A stretch of 64,000 nt of DNA from the human T2T-CHM13v2.0 reference genome, Homo sapiens. Made by a program: the position numbers and the translations under genes. The stretch's first letter is position 1, and each line of letters starts with the position of its first letter. Location of the stretch: assembly GCF_009914755.1 (NCBI RefSeq), contig NC_060939.1; one strand, given 5' to 3'. This document shows positions 1 through 64,000 of this stretch, piece after piece. The notes beneath the pieces were generated by a model. The model did not search any database and was not told the origin of the DNA. It was given only the letters and a program-made list of their open reading frames with translations.

Positions 1-432
1 GTCAAGTTCCAGAACACTCAAGAACCACTTTACTCAAAAGATTCACTAATGAAGAAGTAACTACAGATGTACTTTTTAAATTCTTCTCCTATGTATCTTA
101 CTTGCACCCATTTCATTAAAGAGTTTTTTAAGCTTAAAACACCTGGGATGTAATTCCTCTCTCCTTCAGTTCTTTGATCCAAACATAAGGCCTAATCACT
201 GCTTTTATTCACATTAACCCTGTCATCTTCCTCTATTTCCCTCTCCTTCTTTCTTCAGCAGACTCTGAAGAAAACTGACAAGTAGATGTTAATTCCAAGG
301 AAAAGCAAGCCAGGGAAGGGGAGAACCCACAGGAAAGAAAGGCCAAGTCAGAGAACAGAGCTGCTGCTTTGACTTGGCCTTTCCATCCCTGTGTATCCAG
401 CTGGTATCTGGGAGCCATGATAAAAGAATTAC

Positions 433-539
433 CTGTTTTGTTTGTCTCTGGAATTAACATCCGCTCCTCTATCTATCAGCAGTTGACATATTGTTGGCCT
501 ACTCATCTGAGTAGCCAGAACAAGTGGTGTCCGCCCGTC
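433..539 (-). CDS. UACA: UACA coding exon (DGRTPLVLATQMSRPTICQLLIDRGADVNSRDKQN, ankyrin repeat); gene continues beyond the window start
   Basis: 107 nt flanked by cttag acceptor and gtaatt donor; phase 0 in, phase 2 out; in frame with the previous exon across a 103-nt intron. Confidence 0.95.
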
Positions 540-642
540 CTAAGCAACAGGAAAAATAAAACAGCATTAAGACAACAGATCTCCCAAAATGTAGAAGTTA
601 GAATGCATGAGTTGAAATGAGAATAAACATAAACTAACTTAC

Positions 643-713
643 TACATCTTTGGCATTCACAGAGGCCCCATGGTCACAAAGCAGCTGTATGCTAGAAGGA
701 CAATCTGCCATTG
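643..713 (-). CDS. UACA: UACA coding exon ((A)MADCPSSIQLLCDHGASVNAKDV)
   Basis: 71 nt, taaag acceptor and gtaagt donor; phase matches both neighbours; ankyrin motif GAxVNAKD. Confidence 0.95.
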
Positions 714-1783
714 CTTTAAGGAACAAAAGAAAATGATAAATGGTGAACATCTGTTGGTAAGACACATAGTGTTTTTCTAGGTCCATATAAGGAATAAGTT
801 TTTCAATTTCTAAATTACCAAGCTTCACGTCCTTCACTCTTAGTTTAGCATTATAAGCACAATTTTTCATCTGAAAATGGATTAGACAAGATTATAAATT
901 GTCTACAATTTATTAGGACCAAGGAATAACGTCAACCTTGTAGAAGACAAGAACACACTACTATTCTAAGGATAAGCACAGACAATAAAAATCAAAGCTA
1001 AATTTTGTACTTACAGTATATTTTTAAACATGGCTATAACTGACTTGATCCTTGAAGTGTTGGCTCAGTTTTTTTAAAGAATCATATCCATTTTTTATAG
1101 AATAGTCACAGTAAGTAAAGTATGAATCATACAATTCATATTTCTCATAAAAGCAGAGATTGCAATGTCTACCTTTATGCAAAGTAAGGTCATTTTGCTA
1201 ATAATTATAAAATCACATTATGCTTCTTTGACTAACACTATAGTTCATATTTATATTAGGAAAAATTATTGTTAAATTCATAAAGTAGGATTATGTTTAC
1301 AATCCCCATGAATTTTTTAAGCCTTATGAGTTGACATACATTATAAGCACAAAAAGTACTGACAAAGTGAGCATTCTTTTTTTTATTGGTGAAATAATAG
1401 AATTAAACCAAACATAAGAAAATCAAGTAAATTTTCACTTTTCGTCTCTAATCCAGCAAATCTTTTATATAAAATGTATCATCAGCTTTAAGAAAAAGAT
1501 AAACTGAACCTGAAAACATTAATTCAGGAACTGTAAAATTAGCGACCCTTTACGTCCAATTATAAATGAGAATTTAAAAATGTAAAGCATAATAAATTCC
1601 AGAGTTTACAGATTACTAGATCATGAAGAACCGCTTAAAGCCAAAAAGAGAAAACTGCAAACCACCCAGAAATCCTAGACTTTGAGCTAGATGAAGTAAA
1701 TGAGTTTGTTTATATATCCTCTCCTTTGGGAGTATGTGGGAAGTAGGGGCTTTGGAGATATTTGGAAGGCCAGAGAGTTGAAC

Positions 1784-2235
1784 TGTAGCAGAAAATGCAG
1801 TATTTTACCAAAATTTGTTCTCCTCTTCTTCTACTATAGAGTAGGTTTCGGAATATGACTAGTCACCTAGAGAGTTTATTTCTGAGCCTCCCTTGCAGAT
1901 AAATATAGCCAATTGATTTTGCTCCTATCAGTAGAATATGAATGGAGAATAATCTACTACTTCCAAGTCTGAGTTCCAGACTTTGGGCATGTATTCCACT
2001 AGGCTCTCTCCTCCTTCCTGCTAGCTAGAATACGGCTACGACCACAACTCTGCTTCAACCTTGCAGTTAAGGAAGATACTCACAGGTAAGTGGAGAAACA
2101 AGATAGAAAGAATTCAGTTTTAAAATGACCATGAGTGACCTGTCAATATATATCACTCAACAATTTTTTTAATAAGCAGCTGATATTGGAGTTCTTTTGT
2201 TATAGCAACTTAGTTTCCATCCTAGCTAATGCATC
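1784..2235 (+). mobile_element. Old MaLR LTR (MLT1 family)
   Basis: TGTAGCAG start, 'cctcccttgcag..atatagcc' and 'ttgttatagcaac..ctaatgca' MLT1-like motifs; highly diverged. Confidence 0.55.
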
Positions 2236-3013
2236 TAACTAATAAGTATAAAGATTTCAATTGGTCAAGTTGTACCAGTTTTTAAAGCAGGGATAATAAA
2301 ATATATGGTTAACTTACAGGGGTCATTGTGAGGCTCAAATGATAATGGAAAAATGCTTTGCAAATACAGTAATACCCTTCTATATTAAAAAAAAGAAATG
2401 CATTGTGTGAGAAATTATCATACAAATAAAATACAAAAAGCAAAATTTTTAAAAATTAAGGTATAAAATTTTGAAGGAAATTTGAAGTATAATATGTCTT
2501 CAGTGCAGACCACCTTAATCTACTGCATATATTCCATATACATGAAAAGAGAAAGTAGACTGTTTTTTTTCCTTTGGCCTTATAGTTAAATGTAGGAATA
2601 TCAGACTTAGCAAGAGGTCAGGCTATCTTACATTCCAAAAATACCTAAATATATAACTTTTTTCAAAGTACTTTCTTTAAGACACCTAAAGAATAATGCA
2701 AATAAATTTAGACACACAAGTATAATAAAATCTCTAAAAATCAGTATAAATCTCTTTTAAAATATAGCACATTACAGTGATATGAAATTCAGCACTGACA
2801 TCTCTAAAGGAAAACAACTACCACCATTAATTAAGAAATTATTATGTGCCAGGCACTACTTATGATTTGATTATACTTATTAATACTACTTATTGCAGTA
2901 GTATTATTAACTTCATTTTGCAAATGAGAAAAAAGAGGTTCAGACATGTTAATTAGGTAAACATAGTTTAAGGAAAGTCTTCTTCCCATTTCTCCAATTC
3001 CCAAAGACATGAA

Positions 3014-3047
3014 ACACACACACGCACACACATTCTCTCTCTGTTTC

Positions 3048-3082
<35 letters not shown>
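3014..3082. repeat. (CA)n/(CT)n compound microsatellite
   Basis: Direct inspection. Confidence 0.9.
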
Positions 3083-3346
3083 GCTTGGAGCTCCTTGTGA
3101 GCAGGATTATAGTTTATCTACCTTTGTACCTTTAGTATCTAGCAAGCTGACTGGCCTGTAAATACTGACTGAATGAATCTTTTTAAGCGGTATAATCTAA
3201 TAAATCTCTAATTTGTGCAAACAGGTTTTTAATATTCTTTGTTTCTCCATGAATTATATAAATATCTATGTGTTAAAACCCTGAAATTAATTCAAATGAC
3301 TAGACATTTTAACAAATATTTGTATCCAAGGGAAACCACTGCTCAC

Positions 3347-3404
3347 CGGCATCGTGAAGTGCAGTTCTTCCCTGCAGGTCTGCATGCTCAGTGGGACAAT
3401 TGTA
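3347..3404 (-). CDS. UACA: UACA coding exon (YNCPTEHADLQGRTALHDA)
   Basis: 58 nt, aacag acceptor and gtgagc donor; ankyrin GRTALH motif. Confidence 0.95.
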
Positions 3405-4191
3405 CTGTTAAAGTAAAGAAAACTTAGTAAAGTAGGAGAGTTTTATTTTAAAATTAGATATCCAGACTCAGATGAACAGCTGTTATTTAATCTTAAAATA
3501 TTCCACTTATCAAAGAAGCTAAAGACTATCCGACAATCCATGAAATATGCTGACATGGAACAAATACAGTAACATTATATAACTAAATTAACAATATTTC
3601 ACCAAACAGGAAACATATGGTACATTATAATGAATGGCATGAAATACAGGAAAATATGTATTGTTTGGGGTTTTTTTTTCCACCAAGAATTAAAACTTGA
3701 GATACTGAATCAGAAAAGCAGGTGAGTTCTGCTATGAAACTTAGTGAATATGTTTATAAAAATGTATGACTGAAATATTTGATGGGAACTTTAGCCAACT
3801 AGTTAGAATTTTGTGGTTATCTGATTAAAAATGTAATAATATTATGTAGTATAAGTTATCTGTGTTTGAATAGAAATATACAGGTCCTATGTTGTATTAC
3901 TTTATCTTCCACGATAGTCTAGACAACAGAAAATTCCAACCTTCAGCTATGTCAACAGGAAGGTCAAGCCTTTGTTATTTATTTTTAATACACTGAGTTA
4001 TGCAATTCACTTCCCTCAGTTTTTGCTCTTTATTGTTCACATTCCTTCACAAATGATGGAAAAAATATGTAAGCTCATAGTCAAAGTTAGTTTACTATTC
4101 TCTTTGATCTAAAATTCCAAAAACACATTAAAAGTACATCTATGATTTGTTGTCAAAATAATAAAGCTAAAGTATTAACCACTTCCACTAC

Positions 4192-4256
4192 CTGTAGAAG
4201 TTTTTGTAGGCACAATGCATGTCCATACTTAGCAGCCAGGTGAAGAGCATTTCTCC
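4192..4256 (-). CDS. UACA: UACA coding exon ((G)RNALHLAAKYGHALCLQKLLQ)
   Basis: 65 nt, atag acceptor and gtagtg donor; ankyrin repeat core; lies inside track ORF 4153..4344. Confidence 0.95.
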
Positions 4257-5056
4257 CTATAAATAATTTAAGATACATGTGAAGGATTATTTTCTTCATA
4301 TGTAAATTGAGGATTTTTATAGAAATATGATTCTTTTTTCCCAAAACTAGTTGACAACATACTTAATCTGTAAGTATACTTTCAGTTTCCAAAGATGTTT
4401 CATCTAGCTTGATATTTTAGTAAGAGATGATATACGTACCAAAACAATGAAGGTAGAAAGAAAAACTAATTATAGAAATCTATAACAAGCAGGAACTTTG
4501 TTGTATTCACTACTATATCCCCAGCATGTAGAACAGTACCTAAAACACAGCAGATAATTAAATACTGGCACAGAGAAAAGGGAAAGGAGAGAAAGACAAT
4601 GAGGAAAGAAGAGAGAGAAAGAAATACCAAGATTTCACATTACATATCCAAATAGGCAGTGTGGACACTGAAAATTGAGAAAGTTAAGAAGCGTAAGGCA
4701 TAGAAAGGGTATTCCTTAACTGATTTTTCATGCTTTGGCTAAAATTCAAAGTTTATTATGTAATTCTATCTCTGAAAATCAGACAACTCATGCAAATATA
4801 ATTTGTATAAAATGTGCATTTTAAAGGAAATGCCAAAGGGGGTAGGGAGGAGAGGTTACCAGGTAATCTGAAAGGTTAATTCTGAATACCAGAAAAGAAA
4901 CTTGTAGGAACTATCTACCTCCAAACCCTATTTTTCCTAATTATATTTCTTTATACAAACACCTCTTGGATGGTGAAAGATATAAGGATTTAACCAGGCT
5001 ATTCCAACTTCTAACATTTAATGCTCTTAATTTCCCTCTAATCTCACAAACTTCTT

Positions 5057-5355
5057 TTCTTTTCAATTTATTCTTTTAGAGATAAGGTTTCACTCTGTCA
5101 CGCAGGCTAGTGTGCAGCCTCATAGCTCAGTACAGCCTCGAATGCCTGGGCTCAAGCGATCCTCACAGCTCAGCTTCCAGAGTAACAGGGACTATAGGCT
5201 CGTGCCACCATGTGCAGCTAATTTGTTTAATTTTGTGTAGAGACAGGGGCTCACTGTATTGCCCAAAGTGGTCTTGAACGCCTGGCCTCAAGCAATCCTG
5301 CTGCTTTGGTCTCCCAAAGTAATAGGATTACAAGCATGAGACATCACACCTGGCC
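5057..5355 (-). mobile_element. AluJ
   Basis: Antisense dimeric Alu; TSD ACAAACTTCTT on both sides. Confidence 0.9.
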
Positions 5356-5381
5356 ACAAACTTCTTAAAATATAATTTGGG

Positions 5382-5681
5382 GGCCGGACACTGTGGCTCA
5401 CATCTGTAATCCCAGCACTTTGAGAGGCCTAGGCAGGTGTATTGCTTGAGCCTGGGAGTTGAGACCAGCGTGGGCAACATAGTGAAATCCCATCTCTACA
5501 AAACATATAAAAATTAGTCAGGTGTGGTGGTGTATGCCTGTAGTCCCAGCGACTCAGAAGGCTGAGGGTAGAGGATCACTTAAGCACAGGAGGTCAAGGC
5601 TGCAGTAGCCATGATTATGCCACCACACTCTAGCCTAAGTGACTGAGCGAAATCCTGTCAGAAAAAAACAAAAACAAAAAC
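5382..5681 (+). mobile_element. AluJ
   Basis: GGCCGG start, diverged dimer, A-rich tail, flanking ATAATTTG repeat. Confidence 0.9.
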
Positions 5682-7172
5682 ACCATAATTTGATTTCACA
5701 AGTAGACCTTTTTGCTAGAAGAGTAATTTATGTTTTATTCATCTTGGAGGGATAAATAAATTGGCTTTCAACTCTCTGGTCACTTCCACGTAGCTGACTA
5801 ACCAGGTTGCAGAACAAAACATAGTGAGTCCAGGTCTTTCAGGTTTTTCAATAAGTACAGATACAATACATTCAACCACACCCAAACATCCTCTAATTAC
5901 AAGTCAATCAGATGTGATCATTTCAAATTTCAATTTGCTCCTGTTCATGGACAAGTGTCCTAGAAACATTTCACATTGTGAAAAGTGACTAAAATAACTG
6001 TCATTTACATGTAAAGTAAGAGATAGCATGGAGTGGAGATGGTAGGGTTAGGCACAGTGGCAACAGTACCTGGTGTTCAACAAAATGCTACAGAAACTTG
6101 GTCACATAAAAATGTCAGATCAGGGATAAGGAAATATCAAATCTAGCCACTTGAGATACGGCAGCAAAAAACCAAGGAAACACCAGATCTAAAGCATACC
6201 AACATAAATTACAACACAGGTGCATACCTGGTAAGACCTAAGTAACAAATATCTCAAAACTGCACTAATTTGAAATCTGGTCATTTTAAATACACTTTAA
6301 TATTAAACAGCACTTAAGATAATACACATAAAGATGTGTATTCACATTGTTCAAATATCTACATCTGGATTATAACAGACATTATAGCAATTGAGAAAAG
6401 ACCCTTGTATTCAATAAAGGACAACTCTAGGGACAAACATTATAAAACATATCAAATGAAAATATAAATAGCAGCAAAAACAAAAGACAGAAGAGTTAAA
6501 CACGGTATGTTGGGGTGCAATATATGAAATAATGTCTGCTGAGCTTGGGGAAGCATTTGAGCTTGATCTGCAAAGAAAGAAGGCAAGCAGAAGTCACTAG
6601 ATTAGCCACTAGGCAAAATGTCCAGAGCAGAAAGAATACAGACAAAAACAAGAAAGATACCTGTTTGAATTGGGATCCACACAATAAATAGTCTTAAGAG
6701 CTCTGAAGAGGTAAGGTTAGTCCAAAATTTCTAAAAATAAATATTCTTCTACATCAATGGAAAGCATATATAAGCAATAAACACATTTCTTTGTTCACTC
6801 AAAGGTAGCAGATAAATTGAATTTGGTCTTCTTAGAATCTGATGTATTCTTAAGTAAAGATTTACCTCACTAATTCAATTGTGATCTGTCTCCCTCTCCC
6901 TCCCTTCCATTTCTAAACACAATGCTGGGTAAAAGTAATGTATTTATTTGCCCCTACATGGAATCACAGGATAAAAAACTGTAAAAACTAACAAACAAAA
7001 GCCTTTTAGTTCTGGGTCAACTCCTGTATTTAATAGAAAAACAAAGTATAACTGCAAAGAACTAAGCTGTCAACAGTCCCAGAGAAGTGAGAATGTTTAT
7101 CCTGATAGATAGAAAACTAGCACTCTCATGGAACAAAAGAGATAGTTATATTCAAATACTTAAAGGTCTACA

Positions 7173-7227
7173 TTTGATGTACAAACTTCTTTGATGTACA
7201 AACTTCTTTGATGTACAAACCTTTGTT
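7173..7227. repeat. 17-bp tandem repeat (TTTGATGTACAAACTTC) x about 3
   Basis: Two perfect units plus a near-complete third. Confidence 0.9.
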
Positions 7228-7926
7228 GTAAGATTTTAAAGGACAGACAAAGGTACAAATAAGTGTAAGCAGAAAACTGAGTTAGAAATATATTTCGATT
7301 CTCTATAAAAAATGATTTTTTTATAAATATAGCTAGGCACAGAATGGGTTCCTTATGAGGCATAATGGTTAAGAATACAGATTCTGACTGCGACTTAGCT
7401 ACTGAAGGGCCTTGGGCCAAATTACTTAACAGCTCAGGGCCTCAGAACTTCTCTGGGTTCTGAGAGAATAAAATGAATGAGAATAAAATGAATGGGTAAA
7501 GTGCTTAGAAGAATAGCTATTAAATGTTATATACATGTCAGCTATTCTTGTTATTATTGTTGTCCTTGATGATAATGCTGTTAGGTAGCAGTTAGTTCTC
7601 CATCACAAGAAACATCCAACCAAATGCCAAATGGTCCCTAATGGTTCTTCAAAATCTGAGATTCTAGGATTCTGTAACACTACTAGGACCTGCACTAGAA
7701 TTCAGGTCTCCAACTGCTCGTCAGTAAAGCAATCCTTTCTCCTAAATTCCCTATACTTGACCTCTCCCACAATACCTCAGAAGTAAACTCTTTCTCAACT
7801 ATTTTAAAAACAGAAAATTGAGGACATCTCTCTTTATATCACATTTAGGTCTGAATAAAAATGTTAGCAGTGGACAATGTTTGTTTTCACTTTATGTTTT
7901 ATAATTAACTATGGAGGCAAACATAC

Positions 7927-8015
7927 CTGCAGTGTCACTGGTTGTAATATCAACTCCATGTATAAGGATGGCATTCAAACACTCAAGATTCCCCTTTGAG
8001 GTCACAACATGGAAG
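7927..8015 (-). CDS. UACA: UACA coding exon ((V)FHVVTSKGNLECLNAILIHGVDITTSDTA)
   Basis: 89 nt, tttag acceptor after a T-rich tract, gtatgt donor; phase 2 in, phase 1 out, matching flanking exons. Confidence 0.95.
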
Positions 8016-10678
8016 CTAAACAAAAAAAAAATATTTGTTGTGCTAAGGAAACAACCAAAGGTCACCTTAAATGCTACATTAATGTCACCCTTTTTCAACA
8101 CACACACACGCACACAAACACACACACATTTTAAAGGCTACATTAGAACACCTACATATTTAATTAAAATTAAAAAAAGAAACCTATCTCATTTACATAA
8201 GGGGCCAATACTTTCTAAAAATACCTGCTTAGAACCAATGAAATATACTAATGTGCAAAAGCCTTAATAAGAGAAAATTTATACTATAATATCATTAACT
8301 CTAAAGTTTATAGCAAAAGCATTGCTGCTTGGATCTTAATAAATGCACTGAAAATTTTCTATCAGATTATTTTATTTAGTTTCAAATAGTTTCATTATTT
8401 TATTTAGTTTAGCAGAATGCTGAGGCCAAAGACAGATCCAAACACTTACCTTTTCTCTTTAGAATTATCAAACTAAACCTGCTTAGAAAAGCCTTCAAAA
8501 CAACAAGCTAAACTACCCTTAAAATCACAAAAGAATCAGCGCCTTCTTCCCAAACATTACCAACTAATTACCAACTACCAACTAATTCTTCCTTTTGTTC
8601 AAAGGCCTGGGCTTGTATGATTGGCTGAAGTTTCACATGAACAGGAATAACTGAATAAGTTTCCTAATAAGGCAAGTTAAAGTTAAAAAACTAACTTTAA
8701 GCCATCAAGTATTCAAAATGCTAGTTAACAATATTTCATTATTTATTTAGTCATCTAATATTTTATTAATCAACAAACATTATAGAAATATTTTGTGTGC
8801 AATGAGAACTGACATTCTGTAAATCTATGAATTATGCTGAGTTTAACAAAAAGAACTGCCACTGACATTGAATATTACTCTACAAATCCAAACAGGTAAA
8901 TACAATAGTTGTTGGCAAAGGATGTTGAACTCAAGTAGAAATAGAACTGAGGCCTTAAGTAAGTGCAATAACCATTCTAGAGATGCCAGGAAACAAAAAA
9001 TGTGAAAGTGCTCAGCAGGTGCCAGGATACAGATACACTCTTGTAGCCCACTCTCAGCAGAGGTCTTCCCTGACCACACCATTAAAATTTTTTACATTTT
9101 CCCATTCACCAAAACCTTAGTACTCCTAGTTCCCCCAATCCCTGCCTTTATTATTCTATAGAGGATTTAATATTTTGGAATAGAATAAATTCATTACTTT
9201 CTTTATAGTCTATCAATCTCTTCCCACTCAACTATAAACTCAATGAAAGCAGGGATTTTTGTCTAGTTTTGCTTCCTATTACATCCCCCGAACCAATAAC
9301 AGTGCCAGTCAAATGACAAACCCTCAAATATTTGAATAACTGCATGCTTGGAGACAAAATCTGAAGATAGCTTACAAATTCGTTTCCAGATATTACAAGA
9401 CTCAGTCTTGCGACGCTATTAGTATTACGATGGATATAAATGCAAACTATAGACAAAGCACCACCAAGTAAAGCAGGTTTGTGTACAATCCGAATTAGAA
9501 AGCTGTTTCTGGTAAAAGGAATATAGTATTCTTAAGAGTCAGGTAAGTTCTCCTTCTACTAAATTAAATCGCTATAAGGCTGAGTATCTCTGCCTTATAA
9601 TCTCTCTGCCACAATGAAACTGGGAATTATACTATGCAATGCACCATTAGAACCTTTTGAAGAATGCTAATTTCCTTTAGCAAAGGTAGTCTCCCAACAA
9701 TCTTAGAGATATCATTGTTTTGTTGTTTGCTTGTTTTCATTTCTTAGCTCACAAAATGTGGAAGACCTCTTTCTTCAAAAGAGGTCAACATTATAATGAT
9801 GATGTACAAAAGGGCAGAAATCACAACAAATCTACAATGCATTAGTAATGCTGATGTGCTATAAATAGATGTGCTTTGGAAAGAAGATACATCAATCATT
9901 AAAACATGCAAAGAATTGTATAGGAAATATGAAAAATTGCTTTATAAAAAATACTATTTTGCAATTTAAAAATCAACTCTATGTTTTCTTCTTTTAAAAA
10001 CAAGACATGGACTTCTATAACAGGAGATATATGTAACCTGGACAAATGTTACTACTGAGGACAACTAGAAAAGCTGCAAAAAATATGAGACATATGCTTA
10101 AAGGTGTCAGTGAGCTAACAAAATAGTAAAAAGTTACTAGGCCAAGATGCAAGGTAGGAAGAAGGCCCAGAGAAGTGCGCTTAGTATTTCAGGCCACTTT
10201 TTCCCTGGGAACATTTGCTGATTCCAGAGAAACAGGAGACTGAACAGCACTTTGACAGCCTTGAGGAAATGGGGAGACACAAACTGGAGTCCACTGTTCT
10301 CCAAGTAGCAATGGAATCCTTGGTGAACCTTCCCCATCTTGGATTGGGCCCTGGAAGGGCTGTACCTTAGGAGAGAGGCGAACAGAAAGAAAACAGATCC
10401 TTGTGGTAACTATGGCTAGGCTTCAAATATTTCATTTTTGAAACCAAATTGAGCTCAAGAAGCACATGTTCTTTTGTCTTAAATTTAGAAATAAATTTCA
10501 AAATTAAAAACAATCATTTGAAACAAATTGTTTTTGTAATTGTAAATACAGAAAATATATTTGTAACATGTCCCACACTTGACTAAATACAACATGCTTT
10601 AATTAAGAATACAGTTTGTGTGTGAGTAAAAAAAGGGAAATACTTTATTCTATGAATCCTAGAAAGAATTCTACTCTT

Positions 10679-10994
<316 letters not shown>

Positions 10995-12436
10995 CTATGA
11001 TGAAAACTTCAAGACTAACACTCCTCAAATAGTTCAAAAACTAAAGTTCACAGTTCATCAAATTACACCACTATAACTGACTATTTAATGTCACTCAAAA
11101 TTGAACCTTATATCAAGAACTCCAAACAAAAACTCAAGCCACCAGTCACTCAAAACATTCGAAGTATGAATGGGCAGAACTGATTTCAGTGATATAGGTT
11201 TCACTGAAAAGTTCCATCCCAAAAAAGATTCACTTCATCTTTTAACATCTTAGCATTTGAGAAAAAAGAAACATGAAGAACAATATCACTTTTGGATATT
11301 AAATTTTCACAATTTATGCTGTGAGCCCTATAAATAGCTTAAAATTCAGTAATGGGGCAAGATTCAAAATAACCAGTGTTTCCATAGCTATCAAACTGCT
11401 ACTTGATAAAAGTGAAACATTATGAACTTGAAACTTTTCCAACTTTATTGCTCTTAAAAACTACTTAATTTATAGTCCTGCTGTTATCTTTACTATATTT
11501 AATACCTAAGCATTCCAAGGCAGTGACCCACATCACACATTAACTATTCACTTCCTAATATTCATTTCTATATTTAGTATCTGGTTTCCAGTTATAATAT
11601 TCTGAATAAATTCATGCAAGTAAAGACTGAGAAGAATTTTAGGAAATGAGACTTTTCACCTCTAACTTTGAAAGGGTTCCCAGATAAGGTTTTAAATGCT
11701 ATAAGTATAGAGGGTCATAACAGGGACTAGATCTACCCTTTAACCCAACTGCTCCCCACCTACAACAAGAAGGAAAATAATGAAGATTTGAGACGGGGAA
11801 GGGGAGAAGACAGACACATCGTTCATAAGCATATATACAAGCCAACAGTTCTCCTCAGTAACAAAAAAACAAAAGGGTGGGATTATTACCTGTATCTCCC
11901 TAAGCCACAGTAGTTATCCTGCCTCCTTTCTGCTCTAAGCATTCTCATTTAAGTGAATTACCCAAGTATAAAAATGGATTGGGGGTTGGGAGAAAAGACA
12001 GGGTAATTTACAGAACTCTTCGAAGACACAAAGCTTGGGTTCACATTCCAGCTCTGTGACTTTACCTGAAATGAGACCAAAGTATTTAACCTCTGCAAAC
12101 TTTTTCCCACTTCTTTTATCAGGCTGCTTCAAAGAGCAAATATGATAAGGAATATAAAAAGGCTTATAATGAAAATGCACCAAATAACCACAGGCTGTGG
12201 TTTGCCACTGGGCCTAAACAATTCTAGACCACTGGATAGTATTCTAGTGTTCCCTCTCTAGACTGGAAATATTTTAAATTGAGAACAATTATTAGTTTGT
12301 TTGAAAGATTTTATAGTGCAGGTTTTGGCAGAATTTCTTAATAAGTAAGTTGATAACTACAATTCACAAGTTTCATTTGTATCCCAAGACTATCCAAATT
12401 CCCTTCAGACATGCTTTTATCATCAATAATACTTAC

Positions 12437-12570
12437 ACAGATCTGCCTTCCACATCTAGTTTGCCTGGATTGACCCCCTTTTTAGCAAGGATTGACGTCA
12501 CTTTTTCTACATCCCCCCTTTCTGCTGCTTTCATCAATCGGTCATCATATTTATTCCAATCTGCTGCATG
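12437..12570 (-). CDS. UACA: UACA shared coding exon 2 (HAADWNKYDDRLMKAAERGDVEKVTSILAKKGVNPGKLDVEGRS)
   Basis: 134 nt, tttgtag acceptor and gtaagt donor; WNKYDDRLMKA N-terminal motif of the UACA/RAI14 family. Confidence 0.95.
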
Positions 12571-13211
12571 CTACAAAAAGGAAAAAAAAAAGTAAATATG
12601 GCATACTACATTAGTTAAGATTTTTCTAAAGAAAGAAAAAAGAGAGAAAGGAAAGCAGTACTGCATAATACATCACTTATTTTCCAGTTGCATTCCAAAT
12701 TTCCTTCTCCCTTCTGTGCTAACTTCATTAGGAGAGCAGAGTTATAAAATCTTCCCAAAACACATGATATACAAGAAACATTTAAAATTATACTTTTGAG
12801 GGAAAGCATGTTTCTTTTGTTCTCTGTCCAGTTCTCTTTGCCTTTGAGGCAAAAAAGGAAATCAATAACTACTGAACACCTACCCTGTACCAGGCACTAA
12901 AGTCCCAATCAACCCTAGTAAACTAAAATTATCATCTCCATTTAGCAGATAAGAAAAGCCAAGGCCCCAGAGACAGTAAATGTCTTAAGTGTTCAAAAGC
13001 CCAACCATGACTTCTATAGTTCCAAAATCAGTGTGCTTTTCCCATACCCTTTCAGATTTCAAATCACACTTTTAGATTTGGCTCTGGTTACATAGCTCCT
13101 AGGACTCTTAGATGCAGTGGAATTCTACATACATTTTAAGAAACTACCCCCCCCCAACACAGACATTTATTTAAAAAGTACTGTTGGAAATATATTTATG
13201 GAGGCAAATTG

Positions 13212-13251
<40 letters not shown>
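13212..13251. repeat. (TA)n(CA)n microsatellite
   Basis: Direct inspection. Confidence 0.9.
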
Positions 13252-14786
13252 TTCTATACAGAAAGCAATTCATTATGTTTATATATTAGAATAAAATAAA
13301 ACTTTTACATAGAAAAAACTAAAAATGACAGACTCTAAAGTATTAACTGCTTAACATCTAAAAATATTAAGATTACAAGTTACTTTCATTTTCTCCCTTT
13401 TTACATTCCACATGTATTGTTTTTATAAAAAATGTTTTTTATTTTAATAAAAATTCTGTGTATGTGTATTTAGATTAAAGGTGGGGGTTTTAAGAAGGAT
13501 GTCTCATATAACATACATTTTAATCGTATCAAGGTTACCTCTAACTTTAGAGAAAATACATTCAAGGTATTCTGAAGCCAATAACCTAGATCTTTTCTCA
13601 ATAAGCATAAATGTCAGAAGATAGAACTAAAATACATGTTACTTAAACAGGTGAGATTTTAGCCTTTTAAAATATTATACCAATTTACTAGTAAATTCTG
13701 TGCTAAATCCAGTATTATTTCTAGAACAAAAAAAGATCTGGATATTTTTCACTTAACTTACAAAATGAATCCTATGGCCACAAATACCCTAACAAATCTG
13801 AGAAAAAAACTGAATCACCTGTATATCCTCTACATGTTTGATCAATATAATTTTATATCTACTATTCCCTATAAACCAAAAAAGAAAAGTTAAAAAAAAT
13901 CACCATCACTAACTTTCTTGTTAAACAAGTAATGTAAAATTAAATACTTGATGTAGAAAATGAATATGAAAACTGAATATGAAAAAAAGACAAATACATT
14001 AAAATTTTAACTCACTTCTGAAATTTAATATTTTAATGGAACCTGGTTCAAGTACCTACACAGATTTCAGAATTGTCTCTAAATTACTTAAATTTGGTGA
14101 TGAACCTACTTCCTCCTAACTTCAAAAGTTTAAACTGCCAACTATGAGTACAGAATAACCCTACCTATGGGCTCCAAGTCTAAGCTACATTTTACGCATC
14201 ACCTTTCTTAAGCTTTAAAACAAAAACAAAACAGTTTACTGACTCTAATTTGGGGAGTGGTCGTGGACATAAGCTTACAAGACATTGTGTTTTCAAATGC
14301 CTAAAGGATTAAATCATGTTTAACACACAAATGCTTGTTCTAGATTTGATTAGTCTATCCTTACAATTAAAACAATCTCCAGTTTATTTCCAAGTAAACT
14401 TGCTGGTGGAAAAAAGAGCCATTTAAATCACCACAAAGTTGTAAAAATCCAAAAATAAGGCTTTCTTTAAAGATAATTAAATGTGATTAAAGTCTCACAT
14501 TATCATATGATTTTCAGTTCTACACCAAGCACCATTTTCAGCTCTGATTCACTGTCAGTTAACAGTAACACTGTACAATTATTAAGATTTTATCATGTGC
14601 TTTTTAAACCCAGAGAAAGAAAGAACTTTTGTTTACTATTACTAACCCCAATCTGCTAATCAACTTAATCAAGAAGAAAACAATAAAGCAAACCAAATTA
14701 ATAAAACAGTAGTGCATTTTAAAAGAACACAGTTCAGAAAGTCTAACCAAGAATCTTTTGTTACACTAGACTACTGGGATACCTAC

Positions 14787-14825
14787 TCTGTTCTTAGGAG
14801 TACAAGAAAACCAACAGTTCATCAT
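14787..14825 (-). CDS. UACA: Alternative first coding exon of the short UACA isoform (MMNCWFSCTPKNR)
   Basis: ATG ATG start, 13 codons, then gtaggt donor in phase 0 that joins HAADW; matches the recalled N-terminus of UACA isoform 2; too short for the ORF track. Confidence 0.88.
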
Positions 14826-16210
14826 AGACAGGATTTAGTTTCTTGTTGCTAATGGCAAACTACTTTGCATTAAGTTACAAATCTCTGTAAGCTCACAAAG
14901 CAAACTCTCAGACAAACTCCTGACAAGTGACTCAGTCCCTCACATGCTGTGCTACACTTAGCTTGGATCTCTAACGATATTTTCTTCGTCTTCAGGATCC
15001 TTCTCCGCCTTCATAACGCTCGAATATTATCTTCCTTGCAATGCAGAACTTGATTAAGAGCAGCCCCAAGTCAGGTACAGTAACTCTATCTATTTCTTAT
15101 TCTTTGGAAGCTAGCTATCTTTCAAAGTTGTCCCTTTGAGGGACCCCACTGGAAAACTTGAACAGCACTCTGCATCCTGCTGCCTCAACACTGCAACACA
15201 GACGCTGCAGTGCATGATAAAACTGTCCACATCCGAATTGTCCGGTAAACAGCGTGGAGCCTGTCTCCCATTGGTTGAGTTCTACTTTAGATTCCATAGG
15301 ACTTGACAGCTGAATGATAGAAAGGAGCAGCTAAGAATATATTGTAAATGCATGCTTTTCCTCTGAGTAATAAATTTCAGGTCTACTGGGGAAAATGACT
15401 CAAACATATTGTAAAACATGCTTATTATATAAAAACCAATTGTGTGACATAATGACAACATTTTAAGAGACAAATTTGGTTATTCCACAGAACAATATTT
15501 AAAACCAGTTTCAGTCTTAGGATCATCTAACATGAAGTTATAATAGCCCTGACAAACAGAATATAAAATTCTATTTTAAGCAAACGTGTCACATTTTAAT
15601 TTAAGGAAACGCACACACAGTAACACTTTCAAATTTTCTCCATTTTATTTTGTACCCCTATCAGTCTCTCTGCATACAACCAGGTTTCAGCTTACAACTG
15701 CTGCCAGTCTGTCTCCTAGCATGTTAAATGAGAAGAGCCAGAGGCACTGCCAAAACATTAAATAGAATACATAGTGATGCATACTTTTCAACAAATTTTA
15801 AATTTAACTCTGTACTTTTAGTTTCCAAGTTTAGCACCCTGCCTAATATAACAAGTAAATATTTTATCAGTGAAAAGTCAAATTACCTGGATTCACTGGA
15901 TGAAAAAAAAAACTGGTTAAACACTAAAGGAGGCAAATACACATTAGACAACGAGCTAGACTATTAAAAAAATCTCCATTTGGGGACAAAGCAGATAACT
16001 TCTCTGCATTCTCTACGATAGCATACTTGTATCAACATTTCTTACATTACCAAGGCCGGTGCAAATTCAGGGTGGTTTTTTTGTGGTGGCTGTTGTTGTT
16101 GTTTTTTAACCATGTTCTCATTACCACAATAGCATGAGAATAATTTACACTTCCTCTAAAAAGACACATTTGTGAAAATTGTTTCATGGGAATGCAAAAC
16201 ATTCCAACAC
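14826..16210 (-). promoter_or_regulatory. Putative internal promoter and 5' UTR of the short UACA isoform
   Basis: Repeat-free region upstream of the alternative first exon; TATA-like TATATAA (15425-15431, minus) next to CCAAT; AP-1 TGACTCA at 14928-14934 and 15396-15402; paired TEAD-like GGAATG/CATTCC at 16189-16205; TSS not determinable. Confidence 0.45.
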
Positions 16211-17680
16211 AAGTGTTTACAGGAAGGAAGTAGCTGCTATATTATAGATCATGCTGCCAGTTAAAAATTCTGCTATGTACTTCCACAAGAAATCTGTTTC
16301 CTACTAAATTTACAACATTAGGCCCATATTCTAATTATAAAATATATAAGGGTCATATACCATATCTCATTTTTGAAACAATGATTGTTTTTTCCCCCAA
16401 ACCACGAGATATCACAATGGATTCATTTGGCTAAACCCAGAGACTCCGCCCAGTCTGTGTCACCATTCTTTGAGGAAATCTTTGTTAGAACTCAGACCTT
16501 GTCCTTTGGGTAACAAAGCAAGCACATTCTTTCTAGAAATAGGACAGCAAAGGCGAAGGAAGAGGGAAAACAGTAACAAATAACTAAAGCCATATAAGGA
16601 GCGGCCCATGTTCAGGAGATAGGATTGTGTGTCCTAGTATTATGGATGTCCTGAGCTGCCTGCCACCTCCCCAGCCTCTGTGGCTTAATCTTCTGTGCCT
16701 GCTTTCACACCTTCCTTCATAGCTATTTCCCAAGAGCCCTACGCAAATTCCCACCTTTGCTGTCCCCTGTACCTATAAGGTTCTTCCCTCCCCTACTTTC
16801 AGGTTCTTCTCCAATGTCACTTCCTCAGAGAGGGCTTCTCAGACCTCTACATCTAAACGGCCCCGTGTCCCACTCTACCCCACCACTCTTTATCCTTGCA
16901 CCGTTTTACTTTTCTGCAGGGAGCTCATCAGTATCTGCCATTACATCAGATGTTTATCTGTTTATTAGCTTACTGCCTGTCTCCTCAGCTCCCCTCTAAT
17001 TTGACTATATCTAAGGTTTCTTCTGTGTCTGGTTTGAAACTATAAAACTAATTTTTCAATAAGTAACTTGGTAGTCAGTCACTAGATTCTCACCCATCTT
17101 AAGAACCAGAATCCACATCTGCTTCATGAATCCTCTTTCCTCTTGGACTAAATTGTTAAATAGGCTAGATCTGTAACACACATTTACCAGCAACATTGTT
17201 CCCCAGTAAACTATCCACATTCAGATAACAAGTATCTATTGACCTGAGATGAGGGCAGTTAGCCCATGAGTGGTTCAGCTGATTGCAACTGAGCAAACAG
17301 ATCCTACTGCTCATGGTCGATAAAAGATCCTTCTTCACACATACTCCTGCACATCCCACACCGCAAGTCTTTCTTTACCAGCCTACAAATCCACTGGACT
17401 CCTCAAAAAGCACTTTAGTTAAAACACATGTTCTTCAGAATTTTGCCTGACTCAAAAGTCTACCTGCTGTATGTATACTAGTAGGATAATTTATTTATAC
17501 TTTCTAGGCACCAGTGCTCTCAACTACAAAGCAAGGATAACAATAGAGAACCTATATGTGTAAAATCAAATAGCTAATAGATATGAATGATCTCAGCACC
17601 ATGCATGGTAGATGTTTATGCCCAAAAATGGTAGGCACTGGCGAGAGTCACAGGTGCTCCTGCTCCTGGGTCAGAGTTAC

Positions 17681-18113
17681 TCTTAAAAGAAAAACTTCAG
17701 CTGAATTAAATTTAAAGTTGTTTAATTGAGCAATGAACCATTCAGAAATCAGGCAGCCCACAAAATCACAGCAGATTCAGAGAGACCCCAGGGATGCCTT
17801 GTGGTCAAAACAAATTTATAGATTAAAAAGGGAAGTGATGTGTAGAAATCAGAAGGGAGGTACAGAAATAGCTGGATTGGTTACAGGATGGCGTTTGTCG
17901 TATTTGAATACAGTTTGAACACTCAGCAGTGTATGAGTGGTTGAAGTATGTGACTGCTGGGATTGGCCAAGACTCAGCTATTGTTACGGGCGCATACTCC
18001 TAAATTAGGTTTTCAATCTTGCCTATCTATTAAGTTAGGTTATGGTTCATCCACAAGGACTCAAATATAGAAGTACAGAGTCCTTCTCAAGGCATATTTA
18101 GTTTGCTTTAATA
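17681..18113 (-). mobile_element. ERV1 solo LTR, MER57A-like
   Basis: Minus strand starts TATTAAAGCAAACTAAATATG..GAGAAGGACTC and ends GAAGTTTTTCTTTTAAGA, similar to the recalled MER57A consensus. Confidence 0.7.
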
Positions 18114-18146
18114 TCACTAATCAGAAAAACACTCTTTAAAAAATTA

Positions 18147-18478
<332 letters not shown>

Positions 18479-18964
18479 CCAACCAAACCTCTAGAAGTAA
18501 CAATTTACAAGAAATACAGGGGACAGAGAAATATAATAAACTATATCACAAAGATTGCATCACAGGATGCAAACAGAAAGATCTACCATCGAGTAAACCA
18601 TGGTTTCTTAAACAAAATACGGCAAGATTAAAAAGACAGAATTTAACCTATAAATTAAAAGTGACTTCAGAAACCTATCAAGCAATCATAAGTCACAGAA
18701 CTTAAGTACCCTGATTAAACAAACTATATTTATAAAAATAAAACAATTGAGAAAATATGACTACTGACTGGATATTGGATGGCATTAAAGAATTATAGTA
18801 AACTGAGATTTCTGATGTGATAATCTTATAATTATTTCTGAAAATCCCCATGTTTTAAAAATACATACTGAAATATTTTTAGATCAAATGAATCAAGTGA
18901 TAAGATGCCTGGTATTTGCTTCAAAAATAATCAAAACAATCAGAGGGCAAACCTAATCTAATAG

Positions 18965-21348
18965 CACATTTAAAAGATTATACACCATGATCAACTGTAT
19001 AATCTTTATTCCTGGAATGCAAGGACGTTTCAATATATGAAATTCATTGTAATATACCACCTTAATAGAATAAAGGACAAAAATCACAATGATCATATAA
19101 GTTGATATAGAAAAAGCATTTGACAAGACTCAACATCCTTTCATGGTAAAAATACCCAAAAAACTGTGACTAGAAGGAAACTGCCTCAACACAATAAAGA
19201 CCATATATGAAAAGCCCACTGCTAACATTATACTCAACTATGGAAAACTGAAAGCTTTTCCTCTAAGATCAGGCAGAAGACAAAGATGCTGCTCTGGCCA
19301 TTTCTATTAGCATAGAACTGGAAGGCCTACTCAGAGAAATTAGGCAGGAAAAAGAAATAAAAGACATCCAAATCAGAAAGGAAGAAGTTGAAATCATCTC
19401 TGTTCTCAAATGCAATGATCTTATTTGTTAAAAAAAAAAAAAAAAAACTCTAAAGATTACAGATACAAACATACTCATACACACAAACAAAACAAAAACC
19501 TGTTAGAATAAATTCAGCAAAGGTGTGGGAGAGAGTACACAAAAATCAGTTGCATTTCTATATAATAACAATGAACAATCCAAGACAAAATTAAACAATT
19601 CCATTTACAATACCTTCAAAAATAATAAAATACTTAGGAATAAGCCTAGTCAATTAGGTGAAAAATTTGTACACTAAAAATGACAAAACATTTTTGAAAT
19701 TAAAGAAGTGACAAATCTAAAGACATCCCAGGTTCACAAATTTGGAAAACTGAATACCGTTAAGATGTCAATACCACCCAAGGCAATCCAGAGATCAGTG
19801 CAATCCCTATCAAAATCCCAATGGCATTTTTGCAGAAATAGAAAAGTAAATCCTAACATTCACATGGAATCTCAAGGGACTTCAAATAGGCAGTCTTGAA
19901 AAGGAAAAAGAAAGTTGAAGACCTCACACTTCCTGATTTCAAAGCATATTATGAAGCTATAGTAATCAAAACAGTGTCATAATGGCATAAAGACAGACAT
20001 ATAGACCAGTGGAATAAAGTAAACAGCCCACAGATAAACCCTCATGTAATAGTCAAATGATCTTCAACAAGGTGCCAAGAGCACTCAATAGAGAAAGAAC
20101 AATCTCCTCAACAGTGTTGGGAAAACTGGATAGCCACATGCAAAAGAACAAAGTTGGACCTTTATCTTACATCAGATGCAAAAAATGACTCAAAATTGAT
20201 TGAAGACCTAAACATAAGACCCCAAACTATAAAACTCCTAGAAGAAAACACAGGAGAAAACTTCGTAAATTGGATTTGGCAATGATTTCCTGGATGTGAC
20301 ACCAAAAGCTCAGCTACAAAAGCAAAAATAGATCAATGAAACTATATCAAACTTCTGTGCAGCAAAAGAAACAATCAACAGAATAAAAAGGCAACCTACA
20401 GAATGCGCAGAAATATTTGCAAATCATATATCTAATAAGGGGCTAATACATAAATTACATTTTTAAATTACTATGACTCAACAACAACAACAACAAAGAT
20501 TTTAAAATGGGCAAAGGACTTGAATAGAAATTTCTACAAAGATAATATACAAATAGCCAACAGGCATAAAAAGATATGTTCAATGTCACTAATCATTAAA
20601 AAAAAAGCAAATCAAAACCACAGTGAGATATAACCTCACACTCATTACGAATGCTAACATCCCAAAATAAGGAATAAGAAAAGAACAAGTGTTAGCAAGA
20701 ATGTGTAGAAATTAGAACCCTTGTGCACTGTGGGGATTGTAAAATAGTCCAACTACGATGGAACACATATGGTGATTCCTCGAAAAATTATAAATAGAAC
20801 TACCATATGATCCAGCCATCCTACTTCTGGGTATATATCCAAATGAGTTGAAAGCAGGGTCTCCTAGAGATATCTGCATATCCATATTCATAGTAGCATT
20901 ATTTATAATAGCCAAGAAGTGGAAATAATCCAAATGTCCATTGATGGCTGAATGGATAAACAAAATGTGGCATATGCATACAATGGAATACTATTTAGCC
21001 TTAAAAAGGAAGGAAATCCTGTCACATGCTACGACATAGATGAATCTTGAGAGACATTATGCTAAATGAAATTAGCCAGTCAAAAAAAGACAAATACTGT
21101 ATGATTTACTTACATGAGGTACCTAAAGTAGGCAAATTTACAGAAACAGAAAACAATGGTAAATATCAGGGCTGTGGCAGGAGCAGAGGTGGGGAGCTAT
21201 TGTTTAATGGGTATAGAGTTTCAATTTTGCAAGATAAAGTTTTAAAGATCAGTTGCATAACAATGTGAACATACTTAACACATGAATTTAAAATGGTTGA
21301 CAGTAAATTTTTATGTTTCCAGTATAATTAAAAATAATAATAAAAACA
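18965..21348 (+). mobile_element. Old 5'-truncated L1 (L1MA/L1MB-like; degraded ORF2 and 3' UTR)
   Basis: Frameshifted similarity to the L1 RT and C-terminal region; L1M-type 3' UTR (catgaggtacct..gggtatagagtttca). Confidence 0.85.
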
Positions 21349-21373
21349 TAAGTGCAATCTCTCACAATACTAT

Positions 21374-21680
21374 CTTTTTTTTTTTTTTTGAGACGGAGTT
21401 TGTTCTGTCACCCAGGCTGGACTGCAATGGCACAATATCAGCTCACTGCAGCCTGCAACCTCCACCACCCAGGTTCAAGCTATTCTCCTGGTTCAGCCTC
21501 CCGAGTAGCTGGGATTACAGGTGCACACCACCCACACCCGGCTAATTTTTTTGTATTTTTAGTAGAGACAGGATTTTGCCATGTTGGCCAGGCTAGTCTT
21601 GAACTGCTGACCTCAAGTGATCTGCCCACGTCGGCCTCCCAAAGTGCTAGGATTACAGGTGTGAGCCACTGTGCCCGGCC
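21374..21680 (-). mobile_element. AluS
   Basis: Poly-T then antisense dimer. Confidence 0.92.
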
Positions 21681-22901
21681 AGCCTATTGCATGATTAATA
21701 CTAACAAATATTAATTTTTTTAAATCAATCAGGGGTTTGTGAGTATAGATAAAACAAGATTGGCCACAGGTTAATAACTGTTAAAGCTGAGTTACAGGTT
21801 CATGAGAGTTCATTATAGTAAACTATTCTCTCAAGTTCTGTAATTTCATTCACCGTTAATAAAATGGCTGATGTATACATATTTAAACTGCAAAACATCG
21901 TTATCACCAATGCCTTTCACTGAGTCATCAATGTGGCAGGAAAAGCAGCACGTCCTTTCCACTCTAATCCTTTAACAAAAGATACCTCTCTGCTTCAAAA
22001 GAAAGTATTAACATATCAACATATCTTGGTGAGTCCACAGTCATATACTTACAAGGCAAGCCCCATAATATCAAATGAAAGCCTTCTAAAAAGAAGCAGT
22101 AAATTTTTTGAGTGGTATTAATGTTTACCATATATTATAACAAGTAAATTTCTACAGTCAGTTATTATGTTGGTTTGAAAAAGAGACATTCATCCCATTC
22201 AGAAAGCAGCAAGCCAAAGTATCTATGGTAAAAGACAAAATATAGTTGTTTCTAGAGAACAAACATTTTAACACAAATCAGTTATTTCACCTGGTAGATC
22301 TAACTGGATAACGTTAAACTCTAAATCAACATAAAAGAAATCACAAGTTTTGACATTGACTCTCATATTAATATCAATTAGAAATTTGTAACTATTCCAG
22401 ATATATAAAATTTGAATTTGAAAAGTAATGTATGTTTAGTGTAGAAAGCCTAGAATACATTTAAGTGTATAAATGAAAAGAGATACCCCATAATTCCACC
22501 ATGCAGAAATAACCATTATTAAAAACTTTACATCTAGACTCTTTTCTGTTAAAAAGTCTGAACAAGATTTATTTAAGCCTATGAGTCCAATACTGAATAT
22601 TAATTTATTCAATATTTAAGACAGAAAGTCTCCTAAGAAATTTGTAGATGCAAATAAGTAAGTAGACTTTAACATATATGCAAATCCATATGAAATACCT
22701 TATACTGTTTAATGGCTAGTCAACAAATCATAGCTAAAATGATTAGGTAACTAGTTTTAGCCTAAAGGTAATTTATATAGGATGATAGCAAAACTTTGAT
22801 AAAAAACTGCTTAAAGCCAAGAGGAGTCATCCCGAACAAAAGTATCTAATTCACTGATCTTAATAATTTTGGTGTCATGGATCCCTTTAAAAATCTAATG
22901 A

Positions 22902-23196
22902 GGCAGGGTGTGGTGGCTCTCGCCTATAACCCCAGCACTTTGGGATCACTTGAGCCCAGGAGTTGAGACCAGCCTGGGCAACATGACGAAACCCTCTCTC
23001 TACAAAAAATACAAAAAAATTAGGTATGGTGGCACACACCTCTAGTCCCAACTATTTGGGAGGCTGAGGTGGGAGAATCACCTAGTCCTGGGAAGTCGGG
23101 GCTGCACTGAGCCAAGTTCGTGCCACTATATTCCAGCCTGTCTGTTACAGCAAGACCCTGTCTCCAAAAAATGAATAAAAATAAATAAAAAATAAA
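22902..23196 (+). mobile_element. AluJ with a small left-arm deletion
   Basis: Diverged dimer, A-rich tail. Confidence 0.85.
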
Positions 23197-23248
23197 TCTG
23201 AGAAAAGCAATGGACCCTCTTTTTATTTATAATTGCATATAAGCACTC

Positions 23249-24080
23249 TGTGAGATAGGAAAAACCAAACTTTTCCCAACTCTCACACTCACCACAAAAT
23301 ACTTCCGTGACCAAATGCAGAGAGGTTTTCCCCACTTACAGAGCAATTCTCCAGCACACAACATCTGGGTCTCCTACAATTTAACTCATTTTTGACACTA
23401 GCTACCTGGAGATAGTGTCAGATCGCACAGACCTACAGACTCAGTCCCATAAGACTGTCACTCCCACCCTTCAGATGCCAACTGCAAGCCCCAGCTTGTG
23501 ACCTGTGCTTCTGACCAACTGCCTGTAAATCAGGGTTCCCATGACCCATGATTAATTTGCTAGAGCAGCTCACAGGACTCAGGGAAACACTTTACCTATG
23601 CTTACTCGTTTATTGTAAAGGATGTTACCAAGCTTGCAGATCGAAGCGATGCAAAAGGCAAAGAATGTGGGAAGGCGTGAAGGGCTTTTTTGCCCTCTCC
23701 TGGTTCACCATCCTCCAGGTGCCTCCACATGTTCAGCAACCAGGAAGCTCTCTGAACCCTGTCCTTTTGGGGCTTTCACGGAGGCTACATTGCATAGGCA
23801 TGACTTTTTACATCACTGGCCATTGGTGATCAACTCAACCATCAGCCCCTTTCCCCGCCCCTGAGGCTGGAGTGGGCTGAAAGTTCCAACCCTCTAATCA
23901 TGGCTTGGTCTTTCTGGAAGACCAGTCCCCATCCTGAAACTATCTAGGGGCTCCCAGTCATCTCATTAGCATACAAAAGGCACTCTTATCTCTCTGGAGA
24001 TTCCAAGGGTTTTAGCAGTTGTTTGCCAGAAACCAGAAACAGGGATCAAATACATCTTTCTTGTTACATCATAATATCAA
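23249..24080 (-). mobile_element. LTR, MER21-like
   Basis: Motifs 'tcagtcccataagactg', 'gcagctcacaggactcagggaaacac' and 'cattagcatacaaaa' typical of MER21. Confidence 0.7.
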
Positions 24081-24289
24081 AAGCACATATTCAGAAAAAT
24101 TTATATTTATTTTCAAAGGGTTCACTGACCTCCTTTGCACAATATAGAATCCATAAACCCCCAAAATAAAGTTTTAAACCCTAATATAAGGAGAGGCAGC
24201 AAAAAAATGTGTATTTTACATAATGTTTATAAAATAAGTACCAAAGAACTGCCAGAAGCCTGGATAATTCATTTGTTCAATAAAAATTA

Positions 24290-24422
24290 GGCCGGGCACG
24301 GTGGCTCACACCTGTAATCCTACCACTTTGGGAGGCCAAGGCGGGCAGATCACTTGAGGTCAGGAGGACAAGACCAGCCTGACCAACATGGCAAAACCAT
24401 CTCTACTAAAAAAAAAAAAAAA
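24290..24422 (+). mobile_element. Alu left monomer only, ending in an A-run
   Basis: Left arm up to CTCTACTAAAA followed by poly-A; no right arm. Confidence 0.85.
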
Positions 24423-24899
24423 TTACAACAACAAAATAATTACTAAACACCTATGCGCAAAGGGATATAAATATTTCACTCAACATTCAAATATGTATGA
24501 TCAGTTGATAGTGCCAAGCCCCATTTACAGTGCTAGATATACCAGGGGAAAGAAAATAGACATGATACCTGGCCTCAAGCAGGTGACAGGAATTAAACCC
24601 AGTTACTTTCTTCAACTGATCTCAAAGTATAATAAGGCAGACAGATACATATATAAACATGCACAAAACAATTACAGTATACTATAACACCACCACAATA
24701 ATTATGTGTGAAATACTGAAATAGTTCAAAAGAGGGAAAGTCAGAAAAGTTCTATAGAGATGACTAACCTATCTATTAAAAGGTAAGCAGAAAATCACCA
24801 GGTTTGAAATATCATCACAAATTTAGGAAACGACAAACACAACGTATGGCCTTTTATGGTCTACAAAGCACTTTATATTCATGATATATGTATCAATTA

Positions 24900-25535
24900 A
24901 AAGCTACATGCAAATGACTCAGAAACACATCTGCAACCCAGGCTCCTCTAAGCTCCAGGCATATATATATATATATCTCCATATACCTTCTTCATGATTC
25001 TTCTTGAGTGTTTTAAAAGCACCTACATGTCCCAAACCAAAAACATGCTCTTCCTCCTGAATTCTGATCCTACTCCAAGTTTCATTAACACAGCAAAGAC
25101 ACCAGAATCCATCTGGTTATCTGGTTGTGTGTAGACAGAAACCTAGATATTAATCTTGACACCTTCCTTTCCTTGGTCCCCATCACCAAATCCTGCTGAT
25201 TTTACCTCCCCATCTTACTGAAATCCATCTGCTCATCTCCATGTCCATCAAAATTACCCTATTCCAAGTTAGTACCATCCCTCACCAGGATGGCTGCATT
25301 TATCTCCTAAATGGTTTGTTCTCGTTCATTCTAGCCCCTTTCCTTGTGTTCTCCACACTGCGGTCAGTAATTTTTCTAAAAAGGAAACCTAATCATACCA
25401 CCACCACCACTTCCCTATATCCTGTCCCACCTCAGTTAAAATCCTTTCAGTAGCTTTCTATTGCTTGTAGGATAAATACAAAGCTCTTTAATGGAGTCCA
25501 AAACTCCCTGCACAGTGCTGCCCTCACTTGCCTCC
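24900..25535 (+). mobile_element. L2 fragments
   Basis: L2-like motifs 'atgcaaatgactc', 'catgtcccaaacc', 'gaaacctag', 'ttctccacact', 'aggataaatacaaa'. Confidence 0.5.
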
Positions 25536-25972
25536 TTATATCATACGGAAAGTTAACCCTGTTTCTCATTTTATACATGCAGAAATGGAGTCACTAGGAG
25601 ATTAGGGGATTTGGTCTGCTATAAGGCAAATGTAATTAGTTGCAGAATGATTAAAGAATCCTGTTGTTTTGACTTCTTGTCCAGTGCTCTTTGTACTAGT
25701 TAAGCTATTTCCATTTCTCTAATCATCTGGAAAAAAATCTTCAATGTAAAAGTATCTTTTTAAAATTTCCACATAATAAACTTAGATATCCTTTATAGCA
25801 AAAAGGATGAAAACTTCCATATTTGCATATGCAAACTTTTATGAAGCATCTACTACTGTCAGGCATGGAAGACAGCCCAAGTCTCTCTTCCCATGGAACT
25901 TGATGTTCTAATGAAGAAAGATAAGTAAGCAACCAAGGAAAACAAACTATCACGTAAGAATAGGGAAGGAGA

Positions 25973-26247
25973 GCCGGGCGCAGTGGCTCACGCCTGTAAT
26001 CCCAGCACTTTGGGAGGCCGAGGCGGGCGGATCATGAGGTCAGGAGATTGAGACCATCCTGGCTAACACAGTGATGTATTTTTAGTAGTCTCTACTAAAA
26101 ATACAAAAAATTAGCCGCGCGCGGTGGCCGGCGCCTGTAGTCCCAGCTACTCGGGAGGCTGAGGCAGAATGGCGCGAACCCAGGAGGCAGAGCCTGCAGT
26201 GAGCCGAGATCGCGCCACTGCACTCCAGCCTGGGCGACAGAGCGAGA
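25973..26247 (+). mobile_element. AluY lacking its 3' terminus and poly(A), inside a 17-bp TSD
   Basis: AluY diagnostics (ATCCTGGCTAAC, GAATGGCG, GAGCCGAGATCGCGCC); TSD AAGAATAGGGAAGGAGA at 25956-25972 and 26248-26264. Confidence 0.92.
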
Positions 26248-28871
26248 AAGAATAGGGAAGGAGATGTGATGAAAATGCTGAGAGTTGACTGTTAGGTTGG
26301 GTAACTGAAAAAGGCTGTTGTAAGAATGTGATCTTGACGGTGATAGCCGAGTGACAAGGAATTTACATCCCAGACAGTGGGAACAACTAGTGAAAGGAGC
26401 TTGGATGTCTGAAAGAAGGCCAATGTAGCTGATGCATAATGAGTAAGACAATCCCAGGATGAGATAAGAAGGCAGACACCACCAGATCTATAATATGGGA
26501 TTCCTCAGTTTTATCGTAAACATTTTTCAAAAGGGACTTCTTGAAGGATTAAGGCAACTGTAGTTTCATGAAGTTCTTTTGGTCACTTTGGAATCAAGTC
26601 TACAAAAATAACTCATCCTGACATACTATTTTTTTTCACTTCCAAGAATTTATATTGAGCAATATTACCAGCTGAATCTTAACTTGCTTTGAAATGTTTA
26701 TAAGATGGATCAATTACCTTAATATAATAGATATCTTATATACCTCACCCACTTCAAACCTAGAAATCTAAATAAACTTTACAATGAACCATGCTAAAAA
26801 AACAACCATAAAAATAGCACTCCCCAAAACAGAGTTTCATAAAGTCACCATCCTCCAGATAAGGCTCCAAGAAAAGAAAGTCTTCTCCAATGGGAAAAAT
26901 ATATATCCTAAATAAAACTAAACATCATTGATGTTTAGGCAAATTCCCCCAAAACACCTAATTAAAAAAGTACACAGGCTTCTATAGTACCCTATAATTA
27001 CCAACATTCTCTGTTACACAAGCTCTATCACAATTCAAAACAGCAGACAGCAAAGCTTACGAAGCATAAACATTCCTTGAAGATTAGGCTGCACAATTAA
27101 GAACTGTTCTACAGTTCACTGGATTGATGATGGCTAGAAATATTTCCCCCATTCCATTTAGTCCAAAGGTTATTTATTACTCCCACTTACATAACAGCAA
27201 ATTAGAGCTTATGTAATAGAAAAGGAAAAGAATGTTAAAATATACCGGGGAAACAAAAGCTGTACAGCCAGCTTCTTTCTCCCTGACCCCTGACTCTCTT
27301 CTCTTTATTATTTCCCTTATCCTTAGTTAATTATGCCTCATTCACTTCTGTTATCCTTCCACTGTATGATTTGAAAGTATGTAGTTTGGACTCAATGGAA
27401 CAAACAGAAGAAAGGGAAAATTATATCCTATCAATCATTTTCCTGACCAAGGCAAGAACAGGCTTAATCTCACTTTACCGGATTCTTCTACATAAAAATA
27501 TAAAGGACAAAAAAGATGATGATGTTTTAAATAATAAATCTAACCTCTTCAGCATCTAAGGTGGCCATGAAATCTGAAAAAAAAAATTGAAGAACTGGAG
27601 TCAGAAAGACTCAGAAACCACTGCTTTGCCAAGATTTCCTAACCACCCGGTTTGATTCTATTCTAGTCTGTTGTACAAATACCAGACTGTCTGCCCCTCC
27701 CTAATGCAGGTATTTGTTACTTTATTAGAACTGTCTGGGCACTTAAAACAGTTTATGTAAAATATAGACAAGATGTGGCTTCTCCACGTTTAACAGTTAT
27801 CATTTGTACTGTAATATTACTTATTTTACCCTTCCTCAAGAGGAGATGCATTAAATTACTAAGTAAATATATACATAGATCTTAAACAGAACAAATTATA
27901 ATGTGTATCATACAAGAATGAAGCTTTCAGGCTGGATAAGATTTTGTTTAATATTCCCTTAAAAATACTACACAATTGGTTATTTGGAAAAAAATAAATT
28001 TTGTTCCTTGGTATTTTTTGAAAAGTGTATTCGACAAGAGTTCTTAAAAAGCCTAAATGTCATAAGTAAAATTTTTTAAATATAAAGCTAAAAACCAAGG
28101 AGGGTCACTGTGCCTTCTATCCCTATATATACCAATGAACACAGTAATAGTTACGGTGAATTTTAACAAATATTTTTGCCAATGTTTGATATGTATCTCA
28201 AAACAGGAGAGTTTTAGAAAGCTATGTTTATTCTCAACAAAGTAAAAGGCAAAACAGATACACTTATTAAAGAGCCTCTGATGGGGTTTGATTACAATAA
28301 AAACAAACAAAAGATATTTTTGTACCTTTGGCTTTGTAAAGAAATATTAATTAAACAAAAATAGGTTCGCTACAACTCAAAAGACTCTTCAAGTACTAAA
28401 CTGAAAACAAACATTACACTATTAGCCAATATTTTTATAATGTAAAATGGGAATTATAAGGTTATATATATAAAAGCAGAGGGTTACAGGAAAGCATATG
28501 TTTTTGTAAACATATTAAAAGTTAGCTGCTCTTCCTTTTATTTATTAAATGAATAATACTTCTGCACCAATGCATAACTTTCCCCCAAACACAGCTATTT
28601 CACACAGGATTTCCTTCCAGTGAGTCTTAATACATGTCTCCCATATTAAAAATACATGGCCAAATTAATAATGAGAAAGAATGTTTGTTCTCATATTTAG
28701 ATCTATAATAAAAACACAGCATTATAAATAAGGATTATATTTCAAAATTGTTTAGAAAAAACCTCTTAAGTGTTGTATATACACAATTCTTAAACTTGAA
28801 GAAGAACCCTTCAAGTTAAGTCAAACTGTTATTTCTACTTTCCAAATGGGATATAAAGGAACTAATTTAAG

Positions 28872-29385
28872 GCGGTGGATGATGCAGTGGATGATGCAGC
28901 CACTATCCATTTCTTTCACTGCTATAAGCCCAGCCCTTTGCAATGTGATTGTGCCACTCCTGTCATCAAGAAATGACATTTATTTCCTCATCCGTTGAAT
29001 CCTTGAATCCGGCCTGGACTTGTAACTTAATTTGACAAATACAATGTGGCAGAAGTGACCTTTGTAGGAGATCCTGCTGCTTCTGCTCTACTCTGGGAAT
29101 GCTGCTAGCACACTGTGAACAAGCTAGCCCCCTTGAGGGTAGGAGAGCATGACAGAAAAAGAGCCCAGCCACCCAGCCACACCAGCAAGCATCATGTGCC
29201 AGACATTATCAGTGCTGCCATTTTAGACCATCCAGTCCTCGTGCAGCCACCAGACGACTGCAGCCACATGAGTGACCCCAGACAGACCAGACCAGCAGAA
29301 CAACCATGTAGCAGAGTCCAGCCCAAATTGCTGACCTACGAAGTCATCAGCAAATAAAATAGTTGTTATAAGCCACTAAATTTAA
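28872..29385 (+). mobile_element. MLT1-family LTR
   Basis: 'ccctttgcaatgtga', 'gcagccacatgagtgacccca' and 'ttataagccactaaattt' motifs. Confidence 0.7.
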
Positions 29386-29848
29386 ACCTAGGACTGCCTG
29401 AATCTAGAGCCTAGATTCTCTCCACTAACTACAGCTGCAAGTATTCTTTGGTTTAGAAATACAAACATCTTACCTCTTGTAGTCTAATTCAATTTTATAG
29501 ATATAAGAGCAGCCAAATTGAGAAATAATAGTTTATAATTTTTTTATCCATTATCTAAAAATAGGGGATGAGCTGGGAACAGAAATGTCTTTTTACCCTC
29601 CTAAAAGAAGGAAAATAGATACAATATTAATAATATTATGCTGATAAAATTTTATTAGAAAAAGTATTTTTCCTCTTTCCCAAAGATATGCAAGTATTCA
29701 TTTAAAACCTAACAGTATTCATCTATGTTTTATCAATAAAAGCTGAACTCAGCATCTGATCTAAAAGACAATCTGAATGGCCATGCAATAAAAACTAAGC
29801 AGTTAATAATTTTTATTAATAAATTTGTGGCTTCAAACAATGAAACAT

Positions 29849-30266
<418 letters not shown>

Positions 30267-30267
30267 T

Positions 30268-30472
30268 TAGAGTTTGGCAAACTTTTTCAGTAAAAGATTA
30301 CATAGTAAGTATTTTAGACTTTGCAGGCCATGTGGTTTCTGTTTTAACTATTCAACTCTGCCACTGTAAACTAAAACAGCCATAGGCAATATGTAATGAA
30401 TAAGCATGGCTGTTTTCCACTAAAGCTTTATTTATAAAAATGGGCAGTAGGCCACAGTTTGCCAACCCTTGT
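30268..30472. mobile_element. MER58A-like hAT-Charlie MITE
   Basis: Terminal inverted repeats 'ttggcaaact..agtttgccaa' and internal consensus similarity. Confidence 0.75.
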
Positions 30473-30617
30473 TTCAGGTACTCACTGAACTTTGGCAAGA
30501 AGACACCTAGTTTATTGGCTCTGATCAAGCTAATCTGCATGCTGCCTTCTCATAAGACCTACCAGAAAGTACTCTCCATACTCATATTTTACTATCTGCA
30601 AAATTGCACAATGTATA

Positions 30618-30934
30618 TGTGATGGTTAAATTTTGTGTCAGTTTGGTTCTGCTATGGTGCCCAGCTGTTTGGACAGATACAAGCACAGATGTAACTGTGA
30701 AGGTATTTTGTAGATGTGATTAACATCTATAATCAGTTGAGATTACCCTCTATAATGTAGATAGGCCTCAATCCCTTAAAGGGCTTAAGGGCAAAAACAG
30801 GATTCCCAGAGAAGAAGCAATTCTACCTCAAGACTGTAACATGAAAATCCTGCCTGACTTCCCTGCCTGCTCTACAAATTTCAGATTTGCCAGTACCATA
30901 ATCACATCAGCCAATTCCTTAAAATAAATTTCTT

Positions 30935-30975
<41 letters not shown>

Positions 30976-31015
30976 CCTATTAGTTTTATTTCTCTGGATA
31001 ACCCTGATTTACATA
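30618..31015 (+). mobile_element. MLT2 (ERVL) LTR containing (CA)n
   Basis: TGTGATGGTTAA start, 'ctgtgaaggtatttt..gatgtgattaacat', 'tttctctgga..accctga' end. Confidence 0.8.
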
Positions 31016-31138
31016 CTAGGTTAGTATATCCTTACATTTAAAAAGGGATATACTCTGATTTTTTGGTACATCAACAGAAAGTTATGATATATTGTATTAC
31101 TATTTGAAATTATTTATTCTCCTGCTTCCTTACAAGGT

Positions 31139-31232
31139 GAGAGAGAGAGACAGAGGAACGGGGGGGAGGGAGGGGGAGGAGGGGGAGAGAGGGAGAGAGG
31201 AAGGGAGAGAGGGAGAGGGAGAGAGAGAGAGA

Positions 31233-31291
<59 letters not shown>
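31139..31291. repeat. GA-rich tract followed by (TG)n
   Basis: Direct inspection; (TG)n about 31234-31291. Confidence 0.92.
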
Positions 31292-31292
<1 letters not shown>

Positions 31293-31938
31293 GGAGTTGA
31301 CATCCCTAGGTTATTGCTTTGGGGATCAGCCATGTGATATGTTTGGCCAATAGAATGTGAATAGAAGTGAGGTACAATGCATGTTACCAAAAGCTTTAAG
31401 CAGCAATCTGAGTTACAGCCAGCCTTCTTGCTGTAGTACTTTGTGAAGAGACTGGCACATATCTTACGAGGCCTGTTCCTTCAGCCTTGGTTCCCAAATG
31501 AGAAAAAGTCTGGAGCAGAGCCACAGGTCAGGGCAGAACTGAAGTTGAATCACGGTCTATAATATAAAGTTAGTGGGAAATATAAGTTTGTTATCTTGAG
31601 AAGCCACTTAAATTTGGAGGTAATTACTATAACATGGCTGAACACTGCAAAATTTGGTACCAAAAGTGGGGTGCTACCTTAACAACAGCTACCACCAAAA
31701 ATAATTTTAAAATATGTGATATAGGCTTTGAAACCAGGTGGCAGAAAGCAAGAAAACTGTTACTGGAGAATGGAAAAATAGCAACCCACATAAAGTGGTG
31801 GTAAATAAAACTGTCACATAAAAAATTGAATAACTTGGCAAAAAGATTATAAAAGCTGAACTTTAGTTGTCATTAAGTAGATTTAATAAAGTACCATTAG
31901 ATTAGCTCATTAAAGGAAAAAGGAATCCCCCAGTCATA

Positions 31939-32075
31939 GGAAGGAGGAAGGAAGGGAGGAAGGAAGGGTAGAAAGAAGGGAGGAAGGAAAGAGGGAGGAA
32001 GGAAGAAAGAGAAAGAGAAGATGAAGAGAAGGAGAAGGAGAAGAGAAGAGAACAGAAGAGAAGAGAAGAGAAGAG
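31939..32075. repeat. Purine-rich (GGAA/GAGAA) low-complexity tract
   Basis: Direct inspection. Confidence 0.85.
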
Positions 32076-32839
32076 GCTCAGAAAAGGGGCCTATGTGCAA
32101 GTAAGGATAAAAAAAGAGAGAACCTGAAATTCCTGGACTTGCAAGGTAGAAACTCCCAACTATTTCCCATTTCCAACAAGTAAAAAGGGTTTACAAAGGC
32201 CAATTATGACATAAACCCAGGGCAAAGACCAAATCATAAGTGTAGCCATCATAGTGTCTAAGACCTTTGAATTAATGCTGCCCCCAGTAAATCCACTCAG
32301 TGGAACAAAATGGCTTGGTGGGGGATTCCCCCGACAGGCAGACTAAGAATGTGGACCCACGGAAGCTCAATAAGCTCAAGATACCTGTACTGAAAACCAA
32401 AATAAAATGCACATCTCAACGAGTTGAGGATGTAGCTACTGGCACATGGCTCTGACTGAAATCAAATAGATAAAAAGAAAAAATACAACCACCAAAACAT
32501 CATTCTGTTTGAATTAAGGAAACATTATTCTTCTAGATTACCTTTGGGCCCTCGATTTTCTATAGGCAAGAAGTGGGTTGAGAAAGGTGTTCAACCCTTA
32601 TAACACTCCCTGACCAAGAAGAGCATATCCTCCAATACTCCATTCAAAAGTAGACAAGAATGATATATTAAAGGAAACACCTTACAGAGTACCCACCCAA
32701 GAATCATGGAAAACAACAAACTGGGTGAATAATCGAGGAAAATCCCCTAGGGCCAAGAAAAGTTACCCTTCCTACATTTATCCAGTAAGATTTTCATTGC
32801 TAAGGACCCACAATTGTTATGTGCTTCCTTTCTTCCCCC

Positions 32840-33387
32840 TTATTTATTTATAAATTGTTTGAGATACAGGGTGATATGGTTTGGATCAGCGTCCCCACCC
32901 AAATCTCATGTTGAATTGTAATCCCCAATGTTGGAGGTCAGCCTGGTGAGAGGTGACTGGATCATGGAGGCAGATTTCTCCCTTTGGTGCTGTTCTCATG
33001 AGATCTGGTTGTTTAAAGCATGCAGCACCTCCCCTCTTTCTCTTCCTCCTGCTCCAGCCATGTAAGATATGCCTGCTTCCCCTTCACCTTCTGCCCTGAT
33101 TGTAGTTTACTGAGGCCTCTCCAGAAGCAAATGCCACTATGTTTCCTGTCCAGCCTGCAGAACAGTGAGCCAATTAAACCTCTTTTCTTTATAAATTACC
33201 CATTCTCTGGTATTTCTTTATAGCAATGTGTAAATGGACTAATACACAGTGTCTTGCTTTGTTGCCCAAGCTGGAGTGCAGTTGTATGATCATGACTAAC
33301 TGCAGCCTCAAACTCCTGGGCTCAAGTGATCTTCCCACCTCAGCCTCCCAAAGTGCTACTACAGGCATGAGCCACCATGCCCCACCC
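32840..33387 (-). mobile_element. Alu monomer (FAM/FRAM-like or internally deleted AluJ) split by the MST LTR
   Basis: T-rich tail and 'gagatacaggg' before the MST, continuing 'tcttgctttgttgccc..' after it; flanking TTCTTCCCC repeat. Confidence 0.75.
32872..33246 (+). mobile_element. MST (MSTA-like) solo LTR inserted into an Alu monomer
   Basis: TGATATGGTTTGG start and GGACTAATACA end; 5-bp near-TSD CAGGG/CAGTG. Confidence 0.88.
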
Positions 33388-34260
33388 ATTCTTCCCCTTT
33401 CTTAACAGGAATGTTTATTGTGGATATCCTGTCTCTGTTCCACTACTGGGAGAGATGGATGGCAGAACTGGTATTTTAGTTCATTGATCTCTGGATCAAG
33501 AAAATCTACATAGATAAAAGACGTAGAAATCCTAAAGAGGTTTAGACTTCAAGACTAATGTTATTGAAGGAAATTCTTAGAGTATTTTCCTTGAGGAAGA
33601 GATAAATATATTTTGTATGCCGAAGCAAAGTAAGTCAATATTTGTGATCAAGAGGACAAACTGTGGTAGATTATATTACTGTTTGGTATTTACCAGCCCT
33701 GTCTTTGAAGAATATGCGCCCCTGCACCTCACTGACTCTGCACCTGACCATGTGACATGCTTTGGCAGTCATGAAGTACTCCACTCCTGAGCAGAAGATT
33801 TAACAGTATCACAAGTTACAGCCAGCCCTGAATTCTGCTCACTACCATGAAAATGGCAGGTAGAGACAGAGGATGCTCCATCATTCTGGATCTTAGGATG
33901 AAAATGTGGAGTGCAGCCACTTGCACAGTCAGCCCAAAGCCTACATGTGCCATAATGCTGACAAACCACCAAGATTTGGAGATTGTTTCTGCAGTGAAGT
34001 TGATTAATACAGAAATCAAATGAAACAAAAGGTTAAAGGGGGAGGAATGGCGTTACATACAAGTATAATTCTGGTAGTTGAATATAGTGTGAGATGCCTT
34101 AGGTGGCAAAATGAGTACAGTTAGTGAGGTAAAGAACACCCATTCCCATTCTGTTTCTAGAATGGCTATGGGTGTGGGTAAATATAGATTCTTTAAAGGA
34201 TAAATCAGTTCAGTTTGGTTGTTGGATGTGATGGGTGGCAAAATATAAAACTACAGTTGC

Positions 34261-34584
<324 letters not shown>

Positions 34585-35238
34585 TTATTAACCCAGCGCT
34601 TTGCACAGTCCTCAACTATAATCAACACAGGCTTTTATTACCATCTTCATAAAAAGAAAAGAAACTTAGAGTAAGTTCAGTCACCTGCCAACATTACACA
34701 GTTACCAAGGAATAGTTAAAACTCAAACCTGAGATTATCTAATTCTAAACTTTAAATTTTTTCTATACCATGCTGTCAAAAAACAAGGGTACAGATTATC
34801 TGGTAAACATTCAATTAAAGTGGTTACCTGATTTTATACCATTTGCCCATTAGATGCAAAAGAAAGGTGATTCCATGAACTCAGTTCTAAGTCTGAATCC
34901 TATTTAAAAACATTCTGTATCTCTATTCAGTAAGTTCTCTTAAATTTAGACTATACTAATTCAGAATTCTGAAAACTCAGATAAGGGATGGCCTTTTCGA
35001 TATGAAAAATATTTCCCAGGCAAATTAATAATGCATTCAAATGATGGGTGATGCAGTTTGGGCATTTTAAACACTTTATAAACCCCTTAACGGCCTTCAA
35101 ACTCCTTATATTTACTATAAATGTCATTTTTATTATACAATAACATATAGTAGAAAAATAATACTAATACAAACTCAAAAAAAGAGGAAAGGAAGGCAAG
35201 AGGGAAGAAAGAGGGAAAAGACAATCTAGCAAAATCAC

Positions 35239-35508
35239 TTTTTTTTTTTTTTGAGACAGGATCTCACTGTGTTGCCCAGTCTGGAGTGCTATGGCACCAC
35301 AGTAGCTCATCATGGCCTCGATCACCTAGGCTCAAATGAGCCTCTCACCTCAGCCTCCTGAGTAGCTGGGACTACAGACATGTGCCACCACACTGAGCTA
35401 ATTTTTTTATTTTTAGTAAAGAAGAGGTCTTGCTATGTGGCCCAGACTGGTCCTGAACTACTGAGCTCAAGCAATCCTCCTGGCCTCCCAAAGTGCTGGG
35501 ATCTGGCC
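35239..35508 (-). mobile_element. AluJ
   Basis: Poly-T then diverged antisense Alu. Confidence 0.85.
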
Positions 35509-36130
35509 TGCAAAACCACCATTAAAACAGTAACTTTATTTTTTGTTATACGTCTTTTCAAACTTCTTTTCAATATCTAGACATACATTAAACTTTTAAG
35601 TCAAAATGAGAACATACTATACACATATTCCACTTTAAGGAATATTCTTAATATGAGTTCACTGGAATTGCTTACTGATGAATATTCCTGACTGAGCATT
35701 TCAAAGCTCATTAAAATCTCAATCTTTCTGGCTCCCTCTGGTGGCAACTAAGAGAAGCTATTTTTTTCTTCAATTCAGTTTGAAAAAAATTAAGGTGGCA
35801 CCACTCAGAAGCACTAACTTATCATTACTAAAAACATCTTTAAGAACCTATCTGAATATAGAATTTGTCCAGAAAGAAAAAAATGGACAATTTTTGAGTG
35901 AATTTCTATTAACCAACAGGGATTTGACATCAGAAAAACCTGGACAGAGTTCCTGACTTTACATTTGTTTGCTAGTTTACCTTGATCAAGTTACTTAGTC
36001 CCCCTGAGCGTCAGTTTCCTCATTTTAAAAATAATGCTAATAAAAACCACTTCATTTGTTATTAGAGTTAGGGTTAATATATGTGTACTCTGAAAATGCT
36101 CCACAGTACTGACACAGAAAAACAGTAAAC

Positions 36131-36298
36131 AGCAGGTGCAGCGGCTCACGCCTGTAATCCTAAACTTTGGAAGGCCTAGAATGGAGGGTCGCTGGAGCTC
36201 AGGCATTTGAGACCAGCCTGGGCAACACAGTAGACTTTGTCTTCACAAAAAATTAGCCAGGCGTGGTGGTACACATCGGTAGTCCCAGCTACTCAGGG
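36131..36298 (+). mobile_element. Partial Alu (3'-truncated), preceded by MIR-like sequence
   Basis: Left arm plus start of right arm. Confidence 0.75.
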
Positions 36299-36400
36299 AT
36301 ACTCTTATAATAGACTTACTGTTCTTAAGACCAAAGTCCTTAATGACGTCTAAGATCCTCCATGGTCTCACCCCTCCTTACCTCTAAAGTATAATCTTGA

Positions 36401-36848
<448 letters not shown>

Positions 36849-37782
36849 TTGAACTTTTTCAAAGAAACTTCCTCTGACTCCCCAGATTTTGTCAGGCCCT
36901 CCCTGTTATATATTCTGGTATATCTCTACTTCGTACACTTATTACATAGAGCTGTAGCTTCATATTTTAAGTGTGTTAGCTTTCTAATCCTGTCTCCCCC
37001 CACTTTTCTGTCTACAAATTTCTCAAGAGCAAGGAGTACATGTTCGAGCTTAGCACTCTATTTGTCTACATAGAGTAGGCACTTAAGTATCTGTTGAGCA
37101 ACTGAATAAACTGAAATTAACAAATACTGCAATTAAAGAATTCTTTCTAAACCTACTTCACATAAAAGATGGTCATGGAAATGTAAAATAATATTCCAAA
37201 TACTATGCTCCATATTTCTTCTCAGGCTATCTAGTGTTCATAAAGGCTGATAGAAAATAATACTCAGAAATATATTTAACCCATACTCACAGAAAAAGTT
37301 ACACCCTTCAGAGAAGAAACTTTAAGAGCACAGAACCTAAATATATAATGATAGTCCTTTAAACATCTCAGTTTTAATTTTTTTTCAAATTTTAGTACAT
37401 ATGTGGTTTGCTTTCTGTAGCAAATATCTAACTGAAAATGTGTCTGAAAATGGAGTGTTTTTAACTGTACTACACAGTTTTACTTTTCAAGGAAAACTGG
37501 TGAATGAACTAGTACAGCTAACAATCACTCGCTAAAAGGTGTGCTTCATGGCTTCCTTGGAAGGTATGCACTGAACTATTTTAAACCAAGGCACACTTAT
37601 AATTGCCTCAAAGAGTGTGACCTTTTTATAGATTAAACTCTTTCTCTATATAGTAGGCATCCCCAAGCACATAGTAAATTTTCATCCCAAATGGCTTTGT
37701 TCTCTATTCATCTGCACCAAGCCAGAAAAAAAAAGATATCTAGAAATCCCCAACCAAAGAAAGTTACAAAGTTTGCAATACT

Positions 37783-38016
37783 CTTGCCCAGAAGTTTGAG
37801 ACCAGCCTCAGCAACATAGCAAGACTCTGTCTCTACAAAAAAAAAAAAAAAAATTTAACTAGCCAGGTATGGTGGCAAGCACCTTGTAGTCCTAGCTACA
37901 CCAGAGGCTAAGTTGGGAGGATCACTTAAGCAAAGGAGGTTAAGGCTGCAGTGAGCCATCACCATGCTGCTGCACTCTAGCCTGGGCAACACAGCAAGAT
38001 CTCAAAAAAAAAAAAA
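37783..38016 (+). mobile_element. 5'-truncated AluJ
   Basis: Starts mid left arm, long middle A-run, A tail. Confidence 0.85.
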
Positions 38017-38789
38017 TCTTCGTTTGATGGAATATTTGATAGATTTATCTGATAGATTTTTGGTAAATCCTATGACTCCAAAACAGCAATTATTTTTCCC
38101 CAAAAGCTGCATAATGATATAAAAAATCTAAAAATTAATTTCTTCCCCTGTTAGGTTAAAGGAAAATAGAGTTTAAAATATAGCTCATATTTATAATAGA
38201 ATAAAATCCTTGAGGATCATCTTGTCCAGGAAAAGTAAATATTGGTACTATATGTGCCCTCCCTCCCATGGTGAATATGGATAAATCAAGCTTAGCACTC
38301 TTTCCTCTGACCAAGAATGTCCACAGACCTCCCAGGTTCCTTAGGATATGGCACTACTCAGTAATATAAGAAAAGCATAGTCATTTTAATTGTCAAAGGG
38401 AACATTTGCCATCAATGGTTGTGAAAGGAAGTAGCCAATACTTTAGGAAAACTTCCCTTCTCCCTGTCTGAAAAGAAAATCTTTCAACTTTCACAGTGTC
38501 CTTCTAACCTTAAGGAGGACCTCTCATGGTGGATCTCTTAATTCTCCAGTCTCTAGGAAGGCAGATAGAACTGTGATCTTATTAATAATATGTTTCCTAT
38601 GTTATCATTGAACCAAAAAATAAAAACCAAGAGTGGGGATACAAATGTACCTGAGTGAAAGCAGAGGTATATTAAGAAGGAAGGTTTTCAAGAATTCTGG
38701 CACTGGCCATGCAGAAACAATCCAAGGAAGATGAAGGCGACACCAAGTCATCAAGATAACTTTGCTAGAAGAAAGAACCTGAAATGTAC

Positions 38790-38940
38790 CCAACACATAG
38801 AAATGATAAACACTGAGGTGATGGATGCCCTAAATATCCTGACTTGATCATTACCCACTCCATGAATGTAACAAAATTTCACAGGTACCCCATAAATATA
38901 TACAAATATAATGTATCCAAATAAATAAATAAATAAAAAT
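38790..38940 (+). mobile_element. L1M 3' UTR fragment
   Basis: 'gaaatgataaa..tgaggtgatggat..cctaa..cctgacttgatcattac' then (AAAT)n tail. Confidence 0.7.
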
Positions 38941-41198
38941 GGGATGACTTTAAACATCTGAATCTTATTCATTCCCACTGTTCTGCTTGCATCTTCTCTA
39001 AGCAAGCTTCCAACAAACTTGCTTTCCTACAGGAAGTGACTGGATGGAAGTATCCAGCCCCTAAACCAGCTATTTAGTTCTCATTATACATTAATAAAAT
39101 GATTTAATACATCAGTGAACTTTCAGGGTAACTCAGCACCCCCAAATCCAATCAAGATTGAGTTTCTGCTTAAATAAGCATAAGGTAAATTTACCAAGAT
39201 GACAAAAGGCCTTCACCTGGCAACAAAGGATTGGCTCTTCCCCAACAAAACTTCTCAAACTTTTACAAGATGTATATCTGAGCAGCATGGAGGAAATTGT
39301 TTAAAAAAAAATGTAAACAGCACTGATTTTCTCATTAGCTTAGAATTAGAAGCATATTCTTTGCTATTCGTGTATAAAACTAAATCTCTCTAAAATACAG
39401 ATCTTAAAAATATGTATTCACGACTTTCTCCACTTATTTTCATTTCATTTGGCTTTACTTTTTCTTCTGAAATAGAAATAAGATCACAAAGCTCAGCATC
39501 CTGAAAAGGTTTTAAGATCACATGTTAAGAAATAAACACTCAGAATACTAATGAAAGGGAATAGCCGAAAAATTAACAGCTATGGGATGTGGTATTAGAG
39601 AAGACATTTTTTCTTTATATGTTCGGTACCTTCTAAATTTTCTACAATAAATATTGTTCTGTTCAGCCTCCTTTATTTGGAAGGAACAAGTACCTGTCCA
39701 ATTTATTTGTGATTTATCACAAAGTTATACAAAGAATCACAAAGGAAATCTCACAGGAAATAATGGGAACCACAACTGAGCTGAGCCCTATAAAGTCAGG
39801 AGCTAGAGGGTGGCCTGGGAGTCAATTCTGTTCTGGGAATCTCAAGCAGAGGATGAGTGGTGATGTGGCCAGTGCTCAGCCATGCACGCTGCTCAGAGCT
39901 CTAATCCACATGCTCTTCCACTCTCACTATCAGCTGGAAACATTCTTTTTTGCCTTCATCTTAAACTCTAAATTCCTTTCATTTTAAGTATAAGGCTGTA
40001 GTATAAGAAGGTTAGAAAAATATGCAGCTTTTTCTTAAGGGTTAAATTTAATGCTTTTTAGATTATATAAGGAATACATAATCGCAGCTTTTAAAAAGAT
40101 CCAACAGTATAAAGAAGGGTATATAAAAAGGAAAACCTCCTTCCGCCCATTCCTCTTCCCTGGCATATTTTGGGGAGAAGAGAAAGTAATCTATGACAGA
40201 AAAATTTATAATTAATGCATGTTTCCAAAAATCACAAAAATATTATTTAATAAACCACAATATCCTATAACTTTTTTCTCATTTTATTAAATTAAAAATT
40301 GCTGTATAACCAGAAAATAGATAATCAAAAAGCAAAAATAGTTCACTTTAAAATTACTTGATACTGCATACTGCATAAAAAATAAGAAGCACTTTAAAAT
40401 TGATTGGTTCTATTTTAAATAGACATTTTTATTAACTTTACTGTCCATGGAGTAGATACGTTTACATTAACAACCTATTTATAAATTATATAAAATGCCT
40501 CATCATTGTAGAAATATTTCAATTCCTATTAAACTTTTTATTTGTCTCGTTCAGGTTTAATTGGTTAAAATTAAAATAATTGTGAAACTGTTCTCAAAAA
40601 CTAAAAACACCAAATAAACATAAGGCAGTGATGTTTAATGTATTAATTACTAAATATCTTAAACTGTTCTAGAACTTCTACTTAATATAGCCAGTAATCA
40701 GTGGTTTTCAAACCTTTCTAATTTTAAAAATTTTCTTAAAAGCCTTGAAATGAAGAAAGAAAGAAGGGTGGCTCTGTTTGAAAGTAGGGCCTCTTCACTG
40801 CCTATATTCTTTCCCTGAACCACCTAAGGCTCTTCACAGAGCAGCTCAAAGTGTAGTAGACAAACCGTTTTCATCAAAATAACCTGGTGCATAACACTAA
40901 CCAAACTAACCAAAACAGCATTGATACTGGTACAAAAACAGACACACAGACTAATGGGGAACAGAAGATAGAACCCAGAAATAAAGCCACACTCCTATAA
41001 ACATCTGATCTTTGACAAGGCTGACAAAAATAAGCAACAGGGAAAGGACTTCCTATTCATTAAATACTACTGGGATAACTGGCTAGCCATATGTAGAAGA
41101 ATGAAACTAGACCCCTACCTTTCACCATATACAAAAATGAACTCAAGATGGATTAAAGACTTAAATGTAAGATCTAAAACTATAAAAATCATAGAAGA

Positions 41199-41504
<306 letters not shown>

Positions 41505-42417
41505 CATAGAAAAAAAACCTAGGAAATAGCATTCTGGAAATCAGCCTCGGCAAAACATTTACAACTAAGTCCTCAAAGGCAACTGCAAAGAAAGCGAAAA
41601 TTGAAAAGTGGGACCTAATTAAGCTAAAGAGCTTCCACACAGTAAAAGAAACTCAAGAGAGTAAACACACAACCTACAGAACAGGAGAAAATAGTCACAA
41701 ACTATGTATCCAACAAAGGTTTAATATACTAAATCTATATGTAACTTAATGCAACAAGCAAAAAACAAATAACCCTATTAAAAAGTGGGCAGAGAACATG
41801 AACCGACACCTCTCAAAAGAACACATACAAGTGGCCACCAAGCATATGAAAAAATGCTCAGCAACACTAATCAGAGAAATGCAAATCAAAAACTGCAATG
41901 AGTTACCATCTCACACCAATCAGAATGGCTATTATTATAAAGTTAAAAAATAACAGATATTGGTAAGGCTATGGAGAAAAGGTAATTCATATATACTGCT
42001 GGTGGGAATGTAAATTAGTTCAGCCACTGTGGAAAGCAGTTTGGAGATTTCTCAAAGAACTGAAAATAGAACTACCATTCAACCCAGCAATCCCATTACT
42101 GGGTATATACTCAAAGGAAAATAAATCATTCCACCCAAAAGACACCGTACTTGTATGTTCACTGCAGCACTATTCACAATAGCAAAAACATGGAAGCAAC
42201 TTAGGTCCCATCAAGAGTGGACTGGAAAAAGAAAATGTGGTACATATATACCATGGAATACTACTTAGCCATAAAAAAAGAATGAAACCATGTCTTTGCT
42301 GCAGCTTGGATGCAATCAGAGGCCACTATCCCACGCAAATTAATGCAGAAACAGAAAACCAAATCCCACATGTTCCTGCTTACCAGTGGGAACTAAACAC
42401 TGAGTACACATGGACAT

Positions 42418-42431
42418 AAAGATGGGAACAA
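42418..42431 (+). repeat. 5' copy of the L1HS target-site duplication AAAGATGGGAACAA (3' copy at 48117-48130)
   Basis: Perfect 14-bp direct repeat; minus-strand nick site CTTT/AT fits the degenerate L1 EN motif TTTT/AA. Confidence 0.93.
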
Positions 42432-42570
42432 CCCTTCCGCCGCCTGTGAAGGGACCCACCGAGCTCCCAGGGCCTTTCTGCTGCTTCCTCTACCCCTGTA
42501 TTTTGCTCGGCTCTGTAACTTGACTCAGCTTCAGAGAGTGGTTAAAAATTCTCAACAAGAAAAAGCTGTG
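42432..42570 (+). other. 139-nt 5'-transduced (non-L1HS) leader
   Basis: Lies between the 5' TSD and L1 nt 1; belongs neither to the interrupted old L1 3' UTR nor to the L1HS consensus. Confidence 0.88.
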
Positions 42571-42951
42571 GAGGGAGGAGCCAAGATGGCCGAATAGGAA
42601 CAGCTCCGGTCTACAGCTCCCAGCGTGAGCGACGCAGAAGACGGTGATTTCTGCATTTCCATCTGAGCTTTGAAGAGAGCAGTGGTTCTCCCAGCACGCA
42701 GCTGGAGATCTGAGAACGGGCAGACTGCCTCCTCAAGTGGGTCCCTGACTCCTGACCCCCGAGCAGCCTAACTGGGAGGCACCCCCCAGCAGGGGCACAC
42801 TGACACCTCACACGGCAGGGTATTCCAACAGACCTGCAGCTGAGGGTCCTGTCTGTTAGAAGGAAAACTAACAACCAGAAAGGACATCTACACCGAAAAC
42901 CCATCTGTACATCACCATCATCAAAGACCAAAAGTAGATAAAACCACAAAG

Positions 42952-43968
42952 ATGGGGAAAAAACAGAACAGAAAAACTGGAAACTCTAAAACGCAGAGCG
43001 CCTCTCCTCCTCCAAAGGAACGCAGTTCCTCACCAGCAACAGAACAAAGCTGGATGGAGAATGATTTTGACGAGCTGAGAGAAGAAGGCTTCAGACGATC
43101 AAATTACTCTGAGCTACGGGAGGACATTCAAACCAAAGGCAAAGAAGTTGAAAACTTTGAAAAAAATTTAGAAGAATGTATAACTAGAATAACCAATACA
43201 GAGAAGTGCTTAAAGGAGCTGATGGAGCTGAAAACCAAGGCTCGAGAACTACGTGAAGAATGCAGAAGCCTCAGGAGCCGATGCGATCAACTGGAAGAAA
43301 GGGTATCAGCAATGGAAGATGAAATGAATGAAATGAAGCGAGAAGGGAAGTTTAGAGAAAAAAGAATAAAAAGAAATGAGCAAAGCCTCCAAGAAATATG
43401 GGACTATGTGAAAAGACCAAATCTACGTCTGATTGGTGTACCTGAAAGTGATGTGGAGAATGGAACCAAGTTGGAAAACACTCTGCAGGATATTATCCAG
43501 GAGAACTTCCCCAATCTAGCAAGGCAGGCCAACGTTCAGATTCAGGAAATACAGAGAACACCACAAAGATACTCCTCGAGAAGAGCAACTCCAAGACACA
43601 TAATTGTCAGATTCACCAAAGTTGAAATGAAGGAAAAAATGTTAAGGGCAGCCAGAGAGAAAGGTCGGGTTACCCTCAAAGGAAAGCCCATCAGACTAAC
43701 AGCGGATCTCTCGGCAGAAACCCTACAAGCCAGAAGAGAGTGGGGGCCAATATTCAACATTCTTAAAGAAAAGAATTTTCAACCCAGAATTTCATATCCA
43801 GCCAAACTAAGCTTCATAAGTGAAGGAGAAATAAAATACTTTATAGACAAGCAAATGTTGAGAGATTTTGTCACCACCAGGCCTGCCCTAAAAGAGCTCC
43901 TGAAGGAAGCGCTAAACATGGAAAGGAACAACCGGTACCAGCCACTGCAAAATCATGCCAAAATGTAA
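42952..43968 (+). CDS. L1 ORF1p (338 aa; coiled coil, RRM, CTD)
   Basis: Canonical MGKKQNRKTG start; REKG, ARR and YPAKLS motifs intact. Confidence 0.98.
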   Translation: MGKKQNRKTGNSKTQSASPPPKERSSSPATEQSWMENDFDELREEGFRRSNYSELREDIQTKGKEVENFEKNLEECITRITNTEKCLKELMELKTKARELREECRSLRSRCDQLEERVSAMEDEMNEMKREGKFREKRIKRNEQSLQEIWDYVKRPNLRLIGVPESDVENGTKLENTLQDIIQENFPNLARQANVQIQEIQRTPQRYSSRRATPRHIIVRFTKVEMKEKMLRAAREKGRVTLKGKPIRLTADLSAETLQARREWGPIFNILKEKNFQPRISYPAKLSFISEGEIKYFIDKQMLRDFVTTRPALKELLKEALNMERNNRYQPLQNHAKM

Positions 43969-44007
43969 AGACCATTGAGACTAGGAAGAAACTGCATCAA
44001 CTAATGA

Positions 44008-47859
<3,852 letters not shown>

Positions 47860-48085
47860 ACAATGAGATCACATGGACACAGGAAGGGGAATATCACACT
47901 CTGGGGACTGTGGTGGGGTCGGGGGAGGGGGGAGGGATAGCATTGGGAGATATACCTAATGCTAGATGACACATTAGTGGGTGCAGCGCACCAGCATGGC
48001 ACATGTATACATATGTAACTAACCTGCACAATGTGCACATGTACCCTAAAACTTAGAGTATAATAAAAAAAAAAAAAAAAATTCT

Positions 48086-48121
<36 letters not shown>

Positions 48122-48623
48122 TGGGAACAAAAGACACTAGAGGGCAGACAGAGGGATGGGGGGAAGGGCTGAAAAACTGCATACTGCGTACTATGCTCAA
48201 TACCTGGGTGACAAGATCAATCATACCACAAACCTCGGCAACACACAATACACCCAAGTAACAAACATGCATATGTACCCCTGAATCTAAAAGTTGAATT
48301 TTTTAATGCAGATTCATAAACAAACACCATTCTAAATCTAAATCCATCTCTAAAAGTGTTGTCTAGGAATATATCTGAGAAGCTAACATTCCTAAACCCC
48401 TTAAATATAGGAAACTATTTTAAGGAGTCTGAAGAATTGATGTTTATTCTCTCAATTAAAAAAAATATCACCACTAACCAAACTGGGATTATACTAATAG
48501 TCCTCCAGCTTGCTTCTTTTTACATATTTTGACATCTTGGCATGTCACATATATGTAAATATGGACAATTTGCACATTCCAAATAATAATTTACAATTTC
48601 CTACAACTAGAGAAAACAATGTA

Positions 48624-48922
48624 TTTTTGTTTGTTTGTTTTTGAGACAGGGTCTTGCTCTGTCACCCAAGCTGGAGCAGTGGTGCAATCATGACTCTCTG
48701 CAGCCTCGACCTCCCAGGCTCAAGTGATCCTCCCACTGCAGCCTCCCAAGTAGCTGGGACTACAGGTGTAAGACACCAAGCCCAGCTAATTTTTTAATTT
48801 TCTGTAGAGACAGGGTCTTGTTATGTTGCCAAGGCTGGTCTCAAACTCCTGTGCTCAAGTGATCCTCCCACCTCAGCCTCCCAAAGTGTTGCGATTACAG
48901 ATGCAAGCCACTGTGCCCAGCT
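48624..48922 (-). mobile_element. AluJ
   Basis: Antisense diverged dimer. Confidence 0.88.
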
Positions 48923-49385
48923 GAAAACAAAGATTTTTAAAAAAGAAATGAATAACAAAGGTTTTTTTTATACTTTTGTAATTTCAAGTACTTTTAATTG
49001 ATTTTTGAATTTAATGTTGGGATTATAATAGTAATATTATACTGATAGATGTCTTTAAGGGAAACACCTCTGGTGTGGAAACTGAAAGTTAATGGCCAGA
49101 TTTCTAAATGGGTTTAATTTTCATGTTTTAGAAATAGTAACACTTAAAAACAAGTTTGAATGTTTCACATCATATTTTACATCAGTCAAGTAGCTGTATA
49201 TAAAGAATAATTTGAATTTGGCACGAGTAAGTAGTTTCCATACTTCTTAGCATGCTTCAAGTATTTACGTTTATAGTCAGATTCTTTATAGCAAACTACT
49301 CTAAAAATTATATTTTATTATACTACACAATTGGGATAAAATATGTTATACTGATTTTAATAGAATGCTTAAGTATTCAACATGC

Positions 49386-49686
49386 TTTTTTTGGGGGGTG
49401 GGATGGAGTCTCACTCTGCCGCCCAGGCTAGAGTACAGCCGCACGATCTTGGCTCACTCTAACCTGCACCTCCCAGGTTCAAGCAATTTTCCTGCCTCAG
49501 CCTCCCGAATAGCAGGGATTACAAGCACTCACCACCACGCCCGGCTATTTTTTATATATATATTTTTAGTAGAGAGGGGCTTTCACCATGTTGGCCAGGC
49601 TGGTCTCGAACTCCTGACCTCAAATGATTTGCCCACCTCAGCCTCCCAAAGTGCTGGGTACAGGCGTGAGCCACCGCACCCAGCCT
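49386..49686 (-). mobile_element. AluS
   Basis: Antisense dimer; flanking TCAAC(A/C)TG repeat. Confidence 0.88.
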
Positions 49687-50364
49687 CAACCTGGTTTTAA
49701 ATAATATTTTCTGTATTTGAGAAATTATGGAACTTAAAGTTCAACAAATTTATCATTTTAATGTAAGACTGCAGTCATCTATATTGACGTGTTTATTCTA
49801 ATTGTAGTAAATAAATGCTTATACTTGTAAGCTCTTGGCTGATGGTGACAGAGCTCATGACCTTTGCTTATGGCAGGGCTTGGCATTTTATGTAACCGGA
49901 GTTTCAGTTTACTAGTTATCAAATGCTAACTCAGGACACTCTTTGGTTATAAAAGGTATGAGGGTGTCTCGTATCCATCCTATTATTTTTTTGAATTTCA
50001 AGGATATTGAAAATGTTTAATAATGAGCAGATCTGAGATCCAAAACAGTTATAATGCTTTAAAACCATTACTGTTCTGAGCTGATAACTTAATTTGAATA
50101 GGTGGCCATCGGGGCTGAGTGTTTGAAACCAAATGTCTTAGGAAATTTCCATCCCTTTTAAGTGTAACAGTACCCTACTTGGGAACTATTCCTGTATTAT
50201 CAACAGATTAAAGAGTGGGCAACTTCATCCGTAGTATTATAAATGTGTACATTAAAGAATAAGAGACTGTGTTGTTTTTCTTGAGGTCTAAGTCTTAAAT
50301 TTTATATTAAATTCTAACAAGTTTTATTCAGTTCTAAATTTGCACAGTATTTTTTCCATATTTA

Positions 50365-50692
<328 letters not shown>

Positions 50693-51689
50693 TTAGTCTA
50701 TTTGCTTATATTCATACAATATAACTATTGCTATATATTAGACATTTGGATTTTTTGAATGTCATCTGTACCTCAAGCATAGCCTTTTACTTAAAGTAGA
50801 AGTGGAGCATCAGCCACAGTACTTACACAGACACCAAACCACATTTCCAGGCCCACTCTACAATTCAATAATTTGCTTGCTTAGACTTTTCCAATAATAG
50901 AGACAACACAGCCTTACACATTTTTGCAACTTGTGATTCCCTTCCTACATCTTTCCGGGACTTCCCATTAATGTTTTGAGGGGAAGATGAATTTTTAAAT
51001 AGACCCATAAGTATATTATTTTTTAAAAACCAACTTTTCTATTTTATTATTTCTTAAGTAAAAGACTATAGAAAAAGGCAAAAGAACATTTTTTAAATAT
51101 CCTGGAATAAACTTCATTTATATTCATCAGTAAAAATCAGAATTACAATCACTTATTTTTCTTCCGGTTTCTGCATCCTGGACTATTATAATAATCTATT
51201 AATTGGTCTCCCTGCTTCTGCTTGTACCCTTGCCTCCCCCTACAGTTTATTCTCCACACAGTTGTCAGAATATTCTTTTAGACCATGTCAGATCATGTTA
51301 CTCCTTTGTTTTAAAACCCTCCAGTAGTCAGTATTCTTGCCATAAATGTTTAACCTAAACCTAATAACTAGTAAGTCATCAAACCCAAATTGTAGGAAGT
51401 TCTTTTAAAACAAAACAAAACACACCTGGCCTGGATTATTTAGATTGGCATTCAAACACAATCCAAAATCTTCACCCATACATGATCCAGACCCCTAAGA
51501 GATCACTGACAATAATCTCCTTCTACTTTCTCCCTCTTGCTCACTTTAATTTTCATGGCTTTAAAACATGGTTTTAAAACATGAAGACAAATAAAATCTC
51601 ATCTCGGGATCTTTTAACATGCTATTCCCTCTATCTGGAATTATTATTTATTAGAGGAAAAAGCAGAAACATTCATCCAAAAAAAAGTA

Positions 51690-52088
51690 TTCTATGTCTA
51701 TTGCTGCAAAACTGAAACAGTGATTTAAAATAGCTACAATTTATTATTACTTATGACTCTGCAGGTCAACTGAGCAGTTCTGCTGGGCTGGGCCAGGTAT
51801 AGTAATCTCGGCTGGTTCATCTCATGCATTCATGCTTGTGTCTACAGTCAACTAGTAAACAGGTTGGAGGTTAGATGGCCCAGCATGGGCTTGTTCCCAA
51901 GAAAGAATGGAAACATGAAAGACTTTTTGAGATGCAGGTTCAACATCACTTCTAACACATTCTATTGTTCAAAGCAAGTCATGAATCCAACCCATATTCA
52001 AGAGGTAGGGAAACAAAGTCACATTGCAAAGACTATGGATCCAGGCAGGGGTAGAGAAATAGGGCCATTTTGTAATCAATCTACCATC
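51690..52088 (-). mobile_element. MLT1-family LTR
   Basis: 'ctattgctgc', 'acattctattgttcaaagcaagtca', 'caatctacca' end. Confidence 0.65.
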
Positions 52089-52183
52089 TCTTAAGAGGAC
52101 TATTTTAAAACAGTGGTTCATCTAAGATGGGAGAAAATGAAATGCACAAAGGATAAAAACTATACTTTATAAATCCTATAAGG

Positions 52184-52397
52184 CAGGGTTTCTCAATCTT
52201 GGCACTACTGACATTTTGGGCCAGGTAATTCTTTATTGTGAAGAGGTTGTCCTGCACATTGTAGGATGTGCAGCAATACCCATGGCACCTCCCCACTAGA
52301 TACTAGCAATACTCCTCAAGCTTAACAACCAAAAACATCTCCAGACATTGCCAAATGTCTCTTAAGGAACAAAATCACCCCTAGTTGAGAACCACTG
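52184..52397. mobile_element. MER20 hAT-Charlie element
   Basis: TIRs CAGGGTTTCTCAA / TTGAGAACCACTG; degenerate 8-bp TSD CTATAAGG/TTATAAAG. Confidence 0.88.
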
Positions 52398-53274
52398 TTA
52401 TAAAGGGATGAATAAAGGGATGAATTAAGGGAAAGACAACTCGGTCTTACAAACTGGCTTTATATTGGCAAGAATATAATTGCTTTAAAAGGCTGTTAAA
52501 ATGATTCTAAAGTGCAAACTTTATTTACAGGCATGTATGATATATACCAAATTTTCAATAGCTGACATATTAAAAATTCAAAGTTTTATTGACAATTCCT
52601 AGGCCACTCTCAATTCATATAATTTAATAAAAAACATTACCATACTCTTGAAGTCAATATAAAAGAAGATAATGGTGTCAGATGTTAAACTAAATTAATA
52701 CTACTGGCTCTAGATTTTGATATGTGGTGTATATATAAGCCCCAGATTGCAATAAACAGAGTTGTTTCTCTCCAACTGCCAAATATAAAATTCTGTCTTA
52801 CAACTCTATCTCATCTCCAACCCTTCTCTTCCCACTTCATGCATGACCCTGGCAATTTGCCTCCCAAATCCACTTCTCATTCTTATCATCAATAACAAAT
52901 GTAAAACACAGCACAGAAAACTGCTGTAAAAAACAACAGCAGTAGAAAGTATTAATTTTTTAGTAAGTACAACAAATCAAAATATACCTTAGAGAACTTT
53001 TTTAAGTCAAAAAGTTAGAAAACCTAGAGTAAAAAGCAACCAAGAAATATTTGTTAATCTAAATTGTTTCCACAATACTTATGTTGTTATGAAACTATAT
53101 AAATCAAACTACTTTAAATACATAATACTGTGAATCTTATAATATTGTAAATTGTAATCTTGTAATTTGTGAATATTATAAACCAAATATTCTCTAACAT
53201 TCATGTGCAAATCTGTGATAGCACTGGCCAAGTAAAGTCATATATACAAGAACCAATTTAAAAACTTTCTTTTG

Positions 53275-53598
53275 GGCCAGGCACAGTGGCTCACACCTGT
53301 AATCCCAGAACTTTGGGAGGCCAAGGTGGGAGGATCACTTGAGCCCAGGAATTCGAGATCAGCCTAGGCAACGAAATGAGGCCTTGTCTCTATTAAAAAA
53401 AAAAAAAATTCAATCTATCAATCAAAAAATCAGCTGGGCATGCTGGTGTGCACCTGTGGTCCCAGCTACACGGGAGGCTGAGGCAGGAGGATCGTTTGAG
53501 CCCAGGAGGTCAAGGCTACAGTGAGCCATGTTTCCTGCCACTGCACTCCAGCCTGGGTGACAAAGCAAGACCCTGTCTCAAAAAAAAAAAAAAAAAAA
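53275..53598 (+). mobile_element. AluJ
   Basis: Dimer with expanded middle A region and A tail. Confidence 0.9.
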
Positions 53599-53700
53599 GC
53601 CCTTCATTATGGAGTTTTAGGGCAAAAATAATAGTTTCTCCCTTAGAGAAAATAAAATGGGGTAACTTGCTAACGCAGTAATACACAAAAGAGCTGGGCT

Positions 53701-54009
<309 letters not shown>

Positions 54010-55766
54010 GGGGGGGCTGGGCTGAGAGTAGGGAGAGGAAAGTGCCTACGGTACAAAATATATAAGGAGGGACTCACTGTCAAGGCCAGGCAATAAGCCA
54101 AAATGTGAGGCAAGAGCCTGCTGTTCTCACTTCACCTCCAGTCCAGCAGGAACTGCACTTAACAGCAGGCAAATAACACAGCAGGCTGATTTCTGCACTC
54201 CCAAGGTCTGTCCTGTACTAAGCCTCAGCACTTACATCTTACTCTTCACTATCTCTGTGTCCCTTCAAAGAACCACAAGGCCTATCTACATGTGCTGGAT
54301 CAAACAGGGATCTGGGGCATGTGCTGATTCCCTGTTTGATACATGTGCTAGTACCAAACAAGGAACTGGGGAGCCCAGCAGAAAGAAAGGGTCATCAACA
54401 AGCATACAACTGGGATACTTGCCAAAGTTTTGAAACTATGAAGGTGGAAAAGAGGGGCATTCCAGGAAGTTTCCAAAACTCTGTTCTTTATAAAGTTGGC
54501 TTTGTGTTTAAAAGTAGTTTCTAATTTAAGCATGTGTATTCACAATTTCAATGAAAATGTTATTTTAATCATTTTTTTCTAATTATTGCTATTTAACTGA
54601 ATCAATGTTATTACTCATGAACAATGAAAAGCAATAGTATACTATGTGATTAAAACGTTAGTTTTAATAAGTCAGTTCATGCAAAAATGACTACAGAATA
54701 GGGTTTCATCCTCACAATGCAAAAGTATTCCTTCACTACTTTTGGTCCTCTTTCAGGAGTATCTTCAATACTAGCAGTTAGAAGCAACCACAAGAAATTT
54801 CACCTTACAGGTTAGAATGAACAACAAAAACCTACCTGATAGCCTCCATGCATTAAATGAGATAATTTGTTCTAGGATACACACAAACACACCACCACAC
54901 CCAAAAGTGTTTACAATGGATCATAAGTGTAGTTCCTTCCTCTTTTGTGACTCACCCTTTTCCAGGATGTCAAAACAGTTCAACAGCAGGAATGTAATTA
55001 GATATGAGCAATTAGAAAACTTGCTGATCTATTTTCTCAATGTGCATACAAAAAAAGTTCTGATTAATACAGCCTAACTTACAGAACTCCCTGCAATACG
55101 GTTCTTTCATTAAGGCTAAATTACTTAACATGGTTATAAGTAATAATAGGCACAAATCCTTTCACATCTTCATTTTAAAGGGCATACATAACATAAGCAA
55201 CTTGAAACCCATCTTTCCAACTGCCACTTCTACTACCTCCACACATCATCTATTTTCAAAAGCTATTTCCTCAGCAAACTAGTCAACTGGTGAGTGTCAA
55301 GGAATGTAGGATTTTTAGTTTATTACCTACAGGTTTTAAATAACATTTATCTTACTGACATATTTAGTAATTACATAAAATTAAGGAAAACACACAAGTT
55401 TTTCACATCTAACACTTGACAGCAAGAGTCTTTTAGGTATATGAATTTGCATGTTCCCAGTAATAAATTCCCAAATAAAATTAAGTTCTTAGTTTTATAT
55501 AAATATGTTTATTATAAGTTGCATTAATATATTTTAATTATAAAAAGGAGTATCATAACCAAAAAATGAAAAATAAAAAACATTTCATAATTCTACCATA
55601 ACTCCATAACTATGATCTTTGTATATCCCCTGCAGGTCTTTTCCCATGTGAATGTTTCATATGACTATTATCAGGTTGTACCTATAATTTTTATTTTGTT
55701 TTTTTCACTCATGAGATTTCCATTTCTTCCATAGCATTTATTCACATGGTTGCCAAGTGGCCTTGC

Positions 55767-56392
55767 ATATCAATTTTCTATTGCCATATAACAAACCACT
55801 ACCAACTTAGAGGCTAAAAAACAACATTTATTTAAAATTTTTCAGTTCTGTAGGTCAGAAGTTTAGGTGGAGCTGACTGGGTTCTCTGCTTGGGGTCTGA
55901 TCTCTCAAGGCCAAAATCAAGGTGCCAGCCAGGCTGGGTTCTTGTCTGGAAAAGAATCTGCTTACAGGCTCGTTTGGTTGTTGGCAGAATTCAGTTCCCT
56001 TAAGGTATAGGACTGAGGTCCCCGTTTCTGATGGGTTGTTAACCACAAGCCTCTCTTAGCTCAAGACCTCTCACATTTCTTCTCACATGGCCCCGTCCAT
56101 CTTCAAGCCAGCAACAGGAAAAGTCCTTCTCATCTTTCAAATTGCTCTGACTTGCAGTTCTGCTTTGAGCCAGAGAAAACTTTATGTTTTTAAAACAGCT
56201 CATGTAATTAGAATAGGCACACCTAGGTCTCCTTTTTAAACTAAAGTCAAATGATTAGTAACTTAATTACATCTGCAAAATGTCATTTGCTACGTAACAT
56301 AATATAATCATGGGCATATTTCCTCATCATATTCAAAGTCCTGGGGATTCAGGTGGAAAATTAAGGCCATTTTTAAAATTCTGCTTACCACA
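55767..56392 (-). mobile_element. MLT1-family LTR (MLT1E-like)
   Basis: 'cagttctgtaggtcagaag', 'ttggcagaattcagttcc', 'attctgcttaccaca' end. Confidence 0.75.
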
Positions 56393-56903
56393 TCTCTGGA
56401 TGTGTATTTTTCACTGCGCGTTGCAGTCAAAAAGCTTAAAGAGCATCTAGCCACTGGACTAGAAAACTTTAAGGTCACTTCCAGTCCTAAAATTCTAAAA
56501 ATCTAACATGTAAAGCTATTTTTTTAATTGGAAAGGAAAAACAATTATGCAAATTTCAAAGTTAGTTAAATCAAAAAGGGTGCTGAAGATTTTCTTTTCC
56601 TAGTTTAAAATAAAAAGGACATGTTTTAACAAAATTGTCATTTTGGGAGGGCCAATTTCTAGTCCCAGTAAGAGGCTGAACATCTAGGGAAGAATACAGT
56701 ATGAAAGTGAAAATAAAAGTTGGTGCCAAATCGTAATGCCTGGAAAAGCCAAAAGCAAAAGACTCTGAACCAGTGGCAATTTCCACACTACAAAACTCCA
56801 GTTTCATTTTAAGTATAAAGATTAGAAAAGGTAAATAGGCCAAATGAAAAACTAGGTCATAAACAGACTGTTCCACCCAAGGTTCATTAACAAAAACTAG
56901 GAC

Positions 56904-57215
56904 GGCAGGGCACGGTGGCTCACGCCTGTAATTCTAGCACTTTGGGAGGCCGAGACGGGCGGATCACGAGGTCAGGAGATCGAGACCATCCTGGCTAACA
57001 CGGTGAAACCCCGTCTCTACTAAAAATACAAAAAAAGTAGCCAGGCATAGTGGCGGGCGCCTGTAGTCCCAGCTACTGGAGAGGCTGAGGCAGGAGAATG
57101 AATGGCGTGAACCCGGGAGGCGGAGTTTGCAGTGAGTTGAGATTACGCCACTGCATTCCAGCCTGGGCGACAGAGCAAGACTCTGTCTCAAAAAAAAAAA
57201 AAAAAAAAGAAAGAA
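56904..57215 (+). mobile_element. AluY
   Basis: AluY diagnostics; TSD AAAAACTAGGA. Confidence 0.93.
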
Positions 57216-57504
57216 AAACTAGGATGAAGGATACAAACCTTAGGCTGTTGGGTCTCTTAACATACAGGGATCCAGCTGACTGCCTTTGGTATAAGACAGT
57301 CCCCATCCCTACCACATAAATCTAGCAGAAGGAAGGAGGGAGGGAGAGAAAAAAGTACCTCACATATACCCGATGCCTCATAAATATTTGTTGAGTAAAG
57401 TTATAAGATAATAGACTATAAACTTATTAGCCTTCAGAAACTTCACCTCCCTAGCCAGAGAAGAGAACTATTTCTAAATTTCAGCTATTAATGGAATAAA
57501 AGCT

Positions 57505-57601
57505 ACCTATACCAAGCAAGGCTGACACTTGATCAAAGGTAAGACAGTCTGCAAGAGGGCTGGATAATGGTCCTCAGGGGTGACAGAAGAAAATGGGAGC
57601 A
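57505..57601 (+). repeat. Copy 1 of a 97-bp dispersed direct repeat
   Basis: Ungapped match to 61011-61107 with about 12 mismatches by manual alignment. Confidence 0.9.
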
Positions 57602-57872
57602 GGTAGTGTTAAGACCAAAAAACAGTCTTAACAAATATTAGTAGAATTGAATTTTGCTGAAATTTTTAGCTTCAAAGTAATTACAACTTATATAATGGCA
57701 AATATACAAGTAGATACAGTGTCCTCAACAGAATTCCCAAGACTTGTTCTCAGCAAAATTAGTCAGGATTCTGCCTACTGGTATTAACCAGTAGAAAGAA
57801 CACTTTGATAGCTATGAGTGATACCATAGAATGAGAACCTCATAACAGCCATACAGAGAATACTAACCATAG

Positions 57873-60077
<2,205 letters not shown>

Positions 60078-60179
60078 TGTATTTTGTCACCTTTACACTG
60101 TTCCATCTCACTTGTGCTGTATTCAGCTATTCAACTCAAAATTACTTTGTGCAGAAACGAATGGTGTTTGTTTTTTGGG

Positions 60180-60475
<296 letters not shown>

Positions 60476-61010
60476 ATGGGGTACATTTCCATTTATATTG
60501 TTTTAAAGCTTTCAATTATTTCCATTCTTCCTAGTAGCTACAATCTCTGGTAGGGTAGAAAAGCAAGTGGTATTGGCCCCATCTTATAAGAGAAATAATT
60601 GAAACTTATTGAGATAAAGTGATTAGACCAAAGTTTTTCAGTAGCAGTGCCTGGACTGAAACCAAAATTTTCTGACATCCTGTCATCCTTGATCTTTCTG
60701 CCTATTGAATATCTCTACTTAAATAGTATTGACACTAAAATGAAAGATGACATTTTTTAAATTGCATCAAATTTCTTTTTATTTATATAGAAAAAAATAA
60801 AATAGAATAATTTATGTCCCAGAGAAACACTAATCCTATCTTAAAAATCTGAATGAAATAATATATTCTTAAATACAAGTCCAGGTGATTCAGTTTAGAG
60901 AAAATGAATTCTCTAATTCATATAATTCTCAAATATTCACGAATATATGCTGAATTTTTTGTTTACGCTTTTTATGCAACCTAGTGCCTGGCATAGTACT
61001 GTATGTATAC

Positions 61011-61107
61011 ACCTACACCAAGCTAGGCTGACACTGGACCCAAGGTGGGGCAGTCTGCAAGGGGGCTGGATAATGGTCCTCAAGAGTGACAGAAGAAAAT
61101 GGGGGCA
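61011..61107 (+). repeat. Copy 2 of the 97-bp dispersed direct repeat
   Basis: Matches 57505-57601. Confidence 0.9.
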
Positions 61108-62182
61108 ATTTAAATGGCTTAATATTTAATTAAGAACTTCAATAAATTTCAATTCTTAGCTGTAAAGAAAAGTCAAAAAAAAATTCAACCCACAAACAGG
61201 AAAGTATTTACTTAGCAGCAGAATACAGAAATTGAGCATCTCTCTAAGTGTAGTCTATACACCACTATGCACGTGACCCTCCTGCTGGCACAAGGACAAA
61301 CATGGGTGACACAGTCTTCTGGCAGTTCCTTCTACAGTTCCAGAGTGTTCTGCATCAGTCTGCAGCAGGGACAGATGCAGCAGTGAAGCCTGGGGCATGA
61401 AGTTAGAAATTAAAAAGGAATAAAAGCCCAACAGAAGCCAGCTCCAAAGCTCCGGTACTTGGCTCACCCTAATGACAGGACAAATTTATAGAGTGCAGGT
61501 CCTTGCATACAGCCTGCAGTCACATGCCTGCACACCAACATTCTCTTCCTACCTGCCCCTACCCCTCCCTTTCCCTGTTCATTCTACCCCTCCCTTTCCC
61601 TGTTCATTCCCTAGAGATGCTCATCATAGAAATGCTCTCTGTAGCTCAGAGGAACACTAGGCTCCGATTTCATACACTGTCCTGCATACAGTTTCCTTTC
61701 TAAATAAATGTACTGATATTTAAGTGTTTATAAGTGAGATATTTAAAAGAATATTCCAATTATTAATAGCACCAGTATTTCATGGATGTGACAAAAAATC
61801 AAGATAATGCATTAATATTAATGAAGTTTGTAAAAAAAATTATTTCTTCCAGCTCTGCTTCATCTTCACAAGTCCTATTACCCTTAAGTTTCCTCTTAAA
61901 ACTAACTTTAAAAGTTAGTTTCAAATATCACTCATATTGTAGATACATGCTATAGTATTTAATGGTAAAATATCATTCTACAACTTCCTTCCAAATGGTT
62001 CAGTGAAAGATATGAGTGAGTGTGCATTTATTATGCTTTTATTATACATATATAGAGTGAATGCACCAAAATGTTAACTTTCGGATCTAAGTAGCATGCA
62101 GGTGGATCCTAGTTCATTGTGCTATTCTTTCAAATGTTATGTATGTTTCAATTTTTTCATAACAAAAAGTTGGAGAAAACAG

Positions 62183-62658
62183 GGCCGGGCGCGGTGGCTC
62201 ATGCCTGTAATCCCAGCACTTTGGGAGGCCGAAGTGGGCGGATCACCAGGTCAGGAGATCAAGACCATCCTGGCTAATATGGTGAAACCCCGTCTCTACT
62301 AAAAATACAAAAAATTAGCCGGGCGCGGTGGCGGGCGCCTGTAGTCCCAGCTACTTGGGAGGCTGAGGCAGGAGAATGACGTGAACCCGGGAGGTGGAGT
62401 TTTCAATGAGCCGAGATCACGCCACCGCACTTTGGCCTGGGCGATAAGCAAGACTCCGTCTCAAAAAAAAAAAACAAAAACAAAAAATTAGCCAGGCGTA
62501 GTGGTGGGCACCTGTAGTCCCAGCTACTCAGGAGGCTGAGGCAGGAGAATGGCGTGAACCCAGGAGGCGGAGCTTGCAGTGAGCAGAGATCGCACCACTG
62601 CACTCCAGCCTGGGCGACAGAGGAAGACTCCGTCTCAAAAAAAAAAAAAAAAAAAAAA
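62183..62658 (+). mobile_element. AluY trimer (left-right-right)
   Basis: Full AluY followed by a second right arm, all inside TSD AAAAAGTTGGAGAAAACA. Confidence 0.9.
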
Positions 62659-63521
62659 GTTGGAGAAAACAAATTAGCTACCTGCTAAAAATCTGTGCTT
62701 ATAAAGATTATTAGCATAGTAAGTTAAACTTTCAAGGGTATTTATCAAACATCATCATCAGAACATTGAGCTATTCACCCGAACTGAATATAAATATGTG
62801 CACTTCAAAAAAAATAAAATAAAAACACTAAATTGCTAACATACAGGAAGATATGGACAGTGCTCTCTCTCTCCCTCTTACAGCGTAATTACCATTCAAT
62901 CAGGGACTGAACAGTGCATCAAACCCAGGACATTTGGAAATCACAAGGGGCTAGCAGGCTGGGTTTCTGACCACGTGTCTGTTGACTGTGACTTTGGTAA
63001 GTCACAACTTCTTCAGGGTTTCAGGTGGCCTGTGTTTCTCCAACTTGGGCCCTCCTCTCCATCCCTTCCAGCATTGTAATGATGCAGGCCCTCACTAATT
63101 CTTGCCTATAATATTTCAGCAGCTTCATAACCAATCCACCTGTCTCCAGGCTAGACCCTCTCAAATCCATCCTCAACAGAGCTACCACAGTAATCCATCT
63201 AAAACACGTTTGATTTTGGAATTTCCCACTTCTGGAACCACAGGAAGAAGTCCCAACAACTCTTGAAAATGGCCATTTTTAAAGCTATTCCAAGATCTAC
63301 CCCCAAACCTCTACTTCCTACTTCCCACCCAATCCCCTTGCTATTGTTCTAGGATCCTCCCTTGCTATTTTTCTAGTATCCAATTTCCCCTTCCCCCAGC
63401 TCTGAGCTCCGTGATATTTCCTCTTCTCTATGCCTTTGCTCTTGTTGTTAACTCTGAAAGAAATTTAACCTTTCCTAGATCACTCCTATCCACTTCTTTC
63501 AAATCTCAAGAAGCTCACCCT

Positions 63522-63777
63522 GGCCAGGTGTGGTGGCTCACTCCTATAATCCCAAAACTTCAAGAGGCTGAGATGGGAGGATCGCTTGAGCCCTCAGGCG
63601 TTCGAGACCAGCCTGGGCAACACAGTGAGACCCCTGTCTCTACAAAAAATAAACAAAATTAGTCAGGCATGGTGGCGTATGCCTGTAGTCCCAGCTACGC
63701 ACTTGCTGCAGTGAGTCAAGACTGTGCCACTGCACTCTAGTCTGAGTGACAGAGCAAGGTCCGGTCTCAAAAAAAAA
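63522..63777 (+). mobile_element. AluJ with a right-arm deletion
   Basis: Dimer; flanking TCACCCTG repeat. Confidence 0.85.
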
Positions 63778-63787
63778 GGTCACCCTG

Positions 63788-63992
63788 CAGATTGGTGTCT
63801 CAGGAGCTAGAGAAGAGTAGGTGGAAAGCAGTTGCTTAATGGATACAGAATTTTCTTCTAGAGTGATGAAAATGTTTTGGAAGTACGTAGAGATGGTGGT
63901 TATACAACAATGTGAATGTATTAAATGTCATTGAATCGTTCACTTTAATATGACTTATTTTATGTTTTGACAATCTCATCTCAATTTTTAAA
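63788..63992 (+). mobile_element. L1M 3' UTR fragment
   Basis: 'gtgatgaaaatgttttgga..gatggt..acaacaatgtgaatgta' motif. Confidence 0.75.
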
Positions 63993-64000
63993 AGACAGCA

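What the first reader, a model, noticed from the sequence alone, without database searches (positions are those of the whole stretch)
42432..42534. Transduced leader looks like a spliced exon from the antisense strand of an ancient L1PB-type 5' UTR
Seen: 42432-42534 is GC-rich (..TTCCTCTACCCCTGTATTTTGCTCGGCTCT..TTGACTCAGCTTCAG), then composition switches abruptly to A-rich AGAGTGGTTAAAAA. From memory, the antisense L1PBa-type 5' UTR consensus reads ..TGACTCAGCTCCAG|GTAAGG, a strong splice donor exactly where the similarity stops. Inference: an old L1's antisense promoter drove exon 1, which spliced to an acceptor 36 nt upstream of the source L1HS, and a second splice followed (97/622). A dead L1 would then be promoting mobilisation of a young one through a three-exon RNA.
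Basis: inference. Interest (0 to 1): 0.8.

Follow-up and report, generated by a model that had tools for sequence, protein, structure and literature searches.

The report
Spliced chrX leader on young L1
A young L1 retrotransposon copy in a UACA intron carries at its front a spliced piece of an X-chromosome non-coding RNA that begins inside an ancient dead L1 read backwards; the insertion and its X-chromosome origin are already catalogued in print, so this mostly adds detail.

Summary

- **Exon 1:** window 42432-42534 (103 nt) is 100% identical to one place, chrX 33340515-33340617 (+), where GTAAAG follows it. That place is the antisense strand of the 5' UTR of an old minus-strand L1 of L1PB1 type. 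The GT donor is kept in 25 of 26 family copies.
- **Second block:** the next 24 nt match chrX 33435857-33435880 (+), 95,239 nt downstream, right after an AG.
- **Source L1:** CHM13 has no L1 at that site. A 15-nt duplication-like stretch starts at a TTTTT/AA site, and its first bases recur inside the insertion's poly(A). Both point to a non-reference source L1 there.
- **Unexplained:** 11-12 nt before the L1 start have no source.
- **L1 body:** it has the 97/622 junction and both ORFs are open.

**Already in print:**
- The element is SpIRE(97/622)-104 in Larson 2018, annotated there without a transduction.
- Law 2026 Table S5 lists it as a 5' transduction from the chrX lncRNA ENSG00000233928.
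- CAGE start sites at the antisense 5' end of L1PB1 are also reported.

**New here:**
- The first exon is an L1PB1 antisense exon.
- The source site is fixed.
- Two published annotations are corrected.

Low to moderate interest.

The parts
42418..42431 (+). 5' target-site duplication of the chr15 insertion (AAAGATGGGAACAA), inside the 3' end of an older L1
   Evidence: Same 14 nt at 48117-48130. The flanks overlap by 12 nt in 5 of 7 intact old-L1 copies. Law 2026 Table S5 gives the same duplication.
42432..42534 (+). Transduced exon 1: 103 nt from chrX 33340515-33340617 (+), the antisense strand of an L1PB1-type 5' UTR
   Evidence: 100% over 103 nt. Followed by gtaaag at the source. Position in the old L1. 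L1PB1 label by eye.
42535..42543 (+). First 9 nt after the cryptic acceptor (chrX 33435857-33435865)
   Evidence: Exact match, preceded by cccctag on chrX.
42544..42558 (+). Inferred 5' target-site duplication of the chrX source L1 (AAAAATTCTCAACAA; chrX 33435866-33435880)
   Evidence: The chrX match ends at 42558. The stretch starts at a TTTTT/AA site on the bottom strand. Its first bases recur at 48077-48088 (family D12).
42559..42570 (+). 11-12 nt of unknown origin between the chrX match and the L1 5' end
   Evidence: No source found. Law Table S5 places 8 of them 9.8 kb downstream, a match at chance level.
42571..42667 (+). L1 5' UTR positions 1-97 (start uncertain by 1 nt)
   Evidence: 100% to many young L1 5' ends. 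A full-length copy has GT right after position 97.
42668..42951 (+). L1 5' UTR from position 622 on, joined directly to position 97 (SpIRE 97/622 junction)
   Evidence: The 25-mer after the junction lies at L1 position 622 of L038, preceded by AG. Listed as SpIRE(97/622)-104 by Larson 2018.
42952..43968 (+). L1 ORF1, open, 338 aa
44032..47859 (+). L1 ORF2, open, 1275 aa
48062..48081 (+). AATAAA signal and a first run of 17 A
48082..48088 (+). TTCTCAA inside the poly(A): inferred micro 3' transduction from the source element's 3' duplication
   Evidence: AAAAATTCTCAA is shared with 42544-42555 (D12). It ends about 20 nt after the AATAAA.
48089..48116 (+). Second A run: the poly(A) tail of the retrotransposed RNA
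48117..48130 (+). 3' target-site duplication of the chr15 insertion

Best explanation
The insertion is a reverse-transcribed copy of a spliced read-through RNA made on chrX.

1. Transcription ran on the plus strand through the antisense side of the 5' UTR of a dead L1PB1-type element. The cDNA's 5' end is chrX 33340515.
2. The element's ancestral donor (CAG|GTAAAG, after 33340617) was spliced across 95,239 nt to a cryptic AG acceptor before 33435857.
3. A young L1 (L1Hs in both catalogues) that is absent from CHM13 sat 24 nt further on, in the same orientation. It was flanked by a 15-nt duplication and carried 11-12 extra bases at its 5' junction.
4. The RNA continued into that L1. It lacks L1 positions 98-621, either through a second splice in the same RNA or because the source already lacked them.
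5. It was cleaved and polyadenylated about 20 nt after the L1's AATAAA, inside the source's 3' duplication.
6. L1 proteins then inserted it by target-primed reverse transcription into an older L1 in a UACA intron.

**Shown:** the map of every block, the GT and AG, the empty site, the 97/622 junction and the duplication on chr15.

**Inferred:** the presence and exact structure of the source L1, initiation inside the old L1, and the order of the splices.
For: - **Exon 1:** 103/103 identity to a single chrX locus, followed by GT.
- **Second block:** 24/24 identity 95 kb downstream on the same strand, after cccctag, and the only such site in the genome.
- **Source site:**
  - The match stops 15 nt after a TTTTT/AA site.
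  - The first 12 nt of that stretch recur in the interrupted poly(A). The model predicts one place for the interrupting 5-mer, so the chance of this is about 0.001.
- **Old L1:**
  - ORF1 and ORF2 remnants lie on the minus strand below the exon.
  - The family's similarity ends at 33340901-33340905 in 4 of 6 copies.
  - The donor GT is present in 25 of 26 copies.
- **No upstream exon:** the two bases before the leader's start on chrX are GC, not AG.
- **Literature:**
  - CAGE start sites in L1PB1 and L1PBa1 lie mainly at the antisense 5' end (PMC5932608, passage).
  - Law 2026 independently maps the leader to an exon of the lncRNA ENSG00000233928 (Table S5).
  - The same paper describes the same architecture for RAP1GDS1, with a cryptic acceptor 15 bp upstream of an intronic L1 (section read).
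Against: - The source L1 has not been seen. It is absent from CHM13 and, by Law's block coordinates, from hg38.
- 11-12 nt have no source.
- The leader's 5' end could be a truncation point of reverse transcription rather than a start site.
- It lies in a C-rich 37-nt segment that is not collinear with other copies. There the chrX copy is about 140-160 nt shorter than 5 of 5 comparable copies. Any promoter may therefore be specific to this copy rather than a property of the family.
- Table S5 exon coordinates appear clipped to the aligned part: the two RAP1GDS1 rows differ. They do not show that the annotated start coincides with the leader's 5' end.
- No RNA data were available here.
Confidence: 0.8

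Rival explanations
1. Same route, but the chrX source was already a SpIRE 97/622 with a dead promoter and depended on the upstream lncRNA promoter. Only one splice (exon 1 to the cryptic acceptor) then occurred in the mobilised RNA.
For: Law 2026 documents exactly this for an L1PA2 SpIRE in RAP1GDS1 (section 14 read). Larson 2018 hypothesises that the 97/622 deletion, which removes five known transcription-factor sites, cuts promoter activity; the section heading says it does (passage).
Against: No SpIRE copy in CHM13 is identical over 181 nt across the junction. Only the window itself reaches 100% among the 40 scored of 852 candidates, and no hit lies near chrX 33.4 Mb. Nothing here separates the two orders of events.
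Confidence: 0.35
2. The old L1 supplies only the exon and its donor. Transcription began further upstream, and reverse transcription stopped at 42432.
For: L1 cDNAs are often 5'-truncated. There is no extra G at the 5' junction. One study found that L1PA8 chimeras start upstream of the UTR (PMC9396940, passage).
Against: Start sites at the antisense 5' end of L1PB1 are reported. Law states that 15 of the 17 leaders map to transcript starts. The bases before the leader's start on chrX are not an acceptor.
Confidence: 0.2
3. The leader and the L1 were joined in trans, by trans-splicing or template switching between the lncRNA and an L1 RNA from another locus.
For: Law 2026 raises trans-splicing for cases where no source L1 is found, and notes long downstream introns (section 13 read).
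Against: It explains none of three things: the 24 nt after a cryptic AG, the end of the match 15 nt after an endonuclease-type site, or the recurrence of that stretch in the poly(A).
Confidence: 0.05
4. The leader has three chrX exons, the third being 8 nt at hg38 chrX:33847570-33847577, as listed in Law Table S5.
For: The 8-mer is there, preceded by AG.
Against: - Two 8-mer matches to the 12 nt occur in 19,821 nt, and about 1.5 are expected by chance.
- Three bases stay unaligned.
- No GT follows the 24-nt block on chrX.
Confidence: 0.04
5. The 139 nt are ordinary chr15 flank and the duplication is 6 nt, as annotated in Larson 2018.
For: Larson's supplementary table: TSD 6, transduction 'No', 5 untemplated.
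Against: The flanks on both sides are one older L1 with a 12-nt overlap in 5 of 7 intact copies. The 103 nt are 100% chrX.
Confidence: 0.01

Closest known systems
RAP1GDS1/L1PA2 co-opted-promoter 5' transductions (Law et al., Cell Genomics 2026, PMC13174262)
   Same: - Upstream exons are spliced to a cryptic acceptor a few bases upstream of an intronic L1.
- The whole RNA is retrotransposed with one duplication.
- The L1 has the 97/622-type deletion.
- This very chr15 insertion is one of the 17 rows of their Table S5.
   Different: - Here the promoter-side exon is the antisense 5' UTR of a dead L1PB1, not a gene's first exon.
- The source L1 is absent from the reference genomes.
- The paper's main text does not contain 'antisense promoter' and does not discuss this row.
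SpIRE 97/622 (Larson et al., PLoS Biol 2018, PMC5860796)
   Same: An exact 97/622 junction; the element is their clone 104.
   Different: They list no transduction and a 6-nt duplication. The leader and the 12-14-nt duplication were missed.
L1 antisense-promoter chimeric transcripts (Speek 2001, cited in the passages read; PMC9396940)
   Same: Antisense transcription out of an L1 5' UTR, spliced from a donor in the UTR to downstream exons.
   Different: The canonical antisense promoter is described for L1PA1 to L1PA6-8. This UTR shows no similarity to the L1HS UTR, so it is not that promoter by descent.
L1PB1/L1PBa1 antisense start sites in CAGE data (PMC5932608)
   Same: Initiation at the antisense 5' end of L1PB-type elements.
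   Different: That is a family-wide statistic seen in one passage only. The chrX copy starts in a rearranged segment specific to this copy.

Membership tests
L1-mediated 5' transduction (one TPRT event) | A target-site duplication encloses leader plus L1 plus poly(A) | tested here: met
   AAAGATGGGAACAA on both sides. 12-nt overlap of the flanks in 5 of 7 intact copies of the target L1.
L1-mediated 5' transduction (one TPRT event) | The leader maps directly upstream of the source L1 | tested here: inconclusive
   24 nt map to an empty site in CHM13. The source is inferred from the duplication logic and the poly(A) interruption, not seen.
Spliced leader | GT after block 1 and AG before block 2, same chromosome, strand and order | tested here: met
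   CAG|gtaaag; cccctag|AGAGTGG; both on chrX plus strand, 95,239 nt apart.
SpIRE 97/622 | L1 position 97 joined to 622, with GT..AG in unspliced copies | tested here: met
   against L038
L1PB-type 5' UTR, antisense strand | Lies between the L1 5' end and ORF1 of an element on the opposite strand | tested here: met
   ORF1 hits run 33339585 down to 33338666 on the minus strand. The family's similarity ends at about 33340905.
L1PB-type 5' UTR, antisense strand | Sequence similarity to an L1PB1-labelled 5' UTR | tested here: met
   By eye only: collinear over about 245 nt, and 33 of 34 across the donor, with the L1 part of the CREM row, which the paper says starts at L1PB1 position 89.
L1PB-type 5' UTR, antisense strand | Dfam or RepeatMasker subfamily call | not testable with these tools
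   No repeat library was on hand. Supporting only: copies are 81-86% alike pairwise over 1.3 kb, and L1PB3-L1PB1 are said to have a unique UTR (PMC9252281, passage).
Canonical L1PA antisense promoter | Homology to the L1HS 5' UTR | tested here: not met
   Sensitive blastn of the old element against a full-length young L1 aligns only the ORF1 region.
Canonical L1PA antisense promoter | Mapped transcription start in the UTR | not testable with these tools
   No CAGE or RNA data. Only the cDNA 5' end and the lncRNA exon cited in Table S5.

The most novel reading that the evidence does not exclude
The antisense 5' UTR of L1PB1-type elements, unrelated in sequence to the L1PA UTR, is an independently evolved start-plus-donor module; the donor is kept in 25 of 26 copies. 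Dead copies of such modules recurrently supply transcription to younger L1s downstream, including promoter-less spliced ones, so extinct L1 lineages help living ones move. Two of the 17 published 5' transductions begin in an L1 antisense exon: this one and the SATB1-AS1 row.
Probability: 0.25. Interest if true: 0.55.

Novelty: already known. Interest (0 to 1): 0.3.

Why it matters
- It shows how a young L1 can be expressed and copied from a foreign promoter, here one embedded in a dead L1.
- That route could let copies without their own promoter stay mobile, and it leaves a traceable leader.
- For this locus the work corrects the SpIRE catalogue entry: there is a transduction and a 12-14-nt duplication.
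- It questions the third mapped block in Law's table.
- It names the first exon as an L1PB1 antisense exon.
- It predicts a non-reference source L1 at a defined chrX position upstream of DMD, which can be looked up in pangenome assemblies.

Tried and rejected
- **36-nt tail as one block:** only the window itself matches.
- **The 12 nt:**
  - 12 nt plus the L1 start is unique in CHM13.
  - No k-mer longer than 8 occurs in 19.8 kb of chrX around and beyond the acceptor.
  - Nothing matches in the L1 body or the window beyond 8-10-mers.
- **Sibling insertions with the same leader:** none among the 40 scored hits.
- **SpIRE relatives identical across the junction:** none.
- **Homology of the old UTR to the L1HS UTR:** none.
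- **3' flank against the young L1's own 3' end:** no blastn hit. Replaced by a comparison with intact old copies.
  - No Dfam or RepeatMasker, no RNA-seq or CAGE, no gene table for chrX, no other human or primate assemblies.
- **Literature:**
  - L1PB + antisense promoter + chimeric transcripts returned 2 papers. One was opened at its single L1PB passage and found irrelevant; the other was seen only as a listing.
  - Two further searches found no paper describing this leader as an L1 antisense exon.
  - ENSG00000233928 returned 4 papers; one passage was read, and it names RP11-305F18.1 upstream of DMD.
  - The supplementary PDF figures of Law et al. were not held and may say more.

Full report
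**What is in the window**

The inserted DNA runs from 42432 to about 48116. AAAGATGGGAACAA lies on both sides, at 42418-42431 and 48117-48130. Both flanks belong to one older L1 3' end. In 5 of 7 uninterrupted copies of that old family the 5' flank and the 3' flank map with a 12-nt overlap; in the other two the alignments did not reach the ends. The 139-nt leader is therefore part of the insertion.

The L1 body has an open ORF1 (338 aa) and an open ORF2 (1275 aa). Its 5' UTR joins position 97 to position 622. A full-length young copy (L038) has GT after 97 and AG before 622.

**Where the leader comes from**

A search of the window's own genome (T2T-CHM13) with the 139 nt gave a 100% match for bases 1-103 at chrX 33340515-33340617, plus strand. 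The other hits scored (40 of 738 candidates) are 86-95% identical and mostly cover bases 20-103, so the piece belongs to a repeat family with one exact source. At the source the 103 nt are followed by gtaaag.

The 36-nt remainder occurs only in the window at up to 2 mismatches, with reversed-pattern control 0. A 24-nt pattern at up to 3 mismatches found one near-exact place, chrX 33435858-33435881, plus strand. Reading that locus shows 24 identical bases at 33435857-33435880, directly after cccctag. A TTAAC lies about 28 nt upstream and a pyrimidine-rich run lies between. After the 24 bases chrX continues with unrelated sequence and no L1. The two blocks are 95,239 nt apart, in order, on one strand.

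**The source L1 is inferred, not seen**

- The last 15 matching bases (AAAAATTCTCAACAA) begin at a TTTTT/AA site on the bottom strand, which is the usual L1 endonuclease target (recalled knowledge).
- The insertion's tail is AATAAA, then a run of 17 A that includes the signal's last three, then TTCTC, then 33 A.
- AAAAATTCTCAA is thus shared between the leader and the tail (family D12).
- The simplest reading is a source L1 sitting right after chrX 33435880, with that 15-nt duplication and a short A tail. Its RNA was cleaved about 20 nt past the AATAAA, inside the 3' duplication.
- CHM13 holds the empty allele.

The 11-12 bases between the match and the L1 start have no source:
- With the L1 start attached they are unique in the genome.
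- They are absent as anything longer than an 8-mer from 19.8 kb of chrX.
- They are absent from the L1 body.

**What the 103 nt are**

Protein searches with the window's own ORF1 and ORF2 find an old L1 on the minus strand just below the exon:
- ORF1 residues 19-326 from 33339585 down to 33338666.
- ORF2 remnants further down, at 35-60% identity.

Six other copies are collinear with chrX from about 33339130 upward. In 4 of the 6 the similarity ends at 33340901-33340905, which marks the L1 5' end. The exon is therefore the antisense of positions about 289-391 of a UTR of about 1.27 kb.

That UTR shows no similarity to the L1HS UTR; only the ORF1 region aligns. Copies are 81-86% alike over 1.3 kb. 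A passage in PMC9252281 says that L1PA14-L1HS share a similar UTR and that L1PB3-L1PB1 have a unique one.

A direct but by-eye test supports the L1PB1 label. Law et al. state that the L1 part of their CREM row starts at L1PB1 position 89. The sequence printed in that row is collinear with the reverse complement of the chrX locus over about 245 nt. It matches 33 of 34 bases across the donor, which places the donor near L1PB1 position 300.

The GT is present in 25 of 26 family copies. CAG|GTAAAG is exact in 13, and GTAAGG occurs in 5.

**The start of the leader**

The two bases before the leader on chrX are GC, not AG, so the 5' end is a start site or a truncation point, not an acceptor.

The 5' end lies in a C-rich 37-nt segment (33340497-33340533) that does not align with other copies. 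There the chrX copy is about 140-160 nt shorter than 5 of 5 comparable copies.

A passage in PMC5932608 reports that CAGE start sites in L1PB1 and L1PBa1 lie mainly at the antisense 5' end. Passages in PMC9396940 describe the canonical antisense promoter only for L1PA1 to L1PA6-8. Initiation inside the old L1 is thus plausible and has precedent, but it is not shown here and may owe something to this copy's rearrangement.

**What is already in print**

Larson et al. 2018 (PMC5860796; passages and supplementary tables searched):
- The element is listed as SpIRE(97/622)-104, hg38 chr15:70729597, in UACA, opposite orientation.
- It is given a 6-nt duplication, transduction 'No' and 5 untemplated bases.
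- Searches show that annotation is wrong.

Law et al. 2026 (PMC13174262; sections 13 and 14 and all 17 rows of Table S5 read, long cells cut):
- The element is listed with the 14-nt duplication and a 138-nt non-L1 part.
- That part is assigned to the lncRNA ENSG00000233928, transcript ENST00000832416.1.
- It is mapped to hg38 chrX:33742418-33742520, 33837748-33837771 and 33847570-33847577.
- The first two blocks are the ones found here.
- The third is an 8-mer. It is one of two such matches in 19.8 kb where about 1.5 are expected, it leaves three bases unaligned, and no GT follows block 2. I regard it as chance.
- The row has no note and no donor coordinate.
- The main text has 0 occurrences of 'antisense promoter' and does not discuss this row.
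- The exon coordinates in the table seem clipped to the aligned part, because the two RAP1GDS1 rows differ. They do not prove that the annotated start equals the leader's start.
- The paper's RAP1GDS1 case has the same architecture, with a cryptic acceptor 15 bp upstream of an intronic SpIRE. This raises the rival that the chrX source was itself already spliced.

PMC7909759 names the lncRNA RP11-305F18.1 and says it is the only one annotated in the 676 kb upstream of DMD (passage).

**Verdict**

Three points remain inference:
- that both splices occurred in one RNA;
- that the old L1 was the promoter;
- the exact make-up of the last 11-12 bases.

The kind of event and this very locus are published, so novelty is low.
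- the L1PB1-antisense identity of the first exon, with a family-wide conserved donor;
- the position and duplication of a non-reference source L1;
- the micro 3' transduction;
- two corrections to published tables.

I found no paper stating the L1-antisense origin of this leader. The PDF supplements of Law et al. were not available to me.

Noticed in passing
window 42418-42570 and 48117-48130: Larson 2018 annotates this element (SpIRE(97/622)-104) with a 6-nt duplication, no transduction and 5 untemplated bases. The real duplication is 12-14 nt, and the 139-nt leader belongs to the insertion.
   Followed up: yes
Law 2026 Table S5, SATB1-AS1 row; L038:1845-1887 minus strand: The first 43 nt of that other published leader match the antisense strand of a young L1 5' UTR at 42 of 43 positions by eye, and GT follows there. 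At least 2 of the 17 published 5' transductions therefore begin in an L1 antisense exon. The paper's main text never mentions an antisense promoter.
   Followed up: partly
L002:1483-1519 (chrX 33340497-33340533): The chrX L1PB1-type copy is about 140-160 nt shorter than 5 of 5 comparable copies exactly where the leader starts. The remaining 37 nt are C-rich and not collinear with the family. This may be a copy-specific change that made or moved the start site.
   Followed up: partly
L042:5002-5009 (chrX 33445680-33445687): The third 'mapped' block in Law's table is an 8-mer preceded by AG. It fits the leader only if three bases are skipped, and it is no better than chance in 20 kb.
   Followed up: yes
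L011:1500-1545 (chrX 33435857-33435902): On the empty allele the cryptic acceptor is followed 43 nt later by GTATGA, so a small natural exon could exist there. No chrX gene table was available to check this.
   Followed up: no
window 42750-42767: The L1's 5' UTR carries a variant. No other 97/622 copy in CHM13 matches at 100% over 181 nt across the junction, so no close SpIRE relative is visible in this genome.
   Followed up: partly
L015/L016 (chrX 33331001-33351000): The 20 kb around the exon is a patchwork of at least four further old L1 fragments on both strands. The L1PB1-type element itself lacks most of ORF2: residues 7-51 are followed directly by 1007-1275.
   Followed up: no

What the first reader, a model, noticed from the sequence alone, without database searches (positions are those of the whole stretch)
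42432..42570. 139-nt 5' transduction inside the TSD: the L1 RNA began at an upstream promoter
Seen: the 14-bp TSD (42418-42431 / 48117-48130) encloses 139 nt of foreign sequence before L1 nt 1, and the host L1PA16/17-like 3' UTR resumes seamlessly after the 3' TSD. Established: 5' transductions arise when transcription starts upstream of the source L1, and they are rare in human L1. Inference: a 5' transduction and 5' UTR splicing in one insertion suggest that external-promoter transcription favours use of the L1 nt 98 donor, a route to mobilisation independent of the L1 promoter.
Basis: partly seen in the sequence, partly recalled or inferred. Interest (0 to 1): 0.85.

Follow-up and report, generated by a model that had tools for sequence, protein, structure and literature searches.

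The report
L1HS carrying spliced chrX lncRNA exons
A young human L1 retrotransposon in a UACA intron really does carry 139 extra bases at its front end, copied from a spliced chromosome X transcript that read into its parent element, but this insertion is already listed in a 2026 published catalogue.

Summary
A 14-bp target-site duplication (TSD; 42418-42431 and 48117-48130) encloses 139 non-L1 nt, an intact-ORF L1HS whose 5'UTR is spliced 97/622, and a pure poly(A) tail.

The 139 nt are not one genomic piece:
- **nt 1-103:** identical to chrX:33340515-33340617 (CHM13), ending at a CAG|GTAAAG donor. This stretch lies antisense in the 5'UTR of an old L1.
- **nt 104-127:** identical to chrX:33435857-33435880, 95 kb downstream on the same strand, directly after a ...CCCCTAG acceptor.
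- **Last 12 nt:** unexplained.

The chrX match stops 15 bp after a TT|AAAAA endonuclease site. The first bases of that 15-mer (TTCTC) recur inside the insertion's poly(A) tail. I read this as the footprint of a source L1 that CHM13 lacks, so the RNA was cis-spliced from an upstream promoter.

The event is already published. Cell Genomics 2026 Table S5 gives the same TSD and the same chrX mapping. Larson 2018 had listed the element as SpIRE(97/622)-104 with "no transduction".

The source may already have been spliced, as in the published RAP1GDS1 case.

The parts
42418..42431 (+). 5' target-site duplication AAAGATGGGAACAA, preceded by AT (cleavage site AT/AAAG)
   Evidence: Identical to 48117-48130. 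It is single-copy in 9 of 11 paralogs of the host L1. The same TSD is printed in Cell Genomics 2026 Table S5.
42432..42534 (+). 103 nt copied from exon 1 of a chrX transcript (CHM13 chrX:33340515-33340617 +; hg38 chrX:33742418-33742520, ENSG00000233928 according to the paper)
   Evidence: 103/103 identity. The next-best genomic matches are 86-95% identical over at most 103 nt. In chrX the match ends at CAG|GTAAAG. It lies antisense in an old L1 5'UTR.
42535..42558 (+). 24 nt copied from chrX:33435857-33435880 (+), starting at a cryptic 3' splice site. The last 15 nt (42544-42558, AAAAATTCTCAACAA) are read as the 5' TSD copy of the missing source L1.
   Evidence: Its first 18 nt have one other exact site in the genome, and the exact match there runs 24 nt. 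That site is preceded by TTCAAATTCCCCTAG and followed in chrX by ATGTGTC, which is not a donor. A TT|AAAAA endonuclease motif sits at the start of the 15-mer.
42559..42570 (+). 12 nt GAAAAAGCTGTG of unknown origin, between the inferred source TSD and the L1 start
   Evidence: No other L1 in CHM13 carries it. No 9-mer or longer from it occurs in the L1 or in the chrX loci held. An 8-mer, AAAGCTGT, lies after an AG at chrX:33445680; this is the paper's third block, and I judge it a chance match.
42571..42667 (+). L1 5'UTR nt 1-97, ending at the known nt-97 splice donor. Together with 42535-42570 it forms a 133-nt internal exon in the inferred RNA.
   Evidence: Sequence and count. The junction is listed as SpIRE(97/622)-104.
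42668..48067 (+). Rest of the L1HS, from L1 nt ~622 to the AATAAA signal (48062-48067). ORF1 is 42952-43968 (338 aa) and ORF2 is 44032-47859 (1275 aa); both are open.
   Evidence: ORFs. The junction pattern is shared with 112 sites in CHM13. Tail parsed.
48068..48088 (+). A14 + TTCTC (48082-48086) + A. This is read as the source's short poly(A) tail plus the first bases of the source's 3' TSD copy (AAAAATTCTCAA), a micro 3' transduction cleaved about 20 nt after AATAAA.
   Evidence: Tail is AATAAA, A14, TTCTC, A33. TTCTC equals the first non-A bases of the chrX 15-mer. No other L1 3' end in CHM13 has this tail.
48089..48116 (+). Poly(A) tail added to the mobilised RNA: the pure A run up to the 3' TSD
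48117..48130 (+). 3' target-site duplication AAAGATGGGAACAA, after which the old host L1 3' end resumes

Best explanation
**What it is.** A Ta-type L1HS once sat in + orientation at CHM13 chrX:33435866-33435880 (hg38 about chrX:33837757-33837771). That site is inside the first intron of a lncRNA whose first exon starts antisense in the 5'UTR of an old L1. CHM13 lacks this L1, and per the paper's mapping so does hg38.

**How the RNA was made.**
- RNA polymerase II started at or upstream of chrX:33340515 and read through 95 kb into the L1.
- Exon 1 (103 nt, donor CAG|GTAAAG) was cis-spliced to a cryptic acceptor 36 nt upstream of the L1.
- The RNA either used the L1 nt-97 donor and nt-622 acceptor, or inherited that deletion from the source DNA.
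- It was cleaved about 20 nt after the L1 AATAAA, just inside the source's 3' TSD copy.

**How it inserted.** The L1 proteins copied this RNA into an AT/AAAG site in an old L1 within a UACA intron by target-primed reverse transcription. The result is a 14-bp TSD, the 139-nt 5' transduction, a SpIRE97/622 body with intact ORFs and a 7-nt 3' echo of the source TSD.

**Shown:** the two chrX origins, the splice-site dinucleotides, the TSD and the empty pre-insertion site.

**Inferred:** the missing source L1, the transcription start and the order of the splicing events.
For: - **Exon 1 piece.** 103/103 nt match chrX:33340515-33340617 and end at CAG|GTAAAG.
- **Second piece.** The next 24/24 nt match chrX:33435857-33435880 on the same strand, 95,239 bp downstream, right after CCCCTAG. 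The first 18 of them occur nowhere else in 3.1 Gb apart from the window.
- **Source footprint.** The chrX match breaks off 15 bp after TT|AAAAA and is followed by AT, not GT. So it ends at an L1 target site, not at an exon end.
- **3' echo.** The insertion's tail reads AATAAA-A14-TTCTC-A33, and TTCTC equals the first non-A bases of that 15-mer. That is about a 1 in 1,000 coincidence by my arithmetic, and it sits at the usual cleavage distance from AATAAA.
- **Empty pre-insertion site.** Paralogs show it lacked the 139 nt: 9 of 11 abut with a 14-bp overlap and 0 of 11 hold the 139 nt.
- **Positive control.** In my own loci the published RAP1GDS1 source (L046) and its offspring (L035, L036, L037) share only the last ~16 nt before the L1, downstream of a TTTTCAG acceptor. 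This is the same architecture.
- **Independent mapping.** Table S5 of PMC13174262 gives the same TSD and the same chrX blocks.
- **An external promoter is enough.** A SpIRE97/622 construct driven by an external (CMV) promoter retrotransposes at about 70% of wild type (Larson 2018, section 14).
Against: - No L1 lies at the chrX site in CHM13. The paper reports that 15 of its 17 gene loci have no intronic L1.
- The 12 nt GAAAAAGCTGTG between the inferred source TSD and the L1 are unexplained. That is long for untemplated bases.
- No sibling insertion was found in CHM13: none with the exon1-exon2 junction, none with a longer chrX 3' transduction and none with the TTCTC tail.
- The inferred source poly(A) tail is very short, at most about 9 A.
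- The transcription start was not checked against CAGE or RNA data, because none is held here.
- The UACA cleavage site AT/AAAG is only a loose variant of TT/AAAA.
Confidence: 0.8

Rival explanations
1. This refines the best explanation and rivals the reader's inference. The chrX source L1 already carried the 97/622 deletion in its DNA, so it was itself a SpIRE with a crippled promoter. It could then move only because the upstream lncRNA promoter and cis-splicing supplied transcription. In that case the external promoter did not cause the 5'UTR splice.
For: - This is exactly the published RAP1GDS1/L1PA2 case: the source is a SpIRE with a cryptic acceptor 15 bp upstream, and I recovered that source and its offspring in CHM13.
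- SpIRE97/622 keeps about 7% activity on its own 5'UTR but about 70% with an external promoter.
- About 2% of full-length L1PA1 elements are SpIRE97/622 (6 elements).
Against: - No closely related SpIRE exists in CHM13. Among the 46 other exact-junction copies compared, the best is 98.6% identical over 1.46 kb, which is L1PA2-like. The 65 junction matches with 1-2 mismatches were not compared.
Confidence: 0.45
2. The source had an intact 5'UTR, and the 97/622 splice happened in the same read-through RNA. The upstream 3' splice site and the L1 nt-97 donor would together define a 133-nt internal exon, which favours use of that donor.
For: - The inferred internal exon (24 + 12 + 97 = 133 nt) has a typical exon size.
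- I read by eye the printed L1 starts in Table S5. Of 17 rows, 10 show enough of an L1PA-type 5' end to judge.
  - Four carry the 97/622 junction: MAP3K13, RAP1GDS1 twice, and this one.
  - One carries a similar junction: TPK1.
  - The baseline is 116 of 6,609 full-length L1PA1-6.
Against: - The enrichment is explained equally well if spliced sources depend on external promoters, and two of the rows are one lineage (RAP1GDS1).
- No RNA or minigene data exist.
- Most of the 116 SpIREs are listed without any transduction (passages only).
Confidence: 0.4
3. There was never an L1 at the chrX site. A spliced lncRNA was joined to an unlinked L1 RNA by trans-splicing, RNA ligation or reverse-transcriptase template switching. 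This is the model the 2026 paper favours for loci without an intronic L1.
For: - No L1 lies at the chrX locus in CHM13.
- The paper argues for trans-splicing for 15 of its 17 loci.
- The 12 unexplained nt could be junction filler.
Against: - The junction with L1 is not at a splice donor: the 24-nt block is followed by AT in chrX.
- The L1 joins at its nt 1, where there is no acceptor.
- The break falls 15 bp after a TT|AAAAA site, and the TTCTC echo in the 3' tail would both have to be coincidences.
Confidence: 0.1
4. The 2018 annotation: a 6-bp TSD, 5 untemplated nt and no transduction. On this reading the 139 nt are ordinary UACA-intron flank.
For: Larson 2018 S1 Table and S1 Data list it this way.
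Against: - The 14-bp TSD is exact.
- Paralogs of the host L1 run straight across the site without the 139 nt.
- 127 of the 139 nt map at 100% identity to chrX.
- The cross-species alignment in the 2026 paper places these bases inside the insertion.
Confidence: 0.01

Closest known systems
RAP1GDS1/L1PA2 promoter co-option (Cell Genomics 2026, PMC13174262; preprint 10.1101/2025.02.02.635956)
   Same: - Host exons are cis-spliced to a cryptic acceptor a few bases upstream of an intronic L1.
- The offspring carry a spliced 5' transduction plus the 97/622 5'UTR deletion, with normal TSDs and poly(A) tails.
   Different: - There the source L1 is present in the reference and is itself a SpIRE; here the source is absent from CHM13 and its splice state is unknown.
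- There the element is L1PA2 with at least 2 independent offspring; here it is L1HS with one known offspring.
- There the promoter belongs to a protein-coding gene; here it is a lncRNA start lying antisense in an old L1 5'UTR.
SpIRE97/622 class (Larson et al. 2018, PMC5860796)
   Same: The nt 97|622 junction is identical and the element is otherwise full length. It is listed there as SpIRE(97/622)-104, L1Hs, in UACA, in the opposite orientation.
   Different: That table records a TSD of 6, no transduction and 5 untemplated nt. The 14-bp TSD and the chrX origin of the upstream 139 nt supersede this.
Row 'chr15:70729654-70735160' of Table S5 (17 mRNA/lncRNA-LINE-1 chimeras), Cell Genomics 2026
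   Same: This is the same element, with the same TSD, the same chrX exon-1 block and the same 24-nt block.
   Different: - The table gives no note and no splice-donor entry. It maps 8 further nt to chrX:33847570-33847577, and the text leans towards trans-splicing for loci without an intronic L1.
- I add three points: the break lies at an L1 target site, the source TSD echoes in the 3' tail, and exon 1 is antisense to an old L1 5'UTR.
Polymorphic L1 5' transductions (1000 Genomes ONT preprint 10.1101/2024.04.18.590093)
   Same: Upstream sequence is carried at the 5' end of a full-length L1. This is uncommon (49 of 497 L1 transductions) and depends on the locus.
   Different: The passages I read do not describe spliced 5' transductions. 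I could not see Table S16 to check whether a source is listed at this chrX position.
SVA_F1 / MAST2 exon capture and L1 antisense-promoter chimeric transcripts (recalled from the literature, not from any call)
   Same: An upstream exon is spliced onto a retrotransposon RNA and then retrotransposed. Transcripts start antisense in an L1 5'UTR and splice into downstream sequence.
   Different: SVA is non-autonomous and uses acceptors inside the element. Antisense-promoter activity is documented, as I recall, for young L1PA 5'UTRs and was not tested for this old L1.

Membership tests
L1 5' transduction (partnered) | Non-L1 sequence lies between the 5' TSD and the L1 5' end and is absent from the pre-insertion site | tested here: met
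   Paralogs: 9 of 11 abut with a 14-bp overlap and 0 of 11 hold the 139 nt.
L1 5' transduction (partnered) | The extra sequence maps uniquely to another locus | tested here: met
   103/103 and 24/24 nt map to chrX, collinear on the same strand. 12 nt are unmapped.
L1 5' transduction (partnered) | A full-length L1 sits immediately downstream at the donor locus | tested here: not met
   In CHM13 the chrX site is empty. Only a footprint remains: the TT|AAAAA site, the 15-bp stretch, and its echo in the offspring tail. Other human genomes could not be searched.
L1 target-primed reverse transcription insertion | TSD, 3' poly(A) tail and an endonuclease-type cleavage site | tested here: met
   14-bp TSD and A33 tail. 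The cleavage site AT/AAAG is a loose variant of TT/AAAA.
SpIRE97/622 | L1 nt 97 joined directly to nt 622, element otherwise full length | tested here: met
   Junction GAG|CTTTGAAGAGAG at 42667|42668. The same 43-mer occurs exactly at 47 sites and at 112 sites with up to 2 mismatches. Listed as SpIRE(97/622)-104. Both ORFs are open.
Cis-spliced host-transcript/L1 chimera with promoter co-option (RAP1GDS1 type) | The upstream exon ends at a canonical donor and the next block starts at an AG acceptor just upstream of the L1, on one strand and in order | tested here: met
   CAG|GTAAAG and CCCCTAG|AGAGTG, with an intron of 95,239 bp.
Cis-spliced host-transcript/L1 chimera with promoter co-option (RAP1GDS1 type) | Source L1 present in the intron; repeated offspring | tested here: not met
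   No source in CHM13 and no sibling.
L1 antisense-promoter-driven transcript | Transcription starts on the antisense strand inside an L1 5'UTR | tested here: inconclusive
   Exon 1 lies about 290-390 nt from the 5' end of a minus-strand old L1 whose ORF1 homology follows at L015 7229-6667. The reverse complement resembles, by eye, the L1PB1 5'UTR printed in Table S5. No repeat library, CAGE or RNA data were available, so promoter activity is not shown.
Trans-spliced or template-switch L1 chimera (U6/L1 type) | The partner RNA joins L1 at a splice site or at an RNA end, with no flanking DNA of a source L1 | tested here: not met
   The block next to L1 is intronic DNA ending at an L1 target site, not at a donor.

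The most novel reading that the evidence does not exclude
The chrX breakpoint is the footprint of a 'ghost' L1HS-Ta source, either still segregating or lost, that was mobilised from a lncRNA promoter lying antisense in an old L1 5'UTR. If so, at least some of the 15 of 17 mRNA/lncRNA-L1 chimeras that the 2026 census attributes to trans-splicing are ordinary cis events from unfixed sources. Such cases could be recognised by an endonuclease site and TSD at the end of the last mapped block, echoed in the offspring's 3' tail. Five other rows of Table S5, from four loci (ZNF681, SATB1-AS1, FHIP1A, TPK1, and RAP1GDS1 twice as the known positive), also end in a short non-exonic block on the same strand.
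Probability: 0.7. Interest if true: 0.45.

Novelty: already known. Interest (0 to 1): 0.3.

Why it matters
- **A promoter-independent route.** L1 RNA can be made from a distant host or repeat promoter, spliced like a gene and still retrotranspose. That route bypasses silencing aimed at the L1 promoter, and it can rescue promoter-less spliced copies.
- **A correction to the 2018 annotation.** This element was recorded then as having no transduction.
- **A worked example for cis versus trans.** It separates cis-splicing from a missing source element from the trans-splicing model, using only the insertion's own ends.
- **Limited as a discovery.** The insertion and its chrX origin are already tabulated in print.

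Tried and rejected
- **Rfam.** A scan of 42300-42700 found no RNA family (0 matches at E up to 1), so this is not a U6-type or other small-RNA chimera.
- **The 36 nt next to L1 as one piece.** Searches with the exact pattern allowing 2 mismatches, BLAST of 65 nt, and a pattern with flexible A-runs found only the window itself. Splitting it into two 18-mers located the first half on chrX. The second half has no other site.
- **A grandparent L1 carrying GAAAAAGCTGTG.** None found with up to 2 mismatches. No 9-mer or longer from it occurs in the L1, in 30 kb of chrX loci, or on the + strand of the rest of the window. One 10-mer on the window's minus strand at 23967 is judged chance.
- **The paper's third 8-nt block.** AAAGCTGT lies after an AG at chrX:33445680. 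I rejected it as an exon because the 24-nt block has no donor and 4 nt would stay unexplained.
- **Siblings of the source.** None found via a longer chrX 3' transduction or via the A-TTCTC-A tail.
- **A related SpIRE lineage.** The best of 46 exact-junction copies is 98.6% identical. The 65 junction matches with 1-2 mismatches were not compared.
- **Host continuity using the young L1.** Only the 5' flank aligned. Loci already held gave no clean answer. This was solved with fresh paralogs.
- **Earlier findings.** The search of earlier findings was not open.
- **Literature on the phrase 5' transduction.** The searches matched poorly. A search for UACA with L1HS found one paper, which only lists a recurrently detected L1HS locus near UACA. 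A search for ENSG00000233928 gave 4 listings, which I did not read.
- **Left out.** I did not align the L1PB1 sequence printed in the paper with chrX, because that sequence is not one I may type. The family names L1PB, L1PA16/17 and Ta are therefore by eye or recalled.

Full report
**1.

The 14-mer AAAGATGGGAACAA occurs at 42418-42431 and again at 48117-48130. Neither copy can be extended: the left contexts are ACATGGACAT and a run of A, and the right contexts are CCCTTCCGCC and AAGACACTAG.

Between the two copies lie, in order:
- 139 nt that are not L1 (42432-42570);
- an L1 starting GAGGGAGGAGCCAAGATGG at 42571;
- a tail reading AATAAA, A14, TTCTC, A33.

The L1 has an open ORF1 of 338 aa and an open ORF2 of 1275 aa. 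Its 3'UTR reads GATGACACATTAG; from memory, ACA is the Ta-subfamily mark. After 97 nt of 5'UTR the sequence jumps to CTTTGAAGAGAG (42667|42668), the junction of the spliced class SpIRE97/622.

**2. The 139 nt were not in the target site**

The insertion sits in the 3' end of an old L1. The 5' flank aligns to the end of ORF2 of the young L1 at 75% identity.

I fetched 11 paralogous copies of that old L1 3' end from the same genome and aligned both window flanks to them:
- In 9 of 11 the flanks abut with exactly 14 bp of overlap, that is, one copy of the TSD.
- One paralog (L027) lacks the 5' flank.
- One (L029) could not be judged.
- None of the 11 contains the 139 nt.

**3. Where the 139 nt come from**

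A search of the window's own assembly (3.1 Gb, 24 contigs) gave these results.

*Bases 1-103.* They are 100% identical to chrX:33340515-33340617 on the + strand. The other 38 scored hits (40 of 738 candidates were scored, the first being the window itself) are 86-95% identical over shorter spans. So this piece lies in a repeat family, but the chrX copy is the donor. In chrX the match ends at CAG|GTAAAGTC, a canonical 5' splice site. Immediately upstream it is preceded by a GC-rich stretch, CCCCCCACCCCCGC.

*The remaining 36 nt.* Searched whole, these found only the window. Searched as halves:
- The first 18-mer hit one other site, chrX:33435857 on the + strand. The exact match there runs 24 nt (AGAGTGGTTAAAAATTCTCAACAA). 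It is preceded by TTCAAATTCCCCTAG, a 3' splice site, and followed in chrX by ATGTGTC.
- The second 18-mer has no other site.

The implied intron is 95,239 bp. The transduced segment is therefore itself spliced: exon 1 (103 nt), then 24 nt beginning at a cryptic acceptor, then 12 nt (GAAAAAGCTGTG) that I could not place.

**4. Footprint of a missing source L1**

The 24-nt block does not end at a donor. It ends 15 bp after TT|AAAAA, the preferred L1 endonuclease site for a + strand insertion. The 15-mer AAAAATTCTCAACAA has the size of a TSD.

The insertion's own tail contains TTCTC, flanked by A, about 20 nt after AATAAA. This is exactly how the 15-mer starts.

The simplest reading has four parts:
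- An L1 once lay at this chrX site with that TSD and a short poly(A) tail.
- A read-through RNA carried the 5' TSD copy in front of the L1.
- The RNA was cleaved just inside the 3' TSD copy.
- It was then polyadenylated.

A five-base match at that position is about a 1 in 1,000 coincidence by my arithmetic.

CHM13 has the empty allele. I found no sibling insertions and no other L1 carrying the 12-nt prefix.

**5. The promoter**

Exon 1 lies on the antisense strand of an old, minus-oriented L1. Homology to the L1HS ORF1 region (window-L1 786-1358) aligns to L015 7229-6667 in reverse. The element's 5' end lies about 290-390 nt beyond exon 1.

By eye, the reverse complement of this region resembles the L1PB1 5'UTR printed in the CREM row of the 2026 table. 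I did not align the two, because that sequence is not one I may type.

I recall that L1 5'UTRs carry an antisense promoter. Whether this old family has one was not tested, and no CAGE or RNA data are available here.

**6. What is already in print**

*Larson et al. 2018 (PMC5860796).* I saw the abstract, sections 7, 8, 14 and 24, and passages of supplement files 1 and 2.
- It lists this element as SpIRE(97/622)-104: L1Hs, chr15:70729597, in UACA, opposite orientation, TSD 6, transduction 'No', 5 untemplated nt. Its reconstructed empty site includes the 139 nt. That reading is superseded.
- It reports 116 SpIRE97/622 among 6,609 full-length L1PA1-6.
- It reports that a spliced construct retrotransposes at about 70% of wild type with a CMV promoter but about 7% without.

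*Cell Genomics 2026 paper (PMC13174262; preprint 10.1101/2025.02.02.635956).* I saw passages, preprint sections 24 and 25, and all three parts of supplement 4.
- Table S5 tabulates this very element: TSD AAAGATGGGAACAA, 138 non-L1 nt, gene ENSG00000233928, transcript ENST00000832416.1, and blocks chrX:33742418-33742520, 33837748-33837771 and 33847570-33847577. There is no note.
- The third block is an 8-mer after an AG at CHM13 chrX:33445680. I think it is a chance placement.
- The paper describes the RAP1GDS1/L1PA2 case. There a SpIRE source in an intron is spliced to host exons through an acceptor 15 bp upstream and produced offspring.
- For the 15 of 17 loci without an intronic L1, the paper leans towards trans-splicing.
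- Files mmc1, mmc6 and mmc7 could not be read and may show this element.

*1000 Genomes ONT preprint.* From passages only: 49 5' transductions among 497 L1 transductions and 4,429 polymorphic L1 insertions.

**7.

I could not decide between two possibilities: the 97/622 splice happened in the mobilised RNA, or it was already in the source.

- The upstream acceptor and the nt-97 donor would frame a 133-nt internal exon.
- I read by eye the printed L1 starts in Table S5. Ten of the 17 rows show enough of an L1PA-type 5' end to judge. Four of those 10 carry the 97/622 junction and one carries a similar junction. The baseline is 1.8%.

Against it:
- The same enrichment follows if spliced sources need external promoters.
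- The one resolved case (RAP1GDS1) is of that kind.

CHM13 holds 112 junction matches, 47 of them exact. Among the 46 other exact copies, the closest to this element is 98.6% identical over 1.46 kb. So there is no sister or parent SpIRE to settle it. The 65 junction matches with 1-2 mismatches were not compared.

**8. Verdict**

This is a real, well-formed insertion: a cis-spliced 5' transduction, with a micro 3' transduction, on a spliced L1HS.

The kind of event is known and this instance is already catalogued, so the novelty is low.
- the splice-site anatomy;
- the source-site footprint, which argues for a missing cis source rather than trans-splicing;
- the antisense-L1 position of exon 1;
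- the correction of the 2018 annotation.

Noticed in passing
L046 (CHM13 chr4:101635474), L035, L036, L037 (chr1:121324175, 144089972, 205597401); chr10:45369063 listed: I recovered the published RAP1GDS1 SpIRE source and its offspring in CHM13. The offspring share only about the last 16 nt (AATGATTCAGTGTAGG) with the source's upstream flank, downstream of a TTTTCAG acceptor. This is the same architecture as the UACA element.
   Followed up: partly
Table S5 of PMC13174262, rows ZNF681, SATB1-AS1, FHIP1A, TPK1: In these rows the mapped blocks end in a short extra block (13-42 nt) that is not an annotated exon but lies on the same strand as the gene's mapped exons. They could be further cryptic-acceptor-to-source-flank segments, that is, cis events from missing source L1s.
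   Followed up: no
Table S5 of PMC13174262, SATB1-AS1 row: By eye, the first transduced exon of that row reads like the antisense strand of a young L1 5'UTR. That would make it another L1 chimera whose upstream exon starts in an L1 antisense promoter region.
   Followed up: no
CHM13 genome-wide: The 43-nt SpIRE97/622 junction has 47 exact matches and 112 matches with up to 2 mismatches in CHM13. This is close to the 116 reported for hg38.
   Followed up: partly
L077, CHM13 chrX:33445680-33445687: AAAGCTGT follows a pyrimidine-rich stretch and an AG. It may be the start of the lncRNA's next annotated exon, and it is the paper's third mapped block. I judge the 8-nt match to the unexplained 12 nt to be chance.
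   Followed up: partly
window 42740-42760: The L1 reads CCCTGACTCCTGACCCCC where the other SpIRE sequences printed in the two supplements read CCCTGACCCCTGACCCCC. This private variant could help recognise the source allele.
   Followed up: no
window 42418-48130 relative to UACA: The intact-ORF L1HS lies antisense to UACA in an intron. A 2026 paper lists an L1HS locus near UACA as detected in at least 80% of lung cancer cell lines, without coordinates in the passages I read.
   Followed up: no

What the first reader, a model, noticed from the sequence alone, without database searches (positions are those of the whole stretch)
48065..48119. Parent element's TSD preserved at both ends: a possible three-generation genealogy
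Seen: the tail is A17-TTCTC-A33, and AAAAATTCTCAA occurs both here (48077-48088) and in the 5' leader (42544-42555), where it follows TT, a canonical TT/AAAA EN site. Inference: this is the source L1's own TSD, captured on the 5' side by transduction and on the 3' side by short read-through before re-polyadenylation. The ~14 nt AAGAAAAAGCTGTG left between it and L1 nt 1 may be the flank or TSD of a grandparent element.
Basis: partly seen in the sequence, partly recalled or inferred. Interest (0 to 1): 0.7.

Follow-up and report, generated by a model that had tools for sequence, protein, structure and literature searches.

The report
Daughter L1 carrying its parent's target duplication
This human L1 jumping gene in a UACA intron carries, at both ends, small pieces of the chrX site where its parent once sat, which locates a parent copy missing from this genome; the element itself is already catalogued and the mechanism is a known one.

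Summary
The tail reads A17-TTCTC-A33, and AAAAATTCTCAA occurs exactly twice in the window, at the stated places (0.16 expected by chance).

The main inference is strongly supported.
- The 136-nt leader comes from chrX in two spliced pieces. Piece 1 is 103 nt, 100% identical to chrX:33340515-33340617, where the genome continues GTAAAG.
- Piece 2 is 24 nt, exact at chrX:33435857-33435880, directly after CCCCTAG and 95 kb downstream on the same strand.
- The assembly (T2T-CHM13) has no L1 at that second place. The leader leaves chrX exactly 15 nt after a TT/AAAAA site.
- The parent was therefore an L1 allele with the target-site duplication (TSD) AAAAATTCTCAACAA, absent from this assembly and apparently from hg38. 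The TTCTC in the tail is the start of its 3' copy, included because cleavage about 20 nt after AATAAA fell beyond a short A-tract.

The grandparent idea has no support. The 11-12 orphan bases (GAAAAAGCTGT/G) sit next to no other L1 5' end in this genome and may be filler.

The MPRIYN variant is not private: 36 copies carry it.

The element is already published as SpIRE(97/622)-104 (2018, with wrong TSD and 'no transduction') and as a chrX lncRNA/L1 chimera (2026). Reading the tail as the parent's TSD appears to be new, but it is a small addition.

The parts
42418..42431 (+). 5' copy of this insertion's own target-site duplication (TSD), AAAGATGGGAACAA
   Evidence: The identical 14-mer lies at 48117-48130. 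In two paralogous old-L1 copies (L026, L027) the two flanks are contiguous with a 13-nt overlap. Table S5 of PMC13174262 gives the same TSD.
42432..42534 (+). Leader piece 1: 103 nt of exon 1 of the chrX lncRNA ENSG00000233928 (RP11-305F18.1)
   Evidence: 100% identical to G000:C23:33340515-33340617 (+). There the genome continues GTAAAG, a splice donor. Gene assignment is from Table S5 and the gene name from PMC7909759.
42535..42558 (+). Leader piece 2: 24 nt of the source L1's immediate 5' flank on chrX, starting at a splice acceptor
   Evidence: Exact at G000:C23:33435857-33435880 (+), preceded by ...CCCCTAG. After ...CAACAA the genome continues ATGTGTC, whereas the window continues GAAAAAG.
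42544..42558 (+). 5' copy of the source L1's TSD, AAAAATTCTCAACAA (15 nt at most), after TT
   Evidence: It begins at a TT/AAAAA site and ends exactly where the leader leaves the chrX sequence. Its first 12 nt recur in the tail.
42559..42570 (+). Orphan bases GAAAAAGCTGT(G), 11-12 nt, origin unresolved
   Evidence: Absent from the chrX empty site. No other L1 5' end in the genome is preceded by them. The 8-nt mapping in Table S5 (CHM13 chrX:33445680) is at chance level.
42571..48064 (+). L1HS body with intact ORF1 (42952-43968, 338 aa) and ORF2 (44032-47859, 1275 aa); the 5'UTR lacks 524 nt at the 42667/42668 junction (SpIRE97/622)
   Evidence: ORFs. The 524-nt gap relative to two full-length L1HS copies is bounded by GT...AG. 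In 24 other copies the matches to query nt 1-97 and 96-5494 lie about 523 nt apart. Listed as SpIRE(97/622)-104.
48062..48067 (+). The L1's own AATAAA polyadenylation signal
   Evidence: Read. TTCTCA ends 20 nt downstream of the hexamer.
48065..48119 (+). Tail A17-TTCTC-A33. Read as the source's genomic A-tract plus the first part of its 3' TSD (AAAAATTCTCA/A), then the poly(A) added to the RNA
   Evidence: Run lengths. The 12-mer shared with the leader. The tail pattern is unique in the genome.
48117..48130 (+). 3' copy of this insertion's own TSD, AAAGATGGGAACAA
   Evidence: Table S5.

Best explanation
This is a two-ended transduction that records the parent's insertion site.

(1) Inferred: an L1HS inserted in + orientation at chrX about 33,435,880 (CHM13; hg38 chrX:33,837,771). 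The endonuclease site was TT/AAAAA, the target-site duplication (TSD) was the 15-bp AAAAATTCTCAACAA, and 11-12 extra bases lay at its 5' junction. That allele is absent from CHM13 and, judging by published coordinates, from hg38.

(2) Shown by sequence: the RNA that made the chr15 copy did not start at the L1 promoter. It started 95 kb upstream in exon 1 of lncRNA ENSG00000233928, which lies antisense inside the 5'UTR of an old L1. It was spliced from CAG|GTAAAG to an acceptor (CCCCTAG|) 24 nt upstream of the parent L1. L1 5'UTR nt 98-621 are also missing at GT...AG borders. Whether that splice happened in this RNA or was already in the parent DNA is unknown.

(3) Inferred from standard polyadenylation rules: the L1's AATAAA directed cleavage about 20 nt downstream. 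The parent's genomic A-tract was short: 14 A's follow the hexamer and 5 of them belong to the TSD. Cleavage therefore fell inside the 3' TSD after TTCTCA, with a TGTGT element just beyond it in the chrX flank. A new poly(A) tail was then added.

(4) Shown: this RNA was inserted by target-primed reverse transcription into an old L1 in a UACA intron, with the 14-bp TSD AAAGATGGGAACAA.

The orphan 11-12 bases came in with the parent's own insertion. Whether they are filler or a scrap of a grandparent's flank is open.
For: - Leader nt 1-103 are 100% identical to chrX:33340515-33340617. The other 38 scored matches are repeat-family copies at 86-95% identity. The chrX sequence continues GTAAAG.
- The 22-mer AGAGTGGTTAAAAATTCTCAAC is exact at only two places in 3.1 Gb: the window and chrX:33435857, same strand, 95,239 nt downstream of the donor. 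Three other hits carry 2 mismatches; the reversed-pattern control gave 2+2 hits.
- That place reads CCCCTAG|AGAGTGGTTAAAAATTCTCAACAA|ATGTGTC with no L1.
- The 12-mer shared by tail and leader occurs 2 times against 0.16 expected. The tail pattern is unique genome-wide.
- hg38 is empty too. Table S5 places the 24-nt piece and a later 8-mer 9,799 nt apart in hg38, and they are 9,800 nt apart in CHM13.
- The chr15 target is continuous old-L1 sequence with one copy of the TSD in 2 of 3 paralogs examined; the third aligns only partly and is consistent.
- The 524-nt 5'UTR gap has GT...AG borders.
Against: - The parent allele itself was not seen. Only one genome could be searched, and it has an empty site.
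- The 3' evidence is only 5-7 non-homopolymer bases.
- The orphan 11-12 nt between the parent's TSD and the L1 are unexplained.
- No sibling was found in this genome: none with the same 5' flank, tail or a longer 3' transduction of the chrX flank.
- The A-tract lengths may have changed since insertion, so the figure of about 9 A's in the parent and the 20-nt spacing are approximate.
Confidence: 0.85

Rival explanations
1. The orphan bases (GAAAAAGCTGT/G, or 14 nt) are a scrap of the grandparent's 5' flank or TSD, carried in because the grandparent's transcript began a few bases upstream of L1 nt 1.
For: The orphans are absent from the chrX empty site, so they arrived with the parent's insertion. 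They lie directly against the L1 5' end. That L1 transcripts can start upstream of nt 1 is my recollection of the literature, not a call.
Against: No other L1 5' end in this genome is preceded by them. The 27-mer with up to 2 mismatches gave 1 match, the window itself. AAGCTGTG within 0-6 nt of the L1 start gave 1 match, the window itself. No copy in this genome shares both marker sets tested. Extra 5' bases of 10, 12, 20 and 23 nt are listed as 'untemplated' among the first 29 such rows shown of Larson's SpIRE97/622 table, so filler of this length is not unusual.
Confidence: 0.3
2. No L1 ever sat on chrX. The chimera arose from two separate RNAs (trans-splicing, RNA ligation, or a reverse-transcriptase template switch from the L1 RNA's 5' end onto the lncRNA), and TTCTC in the tail is a coincidence or comes from another source locus.
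For: PMC13174262 (section 13, read whole) keeps trans-splicing and RNA recombination open for several exon/L1 chimeras for which no intronic source L1 is found. No source L1 is present here in CHM13 either.
Against: The join to the L1 is not at a splice site: the chrX sequence after ...CAACAA is ATGTGT. The leader leaves chrX exactly 15 nt after a TT/AAAAA site, and the tail repeats the first 12 nt of those 15. By my arithmetic the chance of that is about 1e-3 to 2e-4.
Confidence: 0.07
3. The 2018 annotation: a plain SpIRE insertion with a 6-bp TSD, 5 untemplated bases and no transduction, the 136 nt upstream being ordinary chr15 flank.
For: S1 Table and S1 Data of PMC5860796 list it so.
Against: The supposed chr15 flank is 100% chrX sequence joined at GT/AG borders. 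Paralogs of the old L1 target show the true flanks abutting with a 13-nt overlap. The 2026 table gives the 14-bp TSD.
Confidence: 0.01

Closest known systems
Spliced exon/L1 5' transduction from a co-opted upstream promoter (RAP1GDS1-L1PA2 case and the 17 hg38 chimeras of PMC13174262)
   Same: Upstream exon(s) end at a canonical donor and join an acceptor a few bases upstream of an intronic L1 (15 bp there, 24 nt here). The L1 lacks 5'UTR nt about 98-621. The whole RNA is retrotransposed with a TSD and poly(A). This very element is row 16 of their Table S5.
   Different: Here the L1 is L1HS, not L1PA2, and the source allele is missing from both references. Its place and TSD are recoverable only because the tail also carries the TSD. 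The rows and passages I saw do not mention the tail, and 'source' and 'polymorphic' occur 0 times in Table S5. Their third mapped piece (8 nt) is at chance level.
SpIRE97/622 (Larson et al. 2018, PMC5860796)
   Same: The 5'UTR is deleted between the donor at nt 97/98 and the acceptor at nt 621/622. The element is listed there as SpIRE(97/622)-104, L1Hs, UACA, opposite orientation.
   Different: The listed TSD (6 bp), endonuclease site (TTTT/C), '5 untemplated' and 'Transduction: No' are contradicted here. SpIREs are described there as generally dead ends. This lineage moved at least once from an outside promoter.
Short L1 3' transductions with two poly(A) tracts (e.g. PMC13009371)
   Same: The structure is L1 end, source A-tract, a little unique flank, then a second poly(A). 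That paper reports 71% (248/349) of transductions under 100 bp (passages read).
   Different: Here the transduced stretch is only 5-7 nt and lies wholly inside the source's TSD. The L1's own AATAAA is used rather than a downstream signal.

Membership tests
L1 insertion by target-primed reverse transcription | Target-site duplication flanking the whole insert | tested here: met
   The 14-nt AAAGATGGGAACAA lies at 42418-42431 and 48117-48130. Paralogs show a single copy.
L1 insertion by target-primed reverse transcription | Terminal poly(A) and an endonuclease-like target site | tested here: met
   A33 lies directly before the 3' TSD. The site AT/AAAG is a loose match to TT/AAAA.
SpIRE97/622 | Loss of 5'UTR nt 98-621 with GT...AG at the borders in full-length copies | tested here: met
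   A 524-nt gap against two full-length L1HS copies, bordered by ...CTGAG|GTACC and ...GACAG|CTTTG. Split matches about 523 nt apart in 24 copies.
Cis-spliced 5' transduction from an upstream promoter | Leader pieces map to one locus, same strand, in order, with a GT donor and an AG acceptor at the joins | tested here: met
   chrX:33340515-33340617 then chrX:33435857-33435880, both +. GTAAAG follows piece 1 and CCCCTAG precedes piece 2.
Cis-spliced 5' transduction from an upstream promoter | A source L1 present just downstream of the acceptor | tested here: not met
   The CHM13 site is empty, and hg38 is empty by coordinate arithmetic. A polymorphic or lost allele is inferred, not seen.
3' transduction | Sequence between two A-tracts maps immediately 3' of the source L1 | tested here: inconclusive
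   TTCTC(AA) equals the bases after the A-run of the inferred source TSD. It is only 5-7 nt long, and the source's filled site was not seen.
Grandparent 5' flank (three-generation lineage) | The orphan bases found next to another L1 5' end | tested here: not met
   1 match (the window itself) in each of two genome-wide pattern searches. Only one genome was searched.
L1 antisense-promoter transcript | Transcript start antisense within an L1 5'UTR, running out of the element | tested here: inconclusive
   ORF1 homology lies on the opposite strand upstream of exon 1 (L002 571->62). The repeat ends about 290 nt beyond the donor in 5 of 8 copies. There is no homology to the L1HS 5'UTR, and promoter activity was not tested.

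The most novel reading that the evidence does not exclude
The missing chrX parent was itself a promoter-poor SpIRE that could move only because an old L1's antisense transcript spliced into it, and its 11-12 orphan bases are a read-in from a grandparent. That would be a lineage of the currently active L1HS family surviving at least two successive jumps on borrowed promoters. The chr15 copy, with both ORFs intact, would be its latest member.
Probability: 0.15. Interest if true: 0.5.

Novelty: new member of a known kind. Interest (0 to 1): 0.3.

Why it matters
For exon/L1 chimeras the open question in print is whether they arise in cis, from an L1 sitting in the intron, or from two separate RNAs. 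Usually no source L1 can be found. Here the daughter carries the parent's target duplication on both sides, which places the parent physically at one base position on chrX even though both reference genomes lack it.

This gives a precise and cheap prediction for long-read panels: an L1HS at hg38 chrX:33,837,771 with the TSD AAAAATTCTCAACAA.

It also corrects a published annotation of this element. More generally, odd bases inside L1 tails can serve as source barcodes even when they are too short for ordinary transduction mapping.

The gain is incremental, because the mechanisms are all established.

Tried and rejected
- Grandparent search. Orphan bases plus L1 start as a 27-mer, up to 2 mismatches: only the window (the first try with 3 mismatches failed with a machine error). 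AAGCTGTG within 0-6 nt of the L1 start: only the window.
- Whole 34-mer flank including the orphans, up to 2 mismatches: only the window.
- Siblings. The tail pattern matched only the window. The 296 nt of chrX 3' flank are unique, so there is no longer 3' transduction.
- Local origin of the orphans. No match of 13 nt or more in the window, the L1 body or 26 kb of chrX. The best was a 12-mer on the opposite strand at window 40025, about chance.
- Table S5's third piece. The 8-mer AAAGCTGT at CHM13 chrX:33445680 is one of many 8-mer hits in 20 kb and leaves GAA unplaced, so I rejected it as chance.
- Marker variants. 7 sites differ from both comparison copies. The pair at 43944/43976 is exact in 34 copies (354 within 1 mismatch). 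The MPRIYN allele at 46760 is in 36 copies. By my comparison of the two lists, no copy but the window appears in both. These are shared old or CpG alleles, not lineage markers.
- Nearest L1HS copies by bit score differ at roughly 10 or more sites. Only 25 of 9,300 candidates were scored, so a closer copy could have been missed.
- Old L1 5'UTR against the L1HS 5' end: no homology. The old L1's family was not named.
- The hg38 tail could not be read because Larson's S1 Data is stored cut.
- Earlier findings of the scan were not open.

Full report
**What is in the sequence**

After the L1 3' end ...TATAAT the window reads A17, TTCTC, A33 and then G (48065-48119). AAAAATTCTCAA occurs exactly twice in 64 kb on both strands, at 42544-42555 and 48077-48088. 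Shuffles expect 0.16. In the leader it follows TT.

**This insertion's own borders**

AAAGATGGGAACAA lies at 42418-42431 and again at 48117-48130. Both flanks belong to one old L1.
- The upstream flank aligns to the ORF2 C-terminus.
- Three paralogous copies of that old L1 were fetched. In L026 and L027 the two flanks abut with a 13-nt overlap. L028 aligns only partly and is consistent.

The 136-138 nt between 42432 and the L1 start are therefore part of the insert, not chr15 flank. The L1 lies antisense to UACA in an intron, according to the hub's gene table.

**Where the leader comes from**

- Leader nt 1-103 are 100% identical to chrX:33340515-33340617 (+). The other 38 scored matches (of 738 candidates) are 86-95% identical repeat copies. 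At that chrX place the genome continues GTAAAG.
- The next 22 nt are exact at only one other place in 3.1 Gb: chrX:33435857, same strand, 95,239 nt downstream. Three further hits carry 2 mismatches, and the reversed control gave 2+2 hits.
- That place reads ...CCCCTAG|AGAGTGGTTAAAAATTCTCAACAA|ATGTGTCAAT....

The leader is thus a spliced RNA: exon 1 joined to an acceptor 95 kb away. It follows the chrX sequence for 24 nt and then leaves it at a point that is not a splice site.

**The parent's site**

The last 15 of those 24 nt begin at TT/AAAAA, the canonical L1 endonuclease site, and end exactly where the leader leaves chrX. The L1 tail repeats the first 12 of them. The simplest reading has four parts.
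- An L1 once sat at this chrX position with the target-site duplication (TSD) AAAAATTCTCAACAA.
- The 5' copy of that TSD entered the RNA because transcription came from upstream.
- The 3' copy entered in part because cleavage fell inside it. TTCTCA ends 20 nt after the AATAAA hexamer (48062-48067). This is the usual spacing, at a CA, with TGTGT a few bases further on in the chrX flank. These rules of polyadenylation are general knowledge, not a call.
- Of the 14 A's after the hexamer, 5 belong to the TSD, so the parent's A-tract was about 9, if lengths have not drifted.

CHM13 has no L1 at the site. hg38 seems empty too: Table S5 of PMC13174262 places the 24-nt piece and a later 8-mer 9,799 nt apart, and they are 9,800 nt apart in CHM13. 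The parent is therefore a polymorphic or lost allele. This is inferred; the allele was not seen.

**The L1 itself**

- ORF1 (338 aa) and ORF2 (1275 aa) are open.
- Against two full-length L1HS copies the 5'UTR lacks 524 nt, bordered by GT...AG. In 24 other copies the two halves lie about 523 nt apart. This is the SpIRE97/622 class, a spliced, retrotransposed L1.
- The body differs from the two copies at 12 and 13 sites.
- The ACA in the 3'UTR, which I recall as the Ta-subfamily marker, is present.

**Exon 1**

Exon 1 lies on the strand opposite to an old L1. ORF1 homology runs the other way upstream of it. The repeat ends about 290 nt past the donor in 5 of 8 copies. The transcript therefore starts antisense inside an old L1's 5'UTR. 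That 5'UTR has no similarity to the L1HS one, and promoter activity is only inferred.

**The third generation**

The 11-12 bases GAAAAAGCTGT(G) at 42559-42569/70 are absent from the chrX empty site, so they came with the parent's insertion.
- I found no other L1 5' end preceded by them and no source for them nearby.
- Table S5 maps 8 of them 9.8 kb downstream on chrX. That 8-mer is one of many chance hits in 20 kb and leaves three bases unplaced.
- In Larson's table, extra 5' bases of 10, 12, 20 and 23 nt occur among the first 29 such rows shown.

Filler and grandparent flank are both possible, and nothing favours the grandparent.

**Markers and siblings**

- The MPRIYN allele (46760 G) is carried by 36 copies in this genome.
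- The pair at 43944/43976 is carried by 34 copies.
- By my comparison of the two lists, only the window has both.
- No sibling was found by 5' flank, by tail or by a longer 3' flank.

**What is already in print**

- Larson et al. 2018 (PMC5860796; passages and supplement rows seen) list the element as SpIRE(97/622)-104 with a 6-bp TSD, 5 untemplated bases and no transduction. contradict this.
- The 2026 Cell Genomics paper (PMC13174262; sections 13-14 read whole, Table S5 row seen) has the correct 14-bp TSD and the chrX lncRNA origin. It also describes the same mechanism for an L1PA2 SpIRE in RAP1GDS1.
- In Table S5 the words 'source' and 'polymorphic' occur 0 times.
- Short two-tailed 3' transductions are described in PMC13009371 (passages). 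Source elements missing from references are discussed in the 1000 Genomes ONT preprint (passages; supplements closed).
- My searches found no statement that this element's tail carries its parent's TSD. Those searches cover main texts only.

**Verdict**

The grandparent and 'private SNP' parts are unsupported. The kind of event is known, and this element is already catalogued.

Noticed in passing
window 42432-42570; PMC5860796 S1 Table, row SpIRE(97/622)-104: The 2018 catalogue gives this element a 6-bp TSD, TTTT/C site, 5 untemplated bases and 'Transduction: No'. It took the chrX-derived leader for chr15 flank.
   Followed up: yes
PMC5860796 S1 Table, SpIRE(97/622) rows: Several other SpIREs in that table carry long 'untemplated' 5' stretches (10, 12, 20, 23 and 131 nt among the first 29 rows shown). 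Some may be unrecognised short or spliced 5' transductions like this one.
   Followed up: no
L002 (chrX:33339015-33342117), exon 1 at 1501-1603: Exon 1 of lncRNA ENSG00000233928 lies antisense within the 5'UTR of an old L1, about 290-390 nt from that element's 5' end. The old L1's family was not identified, and its 5'UTR has no similarity to L1HS.
   Followed up: partly
window 42570-48130 versus hg38 coordinates in Table S5 of PMC13174262: From L1 start to the 3' TSD is 5,547 nt in CHM13, but the published hg38 coordinates imply about 5,517 nt. The tail probably differs by about 30 nt between the two assemblies. The hg38 tail could not be read.
   Followed up: partly
window 46760; 43944 and 43976: Sites that look private against two L1HS copies are shared by 36 and 34 copies genome-wide. 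Two of the three are CpG-type changes, so they are poor lineage markers.
   Followed up: yes
L018 9680-9687 (chrX:33445680): The third, 8-nt mapped piece in Table S5 (AAAGCTGT, preceded by AG) is no better than many other 8-mer hits in the same 20 kb.
   Followed up: yes
window 58508-59930: Another L1 fragment in + orientation shares the ORF2 3' region with the old L1 that hosts the insertion (about 73% identity over 202 nt).
   Followed up: no
PMC12896411: A 2026 lung-cancer cell-line study names UACA among genes near L1HS loci expressed in at least 80% of lines. This may be the same element, but no coordinates were seen.
   Followed up: no
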